Below, one piece after another: positions 1 to 64,000 of a DNA stretch of 64,000 nt. This DNA comes from the human T2T-CHM13v2.0 reference genome, Homo sapiens. Below the pieces are notes generated by a model. It was not told where the DNA came from. It did no database searches and saw only the letters and a program-made list of their open reading frames with translations. The position numbers and the translations under genes were made by a program. The DNA is taken from NCBI RefSeq assembly GCF_009914755.1, contig NC_060932.1; one strand, 5' to 3'. Numbering within the stretch: the first letter of the stretch is position 1; the number at the start of each line of letters is the position of its first letter.

Positions 1-343
1 AGCCGAGATCACACCACTGCACTCCATCCTGGGCAGTGAAGTAAGACTCTGTCTCCAAAAATAAATAAATAAAAAAAATAAAATTATGTCCCTTTCTTAC
101 TAGAGGGGCATGGGGAATCCCACTCACAGGGATTCCCCCAAATGAGTTCCCGGACATATCACATAATTGCTCCTGATTCTTTCCAGCCAGGAGGCTTTCA
201 ACCCAAAACACCCATCCTGCCCCATTTCTAAAGAGAGCAGGGAACCAGTGTTAACTAAGATTTTTGTGTGTTTACAGTATATGATTATGCCCATTTTACA
301 CATGAGAAAAGCAGATTCTTGGAGAAGTCAAGATGGTCAAAGC

Positions 344-3031
<2,688 letters not shown>

Positions 3032-3056
3032 TTACGAAATGTATTGTATTTTGTAG

Positions 3057-3107
3057 ATACCTATCTGGAAACAACAGGCGAGACCTGGAGATGGACCTGT
3101 GATCTGG
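3057..3107 (+). CDS. NTAQ1: NTAQ1 exon 3: IPIWKQQARPGDGPVIW
   Basis: ttttgtag acceptor, TGG|gtaaga donor; 51 nt, phase 0/0, in frame with exon 2. Confidence 0.97.
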
Positions 3108-3405
3108 GTAAGACAGTTAATACAGAGAGTATTGACGCATTATGACTTGTAACCCCTTAGTGTTCTGTATGTTTTGGTAAAGCAGAAGTGACCTAAGCAG
3201 TAGAGAAAGGCTATGGTAATTATTAATAAATTGACCTTTTGAGAATAGATGTTATTTGATCTAAGGTAGAAACACTGTAGGCATATTTTCTTTTAACTTT
3301 TTGTTTTGAAATTATTATAGGAATGATTTTAAATGGTGGATATATTTGTGATCTAGACTCTTACCATTTAGCACAGGAAGGAACTTTGGCTACACATTAG
3401 AATTA

Positions 3406-9268
<5,863 letters not shown>

Positions 9269-9525
9269 CTAGAGGTAAAATTGCGGTTTCAGAGGATGTG
9301 CATTTAATGACTATGAACATTTCCATTATTTAACCATTTCCCTATCTGTGGACATTTGGTCTGTTTTCATGTTTTCAGGGTGTTGTGTTTGCTTTATTCT
9401 ATTTTGCTATTATAAGGAGGGCTGTAGCAGTCCTATATCCTTTTTAGTGATAAGGTATGTGTCTGAATACTGGGATTTCATCATTATGAAGTAACTTGGT
9501 TAACTTCAGCAACTTTTACTTCTAG

Positions 9526-9674
9526 GATTACCATGTTGTTTTGCTTCATGTTTCAAGTGGAGGACAGAGCTTCATTTATGATCTCGATACTGTCTTGCCA
9601 TTTCCCTGCCTCTTTGACACTTATGTAGAAGATGCCATTAAGTCTGATGATGACATTCACCCACAGTTTAGGAG
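9526..9674 (+). CDS. NTAQ1: NTAQ1 exon 4: [49 protein letters not shown](R)
   Basis: cttctag acceptor, AG|gtgagg donor; completes the WDYHV motif; catalytic His81 (9532-9534) and Asp97 (9580-9582). Confidence 0.97.
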
Positions 9675-10280
9675 GTGAGGACATTCAAGATGGATTTACT
9701 TATTTTCTGAAGTAAGAATTTGACGATTCCACAGAGGTTCTTTTTTTTTGACAATTGTTTTGTAAAGATCTCGTCTGGCATCACCATTGAGTTGATGTTT
9801 AAGAATGATGTATTTGCAACACAGGAGATTCAAAATGTTTTAAAGCTTTAAAAGTTATCTATCATATGAAAGGTTGTCATTCTTTTAAAATTTTGTGTGA
9901 TGAGATCTCAAACATTTAATTTCAAGCGGGTTGGGGATTTTTCTTATATTCTTTTTGTTTTTGTGGGGATACCTCGTGCTGTCACCATTGAGAGGGCTGT
10001 GAGGGCAGCATCAGAAAATCATGCCCATTGCCCTTGATACACAAATCGAGTAAATCGAGGCAACCAGATATATTTTTGTGCCTTTGCCTTTCTGTTTCAG
10101 GTTTTGGTTGATCATTTCCTATGCTTCTCTAATAGGTAGTAAAGTTGCCTGTATTACTAACCATACAGAAATGCATGAGTAGTTTTGTGCATGTCATAGG
10201 AAATGAGTCGATATAAAAATGGAGTTAGAATTTCAAACATGACATCTCCCTAATGTGAGTGTATATTGATTTTTCTGCAG

Positions 10281-10405
10281 GAAATTTAGAGTGATCTGTG
10301 CAGATTCATATTTGAAGAACTTTGCTTCTGACCGATCTCACATGAAAGACTCCAGTGGGAATTGGAGAGAGCCTCCGCCGCCATATCCCTGCATTGAGAC
10401 TGGAG
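10281..10405 (+). CDS. NTAQ1: NTAQ1 exon 5: [41 protein letters not shown]
   Basis: ttttctgcag acceptor, G|gtgagc donor; 125 nt, phases 2/1 consistent with neighbours; FASDRSHM motif. Confidence 0.97.
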
Positions 10406-10517
10406 GTGAGCCAAGATGCCTTCTCAGATGGGGGTTCTGATTGATCACATACACATCAGCATTTTTCCTTAACGGAGGACAAAAGTCAGGTTGTTCTTTG
10501 AAGAAAACTCCATGAGT

Positions 10518-13858
<3,341 letters not shown>

Positions 13859-14364
13859 CAGAGCAGCCTTTCATCGAGGGCTAATTTAGCCCCCCTACTC
13901 TGACATGACCCTTCTGAGGACGCTACTGAACGCTGCATGTTACGAGTTCTCTCCACTCTGGCTGGTGGTGACATGAATTATTTCTAGCCCTGTGGAAGTT
14001 CTGGGGATTATTAGACCCACTGCTTCTTGGTGCTTCTTTCCCTGGCCTCATGAAGTTTCGTTCCATAGAAGAGAAGATCAGTACTTAGCCAAAGACTCAG
14101 GGGGTCCCCTCTGCTGATCTTTGGAGCTCTGACTCTCTGTGTAGTCCCCTCTTCACTGATATTCTGTTTCCCTCAGTTTGGGTGTGTGTGTTTTGTCATG
14201 ATTGGATTGAAGTTATACATTCAAGGCCAGAAAACCACAGAAGTGACATTGAGCCCTTATCCATTTGAATAATTTTACCTACTTTTGGTCTTCTGCATTG
14301 TTTTATTGCTGTTAAACCAAAATTGTGTTTTCAGTGGACATTTTTTTTTCATATATTTTTTAAG

Positions 14365-14474
14365 ATTCCAAAATGAACCTGAACGATTTCATCAGTATGG
14401 ATCCCAAGGTAGGATGGGGCGCCGTCTACACACTATCCGAATTTACACATCGGTTTGGCAGTAAAAACTGCTGA
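14365..14474 (+). CDS. NTAQ1: NTAQ1 last coding exon: (D)[35 protein letters not shown]
   Basis: tttttaag acceptor, phase 1; TGA at 14472-14474 gives the 205-aa protein. Confidence 0.97.
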
Positions 14475-15085
14475 ACTTGGCCTCAAGATGTGGAACTGTG
14501 GAGAAATTCTAGGACATGAACAAGCTATCCTTTCATCGAGGACAGCAAACATTATGGTACAGTTGGCTTGGAATTATGTCTTTCTCTTTTAATTTGATTG
14601 AGTGGAAATCTGAGTGAGTACAAATATAAATGAACAACATAAAAACTTTTGTTTTGACATGTCAAATTGAAACTTGATAAAGTGCGTACTTGCTAAGATA
14701 TTCCTGTGGCTCATGCGTTACAACACGAGGACTTAAGCCAGTAATCGTTTTTGTTCAGATAGAGGTGTGGAGGTAGAGCCAGCCCCTCATGTCTGTTCTG
14801 GATGTTTTGTGTCTCTCCAGCTACACTGTAAGTTCCTTGAGGGCAGGGCCATGGCCCATTGCTCTGTGAATCTCAAATGCCCATAAAAGGTGCCCATAAA
14901 ATGTTTTCTTGAACATTTGAATGTGCTGTTGTCTGGAAAGGGGTAATATTGTGAGCTGAATCAGCAATAAGTATTAGTCTTTTTGGACTATGGTATTGTT
15001 AAAAAGACTGCAGCCCTCTCAGACTTGAGCGTTAATTGGCTTATTTATTTATGGCTTTAAATAAAATCGATTTAACGTTAGTTTT
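14475..15085 (+). other. NTAQ1: NTAQ1 3' UTR (end approximate)
   Basis: Alu-free sequence from the stop codon to the AATAAA at 15060. Confidence 0.75.
15060..15065 (+). terminator. Polyadenylation signal AATAAA
   Basis: Canonical hexamer with U-rich upstream sequence and GU/U-rich downstream element (gttttgtttt, tttttgtgt). Confidence 0.75.
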
Positions 15086-15395
15086 GTTTTGAAGATTTTT
15101 GTGTCACCCTTGATGATCTGAAATACCTAAATATGCCTCAATTGTAGATGAGAACCAGGGCTTTAAAAAATATTTATTACATGTGCCTTCTGGAAGACAT
15201 CTTGGTTATTTGGCTTTAATCATATCATTCCAAATGAAAGATATTTGGCATTACATTGGCATATAGTACCAGCTCTCATGTTTTCATGATTCTGCTTTAA
15301 AAATGAATAACTTCTTATAGCAAGGATGTCTGACCTTTTGTTCTTAGATGAGCTTTCTACTTATTAAGAAACTATCAGCTGGGCATGGTGGCTCA

Positions 15396-15853
<458 letters not shown>

Positions 15854-16024
15854 TAGCTGGGATTACAGGTGTGCGCCACCATGCCCGGCGAATTTTTGTA
15901 TTTTAGTAGAGACATGGTTTCACCACGTTGGCCAGGCTGGTCTTGAACTCCTGACCTCAGGTGATCTGCCCGCTTTCGCCTCCCGAAGTACTGGGATTAC
16001 AGGCATGAGCCACCGCGCCCGGCC

Positions 16025-16609
<585 letters not shown>

Positions 16610-17192
16610 GATTGATCTGTGCTTGAAGCCAAGCCCACCTTTTTTGTTTTTGAGACTCTCTTGCTCTGTCACCGAGGCTGGAGAGCACTGGTGTGATCTC
16701 TGCTTACTGCAACCTCCACCTCCCAGGCTCAAGCGATCCTCCCACCTCAGCCTTCTGAGTAGCTGGGACTACAGGCGTGCCACAGTGCCCAGCTAATTTT
16801 TATATTTTTAGTAGAGATGGGGTTTTGCCACATTGCTCAGGCTGGTCTTGAACTCCGGGACTCAAGCAGTCTGCCCACCTCGGCCTCTGAAAGTGCTGAG
16901 ATTACAGGTGTGAGCCACCGCGCCTGGCCTGCGGTTCCTGGTTCTATGAGCCAGTGGATTCCTTTTTCTCTTCAGCTTGTGCGAGCTGGATTTCTGTCAT
17001 TTTTAACTGAAAGATAGGTTTTCTTACAAGATTTTTCTTCAGAGTTGTTTATCGGGCTTAGGAACTGTTATTTATGTCTCTCTGTGCTTAATTTTTCTAT
17101 TTAAACTTTTTTCTTTTTTTTTTTTAAACCCAAACTAAGACAATTTTTCTTTTGAGGTCAGATTTCTTTCTCTTAATATTCAACATGTGTGA

Positions 17193-17381
<189 letters not shown>

Positions 17382-18764
17382 TGAGTTTCTGGGATTACAG
17401 GCATGCGCCGCTACACCTGGCTAATTTTTGTATTTTTAGTAGAGATGGGATTTTACCATGTTGGCCAGGCTAGTCTCGAACTCCTGACCTCAAGTAATCC
17501 ACCCACTTTGGCCTCCCAAAATGCTGGGATTACAGGTATGAACCGTAGTGCCTGGCTGACTAAAGCAAAAAATTTTCTTTTTGAGAGGGAGTCTCGCTCT
17601 ATCGCCCAGGCTGGAGTGCAGTGGCATGATCTTGGCTCACTGCAAGCTCTGCCTACCGGGTTCACGCCATTCTCCTGCCTCAGCCTCCTGAGTAGCTGGG
17701 ACCACAGGCGCCCACCACTACGCCCAGCTAATTTCTTTTTATATTTTTAGTGGAGACGGGGTTTCACCGTGTTAGCCAGGATGGTCTCTATCTTCTGCCC
17801 TCGTGATCCACTTGCCTCGACCTCCCAAAGTGCTGGGATTACAGGCGTGAGCCACCGTGCCCAGCCTAAAGCAGAATTTGTAAACTGACTATGAAAGCAA
17901 CAGAAACAGAGTATCTCTGAGAACCTGACACACCAAGGAGTTGGGAAGCAAATATGAAAATATAAAATGGTTCCCAGCTCAGTAGAACTGGCTATCCCTG
18001 ATTGAAGATATTATTGGAGCTTTTAAGGAAATTATGTCTTTCAGAAGAGGAGTTGGTTAGCAATGGTAGTAAATGCAAACCTTTTTGTGTGTTTTTCTTG
18101 GTTTAATTTTTAATTAATTAAAAAATAGATGGTACCATGTACATTGTACCAATTCAAAATGTATAAAAGAGTATTTGGTGAAAAGTAAACTTCCCTCCTG
18201 CTTTGTCCTCCAATTTTCTGATGTTCCCACCCAGAAATAACCTCTTTTTCAGGTTATTTTGTATCCTTCTTTCCAGGAATTTTCTATGTAAACATATAGG
18301 TATGTATTATATATTAAATTTTGTTTCCCCACCCCCCCGACAAATGGTAGCATCCTAAACATATTGTTCTGTATTTTACTTTTTTCCCTTCACTAAACAA
18401 AGAAAAATACATTTTACTTTTTAAAGTTAATATATTTGGATGTTTTCTAGTCAGTACATATTGATTGGAAAATCAACAAGAATGAGAAAATATCTACATT
18501 ATTTTTAAAGGCTACATTGTATTCTGCGATACATACGGTCCATAATTTAACAGTCCTTTATAAGTTGTTTTTTGCTTCTTGGTGTGCCAAAAAAAAATTC
18601 TACAATAAATGTTTTTGTTTATGTGTCTTCATAAAAATTTCCAAGGTGAATTTTTAAAAATTTTTAAAGTTTTTTATTTTTTGAGACAGAGTCTCACTCT
18701 GTTGCCCAGGTTGGAGTGCAGTGTTGTGATCTCAGCTCATTGTAACCTCCGCCTCCCGGGTTGA

Positions 18765-18977
<213 letters not shown>

Positions 18978-18980
18978 TGA

Positions 18981-19214
<234 letters not shown>

Positions 19215-19383
19215 TAATTTTTTTTGTGTGTGTGTTTTTATTATAGTAGAGACAGAGGTTCACCATGTTGGCCAGGCTGGTCTCAAACTCTGGCCTCAAG
19301 TGATTCCCCCCACCTCAGCCTCCCAAAGTGCTGGGATTACAGGCATCAGCCACTGCAACTGGCCCATTCTCTTCTTTTTCTAG

Positions 19384-20932
19384 AGCAGGAGTTGGCAAAT
19401 GTTTTCTGTAAATGGCCAAACAGTAAATGTTAGACTTTGCAGGCCATAAGGCCTCTGCCACAACTACTTAACTCTGCCTTTGTAGCCGAAAACAGCAGCC
19501 ACAGACAATATGTAAATGAATAGGTGTGGCTGAGCTCCAATAAAACTTTGCAAAACCTGGGTCTCCTTTCTTGTCTTTGGAGCCCTCCTCCCTCTGTGTC
19601 TGTACAGGAGAGCTTTTTCCTTCTTTCTTCTCTCTTCTTTCTTGCCTTTTAAACACTCTGCTCCTTAAAACCACTCCAACTGTGTCTGTGTTGTTTTATC
19701 CAATTCGCGCAAGACGAGCCCTGGTGCTCCTCCACTCATCGGAGCCGTATCAGTGCCATCTTCAAAGCAGAGACCAAGTCCTCACCAGACAACATAATCT
19801 GCTCAGCCCTGATCTTGGACTTACAGCCTCCGCAACAGACTCTGTTCCAACTATGAACTTAGGAAGTTAAGGAAAAACATGGATTTCTTTTTCCAACTAG
19901 AAGCTGGACATCCTAAGTGATTGGTTGGAGGAGTATGTTTGGTTTTCTCTGTCTGGTTCCACGTTGAAAGTAAGAACAACAACAACATTGGGGAAGCCTG
20001 CAAGTTTTGACCACGTCCTGATCTCTCCATGCTGATTGCCGCCGAGCTGGGGGTCAGGGTTCTGTTATCATCTGTGCCCTGTTCATTGTCTGCTTGAATA
20101 TTCTGTCTATCTATAGAGAGGAAGAACAATAACCTTCATTATCAGAAACCTCATTCTAAGTTTACTTTTCTGTCTAGGTGTCCTTGTACTTTTTAAATAT
20201 ATAAATATGCTTTTTTCACTGAGTAGCAATAGAAGTAGTATTTTTGCTAGGCTTGAGTTGCTTACTATTAAAAAAAATTATACTTACATTTTTATAATAA
20301 AACCTAATCTTAGGCTCAGATGCACATACAACTAAAGAGCAGTGCTTGTCTTTTGCTTAATGTTCATATTACAAGGTTAACTTTTATTTATAATTAATAT
20401 ATGAACGTGTTTTTTTTTTAAAAAATACACAATGTGATGGATAAATCTAATGTCCTTTTTGATAATCACCCTGGTTTTAAGAATATAACTGTCTAGAGAA
20501 ACTAACTAATAGAGCTCATTGTGTATTATCTAGAAGTCATTGTATGCCAGGCAATTTTCTGACAATCTGATGGGGTTGGCACTATTTTTAATCCCTATTT
20601 TACAGATGAGGAAACTGATGCAGAGAGAGGTTTTCATATAGCTCACCAAGTCACTAGCCAGTAAGTAGTAGAGCCAGGATTCAAATTAAGGACAAAAAGC
20701 ACCTGAGAAGCTTCATGCTGCTTTCTGATCACCTCCTTACTCCCTAAGGGTAACCACCATCCTGCTTTCTAACTGCATACATTCATTGTGCCTCTTTCTG
20801 TATTTTATATAATTTCATATAAAAATATGTTTGTATATGGCAGAAAAAAATAACAAAAAACAAAAAACAACTTTGCAAAACCAAGAGCTGGTAGATTTGG
20901 CCCTTGGGCTGTAGTTTGCTGTCCCTTGTTCT
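19384..20932 (+). mobile_element. MER58A split into 19384-19557 and 20869-20932 by a 1.3-kb insertion
   Basis: caggagttggcaaa 5' TIR, aataggtgtggct...ccaataaaacttt, resuming with gatttggcc...tagtttgctgtccct 3' TIR. Confidence 0.85.
19558..20868 (+). pseudogene. Processed retrocopy of an LTR-initiated, probably spliced non-coding transcript
   Basis: 14-bp TSD aactttgcaaaacc (19544-19557, 20869-20882), degenerate A-tail ~20842-20868, mosaic LTR / MaLR exon / unique / MIR / L1 content. Confidence 0.8.
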
Positions 20933-21334
20933 ACAGCGATAGAGCTGTGACTGGTGTGTGGCTGCTCTGCCATGGACTACATTTCCCATTCTCCTTTGCA
21001 GCCAGTGTGGCCATGTGACCAGCTGAATATAAGAGGAAGTGTGTGTGCCACTTACATGACTGACCTGTGAAACTCCTGCCCACTCCTTCACACCTTTGCC
21101 TACTTTCTTACCAGATGAAATGGTGATGACTGGAGTGACCTCGGAAGCTACTTATCAAAGGCAGAAGAGCCACCATCAGCCTGGATTCCTGATAACTCTA
21201 TGGAGCCGAGTTGCATGCCTGCCTAAATAGTATATTGTGGAACTCTTTCATAGGAGACAAACTTATGTATTTTTTAAGTCACAGAATTCTTGGTGAGTTT
21301 TGATTTGGCCGTTTAGTCCTCCCTAAATAATTCA

Positions 21335-21769
<435 letters not shown>

Positions 21770-22926
21770 TTACTGCCCTTCCCAGAATGTTCACAAACCC
21801 TGAACACAGACGTCTATCCAGTCCTGTTGTTTTGCATGAGGTTCAGGAGCCTTGTGGGAAAGAAGCCAAATGGTCTGTGTTCTCATTTAGGGTTCAGACG
21901 TGTATAGGCTTGTCCCGTGGGCTAGAGGTCCTCAAAGATGTCTTTGCTAGAGGAGAGAAAAACATGAACAGGTCCCTGAGAGAAAATCAATGTAAGTGAA
22001 GATGACATCTGGCTGAGAGGACCAGACTAGATGATTATACATTAGAGTGTTCCTTGATGGCAGGTGCCATGAGAGATGTGCCACGGTGCACCCTTACCCC
22101 TACTCTCTTACTCTCTTGAAAGCCCTGTCTCCTGGGAAGGAAAGAAAGAACTGTGTCACTAGGGGCCCCATGTGGCTCTGTGGGAGCCTTGGAAGTAGCT
22201 GCTGATTTTCCGTAGAACAGTGGACAGCAGTGTTCTGACTGAGTCTGGTATTTTGGTGGTTGACAGCAGTACACGCCATGACCAGTGGCTGGCTCAGTAG
22301 TGAAGCAGAAGCATGAGGAAGCCTGCAGGCTGTGGTCTGGATTCTCTTTGAGTCCCTTTTTCATCAGGATTTGAAAGAGAAAATGATTTACACAGGACTC
22401 TCAGACTGGTAGGGGCTTGTGTACATTCAGCATATAGCAATTAACAGCTTGATGATTTGCAGAAATTCTTCATGGAGGATGCTTATTTAAAATTGCTGGA
22501 GGGCTGCGTGTGGTGGCTCATGCCTATAATCCCAGCACTTTGGGAGGCTGAAGTGGGCAGATCACTTGAGGCCAGGAGTTTAAGACCTCTACTGTTGCTG
22601 TATCACTGCCCTGGTGATTCAGCAGTGAGTCCTGCGCTCATGGATATTACATTCTTGTGGAGAAGACAGACAATGAACTTCTACAATGTGTGGAAGATTG
22701 GTTGCTATTTACTGAGTTGGGGAAGATTGTGGGTGGAGTAATTTTGGGGAGGAAGATAAGGAGTTTTATTGGGGGCATGTTAAATTTGAGGTGCCAGTTG
22801 GGTGTCTAACAGGAGCTGTCAAATAGGAGTTGGTAGCCGGGTGTGGTAGGCGGAGGTTGTAGTGAGCCTGAGATCACGTCACTGCACTCCAGCCTGGGCG
22901 ACAGAGTGAGACTCCGGCTCGCTGCT

Positions 22927-22927
22927 T

Positions 22928-22959
<32 letters not shown>

Positions 22960-23007
22960 CATATGTATATATGTGTGTGTGTGTATATATATATGTGTGT
23001 GTGTGTG

Positions 23008-23068
<61 letters not shown>
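22927..23068. repeat. Compound microsatellite (CT)n-(AT/GT)n-(AT)n
   Basis: Directly visible; follows an Alu right-arm fragment. Confidence 0.97.
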
Positions 23069-23071
<3 letters not shown>

Positions 23072-25413
23072 CTGGATAAAGGGGTCCCAGAGTCAAGTGG
23101 AGAGATGTAGGATAGGAATATCAAATTGGGAGACATCTGTTAATAGATGACATTTAAAGATACAGGCCTCTATGATATCATTGAGAGAATGTGTGTGGAT
23201 AGAGGAAAGGTCCAGGGACCTAGCCTAGGGAGGTTTTATTTAGGGCTTAGGAGATGGGAAGACAGATGGAATGGTCATGGAGGAAGGAGGAGAAAACAAG
23301 GATGCCCAAAGGAGAAAGTGGTATTAGAAGGGGAGAGGGATCAGCTCTGTCAGATGTTGCTGATCAGTTGAGTAAGTTGAGGACTGGGATGACCGTTGGT
23401 TTTGGCAGTGTGGAGGTCTGTGGGCAATTTCAGTGGAGTGATGGGGATGACAGCCTAATTTCAGTAGGTTCAGGAGGGAACAGGAGGAAGGAAGTAGAGT
23501 GGTTTGGGAAGGGGGCAGAGAAAGGGGGTGGTACTGCAGGGGGATGTGGGTCAGCAGGGGAGACTGCTGTTTGCCAGGTTCTCAGCTGATTCTTCCATTA
23601 TGAAGAACGAATTACCCATTTCTGCCCCTCCAAGGAGACCTCTCATGACATCAAAACCTGTCTGTCCTCCAGGGCCACTGTCTCTGAAGCAGGGCAAACA
23701 CTCCTCAGTTCTCACTCTGTAGGACGCTCCCTTTGACTCGATCCATCCCTTGGTTCATGCAGCCCTTCTTCAGCATTGACAGAGAGGAAAGAAAGCTGGA
23801 TAACTTTCAGGGGTATTTCATCCAGGTCATGGGGAAGCCTCAGGCACCACTCCAATAACTCTGCTTTTTTTCCTTGACCTCTTCCCACTTTGCAGTGTTT
23901 TCTTCACAAAGCAGCCAAAGTGATCTTTATTTTTTCTTTCTGCTTCATGTCTCCTTCATACAGAGTGATCTGTTAAAAACCAGACTATCTCATTCCCGTT
24001 TTCAAACAACAACAAACCACCACCACTTGGCAATGGCCTCAGCATGTCCTTAAGCTAAATATACTGTTCTACCCTGGCTCTCAGGCCCTGTGTGGTCTGG
24101 ATTACGGCTGTCTCTGTGATTTCAGCTCTGCTACTGCTGGCCCATTCCCTGTCCTGCTTCCCCCATTAGGTTTCTTTTGGTGAGCAGGACAAGCTCATTC
24201 CTTCCTCAGGGACCTCACATTCTGTTTACCCTGATCTGACCCTTTTTTTCTCCCTTATCTTCTGTTGGCTGACACTGCCTGACATTGAGGTCTGAGCTCC
24301 GAGTCTGGTAATTCTTCCCTGGTGACGTATCTAAAGCTGACTGCCCCAGTCAACATGACAGTACCCTTTTTTCTTCATAGCAGTTATCACTAACTGAAAT
24401 GATCTTGCACACTTATTTGTTTAAAAGTCTGTTTTCCTTTTTTTTAAATTAAGATGGAGTCTCACTCGGTCACCCAGGCTGGGGTGCAGTGGCGTGATCT
24501 TGACTAACTGCAGCCTCCGCCTCCTGGATTCAAGGGATTCTCCTGCCTCAGCCTCCCAAGTAGCTGGGATTATAGGCATGTGCCACCACACCTGGCTAAT
24601 TTTTGTATTTTTATTAGAGACGGAGTTTCATCATGTTGGCCAGTCTGGTCTCGAACTCTTGACTTCAATTGGTCCGCCCACCTCAGCCTCCCCAAATGCT
24701 GGGATTACAGGCACGAGCCACCACACCTGGTCTAAAAGTCTGTTTTCTATCTCCCTCCATTGGACTGTGAGTCCTCCCTGCCTTATTCTCCACTGTAATA
24801 CAGTGTCTTGGTATCTGATACCTTATAGTAAGCACTCAACAAATATTCCTCAAGCATTCAATAAAGGAACAACTCCTGTCACCAAAGGGGTCTGGAACAT
24901 CAAGTCCGCCACTCCACTGGATCTCAGGATAATGCTTGAAAACTGCTGCTAAAGTCTTGTGCTTTGAATTATTCCCGTTGACTAGATTCTATTCCTTTTT
25001 TAGATGATCTTGTCCTTTTTCAAACTGGTTTTGTCTGCAGTCCCTTCAGCCTTAACTCCAAGCCCTACTCTTCCACCTTTTGGTGTGAAAAGCACGTTAT
25101 GAATGACTTTTGCAGAGAGCAAAGAACACCATGGATTTATTTAATTAGTTCTCTCACATTCTTGGCAGGCACCTCATTCCAGCCTCTTGTCACAAACGCA
25201 GATATGGAAAGCACCATGTCTAGTGTCTGATATTGAGAGCAGGAGCTCACAGTATACTTTTCCCCTTTGCTCCAAGCTGACCACTCAGCCTAGCACCAGA
25301 GAATGAACTATGTCTTTTACCCTGGCAGTCCAGGGAGAATGTGGCTTTGGCCCTGAGCTTTACAGCAGGTATCTGTTCAGGCCAGGCTTTTAATAACATC
25401 CATTTATTGGTCA

Positions 25414-25729
<316 letters not shown>

Positions 25730-26444
25730 TCATGCCTGTAATCCCAACACTTTGGGAGGCCGAGGCGGGCGGATCACCTGAGGTCAGGCGTTTGAGACCA
25801 GCCCGACCAACATGGAGAAACCCCGTCTTTACTAAAAATACAAAAAAAAAAATAGCCAGGCATAGTGGCGCATGCCTGTAATCCCAGCTACTCGGGAGGC
25901 TGAGGCAGGAGAATTGCTTGAACCCGGGAGGTGGAGATCGCACCATTGCACTCCAGCCTGGGCAACCAGAGCGAAACTCCCTCTCAAAAAAAACAAAACA
26001 AAACAAAACAAAAAACAAAATTGCATCCATTTATTATCAAGGGAGCACTCATAGCAGAACTTCACTTAGAGTCAATAGGCAATCTCTCCTGAGGTTTCCA
26101 TGGGGACCTGGAGTTTTAGAGCAATTTCTGGGAAGAACATTGGAAGGAAATTGTGGGGCAAGATGTTAATACAGTCACACCGTTCTGGCACACGCTGTTT
26201 CTGCAGCCGTAAGTGACGGTTGAATCAGTTCCCACTCAAGGCCCACAGGATGCAGAGCTATGTTTGACCTCCTTGGGGCCAGATGCTGAGGAGATCTTGT
26301 CCCTGCCCCTGGAATACAGGAAAAATAAGTTCAAGTCCTTGGCCCCCGTTACAGTTTTGCATTTGCTAGTGACATACTGTGTGACCTTGGGAAAGTCACT
26401 TAACCTCTCTGGGCCTTCCTTGCCTCACCTAAGAATTATTTTGA

Positions 26445-26651
<207 letters not shown>

Positions 26652-27629
26652 TAGCTGGGACTATAGACACCTGCCACCATGCCTGGCTAATTTTATATTT
26701 TTAGTAGAGACGGGTTCACCATGTTGGCCAGGCTGCTCTCGAATTCCTGACCTCAGGTGATCTGCCTGCTTTGGCCTCCCAAAGTGCTGGGATTACAGGT
26801 GTGAGTCATCGTGCCTGGCCCCAGATAGCTCATCTAAGCTCTTCATGTGTATGAACTCAATCCTCAAAACAACAATATAAGGTAGATACCATTATTCTCC
26901 TCATGCTACAAATTAGGAAACGTAGGCACAGTAAAGTAAAGTGACTTATAGAAAGCCACATAGCTAGTGAGTGGTGGAGACAGGATTTGAATCTAGGCAT
27001 TCCCACTCCAGGGCCTGGCTGCCATCCAATTCCCAGTTCACCCAGTTCCAAGTTCATGCCCACATTCTGTAATCAGATAATGGGTCACTAGCAAGGTGCT
27101 GTCTGTTGTAGGGCAGGAGTGGGTCACTGAGCTTCCCCATGGTCGGGATGAAGTGTCCTTCACAGCTGTCCACCTGAAGTAACTTACCCTGTAGTTACTG
27201 CAAATAAACTTTATCAATAAATGTCAAACTTGTTAAAAAGGCAAATGTCCAGAACCTCCCTGAGTGGTTCTGGTTTAGTAAGCATCCCAGTCAGGTCTCA
27301 GCGGCAGAGAACAGAAATTGCTTGCTACGTGAATCCAAAAGGCATTTGATTCAAAGTGATGGAGACGGGAAACAAACATCTAGAGAAACAGTCATTCATA
27401 GTGAAGTTCTGCTATAATTGCTCCCTTGATAATAAATGGATGCAATTTTGTTTTTTGTTTTGTTTTGTTTTGTTTTTTTTGAGAGGGAGTTTCACTGTGG
27501 TTGCCCAGGCTGGAGTGCAATGGTGCGATCTCAGCTCACCACAACTCCACCTCCCAGGTTCAAGCAATTCTCCTGCCCCAGCCTCCCGAGTAGCTGGGAT
27601 TACAGGCATGCGCCACTATGCCTGGCTAA

Positions 27630-28420
<791 letters not shown>

Positions 28421-29385
28421 CAGTCCACATCCTGGTTCTTTAGTGCTGTTTCCAGCGAGGACCTGTAGTGAGCAACCACTTGTGTTACCAATATCCTCAA
28501 ACCCCATGCCCAGAAATTTTTTTTTTTTTTTTTTTTTTTGAGACGGAGTCTCCCACTCTCGCCTGGCTGGAGTGCAGTGGTGCAATCTTGGCTCATTACA
28601 ACCGTCGCCTCCTGGGTTCAAGCGATTCTCTGCCTCAGCTTCCTGAGTAGCTGAGACTACAGGCGTGTGCCACCACACCTGGCTAATTTTTGTAATTTTA
28701 GTAGAAACAGCGTTTCACCATGTTGCCCAGGCTGGTCTGGAACCCCTGAGCTCAGGCAATCCACCCTCCTTGGCCTCCTAAAGTGCTGAGATTACAGGCA
28801 TGAGCCACCGCGCCCAGCCGAAATCAGCATTTTAATAGCCAGACTCACTCCCACTTCCCCACCCGGAAGTCTACTGCAGGTGTTCTGGGACCATGTATCA
28901 TGAAATATGGATTTAGGTATATTGCTAATTTTAAGTGTAATTAGGCTGTTTTTAGTAAGTGGGTAAACTTTAGCACCTTTCCAAAGTGGTGGCTGGTGTG
29001 GCTAATTACAGAAAGTGGCAAGAGAGGTCAGGAACTGTATCTCAGCCCATTCATGTTTGGTTGTAAAATGTGCTAATACTCTTGATTTAGGCATCTGGTC
29101 AGGTGGGGGAATATTGACTTTCTCCAATCTCTGGATTTTAAGAGCATCTTTTTAGGTCTGATCCTTATGACAGGGCTCAAGTTAGTGGCCCTCCCCAAAA
29201 AGGGTGATATTTAGGTTCTTGCATCTCCAATGCCAAACCCCAGTGGTCATGACATTGCATTGCAGAGGTTCCTATAATCTGACGGTTGTTGTATTTCTGG
29301 ATAAACCCTTTGTTAATGATCATCCGGCTTGTTCCTTATGCTTTTGAATATTGAGAGAACTTATATATTGCAAGGATTTTTGTTG

Positions 29386-29466
29386 TTGTTGTTATTTTGA
29401 GACAGAGTCTTGCTCTGTCGCTCAGGCTGGTGTGCACGATCTTGGCTCACTGCAGCCTCCGCCTCT
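29386..29466 (-). mobile_element. 5'-truncated Alu with TSD
   Basis: Flanked by tgcaRggatttttgtt direct repeats. Confidence 0.8.
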
Positions 29467-30206
29467 GCAGGGATTTTTGTTTCGAAACTTGGAACCCAAG
29501 ATGCACATCTTAAATATCTAAGGCAGCAGGCATTTTAAAGTAAACAAAGTCAAAAAAGTGTGGCTGAACTTGATTCTGTAATTACCTCATTGCGGGAACT
29601 AATAATTCCTGTCAGTTCTGAGCAATATTAATCCTTACAGGAATTACACCAGAATAAAGTATATGTTTGGGCACTTCCCCAAGTATCGAAGGCACCGTCA
29701 GGAGTTGTTTTACATGATTGCCTCAGGGGAAACAAGAGATAGTTATGCTTTATATATTTTTAACAAGAACTGTCACTTAAATGAGATCCTTTTGCTTTCC
29801 TGTCTTCTGTCACTTAAATGATTTTTACACCTGTTAGACTTCTAGGCATCTTGGAAACTTTCAGAAACAAACGAATCAATTTTTTTCAATTTCTGTGGAG
29901 GACAATCCAGATATTTATCTATAGAAATGACCTGTGACCATCCCCTTTGACTTAGGAATTCGTCATCTAGGAATTTATCTTACAGATATATACTGCACGC
30001 ATATAAAATGGTGGATACACGAGGAAACTCATTGTAGCTGTGGGCATAACAACAGGAAGTTGGAAACCATCTGTAGGCTTATCAGCTGGGGGCTGATGAA
30101 ATGTTTATGTTTCTTAAGCTGAGTGATGGCTTAAAATTTTTTAAAAAATCTATCTATACATATAGATATATATATTTTTGAGACAGAGTCTCCCTCTGTC
30201 ACCTAG

Positions 30207-30365
<159 letters not shown>

Positions 30366-30511
30366 TGACGAGGCTGGTCTGAAACTCCTGACTTCAAGTG
30401 ATCCGCCTGCCTCGGCCTCCCAAAGTGCTAGGATTACAGGCATAAGCCACTGCACCCAGCCAAAATTAAAAAAAAAATCTTAAACATGATATAAATATTC
30501 TTTTGTATGTA

Positions 30512-30556
30512 TTAGTTGGTGCAAAAGTAATTGCAGTTTTTGCCTTTACTTTCAAA
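30512..30556. mobile_element. Partial MADE1 (Hsmar1 MITE)
   Basis: ttagttggtgcaaaagtaattgcagtttttgcc matches one TIR; most of the second arm is deleted. Confidence 0.75.
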
Positions 30557-30927
30557 TTAAACCTATATTAAATATGTAATAAACCTATATTATATATGTA
30601 ATACAATTAAATTTAAAGAGCAAGTGGAAATCTGTACTAAAAGATAAAAACGTGTATTTGCTTATATTTGTACAGAATATCTATAGGAATATCCAGTATC
30701 CAGTACCAAATTGGTAATATTGGTTGCTTCTGAGAAGAGAACTGGGTGGCTAGGGTCACGGGAGGGAGGGAAACTTCATTGTGTACCCTTTTGTGTTTTT
30801 AAGTGTTGTAAGCCCTGTGAATATATTACTTATTAAGGGTAGAATTGACTGGGCGCAGTGGCTCACGCCTGTAATCCCAGCACTTTGGGAGGCCGAGGCG
30901 GATGGATCACCTGAGGTCAGGAGTTCA

Positions 30928-31487
<560 letters not shown>

Positions 31488-31638
31488 TGATTGGGCTGCT
31501 GTGAGTGAAAGTGAGACCTTGAAATTGTGAGTCTAGGTGAAACCATTAAACAGCTAAGTAGCTGTCTGTGTGCTGGTCAGGGGTGTGTTTCTGTGGCATA
31601 TATGGCATTAAGCTGCGATCTGGGTACAGAAATGCTCA

Positions 31639-32234
<596 letters not shown>

Positions 32235-32351
32235 TCAGGAGGTGGGAGGATCTGTTTGAGCCCAGGACGTCGAGGCTGCAGTGAGCCGTGATTATGCCAC
32301 TGCACTCCAGCCTAGGTGACAGAGTGAGATCCTGTCTCAAAAAAAAAAAAA

Positions 32352-32890
32352 GATGTAGATGAACAGCCAGATGAAGAGATCAGGTGTGGAAGGGTCCTGA
32401 GTGCAGGAGCTTCTGTCCCCATGGAGTTGGGGTGCACCACCCTCCCAGCACATGGACGTGTTCTGCTATCCGGAAGCTCTCTGAACCCCATAGTTCAGTA
32501 CTTCGGCTTCATCAGGTAGGCATGATGGAAGATTAATTCAGTCTCTAGCCCTTCCCCATCTCTAAAGAATGGAGGATGGGGCTGAAAGCTCCAAGCTTCT
32601 AATCATTGCTTAGTCTTTCCAGTGAGCAGCCCCTGTCCAGGAGCTCACCAAGAGTCCCCTTATTAGAAAAAAAGATGTTCCTCAGAAAAATTCCAAGGGA
32701 TTCAGGAACTCTAAGTCAGGTGTTCCTATTACTCAGGAAATCAAAGGTTTAAGAGCTCTGTCTCAGGTACCTGGGGCAGAGACCCAATAATTCCAACAAA
32801 AGTTTCTCCTAGAACCCCTATTGCTCAGGAAATCACAAGGGTTTTCGAAGCTCTGTGCCAGGAACTTGGGGTGGAGACCAATATACATCA
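32352..32890. mobile_element. MER21-family LTR
   Basis: gatgaacagccagatgaagagat...caggagcttctgtccccatggagttggggtgcaccacc, with repeated actcaggaaat...aagggttt..gagctctgtg units. Confidence 0.75.
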
Positions 32891-34039
32891 TTCTTTTTTT
32901 TTTTTTTTTTTTTTGAGATGGAGTTTCACTCATTGCCCAGGCTGGAGTGCAATGGCACGATCTCAGCTCACCGCAACCTCCGCCTCCTGGTTCAAGCGAT
33001 TCTCCTGCCTCAGCCTCCCAAGTAGCTGGGATTACAGGAATGCGCCACCATGCCTGGGTAATTTTGTATTTTTAGTGGAGACGGGGTTTCTCCATGTTGA
33101 TCAGTCTGGTCTCGAACTCCCAACCTCAGGTAATCCGCCTGCCTCGGCCCCCCAAAGGGCTGGGATTACAGGCATGAGCCACTGCGCCCAGCCCAATGTA
33201 CGTGATTTTTATTTCACAGCAGATATCTCTTGATTTCTTTAAAAAAAAAATCTTAAATAGTACCTTGAGAGAACCCCTAATGACAGATAATATGTATGGA
33301 GTACTCATTTTGTGCCAGGCACTGCTCAAAACTACTTATTGGACATGAAATTATTAGTCCTTACAATAACCTTATGAAGTAGGAATGATTATTATCCTTA
33401 TTTTTCAGATGAAGAAATGGGAGTGGGCAACTTGCCCAAAGTAGCACAGTTAATATGTAAAGGAATGTGATTTGAACCTGGGCCTGACTCCAGAATCACT
33501 ACACCATAAAGTGGAGATTCAGTCACACTGGAATAAATCCAAAGGCAAAATGAGGGCATTGCTTCTTGTGCTGGTCTTGGGTCTAAGGAGGGGCATATTG
33601 CAGAGGTGAGAGCCAAGGGGAAAAGATGGAGTGGGCTGTCTGTGGCACACGGGATGTCTTTACTACTGGACAGCCTTGAACCACAAGATGTGATGTAGGG
33701 CTGAATCTTGTCGGAAAAAAGCGGTCAGGGTAAGCTCTTCAACATCAGATGTGAGAAGACCAGCGTTTTGCAGTGTCCTTTGGCTGTGGTGGACAGGTTT
33801 GGGCTGGCAGAAGGGTCAGTGGAGACCAGCTGGGGGAGACCTGCATGCAGTGGCAGGGGGTTGGGAGTGAAATGAGGGAAGAATGGACTTGGTAGGTTTG
33901 GTTTGACGACGTAGTGGAGTTTGTATTGGCTGAAGGTTGCAAAGGAAGCAAGGAGAGAATAATAACATGCGCCAGCATCCAGAGATGAGTTGAGGAGGCG
34001 TGCCGTCTGACTTCTACATTCAGGCACATTTCACACTTC

Positions 34040-34535
34040 TGTCAGGTACTCTGCTCTGAGCTTTTGGAATCTTTCTTTCATGTATTCCTCCATACAGTGT
34101 TTGCAGGTGGTGTATGGATGCTGTCAATCCCTGCTTTCCATAGGCACCCTCCTTACTATTCCTTGCCTAAGTGACCTAACACACTTGGTCCTGGCTTGGG
34201 CAGGCGGGAAGCATGGAGTTAATACATTCTGGAGCAGCCTTCAGCCCTGATGGGTGGGAGTAGGTGGATAAGTGGCTTAGCTTTCTTGCTCCTTGGAGGG
34301 TACAACTCTGGGCTAGACGCTGCACCATCTCCCAGGGTCCCCAGCAGCCTTGGTCCCCAGCTGCCCACAACAGCCTATCCTCTTGGCACCTGCTCAGTGA
34401 CCTGGCTGGCTTCCTTGTTCCTTGACTCACGTCCCCACTCCCTACTGGTGTTTCCTAGGATCACCTACCAAATAAACAACTTCTACCGAATTTCCTGTCT
34501 CAAGGCATGCATTGGGGAAACTCAACCCAATGCAG
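34040..34535 (+). mobile_element. LTR16-like (ERVL) LTR
   Basis: 3' end ...ggatcacctaccaaataaacaactt...tgtctcaaggcatgcattggggaaactcaaccc. Confidence 0.55.
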
Positions 34536-35148
34536 TTTCCAGATGATAATATCTACACCCCGAGAGGTTATTTCACTTGCTCAAGCTCACATATCCAGTA
34601 TGTAACAAATCTAGGACTTTAGCCCAGCTTTCCTTAGCCCCAGCCTGGTGTTGTCTTCTGCTCTACCATGCTTAGTATCTGCTATAATGACACCCTAGGT
34701 CCTTTCACATGTTGGGCTTTCCTGCAGGAGTCTGGCCTATTAGACCATAAACTCATAAAAAGCAGAACTATGACCTTGATAACTTTGTATATTCAAGAAC
34801 AGCAGGAACTGTGTCTTTCAGCGAGTAGATGCTTAATAAGGATTTATTGAAAGGAAAGGAGATAGAGCAAGAGGAAGTATGTGAGGGGAAGAGGAGATGG
34901 GAGCATGAAATTGGGGCAGAGGAGAGAGACTCTTGTGCTCCTTCTTGACATGGGGCACAAGAGTGACTTGCTTTGGAGGAGGCTATGGCTAGAGTGTCAC
35001 AGGCAAAAGCCCAGGAGGCCCACGGGTGAGCAGAAAATTACAGAACTTAAAAAATCATTTTTCTTGGAAATAATGTGTGAGACAGGGAAATCTAGTGAAA
35101 AAATATTTTTCAGTGCATGTATCCCTAAAAGGGAGGTTTTCTTTTTAA

Positions 35149-35325
<177 letters not shown>

Positions 35326-36913
35326 TAGAAAGGGTTTCATCATGCTCTCCAGGTTGGTCTTGAACTCCTGACCTCTTGTGATCTGCCTGCCTCAGCTTCC
35401 CAAAGTGTTGGGATTACAGGCATGAGCCACCGTGCTGGGCCTGTGTTTTGTTTTTAATATGAGATTAGTTATTATAACTTTGTAGAAAGAACATTGGGTG
35501 GATTTTCTCAGCAGAGTTAAGTCTACAACTCAGATACTCTAGGGCAGTAGTTTTTGAAGTACACAAGGCACTAGGACTTCTAAGGCACTCTCTTAGAAGC
35601 CTCCTCAAAAAGAAGGAGATGATAATAATTGATTACTACTTATTGAATTCTAATTAGACCATGTGCCAAGCCCCATGCTAAGTCTTGGTCTGTGTTATCT
35701 CATTTAATCCTCTTTGATATGAGTCCTGTTATCATTCCCACTTCACAGATTACGAAGCGGACACTCAAAGAGGTCCCCCAGCTAGTAAGTGGCCAAAGTG
35801 GGATTCATTTGACTGTTTGACTCCAGAGCTCATGCATTCCTGGGCATGGCTACAGGTACCCTTCTCTTCACTCCTTCCCCAAGCATGCCCCCAATTCACC
35901 AGAATTGAAACTCAAGATTTTGACACCATAGAGAGCAAACTGGGGAACAGGAACTACACTGTTGGTTAGGACTTGGGAGAAGATAAATTAAAAAGTCTGA
36001 CACTTTGATCACGTTCTGTAAAAGTCTTGGGGCTTTGCTTTCCCACTGTGAAGGGCATTTTGAAATACATCTTAATGAATGCATTCTGCTCTCTTGGTAC
36101 ACCAGGGGGAGCATTTAGTACAGGAATGGGAATACGGTGGCTCCAGGAAGTGACTATTCCTGCTCTTTGTAGGGAAGAACACTTTTTCTTTCTCTCTTTC
36201 TCACTGAAAAACACATTTTTCTGTTTGAACAGTTTGAAAGCAAGTTGCAGATATCATGAGACTTCACCTATAAATACTTCAGAAGGATTTCCTAAGAAAG
36301 ATATTCTTCTGCTTTATGATGATATTATTATCACGTCTAAGAAACTTAACATTGATGCAACAATGATGTCTAATATGTGGTCTGTATTCAAACTTCTCCA
36401 GATATCCCCAAGATGTTCTTTATTGCTTTTTTTGGTTTCAATCCAAAATAAATTTTGTGTTCTCTTAATATTAGATCACAGTTATTCTTCTGGAATATTT
36501 TGCTGTGAAATGCTTATACTTTTTACCGTCTATTGAATAACTCATAAAGTTGATTTGCCATGCTTTATTAAGTTTCTCTTTGATTGATATTGTTTATTCC
36601 TATTATAAGTATACCATGATGTTAAGTGGGACTTCCCATTTCTCAGTTTTGACTCAGGCACCAATTAAATAGATATCAGAATCCAAAGTGAGTGTGAGAT
36701 TGACGTGGTATACAGAATTCATCAAGTGTCACAGGTTAGGTTCCTCGTAAAAGGCTCTTGATGGACATTTGTATGGAGGCAGTTTATTGGGGGAGTGTTT
36801 GGGGCTCAGCAGCTAAGGGGGAAGAAAGGAAGCAGGATGAGACACAGGGAGGTGTTGAACTGTGATGCAATCCCTACTCAGCCAATCCCCAGAGACCTCT
36901 AGAGCTGGGATGG

Positions 36914-37274
36914 TGATATTTGGTTGTGTCCCCACCCAAATCTCATCTTGAATTGTAGCTGCCATAATTCCTACCTGTCGTGGGAGGGACCTGGTGGGAG
37001 GTAATTGAATCATGGGGGCATGTCTTTCCTGTGCTGTTCTCATGATAGTGAATACATCTCACGAGATCTGATGGTTTTATAAAGGGGACTCCCCCGCACA
37101 TGCTGTCTTGCCTGCCGCCATGTTAAGACGTGACTTTGCTTTTCCTTCACCTTCCACCATGATTGTGAGGCCTCCCTAGCCATGTGGAACTGTGAATCCA
37201 TTAAACCTCTTTCCTTTATAAATTATCCTGTCTCAGGTATGTGTTTATTAGCAGTGTGAGAACAGACTAATAGA
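36914..37274 (+). mobile_element. THE1 (MaLR) solo LTR nested in an older LTR
   Basis: tgatatttggttgtgtccccacccaaatctcatcttgaattgtagc ... agaacagactaata; 5-bp TSD gatgg at 36909-36913 and 37275-37279. Confidence 0.9.
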
Positions 37275-38001
37275 GATGGTCTTGCAGAGTTGTTCCCTTC
37301 TGGAGCAAGGAGGCTGGGTCTTTATACCCCTAAAGGGACCAGTCAATGGATGCAGGTTGCCCCTGGGACAGAGATGTGATCACGGTAACTCCCTTCAGCT
37401 TAGAGCAATTTTCAGAGAGACTTGGAATAGAAATGAGGGCCTGAAGGGGATATTTGGGCAGGGACCACAGCATCCATAACAGCAGGGAAATGCTCGTGAA
37501 CATGTTGCCTAACCCTGGATGCCCTCAGACTGAATACACGAGAGGTCAGAGTGGCAGCGGCATGAGGAGGAGGAAGGGTAGAGAGACGCCACTGGAGAGA
37601 GCATTGCCAGGCTGTGCCTCCACTCTCCCTCCCCAGGGGTAAGGGCCAGGAGTGCTACCACCTTCACCTCAAGGGTACGATGGGGGCTCTGATAGGACCA
37701 CATATTTAACTTACATATTTCCTATGGTTGAGAAATATGTAACTGGCTAGAGTGGCCTGTGGCAGCAGGACACAGAGGGCTGGGTTTGGTCCTGTGTTCC
37801 CAGGGTTTGTTGGGGCAAGAGATGAGAGAGTGTTTCCTGGGACTTAAATGTGGGCCCTTGGCTGGGCACTGTGGCTCACGCCTGTAATCTCAGCACTTTG
37901 GGAGGCGGATCACTTGAGGTCAGGAGTTCGAGACCAGCCTGGCCAACATAGTGAAACCCTGTCTCTACTAAAAATATAAAAATTAGCTGGGTGTGGTATC
38001 A

Positions 38002-38196
<195 letters not shown>

Positions 38197-38664
38197 TTAT
38201 TTTGAACGAATTTAAGACTCAGAAGAAATTGCAAAAATAAAAGGGAGTTCCATGTACCCTTCATCTGGCTTTCCCCATTGATAATGTAGAACCACCGTAC
38301 ATTTTCAAAACTAGGAAATTGACATTGACATTGACACAATACTGTGAACTAAACTATAGACCTTGATTTTCATGAATTTTGACATGCTCTTGTGTGTGCA
38401 TGTGTATAAACAGTACTGTGAAATCTTGTCACACATATAGATATGTGTAATCACTACCAAAACAAGGACACCGTCACCAGCTTCCGTCACTGCAGAGAAA
38501 CTCCCTCATACTAAAGCTTTGTAGTCAGGCCCTCCTGCCAACCCTAACCCCTGGCGACCACTCATCTGTTCTCTATCACCAGAATTTTGTCATTTTAAGA
38601 GTGTTCTGTAAATGGAATTGTATAGTACGTACCCTTTTGAGATTGCTTTTTTCACTCAGCATAA

Positions 38665-38958
<294 letters not shown>

Positions 38959-40770
38959 TGAGCCACTGCACCCAGCCAGCATGACATCTTTGAGTTCCAT
39001 CCATATTGTTGCCTGTGTCAGTAGTTCATTCTTTCTCTATAACTTAGAGTTGTATTCTGTTGTATACCCATTCACAGTTTGTCATTCTGCATGAAAGTCA
39101 TTTTAAATCCTGTCCAAGAGGACCCTCTGGGAGGGTGAGAGGAAGCCAAAGAGTGAAGTCTGAGTGGACGGGATTGCCAGAGAACCAGGGGCTGAGGGCA
39201 ATAGCAGCTGGAATGGAATGCTTCTCCCTTGTTCTGAGAATTACAACTGGAGAGGTTCCCAGAGATGGGAATCACCAAAGATCCCAAGAAAAGTGCCCCA
39301 AGTGAGAGGCAGCTTTATATAGCTGCAAAGCCCAGTGAGCAGGAAGTCAGCTTACAACTGTGCCACTCAGAAGCCAATTAAAGTAGCTCCAGACATAACC
39401 ACTTACCTCTTTGCCGTCTGTCCATTTGGGCATGGGATCCAAGCCAGTAGCTAGTGAGTGGAGGAGGATTATGGCGCATGGTGCAAGACAGAAGAAAATG
39501 ACTACTTTCCCCTCACCTCCCTGGGAACTGCCAGCTCTCGCAAAGAAGGGGAAGAAATCTTTTGAGTGAAAATGGAATTGTTGATGAATAGAATGAACTG
39601 ACTCACTGAATTACTCTAGTAAGACCATGTTTGTGACTTGATGTGACCATCAGACTGTCATTACTTGAAAGTGACACAGCAGGCAGGAGCCTGCAATTGT
39701 TTTCATCTGGAGTGAGGACAAGATTCTTTTCTCCTGCTGCCCCTCCTCCCTTTTCCCCCCTGGCAAACTGTATACATGGATGTGCAAATATCTCTTTGAG
39801 ATCTTGTTTTCAGTTCTTTTGGATATATACCAAGGAATGGGATTGCTGGTCATATAATTGCTGGTAATTCTAGTTTTAATTTTTTGAGGAACCTCCATTC
39901 TGTTTTCCATGGGCGATACCATTTTACAGTAAAGGGATGATGGAAGAAAAACAATAAAGTGGCATTTTGATTATGTTACCCTATCAGTTACATAAATAAC
40001 TTGGAAATAAACATCTTCTATATATAAGTTCTTTTTTTAATAGTATAATTTTCCTTAGAGCAAATTCCTGAGCATGGTATTAATAGGTCAAAGGACCAGG
40101 AAATGTTTGTGGTTCTTGAAACATATTCCAAATTGCTTTTCTTTCTTTCTTTTTCCTTTTTTTTTTTTCTCAGTCTGTTGTCCAGGCTGGAGTGCAGTTG
40201 CGTGATCCCGGCTCACTGCAAGCTCCGCCTCCTGGGTTCAAGTGATCCTCAGCCTCCCTCAGCTGGAACTACAGGCATGCACCACCATGCCCGGCTAATT
40301 TTTGTATTTTTAGTGAGATGGGGTTCCGCCATGTTGGTGAAGCTAGTGTTGAACTCCTGGCCTCAAGTGATCGACCTGCCTTGGCCTCCTAAACTGCTGG
40401 GATTACAGGAATGAGCCACTGCGCCCGGCCGCCAAATTGCTTTTCTAAATGTTTGTGCCAACTTACATTCCCACCAGATATTGTATGAAGGTTTTATCAC
40501 ATATTCAATGGCATGAGATAGTGTTATGAGATTGTTAATGTAATGGGATTTAAGTACCATTTTGATGTTTGAAATAATTTTTAAAGTGTTTTCATAAAAT
40601 AATTCTTGCATTAAGTGTTTTATCAATGTCTTTAAGCTTGGCTTTAGTATCTTGAGTATAGAATGTAGCTGAGGGTCTGATTTCATAAATTAATTACTGG
40701 CCATTCATATCCAGGTTCCAGAGGGTTCCTTGGAGCAGTTAGAACCAGACCAAATCCTGTAGAATTGTGA

Positions 40771-41022
<252 letters not shown>

Positions 41023-41304
41023 TAGTAGAGACAGGGTTTGCCATGTTGGTCAGGCTGGTCTCGAACTCCTGACCTCAAGTGATCCACCCGCCTTCACCTC
41101 CCAAAGTGCTGGAGGTTCAGGATCTCTAAATGAGAGGTAAACAAACTGAAGCAGGAGGCCAGATCAAGGAGATGCCCACCATGATGTCAGGAGGTGAGTT
41201 GGGAAAGGGCCTCAGGAGATAGGGATTCTTGCGTGGCCCCCAAAGGGGGTAGTGGGGTAGGGAATAAGCTTCCTCCTACCCTAAGCACCAATAAATTCAA
41301 AACT

Positions 41305-42390
41305 TTATTTATGTATTTATCTATTTATGGTAAAAATATAACATAAAACTCACTATCTTAAAGTGTACAGTAGTGTTAAGTATATTTGCATCATCATGCC
41401 ACAGATCTCCAGAAGTTTTCATCTTGCAAATGGAAACTCTGTACTCATCAAACAACTCCCCATTTTCCTCTCTCCATATCCCCCCACTAACTGCCATTCT
41501 ACTTTCTGTTTCTATCAGTTTAACTACTTTAGATACCTCGTATACGTGGAATCATAAAGCATTTATCTGCATTATTTTACTTAGCTTAATGTCCTCCAGT
41601 TTCATTCATGTTATAGTGTATGATAGGATTTTCTTATTTTGAAGGACTGAATAATATTCCATTGTATGTATATATCACATTTGCTTTATCATTTTTTCCA
41701 TCACTGAACATTTAGGTTCCATCCACCTCTTGGCTATTGTGAATAATACTGCAAGCGACATAGATGTGCAAATATCTCTGTGAGATCTTGTTTTCAGTTC
41801 TTTTGGATATATATCAAGGAATGGGATTGCTGGTCATATAGTTGCTGGTAATTCTATTTTTAATTTTTTGAGGAACCTCCATTCTGTTTTCCATGGGCTC
41901 TACCATTTTACATTCCACAAACAGTGCACAAGTGTTTTAATTTCTTTATGTCTTTACCAGCAAGCACTTGTTATACAGTCTCCCTTCTTTCTTTTCATAG
42001 TGGGCATCCTAATGGGAGTGAGGTGATATCTCCTTGTGGTTTTCAGTTGCATTTTTCTGATGATTAGTAATGCGAACATCTTTTCATGTGCTTGTTGGCC
42101 ATTTGTATATCACTTTTGGAGACATGTCTGTTCAAGTACTTTGCCCGTTTTTTAATTGGGTTATTTGATTTTTGTTGTTGAGTTGAGGGAATTCTTTATA
42201 TATTCTAGATATTAGTCCCTTCTCAGATGTATTATATGAGCATATTTTCTTCAATTCCATAAGTTGCCTTTTCACTATATTGATTGTATCTTTTGGTGCA
42301 CAAAAGTTTTTAAGTTTGATATAATTCCATTTGTCTACTTTTGCTTTTTGTTGCCTATGCATTTAGTGTCATACCAAGAAATCATTGGAA
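41305..42390 (-). mobile_element. L1MA/MB 3' end (ORF2 C-terminal remnant + 3' UTR)
   Basis: ORF 42132-42362(-) [14 protein letters not shown]...GLISRIYKE resembles L1 ORF2; antisense 3' UTR motifs. Confidence 0.9.
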
Positions 42391-43005
42391 ATATGTTTTT
42401 TCATTTGTTTAAGCCTGTAGGAGGAAATACGGTTTGAGTGAACTTTAACATCTTGGAAAAGTAAGCCTTGGTCAAGCTTACAGACAAGAGACTAGGCTGG
42501 TTATTCATCCTGTGAAACAGCCCTACAAATTTACCTACACCATGGAATCCAAGATCCCACTGATAATGTGAACTTACTCCTTTTTGTTTGTCTTCTCCCT
42601 TCTAATGTTAATTTTTTTAACTGCAGGAAAAATAACAAAATAACAGAATTCTTCTTTTATAAGATAGATTTGGGAGCATGTACTGATCTTTTGAGTGAGG
42701 TGGAGAGGTCAAAATAAAAATACTAAAATGTGAATAAAACTTTGAGACTTAGATGGAGACCTAGTTAAACCTTTTCTTCAAATGCCATCAATGCCAAAGA
42801 GCAGCAGTTGTTTTACTAATTCATTCACCAAAAGTGATTATCAAACGTCTACTATGTTCTGGGCACTAACTAGCCAAGGCAATATAGGTGTGTATAAGAG
42901 GCAAGTCTCTGCTGTCTGTGAGTCTATGCAGAATCTCGTCTTCCGTTAGAAGCATCAACAAACATGTATTGCCTGCCCTCCCTCTGCTAGAAGTTTGGGG
43001 AGACA

Positions 43006-43372
43006 TGTTATGGACTAAATGTTTGTGTCCCCCAAAATGTACATGTTGAAGCCTTAACGCCCAATGTGATGGTATTTGGAAGTGAGGCTTTTGGGAGGTA
43101 ATTAGATATAAATGAGGTCATGAAGGTGTGGTCCCCATGATGGGATTAGTGGCCTTATAAGAAAAGAGACAAGAGAGGTTCTTCTCTTTTTCTGCCACAT
43201 GAGGACACAGTAAGAAGGCAGCTATCTACAAGCCAAGAAGAGGGTCCTCACTAGGAACTGAAGCCTGCTGGACCTTGATTTTGAAATTTCCAGGCTTCAG
43301 AGCTGGGATTCCTGTGTTTAAGCCACCACCCAGTCTATGGTATTTTGTATGGCAGCCGAAACAGACTAATAC
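43006..43372 (+). mobile_element. MLT1A-like MaLR LTR
   Basis: tgttatggactaaatgtttgtgtcccccaaaa ... cagactaataca. Confidence 0.8.
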
Positions 43373-43709
43373 AAGGCATAAGGGACAGTGAGATGCTGTT
43401 CATCCTCTCAAGGGTTCGTGAACTTGTTACCGTGGCCTCCGCAGTCCCTGTGTTCACTTATCTTTGCTAAGGGCAAATCACTGATGAGATGGACGCATTT
43501 TATAACTGGAGAATAAAAGGGATGAGGCCCTACAGGCTGAGGGTTACAACCAGGTGTCTGAAGGAGTCAGTGTCCCAAAGAGTGAGAATAGTGGAGTGTG
43601 TAAGTGGAGAATAACCAGGTAGGTGCTTAAAAGTGAACCTGTGTTGACTGTATTCACTTATTTCATAAGACAACTTTTGGAGGCCAGACACACCACCTTT
43701 AAAAAGTAA

Positions 43710-45060
<1,351 letters not shown>

Positions 45061-45384
45061 GTAATAATCATGCCTAGAGAACTTTTTTAGTTGAAGAGAT
45101 AGAAAGTTTAATTCAAATCTGTACCTGTTGCTTTGTACTGTTATTTGATAGGGGTCTTACCCCACTCCTATCCATCAAGGCTGGCAGAGGCTATTTTCCA
45201 GGATTTTAGGGTTGCTGGCAGCTGGGCAGTGACTCAGGAGAGTTGTGAGTGGGGACAGAAAGGAAGGAAGTATGCCAAACAGTGCTAAAAAATATCCAAA
45301 GCTAAGAAATGTGTAATTAGCCCTGACCTCCTTTGCCCTTCCTCCTTACTAAAGCAGAGTGGGTGAAATGGCTCATGGGTTATT

Positions 45385-45403
45385 AATTGCCCTCTGCTGG
45401 TCA
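45385..45403 (-). promoter_or_regulatory. Candidate CTCF site
   Basis: Reverse complement TGACCAGCAGAGGGCAATT fits the core CCASYAGRKGGCR; motif evidence only. Confidence 0.5.
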
Positions 45404-45429
45404 CTTTACAGGCATGGCTTCCCATTTGC

Positions 45430-45878
45430 TTACTTTATTTTCTAGGGATGTCAGCAAATTACCACAAACTTGATGACTTAAAGCAACAGTAATATATTGT
45501 CTCATAGTTCTGGAAGTTAGAAGTCTAAAATCAAGGTGTCACAGGGTCCATGCTCCATCTGAAGTTGTCCAGGGACTGAAGTGTCCAATCCTTCCTTGCC
45601 TATCCCTAGTTTCTGGTGGTTCCTGGCAATCCTGGTGTTCCTTGGCTTGCAGCTGGCTCCCCACAATATCTGCCTCCATTTTACATGGCCTTCCCTCTGT
45701 TTCTCTGTGTGCCCTCTCTTATAAAAACAGCAGTCATTGGATTTAAGGTCCACCATAATCCAGCATGACTTTATTTTAAGTTAATTACATTTGCAGAAAC
45801 CCTGTTTCCAAACATGTCACATTCTAAAGTTCTGGATAGACATGCATTTTGAGGGAGATGCTATTCAACCCCCTATAC
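45430..45878 (-). mobile_element. MLT1C/D LTR
   Basis: aaattaccacaaact...cttaaagcaacag...ctattcaaccc. Confidence 0.75.
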
Positions 45879-46388
45879 TAAAACTCTTTTTCTGTGGAAG
45901 AGAAAGAGGCAGGGAGAGTAACTTGTCCAGATCACTGTTAAGTGGTTGAGCTGAGCTTTCATGTGTACTCATTAGCCAAAGTGTCTTCCTTCTTCCCCTC
46001 TGCCCTCTTCCCTCTTTCCTTTCATCGCCTATTTTCTTATCCAAGGATGCCCTGGATATTAGTTTACCTTCATTTGAATGGAGAAAAATGCCCATTGTTA
46101 ACTGTTAACTGTTGGGGTGAGGGGATGGGAAGGTGTTCAGTGGAAGGTCTCTCAATCTCCTTGAGAGTTAGTTTACTTTTTTTGCAAAAATGGAGAAAAT
46201 GAAACTTGTCTCATTTGGTGGTTGCATGTATTATTAAATCACATACAACCGATCACAAAATCAATGTGTAAGAAAGTGTCTGGGAAAATCTTCCAAGGCA
46301 TACAGCCCTGAGGGACTTTTGTAGAAAATCATTTAGAAAGTAAGGCATCCATTACTCACCTAGGGTATTAATTAATTTGTATTCTTGA

Positions 46389-46625
<237 letters not shown>

Positions 46626-47094
46626 TGATCTGGCCTTGGCTTCCCAACGTGCTGGGATTATAGGCATGAGCCACCATGCCCGGCCTGTATTTTTGAATTT
46701 CTACATTGTTGACATGCCTTGAAGTCTTAGACGATGAGCAAGAAACAGAAATCATGTAGCACATATATTCAACATTCCCACGTAATTTTAGGTTTCTATT
46801 TGGTCTCTTTCAAGCGGTAAGTAATTTACTTTGATCTTCTCTGCTAGGTTATAACAAAAGTTGACATTGTAGCTCTGCCACTCACTAGAAATATCATCTT
46901 GTTTATGTTATTTAACTTTATGACCTCTAATTGTGAAGGTTAAAGGAAAGAGCACATATAAAAGCTCCTGGTACATTATGGTTAGTCAGGAAGTAAAAGT
47001 TTTTTTTTTAAATTGCATTGTTATTATTATTACTGTTATTATTAATATCATTGGTATGCAAGACACTGAGTTATACATATTTGACTTGTGAACA

Positions 47095-48600
<1,506 letters not shown>

Positions 48601-50514
48601 ATAAAATTGTATAATTTTAAATTTCTGTATTATAAAATTATACATATGTTATAAATCTATGTTTATTTCAACATATATCTGTATAACTATTAAGGACCAC
48701 AATGAATACATTCAAAGGTAAATGTGTGAATATCTCTAAGGCATACTTCTACTTATCTCCTAATAATAAAGAGAGTAGGTCCATTACACTATTGCAGAGT
48801 CATTAGTACTTGTTTACTTTCAAGTTTTATGTTGTAATTCAGATAGCTGAGGTTGTCAGAGAAGAGACCTAGCCTTATGTAATTCTGGAACCAGAAAAAG
48901 AAATCATGGAACTATCCAATTCATGTTTCCTAAACTGGTGTTCCATGGAATACTATTTTAGGAGTTGTTAATAGCATTATCCTGATCAAAGGGTTTTGCG
49001 GTTCCATAAGTTTGGGAAACAGCATTGTAGATCCTCCACACTTGTGTGACACTGCCAATGGATTATTTTATTTATATGTTTATTTATTTTTAGGGATGGG
49101 GTCTTGCCAGGTTGCCCAGGCTGGCCTCAAACTCCTGGGCCCAAGCAGTCCTCCCACTTCAGTCTCCTGAGTTGCGAGATTACAGGTGTGAGACACCATG
49201 CCCAGCATGCCTATGGATTATTAAAGGAGTTTTTAAAAATTTGTTTTCCAGGCTGGGTGCAGTGGCTCACAGTGGTAATCCCAGCACTTTGGGAGGCTGA
49301 GGCAGGTGGATCGTTTCAGTCCAGGAGTTTGAGACCAGCCTGGGCAACATGGCAAAAACCTGTCTCTAAAAAAATACAAAAGAAGTTAGCTGTGTCCACT
49401 CCTGTAGTCTCAGCTACTCAGGAGGCTGAGGTGGGAGGATTGCTTGAGTCTTGGAGGGAGGGGTTGTAGCAAGCTGAGATCACAGCACTGCATTCCAGCC
49501 TGGGCAACAGAGTGAGACCCTGTCTCAAAAAATTTTTTTTTTTTTTTTTTTTTTTACAGAGTAATTCTGTGTTCAAAACAAAATACTTGTCTAATAATTT
49601 TATGGAGGCAGAAGATAGAAAAAAAGAAAAAGTAAAATCAAATCTGTATGCATTTTCTGTTGCACAAATTTATTTAAGGTTAAATGTTGGTATGTGCAAT
49701 AACCTGAAAAGTTTCAAGTACTATAATTGTGATCAGATTTTTTGTTTGGATAGGCTGCCATAAGCTTGTCTTCAAGTGGCTTTTAAAACCTAAATTGCAT
49801 TAGCTTTACAAGGGGCAAATATATTCTTTAGAAAAAAGGTGTTCTCTATTCCTGCCATTGAAATATTGCTTCACAAAACTTATGGCACAACTAACAAAAA
49901 AGGTAAAAAATCCTATTTCAAAGTAGTCATTTTGTGGACAAAGGTAGAAACCTATAATCTTTCCTCCACCACAGCATTTCATATTTAAACCTTCTATTTT
50001 TAACCTGATGGTGGGATTCATGGCTAATGCTTATGAGATCTGTGTCTAGACAGTTGAGAAAAACAGGAAATGAGTTACATTGTCCTAGTAACCTTTTGTT
50101 TTCTAGCTCCAAGCTGTGCTTGCTTTAAAAAAATATTCCTTCTCTCCTGAGAATTTCAGGGAATTTAAGGAACTATAATAATCCAAGGCCTCTTCAGGGA
50201 GCAGAGATAGCTGTTTTGGTGGAAAAGGAAATGAGAACATGAGTTTACTATGCTTGGACCATAAAAGTGAATGCAGCCATTCTAAGAACATGTTTGCTGT
50301 CCTCTTCTGATTGCAAACGTGCTCCCAGCTATCTCTGACTGTGTGATCCTAAAGGGCAGGAACTCATTCTCCCTCTGTGCTGGACACATTGATGCTTTAG
50401 GACATAAAATGACCCTCAGAAGAGCAAGTTAAGAAGAGACAGCTGACATTTATGGAACACTTTTCTATGTGTCAGGCACTGAGCTAAGCACATTACATGC
50501 ATTATCTTATTTAA

Positions 50515-50796
<282 letters not shown>

Positions 50797-51812
50797 TAAA
50801 CTCATGAGCTCGTGATCTGCCCACCTTGGCCTCCCAAAATGCTATGATTATAGGTGTGAGCCAGTGCGCCCAGCCTATTGCCCCCATTTTACAGATGAAG
50901 AAATGAAAGCACAGAGAAGGTAAGGAATTTGCAACAGTAGCATAACTGGCATTTGAACCCAAATCAGTATGATTTTATAACCTATGTTCTTACTTGGTAT
51001 GCTATACCCTTGTAGGGCTGTTGTGAAGATTACAGGACACAACGTAATGTATGTAACAAACTTATCAAAGGCCCAGGTCCATGATAAGCATCACAATTAA
51101 TTCCAGGTATTATTTACATGTGTAAGCAAAATAATGCTGGTTTTTCATATAAGTAGGTGATGCTACTCATCCTCTTGACGTATTAATAAGACACGCAGCA
51201 CTTAATGCTCTTAAGTATCTAATTATTTGAAAAGAATTGAATAGCAGTAGTGATGATTGGTGCTAAATATATTTATATTATGCAGCATTTCAGTGAGGCT
51301 GAAGATACAATAATGGTGACAGTTGATTGGGTTAGAGAGTTTGTAAACAAGTAAAGGAAACTGGTCTACACTGAGATAAAGTCTGCAATGTTGACCGTAT
51401 TAACCATTGCTTCATAGAGTCTGTAAAATGACCATATAACGTATGTAACAAATATTGCACCAAATGCCTGCTTTCTCAGACTCAAAGCCTGTAGGGACAC
51501 AATATTAGGTAAGACTTAATCCTTTTGCTCATGGAATTTACAGTCTAGTAGAGAATTAAAAATAAAAAGAAATCTTTGCAAATTTGATAAGTGCCACCAA
51601 GAAAATAATCAAAGAGTTAAGATACAGAGTAATGGAGTTGGGACATGGGGAGGAGGGTCTGGATCCTACTTTGTATGGGGTAGTAAAGAAAGGCTTCCTG
51701 TAGTAGGTGACATTTAAGACCAGATGATGGGAAAGAACCTAGGAAGAGGGAACAACACACACAAAAGCTCTGAGGTGGGGAAGAGCTTGACGAGTTCGAG
51801 GAGCTGGAGGAT

Positions 51813-53360
51813 TGTTACCCATATAATGGTTGGGTTCAGTTGCTTGGTGGGTGAACATCTTTACAGATGAAGAAATGAAAGTACAGACAAGGAATTTGCA
51901 AGAGTAGCAACTGACATTTGAACCTAAATCAATATGATTCCATATAACATATGTTCTTAGTTGGTATGCTATACCCTTGTAGGGCTATTGTGAACCCAGT
52001 GACCACAATGAAGGAGAATGTAACAATGGGGTTTTAGTACTTGCAACAAGTAAGAACACTGGGGACAGTTCCCAAAGTAGTGTCTCCTGGAATGAAGGTG
52101 AAAGCAGGGCTTTTATTGTGCCACTGGCTGAGTCATTGCATATAAAGGTGGGGTAAAGGTAGTGCAGGTGCAGGCGCAGATTCTGCTTCTTCACACATGG
52201 CATGTATTGAAAATGGTAAATAGAAAAATATCGACAGGCTCAGGGAAAATGCTGGCTTCAGTCCCGAGTGGCTACAATGCCTCTTTAATAAATTCCAGTC
52301 TTCTTTATGGAATCGGTTAACCCCTTTATTAAGCCCTCTCTTGCTTTTATGTCTTGTATTGATATTTGGACCCTGCATACACAATACTATAACTCAAATT
52401 GTTTCTTCTCTCCTAGAAGGAATCAATTTCCAAATAGTGCTGTAAACTGAACCACACATGGACACGCCATTCTTCCGAGGACCCTTAGATCGGCCCCAGG
52501 AGGAGCCCTAGCTGCTGTTCCCCATTCGATGCCCTTTTTCAGCAGGAAGTAGCCAGAAGGAGTCATTGCCCAAAACCCCCTAACAGCAGTTAGTGTGGCT
52601 TCTCCGCAGGGGGGGATGTCATAGGAGTTACTAAGAAATTATTTTAGGCAGATAGAGAGGAAAAGGGGTCCTTGGGAAGTTTTCGTTTTTTAAAGCATCC
52701 CCAGAAAAGTTTCTTGTAAAGCTGCGGCTCCTAGAGCCAGGTCGGCAACCTTTGATATGCAAATGCAAGCCATTAGAAACTGAGTCCGCCCAAACATGGC
52801 GATTCCCGCAGGCCTTCTTGCCCTTTCCCCACAGGTTCCTGGCAACATGGCCGCCCCCACGTATCCCCACGTGTGTAGAACATCATGGTGCCCTGCATTT
52901 GCATATTAAAAGGCTAGGGTGGGAGGACCAGCTTTTTTGAGGGCTGTGTGAACGACATGCCCAGTCAAACCCATCCCCTGAGCCCTATGCAAATCAGACA
53001 CCGCCTCCTCCAGCCTCTGTATATATACCTAGCTGGTATCTGTGGCAGGTGGGGTTCCCTCTATCGGCTTTGGAGCCTCCCTCCCTCTGTCTCTGTACAG
53101 GGGAGCTTCTTACTTCTCCCTTCCTTCTTGCCCTTTCTTGCCTATTAAATTCTCCGCTCCTTAAAAAAAAGAAAATGAAAATGGAGAATAGGCTCCTCCC
53201 TGGATGGGCTTTTTAGTATGGTAATGCTGAGAGCTCACCAAAATTCATCTCTAACTGAGGCATCTGTCTTCCAGCTGGTTTTGGTTTTGCTATAGCTGGG
53301 CTTCTTCCTGGAACAACGGAAGCTCAAGGCACAACAGTTACAAGTGGTTACCCTATCACA
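51813..53360 (-). mobile_element. ERV1-class LTR hosting two later insertions (51856-51994 and 52224-53176)
   Basis: tgttacc ... atcaca termini; sequence appears continuous once the inserts are removed; family uncertain. Confidence 0.55.
52224..53176 (+). mobile_element. ERV1 env 3' end + PPT + U3-R LTR, polyadenylated processed copy
   Basis: 52224-52511 translates ...LLLLCLVLIFGPCIHNTITQIVSSLLEGINFQIVL*TEPHMDTPFFRGPLDRPQEEP*; PPT then TGT at 52617; ATTAAA at 53144; A-tail; 15-bp TSD with 2 mismatches. Confidence 0.85.
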
Positions 53361-54342
53361 GCGTAACCACAAAGACCAGGGACCCTGGGTTACAGGATGA
53401 GTGTGGCTGGAGCCTAACAGGATAAGAGGAGACTGGAACCAGATCATGCAGGGTCTTTGTGGCTCTTGATAAGAAATTGGGTTTTATTCCAAGTTTAATA
53501 GAAACTCTCCAAAAGGTCCTGAATAGGTGAGTGCCATGATCTGATTTGCTTCCATGCGGAGAAAGGACTAGATGGAATAAGAAGGTTGTTGGACCTCCTT
53601 GTGCAAAAAATGATGGTGGCTTGGATGAAGCGGCAGCTATGGAGGGAAAGAAGCTGACAGATTGACAGATTTGGGAATTGGCAAGACTTGATCCATGAGG
53701 ATTGGATGTGCAGGATGAGGGAGAGGGGAGAAATTAAGGTGACTCAGATTTTAATTTGGGGAAATACCATCTCATGGGTATTAAAGTAAACAAATACATA
53801 AACTTATTACTATCTTAGTCAGTTTTTGTTAGGTTTTGCTCCAGTAACACATAACCCTCAATTCTCTGTGATTTATACAGCAAAATCTTATTTTCCATTT
53901 GTGTTATTTGTCCACTGTGAGTCCACTGTGGCTTTTCAATTGGGATCCAGGCTGAAGAAATAGCCCCTGTCTAGGACACACCAATCTATGGCACATGAGA
54001 AGAGCTGCTGTGGAACCATGCAATAGCTCTTAAAACATCTACTCAATGTGACACATGTCATTTCTGCTTGCATTACATTGGCAGAAGTAAGTTACACGTC
54101 AGAGATGTCAATGGGGCAAGGAAGAATTATTCTTTTACACAAAGGGATAATCATTTGGAACCATAATATAAAATACCCCAATTTCAAATGCTGTTACGGT
54201 GCTCACCCCCAGGACATGGCTTGTTAGGTTAGAAACTAAGGAAGTGGTGCTACATGTCAGGGATTTTTATATGCCTTACCTAAGGAAAGAAAGATGATAT
54301 GCAGAATTTGGAAATGAATATTTTGTGGATTTTCTCAAATAG

Positions 54343-54673
<331 letters not shown>

Positions 54674-54897
54674 TAACATGTCATCCATTTATAAGATATC
54701 AAGATCTAAAATTACAAAAGGGGCCGGGTGCGGTGGCTCACACCTGTAATCCCAGCACTTTAGGAGACCGAAGCGGGTGGATCACCTGAGGTCAGGAGTT
54801 TGAGACCAGCCTGAGCAACATGGTGAAACCCCATCTCTACTAAAACTACAAAAATTAGCTGGGCATGGTGGTGGGTGCCTGTAATCCTAGCTGCTCA

Positions 54898-55056
<159 letters not shown>

Positions 55057-55333
55057 CTACTTCCTACTTCTGTGCCCATCAACCAGTAACCCTCCTGTAT
55101 GCAACACAAGGTGTGTGGGACCTTGGAAGCTGGTGGAAGAGGGCATCTTGGGGAAGAAGGAGTGGTACAGGTGGTCAAGTATTTCCAAGAGGGAAAATTA
55201 ATGTACATACTTAGAGAAGCTATGATCATGAAAGGCCACCATAAATTCAAGAATAAATTCATACCAAAAGAACCTCATTGCTTTTTAAATTTATTGTGTT
55301 ACTGTGTAAGACTACTTAGAAAGGAGAGTGCCC

Positions 55334-55369
55334 ATCACTTCTCGGCCTTCTGGCTAAGATCAAGTGTAG
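55334..55369 (+). pseudogene. U2 snRNA 3'-truncated retropseudogene (about nt 1-36)
   Basis: atcacttctcggccttctggctaagatcaagtgtag vs U2 ATCGCTTCTCGGCCTTTTGGCTAAGATCAAGTGTAG; degenerate TSD agaaaggagagtgccc / agaaagcagaaagccc. Confidence 0.9.
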
Positions 55370-57207
55370 AAAGCAGAAAGCCCTGAATGAAGTGTGTCTT
55401 GATTTCATTATAGCAGCTGGCACAGGCCCTCATGATTAGATGTGGGCACAATGGAGAAACGTGGCCGCTAACTCACAGCCGGATGGTTTCAAGGCTGGTG
55501 GCGCCATGGCACACTCATGGGCCAAGTCACAGGTTGAGAAACTTGCGGGTGGAGTTTGTCCCTTCATCTCATCCTCTTCAGTATATTCTGTTGCCAACTT
55601 GAATGAAGATACAGAAAGTATAAGATAAAAGAGAGATGACAGAAGTGAGACCTCCAAAAATCTTTGTTGACTTGAAGAAGAGATGGAAATCAGGATAACA
55701 TGTAATAGTAAAGAAAATGAGAAGTCCTATAGCTAGGTTAAAAAGAAAGTTTCAACGTGATGGAGAGCCAGAAGTCCCAGGCCTTTCTGTTGACAGAAAA
55801 CATAATGTGGGTCAACAGTAAGTCATTGTTGCTTCCCACAATTAATTCCATCTTAATATATACATTAAAATATAATATATTAACATACATGGGGTATACA
55901 GAGTTGGGGGGGATGAGTTGCACTGTTTGGGCCACTTCTGGGTCCTGTGTCTTGAAGTTCTGGAATGCTTTCAGAGGCAGGGAACAGGACGGTGAAGAGC
56001 TTAGAAATAATTGCAGAAGTCTCAGAGTTCCACCCTGACTGAGTGTGGTTTGTGTGAAAAGACAGGGCAGACGGCACGAGGGCTGTCTTCCATATTGGAA
56101 GGGCTGAAGTGCGCACGTGAATTAGACTTACATTTTGGCTTCTGGGGTCAGAAGTGGACCAATGAGCAAATGACAGGGAGGTTTGTGCACAGCCCAGAGA
56201 AGAGCTTCATTCCAGAGCTGTTATTGTGTTGTAGTAGTCACCTCCTTGCCACTGGAAATCAGTGTTGCTGGAATCAAAGTGGAGCCTGGATGACCAACTA
56301 TTAGAGATGGTGGAGACCAAAGAACTTTCCCTAAGTGAGGAAGGAGGCATTCCACCATACCCTGGTCCCAGGTGTACATATCATGTACACTCTGTTCATG
56401 TGGTCTCACACTGTCCTCTAACACAGCTCTTGTACCCTGTGTCATAACTGCACATACAATAGTGTCACCTGGATATCACCCGAGGCTTTCCTTCCCCTTA
56501 GAGATCTCACTACGCTTGACCTGAATCCCCAGTTGCGTTGATAGCCTTGAGCCCTCCCATGGTTCCTGTGATTCTGGGGCTTTTTCTCTTGGTCTCTGTG
56601 TCCCTTCTCTTCCCTGGTAATCTGGATATGAAACCCATGAGAAAGGCCTGTGGTTGTTCCGAGGAGAATTATGACCTCAGAGGGTTTATGTGGAACCAAG
56701 GGACGGTTGAGGCTGGAAATGCAGCATAGAGTCCTGTCTTGGATGGCTCCATTGTCAGAGTCCTGGCAAGAAACAGATGTAATACTCCATCTGGATCATT
56801 TGGAGTATAACATCTCCATCTCCCTTAACATAGTAAATGCAGTGTTTACAAAGGCATGGGCAGAGTTAGGAGCTGTGGGCCGGGCCTGGTGGCTCATGCT
56901 TGTAATCACAGCATGTTGGGAGGTTGAGGCAAGAGAGGATTGTGTGAGCCCAGGAGTTTGGGACCAGCCTCTGCAACACAGTGAGACCTCGACCTCATCT
57001 TTACAAAAACTAAACAAAATTAGCCATGCATGATGGCATGTGCCTGTAGTCCCAGCTACTTGGGAGGCTGAGGTGGGAGGATCACTTCAGCCCAGGAGGT
57101 CGAAGCTGCAGTGAGCTGTGATTGCACCACTGCAGTCCAGCCTGGGCAACAGAATGAGACTCTGTCTCAAATAAGATAAAATAAAAATAAAAATAATGAT
57201 GGAGAGC

Positions 57208-57930
<723 letters not shown>

Positions 57931-58658
57931 CAGGGGGATTCACAGCCCTTACGCATAAAGCAGCAGCAAGGGGAGGTGGGTGTGACCGGATCCCAGGGAG
58001 GCTGCATGGACAGTCAACTGACACCCAGCTCTCCTGTGGCCTGGCAGAGAGATGTCAGTTGGAATAAACACTCTGTCCTCACCCTGCCTCATGCTCCAAT
58101 CTTCCTGTCTTCCTTCTACAGGCCAGGCCTAGCCAGAAGCTACAGGCAAGGAACCCACAGATGCAGTTCAGCAGGTCCACCTCCCAGGCCACAAAGAAGA
58201 CAAAGTAGGGTGGAAAATGAATTAGAAGTGGAAAAGGGTTGACTTAGAGGGGGTGATGCTTAGAGAAGCCTTTAATTGAGCTGGGCTTTGGAGGGAAAGA
58301 GTTTACCAGGCAGACAAGTCAGGGAAGGGCATTCTAGACAATGAGACCAGCACATACAACAGAGGCATGAAGTAGGCGACCCATTCAGGGAGCTGCACGT
58401 GATTTGGCGTGGCTGGAACAGAGGACGCATGTGGCTCTCGATGAGAGGCTTTGGGAGCACTGGCCTGTTGCCATGGCAGTGAGCTTGGGTGTTAGACCAG
58501 AGTTAATGGGAAGCTTCAAAATGATTCTAAAATTTATTGCAAAAATGAAAAAAGGAACTCTTGGCAAACTTCCAAATTACGCAGTTTTTTTTTTTTTTTT
58601 TTGGATGCCCTCTCTGTGTCCATCCAAATCCCTCCTCCCATCCAAAACGAGGTAGACA

Positions 58659-59116
58659 TAAGGGAGGAGACCACCCCTCATATTGTCTTATGCCCAATTT
58701 CCGCCTCCAAAGAAAGAAGTAAAAACTAAAAGGCAGAAATGAAATCCACAGGCAGACCGCCCGGCGCTAACCCTGGGCCTGGTAGTTAAAGATCGACCCC
58801 TGACCTAATCGGTTATGTTTTCTATAGATTACAGGCATTGTATAGAAAAGCACTGTGAAAATCCCTGTCCTGTTCTGTTCCGATCTAATTACCCGTGCAT
58901 GCAGCCCCCAGTCACGTACCCCCTGCTTGCTCAATCGATCACGACCCTCTCACACAGACCCCCTTAGAGTTGTAAGCCCTCAAGAGGGACGGGAATTGCT
59001 CACTCGAGGAGCTCGGTTTTTGAGACATGAGTCTTGCCGATGCTTCCGGCCGAATAAAGCCCTTCCTTGTTTAACTCAGTGTCTGAGGGGTTTTGTCTGC
59101 GGCTTGTCCTGCTGCA
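58659..59116 (+). mobile_element. Solo LTR2-family (HERV-E) LTR
   Basis: taagggaggagaccacccctcatattgtcttatgcccaattt ... ggcttgtcctgctgca; 4-bp TSD gaca at 58655-58658 and 59117-59120; AATAAA at 59053. Confidence 0.85.
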
Positions 59117-60571
59117 GACATTGTTAATGTCTGGTGGCATCTTCATTGACATATTATGTGTTTTATGATGTAACATTTCAAATCTACCAAATATAGAGAA
59201 AACAGTAAAAGGAATTATTTGCCCATTACCCAGATTCAACAGTGATCTATTGAGGAATTATAAACAGGGGAGTGATACGATTAGGAATGTGTTCTAGAAA
59301 GACCTGTGGGAAAGTTAAGTGGGTGGATTGGAGGGCCTCAGCCTAGAGGAGGGGAGATAGGTTAAGCACTTCTTGCAAATGTCCAGGCAAGCAATGCTGA
59401 GGGCTCGTGTCAGAGGGCAGGCGGTGGAGGAGAGGAGGGGGCTGATCCGGGAAAGGTGTTTAGAATTGATGGGCTATGTGTGTCTCAGTCACGAGTCTGT
59501 TTCACTAGATCTAAGATGCTATGAAGTATTTGGGTATCTGGAATCCTGCTCCACAGTATGGATTAATGAACATGTCTTATGCTTAGGAAGTGGAACTCAT
59601 TATTCTTGATTAAAGAACATGTTTTGGGGGATTTGTGCGGTTGGGAACCTCAGAGGAGCCTCTCAGTTTCACAAAATGCTACCCAGATGCAATGATGTCA
59701 TTTATGAGGCCACGGTCCTCTTCAGGTAGGGGGCAGCTAAATTCTATTTGTTTAATAAAAGTAGATGTTTTGAATGACTTCCAGAGAGAGTTGGATTCCA
59801 CAGGCAGATGGAGCTATTATCCGTGTTTTTTTCTCCCCAGTGACAGGCTGCAAGCCTGTAATTCCAGTGACTAGCAGCCCTCATTTGGGAGCTGGGATGG
59901 TTCTACAAACACCACTTCAATCCCCACCTCCTTTACTGGCTGCTGAGGCTGCTGAACTGGGGGACATCCCTTAATGAGATGCAGCAAACATAGCTCAAAC
60001 CCAGCTACCTTCTTGGTATCCACTCAATTTATGGAACGCTCTCGTATCCTTGTGTGCTGCTGGGGGCAATGAAAGCTGCCTCACCACCCCTCCAGCTCCC
60101 AGGCCTCTGTTCTGTCCAAGTCTCTCTTCCCCAGCCCCAAGCAATATTTGCAAGTCTGTTGCCCCAGCAGCCATGCATAGGGGAGTGATTGACTGGCTTG
60201 CATGTTGCTGGCACTTCTGATACAGGACATTATTTCATAATGTCTATTTCAGATCCATCTGTAGTTCTCCTTTTCTCCCTGACAGTGCAGGGCGAGGCTG
60301 TGGCTACAATGGCTGCTGGTACTCTCCCTTAGCTGTCTCTGTTTCTGGAGCTTACATGGGTGTTGGGGGATAAGGGCGTGGTGGGGTGGTGGTTAGGAGT
60401 AGGCAGAGTTGCCTCCTGACTTGGCCATTCAAGAAGAGGTTTCTCTCCTCTCCCTGTGGGTTGTTGCTGCCAGGTCTCCCTGGGGCAGGCATTCCAAGCT
60501 GGCTATTCTGTGGGGCACGGGAGCAAGTCCTTTGGGACTATTTCCCCATACGCTTTCCAGACTGGAGCTTC

Positions 60572-61517
60572 TGGTACAGGTGACAGAAAGAAATTATTAA
60601 GCCATGCCGGGTACGGTGGCTCACACCTGTAATCCCAGCACTCTGGAAGGCCGAGGCAGGCAGATTACTTGAGATCAGGAGTTCAGCCTGGCCAACATGG
60701 TGAAACCCTGTCTCTACTAAAAATACAAAAATCAGCCGGGTGTGGTGATGGGTGCCTGTAATCTCAGCTACTTGGGAGACTGAGGCAGGAGAATCGCTTG
60801 AACCCAGAAGGCGGAGGTTGCAGTGAGCTGAGATCCCGCCACTACTGAACTCCAGCCTGTGTGACAGAGTGACACTCCGTCTCAAAAAAAAAAACAAAAA
60901 CAAAAACAAGAATTATTTAGGCAGACATTGAGGGTAAAAGAGTCCTCTGCAGGACTTCCCTTTTAACAAAAATCAGCCTAAGAAATTCTTTTTTCTAACA
61001 AAGAGCAGACTGAAAAATCAAGCTGCAAACAGATAAGCAAGCTGGAAGCTTTCACAGGTGAATGCCGGCCGCTGTGCCAATAGAAAGGGCTACCTGGGGG
61101 CCAGGTATGTTCAACATGGAGGCTCCATCTTCCCTTTTATTTGTTACCACATGTACAATACAGAAATAGGCAACCTGGTGCCAGTCAGGTAGAGAGCATC
61201 TGCATAATAAAAGATTAAGGTGGAGAGTCCAGAAATTCACACACTATGCAAATGGCACACCTGGTCTGACCAATCTTTTGTTCCTATGTAAATCAGACAC
61301 CGCCTCAAGCTCATCTGAAAAAAAACCCCTGCATTTCACCACGGACCCGAAACCCACTGGGGACCCATCTCTCTGCAGCAGAGAGAGCTATTCTCTTGCT
61401 TTTGCCTATTAAACGTCTGCTCTTAAACTCACTGTTTGTGTGTCTGTGTCCTAGCTTTCTGTGGCCATGAGACAACGAAATCTCAGGTATCACCCCAGAT
61501 GAACGATGCTGTTCCAC
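60572..61517 (+). mobile_element. MER4-group ERV1 LTR (MER50-like) interrupted by an Alu (~60600-60907)
   Basis: aattatttaggcagac, ttctaacaaagagcag, ggtgaatgccggc, ATTAAA near 61408; Alu TSD-like aagaaattatt / aagaattatt. Confidence 0.7.
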
Positions 61518-61976
61518 TTCGGGGCTTTGTGAATGATTCTCCTGGAGTCCCCACTGTGACTTACAGGAGAAGATAGGCTCTTTCCATGAATACTACTCTC
61601 CTTTCCAGGGTGTCCTTCTTTCTCCTCACCCCTTCTTTTATATTGATGCTGGGAATGGAATGAGTAGGATCAATTCTGGCCTCTTGATAAACCCTGTATG
61701 GAGGTGGCTGGCTCCAACTATTGAAACTGGAAACTAGAATATCAGGAGGATACTCAATGCCATTTGTCTTCTGAACTGGGTTCTAAAAGAAATTCATTTA
61801 TTTATTTTAGACACAGGGTCTTCCTTTGTCACCCAGGCTGGAGTGCAGTGATGTGATCACAGTTTATTACAGCCTTGAACTCTGGGGCTCAAATGCTCCT
61901 TCTGCATGCTGAGTAGCTAGGACCACAGGTGCACATCACCACCCCAGACTAATTTTTTTTTTTTTACATTTTGTAG

Positions 61977-62129
<153 letters not shown>

Positions 62130-62720
62130 TAAACTCCATTCAACATCTATTGCAGTAGTTGGTTAATTACAGAGTGTGATGCTCTATTATAGTTTTTTGG
62201 GGGGCAGGTCATTAACATTTCTAGGTCTTGGTTGTCTCATCTGTGAGATGGGGGTAGTGGGTATGCCTCTAGGAAGGTAGCAGAAACTGGACCATGTCAC
62301 CTCTTCAGATCTCTGTCAGGTAGAGCTTTGAGTCTATAGAGTTCATGGTTTTAGGTTTGCTTGATTTCAAGGTTTTTCTCTTCTCATCTTTGTTTCAAAA
62401 ACTACATTCATATCAAAGCACTTCATAGTTCTGAAGCGCCAGACATAGAAAGAGGGACAGATCCTAGCTGGGGAAGGAGAGAGCATTTTGTTCATCCACG
62501 TGAGGGAAATGGAAGCCGAGCAGTGCTCTGTGTCTAGTCTACTCCCAGTTATCAGAGGCAGGACTATTAAAACAAGTCGAGTTATTTCAAAGTTGTCAGC
62601 AAGTCTTCCTCCAATCAAAAGCCCATTTGGTTGGCAAGGCTAATGAAGGTTTATCCTAGAGACCTTGGGTATCTGGTGCAGGAAACATATTTCACAGACT
62701 CTTCCCAAAGTATTGCACTA

Positions 62721-63155
<435 letters not shown>

Positions 63156-63786
63156 TTAGTGAATACGAATAATAAATGTTTATGTAAAGCTTACTATGTG
63201 CCAAGCACTGCTCTAACCACATAACATGTATCAAATCATGCAAAACGCACCAACTCAATGACTCCTCATGGCAATTCTGTGACGCAGATGCTGTCATTGT
63301 GCCTATTTTACAGATGGAGGGACTGAGGCATTTTTGTATTTTTTGTAGAGGCAGGTTTCACTTTGTTGGCCAGGCTGGTCAAGGTTTAACACACAGTCCA
63401 ACACAGCTAGGAAGTGGTGGGCTGGCTTCAGATTCTGTGCCCCTCACCACTGTGCTATGCTGCCTCTCTGAAGGAAGTAGGGGCTCTTTGGGATACTTTT
63501 GACATTAAGAAAGGATTAAATAGTACAATATAATGAAAACGTTTGAATACTCGTTTTAAAAGTACAAAAAAGAGAGAGCCACACAGGCACTTTTATGTGG
63601 GTCAGGAGTGACTGTTTTGTTGCACTCTTTGGCATCTGCCAAGCATGATTTCTCAGGATGTGGTGGTTGGCCGACTGCCCTTGTGGCCACTGGATTCCAT
63701 TCTCTCTCTGGTTTTTCTCCCTTTCCCCCTGCCCTCTGAAACCTTCCTCTAGACTTCCCTTGCCCTTGTTCTCTTTCTAGGAGCTT

Positions 63787-63960
63787 GTATTATTCTTCAG
63801 AAAAACGGAACCAGTAGGAGGTACATGTCTTTCTCTCTACTGATAAATGTATATATATATGATCTCTCTGTCTCTAAATCTCTCTTTCTCTCTAGTATCT
63901 CTATCTGTCTATCTATCATCCATCTATCTATCATCTATCATCTCCATATATGCTTATATA
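63787..63960. mobile_element. MLT2-like LTR end with (TCTA/TCA)n simple repeat
   Basis: ttcttcagaaaaacggaaccagtagga followed by tctatcta arrays. Confidence 0.55.
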
Positions 63961-64000
63961 GGTAGGTGTTTTTTGTTTTTTTTTGTGACAGAGTTTTGCT

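What the first reader, a model, noticed from the sequence alone, without database searches (positions are those of the whole stretch)
19544..20882. Apparently full-length retrocopy of an LTR-promoted, spliced non-coding RNA inserted into MER58A
Seen: MER58A is interrupted by 1.31 kb flanked by an exact 14-bp TSD (aactttgcaaaacc) at a T/AAAA site. The insert ends in TATAAA (20818) plus a degenerate A-tail. It starts with the R-U5 part of an ERV1 LTR (19558-19752). This start aligns with position 53050 of the related LTR in this window, 30 nt downstream of that LTR's TATATATA (53020), i.e. at the expected TSS. An 84-bp MaLR fragment follows (19753-19836); its ends coincide with the aag|gcgccatc acceptor and agaact|gtgag donor positions of the MaLR consensus as I recall it. 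Unique, MIR and L1 sequence follow. Inference: L1 retroposed a germline or embryonic LTR-driven spliced lncRNA, leaving a fossil of a transcript that may be unannotated or extinct. Repeat masking would fragment it and hide it.
Basis: partly seen in the sequence, partly recalled or inferred. Interest (0 to 1): 0.8.

Follow-up and report, generated by a model that had tools for sequence, protein, structure and literature searches.

The report
Retrocopy of LTR-driven spliced noncoding RNA
A 1.3-kb insert downstream of NTAQ1 is an L1-made DNA copy of a two-exon non-coding RNA that started at a solitary retroviral LTR 74 Mb away on the same chromosome; this is an ordinary kind of genomic fossil, but it preserves an ancient promoter start, splice and poly(A) site to the nucleotide.

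Summary
Window 19558-20868 is flanked by an exact 14-bp duplication. It ends in an A-rich tail and interrupts one copy of a dispersed repeat.

The source locus is in the same assembly, at chr8:50,098,855-50,100,247. There, a complete solitary 625-bp ERV1-type LTR, flanked by a 4-bp GTGC duplication, sits inside a MaLR-like repeat.

- **Start.** The insert begins 26-28 nt downstream of that LTR's TATA-like box.
- **Splice.** It lacks exactly one 102-bp GT-AG intron, whose donor is the repeat's own GTGAG.
- **End.** It stops at the source's cleavage site, 24 nt after TATAAA.

One point was wrong: the LTR/MaLR junction is a retroviral integration junction, not a splice. There is one intron, not two.

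Two independent R-only retrocopies of the same LTR family start within 1 nt of the same position, which confirms the transcription start.

Divergence (K2P 0.092) suggests an insertion roughly 20-40 Myr ago. The copy has no promoter and no ORF longer than 42 aa, so it is most likely inert.

In passing, the LTR at 52.6-53.2 kb belongs to a second L1-processed copy (env tail-U3-R-poly(A)). At least eight such copies of this family exist.

The parts
19372..19543 (.). Left part of the interrupted host repeat (MER58-like DNA-transposon fossil; name recalled)
   Evidence: 2,320 candidate copies in the assembly, of which 40 were scored (the window's own copy plus 39 others at 76-83%). Paralogues are contiguous across the insertion site.
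19544..19557 (.). 5' copy of the target-site duplication AACTTTGCAAAACC (nick site AAT/AAAA at 19541/19542)
19558..19752 (+). R-U5 of an ERV1-type LTR. It starts at the LTR's transcription start (LTR position 428-430 of 625) and has no U3
   Evidence: Aligns to parent L016 4855-5052. 12 of 12 other family copies checked carry U3. Two R-only retrocopies start at positions 428 and 429.
19753..19837 (+). MaLR-like repeat segment that forms the rest of exon 1. It is contiguous with the LTR in the parent through an integration junction with a GTGC target duplication
19837..19838 (+). Exon 1 / exon 2 junction. The parental 102-bp GT-AG intron (L016 5138-5239) is absent
19838..20842 (+). Exon 2 (about 1 kb): single-copy sequence, a MIR-like segment (about 20585-20690) and an old interspersed-repeat segment (about 20735-20842)
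   Evidence: Only one other genomic copy, the parent, at 89-90%. Repeat segments.
20818..20823 (+). Poly(A) signal variant TATAAA, 24 nt before the end of homology
   Evidence: The parent has the same hexamer, a CA cleavage site and a GU-rich stretch just downstream.
20843..20868 (+). Degenerate poly(A) tail (26 nt), absent from the parent
20869..20882 (.). 3' copy of the target-site duplication
20883..20935 (.). Right part of the interrupted host repeat

Best explanation
Window 19558-20868 is a dead-on-arrival processed retrocopy made by the L1 machinery from a polyadenylated, once-spliced, non-coding RNA.

The RNA was transcribed from chr8:50,098,855-50,100,247 of the same assembly. Its transcription unit is built almost wholly from repeats:
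- Promoter: the U3 and TATA-like box of a solitary ERV1-type LTR.
- Exon 1: the LTR's R-U5, read past the LTR's own ATTAAA signal, plus 85 nt of the MaLR-like element into which the LTR had integrated.
- Splice donor: the GTGAG that this MaLR family carries.
- Intron: 102 bp.
- Exon 2: about 1 kb, ending at a TATAAA/CA site inside an old interspersed repeat.

L1 endonuclease nicked AAT/AAAA in a MER58-like element. The poly(A) RNA was reverse-transcribed to its cap end, and a 14-16-bp target duplication was left.

Shown: the parent locus, intron loss, both ends, the TSD, the A-tail and the transcription start. Inferred: expression in the germline or early embryo at the time (needed for inheritance), an age of roughly 20-40 Myr, and present inertness (no U3, no ORF).
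For: 1. **Hallmarks.** There is a 14-bp exact TSD, an A-rich tail and an AAT/AAAA site.
2. **Parent locus.** Homology to it covers exactly 19559-19836 and 19838-20842 and nothing of the flanks. The unique exon-2 part has only this one other copy in 3.1 Gb (5 of 5 candidates scored).
3. **Parent structure.** The parent carries the full LTR with U3 upstream, a 102-bp GTGAG...TTGCAG intron that the copy lacks, and no A-tail.
4. **Intron origin.** The start of the intron continues the same MaLR-like repeat. All 38 other family matches listed span the donor position, and 6 of 6 aligned paralogues have GT(G/A)AG there.
5. **5' end.** It lies 26-28 nt after CATATAAG. Two independent R-only retrocopies with their own TSDs and poly(A) start at LTR positions 428 and 429.
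6. **Solitary LTR.** It has a GTGC/GTGC duplication, and no second LTR or env lies within 10 kb. In paralogue L040 the two MaLR halves are in register.
7. **Non-coding.** The longest + strand ATG ORF is 42 aa. Rfam finds nothing in the parental 10 kb.
8. **Neutral decay.** K2P is 0.092 overall. Polarised R-U5 changes are 9 on the copy and 11 on the parent.
Against: - No outgroup genome was available, so no orthologous empty site was seen. The age rests on a molecular clock alone.
- No expression data were available, so the parental RNA is known only from this fossil.
- The junction base differs: parent G, copy A. This reads as CpG decay but is one mismatch at the splice junction.
- The copy has one G fewer than the parent in the GGGG run at its 5' end, so the start is defined to within +/-1-2 nt.
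- R-U5 is more diverged (p=0.139) than exon 2 (p=0.078), and this is only partly explained by CpG sites.
- The LTR part alone does not single out the parent. A chr20 copy is equally close at 87%. Assignment rests on the MaLR piece and exon 2.
Confidence: 0.93

Rival explanations
1. The copy is a 5'-truncated retrocopy of a longer transcript that began upstream of the LTR. The coincidence with the LTR start site would then be chance.
For: L1-made copies are often 5'-truncated (established knowledge). No CAGE or RNA data were available.
Against: The end lies 26-28 nt after a TATA-like box. Two independent R-only retrocopies of the family begin within 1 nt of the same LTR position. A chance truncation within +/-1 nt of that point in a roughly 1.3-kb RNA is about 3 in 1,300.
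Confidence: 0.03
2. DNA-level duplication or gene conversion between the two chr8 loci, followed by a 102-bp deletion.
For: Both loci are on chr8 and on the same strand. Apart from the intron they are colinear.
Against: Homology stops exactly at the transcript ends. An A-tail absent from the parent follows. A 14-bp TSD lies at an L1-type site. The missing piece is bounded by a consensus donor and acceptor.
Confidence: 0.01
3. One reading: two or more introns, with the MaLR piece as a separate internal exon spliced to the LTR.
For: The MaLR piece begins at aag|gtgccatc, which resembles an acceptor context.
Against: In the parent the LTR end and the MaLR piece are adjacent. The 4 bp GTGC is duplicated on both sides of the LTR, and the MaLR-like element continues upstream of the LTR.
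Confidence: 0.01
4. The retrocopy is not inert. It has been co-opted, for example as part of NTAQ1 long-isoform processing (it carries a sense TATAAA signal) or as a transcribed non-coding element.
For: It lies in the sense orientation between alternative NTAQ1 exons at 14365-14556 and 21115-21292 (hub annotation).
Against: No annotated exon overlaps 19558-20868 (hub annotation). It has no U3. Derived changes are as frequent on the copy as on the parent (9 versus 11), as expected for neutral decay.
Confidence: 0.05

Closest known systems
L1-mediated processed pseudogenes (retrocopies) of mRNAs
   Same: TSD of 14-16 bp, a poly(A) tail placed right at the parent's cleavage site, intron loss, no promoter, and a TT/AAAA-like target.
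   Different: The parent is a short, repeat-built non-coding RNA driven by a solitary LTR, not a protein-coding gene. Three phrase searches for catalogues of retrocopies with lncRNA parents found none. One of them returned a single unrelated paper and one seven papers using the phrases in other senses. Retrocopy reviews seen (PMC5470649, passages) define retrocopies through mRNAs.
HERV-W processed pseudogenes (R-U5 ... U3-R-poly(A), made by L1)
   Same: The 5' end is an LTR that starts at R and lacks U3, exactly the signature listed in PMC5537654 (passages read). The TSD and poly(A) also match.
   Different: After U5 the RNA does not continue into viral genes. It continues into host DNA, is spliced from a MaLR donor and ends at a host poly(A) site. 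The LTR family is not HERV-W (judged from recall of LTR17, not tested).
LTR-initiated host transcripts and lncRNAs (for example solo-LTR promoters in oocytes and zygotes, PMC5538554; search listing and abstract only)
   Same: A solitary LTR supplies the promoter and first exon, and splicing runs into downstream host sequence.
   Different: Here the evidence is a DNA fossil of the RNA rather than RNA data. The family is ERV1-type rather than ERVL/MaLR. Tissue and current activity are unknown.

Membership tests
L1-mediated processed retrocopy | Target-site duplication of about 7-20 bp flanking the insert | tested here: met
   14 bp exact at 19544-57 and 20869-82.
L1-mediated processed retrocopy | 3' poly(A) tail that begins at the parent's cleavage site and is not encoded in the parent | tested here: met
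   Homology ends at 20842 / L016 6247. A 26-nt A-rich tail is present in the copy only.
L1-mediated processed retrocopy | Loss of parental intron(s) at GT-AG boundaries | tested here: met
   The 102-bp intron L016 5138-5239 (GTGAG...GCAG) is absent.
L1-mediated processed retrocopy | Insertion at a TT/AAAA-like endonuclease site | tested here: met
   AAT/AAAA at 19541/19542.
L1-mediated processed retrocopy | Empty site in an outgroup species | not testable with these tools
   No primate genomes are held. Only paralogous copies of the host repeat show an uninterrupted site.
ERV1 (gamma-type) LTR | TG...CA ends and a 4-bp target duplication | tested here: met
   The parent LTR runs TGTT...ATCA and is flanked by GTGC/GTGC. 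5 of 12 other copies show exact 4-bp duplications.
ERV1 (gamma-type) LTR | Association with gamma-type viral genes | tested here: met
   The sister LTR at 52625-53163 is preceded by a polypurine tract and an env C-terminus matching Pfam TLV_coat (27.6 bits against a cut-off of 22.5, profile 515-559 of 560).
ERV1 (gamma-type) LTR | Named Repbase/Dfam family (possibly LTR25/HERVG25) | not testable with these tools
   One proviral 5' LTR is followed by a primer-binding site complementary to the tRNA-Gly(GCC) 3' end. Repbase lists HERVG25 with LTR25 (PMC5753468, passage). Reading the G as Gly is my inference, and no consensus library is held.
MER58A (hAT DNA transposon fossil) as host of the insertion | Match to the family consensus | not testable with these tools
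Only shown: a dispersed repeat with 2,320 candidate copies, whose paralogues run through the site.
MaLR (MLT1-like) LTR as source of the splice donor | Family-wide GTGAG at the position used as donor | tested here: met
   6 of 6 aligned paralogues have GT(G/A)AG there. All 38 listed matches span the site. The family name itself is recalled, not tested.

The most novel reading that the evidence does not exclude
The retrocopy may be one of a set showing that this Gly-primed ERV1 family was a strong germline promoter whose RNAs were repeatedly captured by L1. The RNAs are of three kinds: viral 3' ends (U3-R-poly(A)), bare R transcripts of LTRs, and at least one LTR-driven host lncRNA.

That would make it a second HERV group mobilised by L1. 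The review read here states that this capacity is unique to HERV-W. It would also mean that ancient germline start sites, splice sites and poly(A) sites of LTR-driven RNAs can be read directly from such fossils. The parental unit at chr8:50.10 Mb still has its TATA-like box, donor, acceptor and poly(A) signal intact and might still be expressed.
Probability: 0.35. Interest if true: 0.55.

Novelty: new member of a known kind. Interest (0 to 1): 0.35.

Why it matters
- **A dated record of an RNA.** The copy shows that, some tens of millions of years ago, a solitary LTR acted as a promoter in cells of the germ lineage. Its own poly(A) signal was read through, a MaLR-borne donor was spliced, and an old repeat supplied the terminator. 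The start, junction and end are all known to the nucleotide.
- **A check on annotation.** Repeat masking would split this copy into four or five unrelated repeat hits and hide it.
- **A possible wider pattern.** The side observation of at least eight L1-processed copies of the same ERV family bears on the published view that only HERV-W RNAs were mobilised by L1.
- **The event itself is ordinary.** It follows textbook L1 trans-mobilisation, and the copy is most likely without function.

Tried and rejected
- Rfam at gathering thresholds found no family in the parental 10 kb.
- An inverted-repeat scan meant to show the terminal inverted repeats of the host element gave only AT-rich chance pairs.
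- Three literature searches for retrocopies with lncRNA parents found no such catalogue. One gave 0 papers, one gave 1 unrelated paper, and one gave 7 papers using the phrases in other senses. The wider search returned general retrocopy reviews.
- A search for a Gly-primed HERV group gave nothing relevant. One search was a term-syntax error.
- I looked for an APOBEC-type G>A excess on the copy to explain the higher R-U5 divergence. Only 1 of 9 polarised changes on the copy is G>A.
- Of the nine non-window A-run candidates from the R-end pattern scan, L047 has no homology to the LTR and L058 is ambiguous. Both were dropped from the count of processed copies.
- In the paralogue checks the second flank could not be found in many copies. 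The right MER58-like flank was missing in 5 of 9 paralogues and lay 151 nt away in one (L024). The upstream MaLR flank was missing in 4 of 8.
- Naming the LTR, MER58A, MLT1, MIR and L1 pieces needs a repeat library that is not held. The annotation of the parental locus was not available.

Full report
**What is in the window**

AACTTTGCAAAACC occurs at 19544-19557 and at 20869-20882. The repeat finder reports this pair as its top direct repeat: 19 nt at 89% identity, with a 14-nt exact core. If extended two bases 5', the duplication is 16 nt with one mismatch, and the implied first-strand nick is AAT/AAAA.

Between the copies lie 1,311 bp. They end in TATAAA (20818-20823), 24 nt further on in ...ATGGCA (20842), and then in a 26-nt degenerate A-tail (20843-20868).

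**The host repeat**

The left flank (19372-19557) belongs to a dispersed family with 2,320 candidate copies. Forty were scored: the window's own copy plus 39 others at 76-83%.

The right flank could be placed in 4 of 9 paralogues examined. In three of these (L026, L028, L030) it lies 22-26 nt after the end of the left-flank match, where about 20 nt are expected for an uninterrupted site. In L024 it lies 151 nt away, and in five it was not found. A MAFFT alignment shows the three paralogues running ...CCAATAAAACTTTATTTACAAAAACAG...GATTTGGCCC... straight through, with the window's two halves overlapping by the duplicated motif.

So one old element was split by an insertion. The name MER58A is recalled and cannot be tested here.

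**The parental locus**

A search of the window's own assembly with the insert found one other place that matches beyond the LTR part. It is chr8:50,098,857-50,099,136 (87%, insert positions 2-279) together with chr8:50,099,240-50,100,247 (90%, positions 281-1285).

With 250-bp flanks included, homology covers only window 19559-19836 and 19838-20842, and nothing of the flanks. The single-copy part of the insert (19837-20540) has just this one other full-length copy in 3.1 Gb. All 5 candidates were scored, and the other three are 63-127-nt matches at 71-80% to a small old repeat.

**Structure of the parent** (L016 = chr8:50,094,001-50,104,000)

- **LTR.** A complete 625-bp LTR occupies L016 4428-5052 (TGTT...ATCA) and is flanked by GTGC on both sides (4424-27 and 5053-56). 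A TATA-like CATATAAG lies at 4827-4834. The LTR's own ATTAAA signal lies about 85 nt into the transcript.
- **Start.** The retrocopy's first bases, TGGGTCTCC, align to TGGGGTCTCC at 4855. This is 26-28 nt after the first T of TATAAG.
- **LTR/MaLR junction.** The alignment runs without a break through the end of the LTR into GTGCCATCTTCAAAGCAGAGACC... up to L016 5137.
- **Intron.** The parent then has 102 bp (5138-5239: GTGAGAAATAAG...TCTTTCATTGCAG) that the copy lacks.
- **Exon 2.** The alignment resumes at GACTCTG (5240 = window 19838) and runs to 6247.
- **End.** After 6247 the parent continues TATTTTGTGGAGTGTTATGTTTT, a GU-rich stretch, while the copy has its A-tail.
- **Junction base.** The only irregularity is the last exon-1 base, which is G in the parent and A in the copy. 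It sits in a CG dinucleotide.

**Why the LTR/MaLR junction is not a splice**

The parental LTR interrupts a MaLR-like repeat. A query spanning L016 5044-5200 has 565 candidate copies, of which 40 were scored. All 38 matches other than the parent and the retrocopy span the donor position.

In an alignment of six paralogues, the sequence upstream of the LTR (...CATGTGAGGAAG..TAAGGTGC) and the sequence downstream (GTGCCATCTT...) meet as CAAGGTGCCATCTT with a single GTGC. All six have GT(G/A)AG where the parent's intron starts, and the repeat ends at ...GGACTAAGACA inside the intron.

In paralogue L040 the two halves lie 16 nt apart, where 14 are expected. The upstream half was found in 4 of 8 paralogues. 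No second LTR and no env lie within the 10 kb.

The LTR is therefore a solitary LTR that integrated into the MaLR-like element.

**The 5' end is the transcription start**

Twelve of 12 other family copies examined carry U3. Ten are near full length, and none starts at R.

A pattern scan for the R end followed by an A-run gave 75 matches, against 6 for the reversed control. Ten of these, including the window's own copy, showed an A-run. I examined the nine non-window candidates.

- Seven, like the window's own copy, end at LTR position 541 followed by poly(A): L045, L050, L051, L054, L055, L056 and L057.
- L047 is unrelated and L058 is ambiguous.
- L051 (chr6:21.56 Mb) and L057 (chr17:50.25 Mb) contain only LTR positions 429-541 and 428-541 plus 17-22 A. 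They are flanked by AAATT(T)CAC and by GATACAGA(C/T)CT duplications respectively.

These are retrocopies of bare R transcripts, and they begin within 1 nt of where the window's copy begins (428-430). Three independent capture events thus agree on the start site, so the copy is full-length.

**Nature of the RNA, and age**

- The longest ATG ORF on the + strand of the copy is 42 aa.
- Rfam finds no family in the parental 10 kb.
- Exon 2 contains a MIR-like segment (104 candidate copies).
- Exon 2 ends inside an old repeat. Four of 14 paralogous matches to that repeat run through the cleavage position.

| Region | p-distance |
|---|---|
| R-U5 | 0.139 |
| MaLR part | 0.060 |
| Exon 2 | 0.078 |

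Over all 1,269 aligned sites the K2P distance between copy and parent is 0.092, or 0.079 without CpG sites. With 11 other LTR copies as reference, 9 R-U5 differences are derived on the copy and 11 on the parent, and 7 could not be polarised. Only one G>A falls on the copy. This gives equal branches and no editing signature.

At commonly used neutral rates of 1.2-2.2 x 10^-9 per site per year (recalled), 0.046 per branch corresponds to roughly 20-40 Myr. That is the era of the catarrhine ancestor. This dating is inference.

**Mechanism and present state**

All hallmarks are those of L1 acting in trans on a poly(A) RNA. An LTR-mediated route would leave LTRs on both sides and a 4-6-bp duplication.

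The copy lacks U3. It lies in the sense orientation between alternative NTAQ1 exons (hub annotation), and no annotated exon overlaps it. I read it as inert (confidence 0.93 for the origin; co-option about 0.05).

**Comparison with what is known**

The structure equals a processed pseudogene. Its R-U5 start is the signature listed for HERV-W processed pseudogenes (PMC5537654, passages read). The difference is that this RNA left the LTR for host sequence and was spliced.

Phrase searches for retrocopies with lncRNA parents returned 0, 1 and 7 papers, none relevant. A retrocopy review defines the class through mRNAs (PMC5470649, passages). This does not show that such copies are undescribed, because subscription journals are not searched.

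I file it as a new member of a known kind.

**In passing**

Window 52224-53175 is itself an L1-type processed copy of viral RNA. From 5' to 3' it contains:
- An env C-terminus (...FGPCIHNTITQIVSS...*, Pfam TLV_coat at 27.6 bits against a cut-off of 22.5).
- A polypurine tract.
- U3-R of the same LTR family, ending 19 nt after ATTAAA in an A-run.

It is flanked by TGAAAATGG(T/A)(A/G)AATAG at 52208-23 and 53176-91. Counting this one, at least eight copies of the family end in R-poly(A).

The review read states that, among known HERV groups, only HERV-W RNAs are mobilised by L1.

One provirus-like copy (chr16:29.99 Mb) has a primer-binding site complementary to the 3' end of a tRNA-Gly(GCC) gene. 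Repbase lists an HERVG25/LTR25 pair (PMC5753468, passage). Whether this is that family is untested.

**What remains open**

- Outgroup empty site.
- Expression and annotation of the parent.
- Repeat family names.
- A full census of processed copies.

Noticed in passing
window 52208-53191: A second L1-type processed copy. It holds a 5'-truncated ERV RNA 3' end: an env C-terminus (Pfam TLV_coat), a polypurine tract, and U3-R of the same LTR family. It ends 19 nt after ATTAAA in an A-run and is flanked by a 16-bp duplication matching at 14 of 16 positions (52208-23 / 53176-91). RefSeq marks enhancers at 52295-53296 over it.
   Followed up: partly
L045, L050, L051, L054, L055, L056, L057 (chr1, chr4, chr6, chr1, chr10, chr16, chr17 of the assembly): Seven further copies of this LTR family end at LTR position 541 followed by poly(A). 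Two of them (L051, L057) are bare R transcripts with TSDs. A review (PMC5537654) states that only HERV-W is mobilised by L1, so this family may be a second case. The census is incomplete, because one pattern scan with at most 2 mismatches supplied the candidates.
   Followed up: partly
L013/L060 (chr16:29,991,242-29,991,458) and L011 (chr16:30,001,499-30,001,686): A provirus-like pair of LTRs about 10 kb apart. The 5' LTR is followed by TTT and an 18-nt primer-binding site complementary to the 3' end of tRNA-Gly(GCC), with two CpG-type changes. This suggests a Gly-primed ERV1, possibly Repbase HERVG25/LTR25 (name untested).
   Followed up: partly
window 50875-51030 and 51845-51997: Two copies of a roughly 150-bp segment, 76-94% identical in blocks and about 967 bp apart in direct orientation. 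They include a MIR-like TTTACAGATGAAGAAATGAAAG core. This looks like a local duplication and is not explained.
   Followed up: no
window 19895-19970 (inside exon 2 of the retrocopy): A roughly 76-nt stretch matches three other genomic places at 71-80% (chr6, chr14, chr7). It is probably a small ancient repeat inside the otherwise single-copy exon.
   Followed up: no
window 52740-53010 and L016 4570-4810: The U3 of this LTR family carries three ATGCAAAT / ATTTGCAT octamer-like motifs upstream of the TATA box. They are conserved between the window's LTR and the parental LTR and are possible POU/Oct factor sites (motif identity recalled).
   Followed up: no
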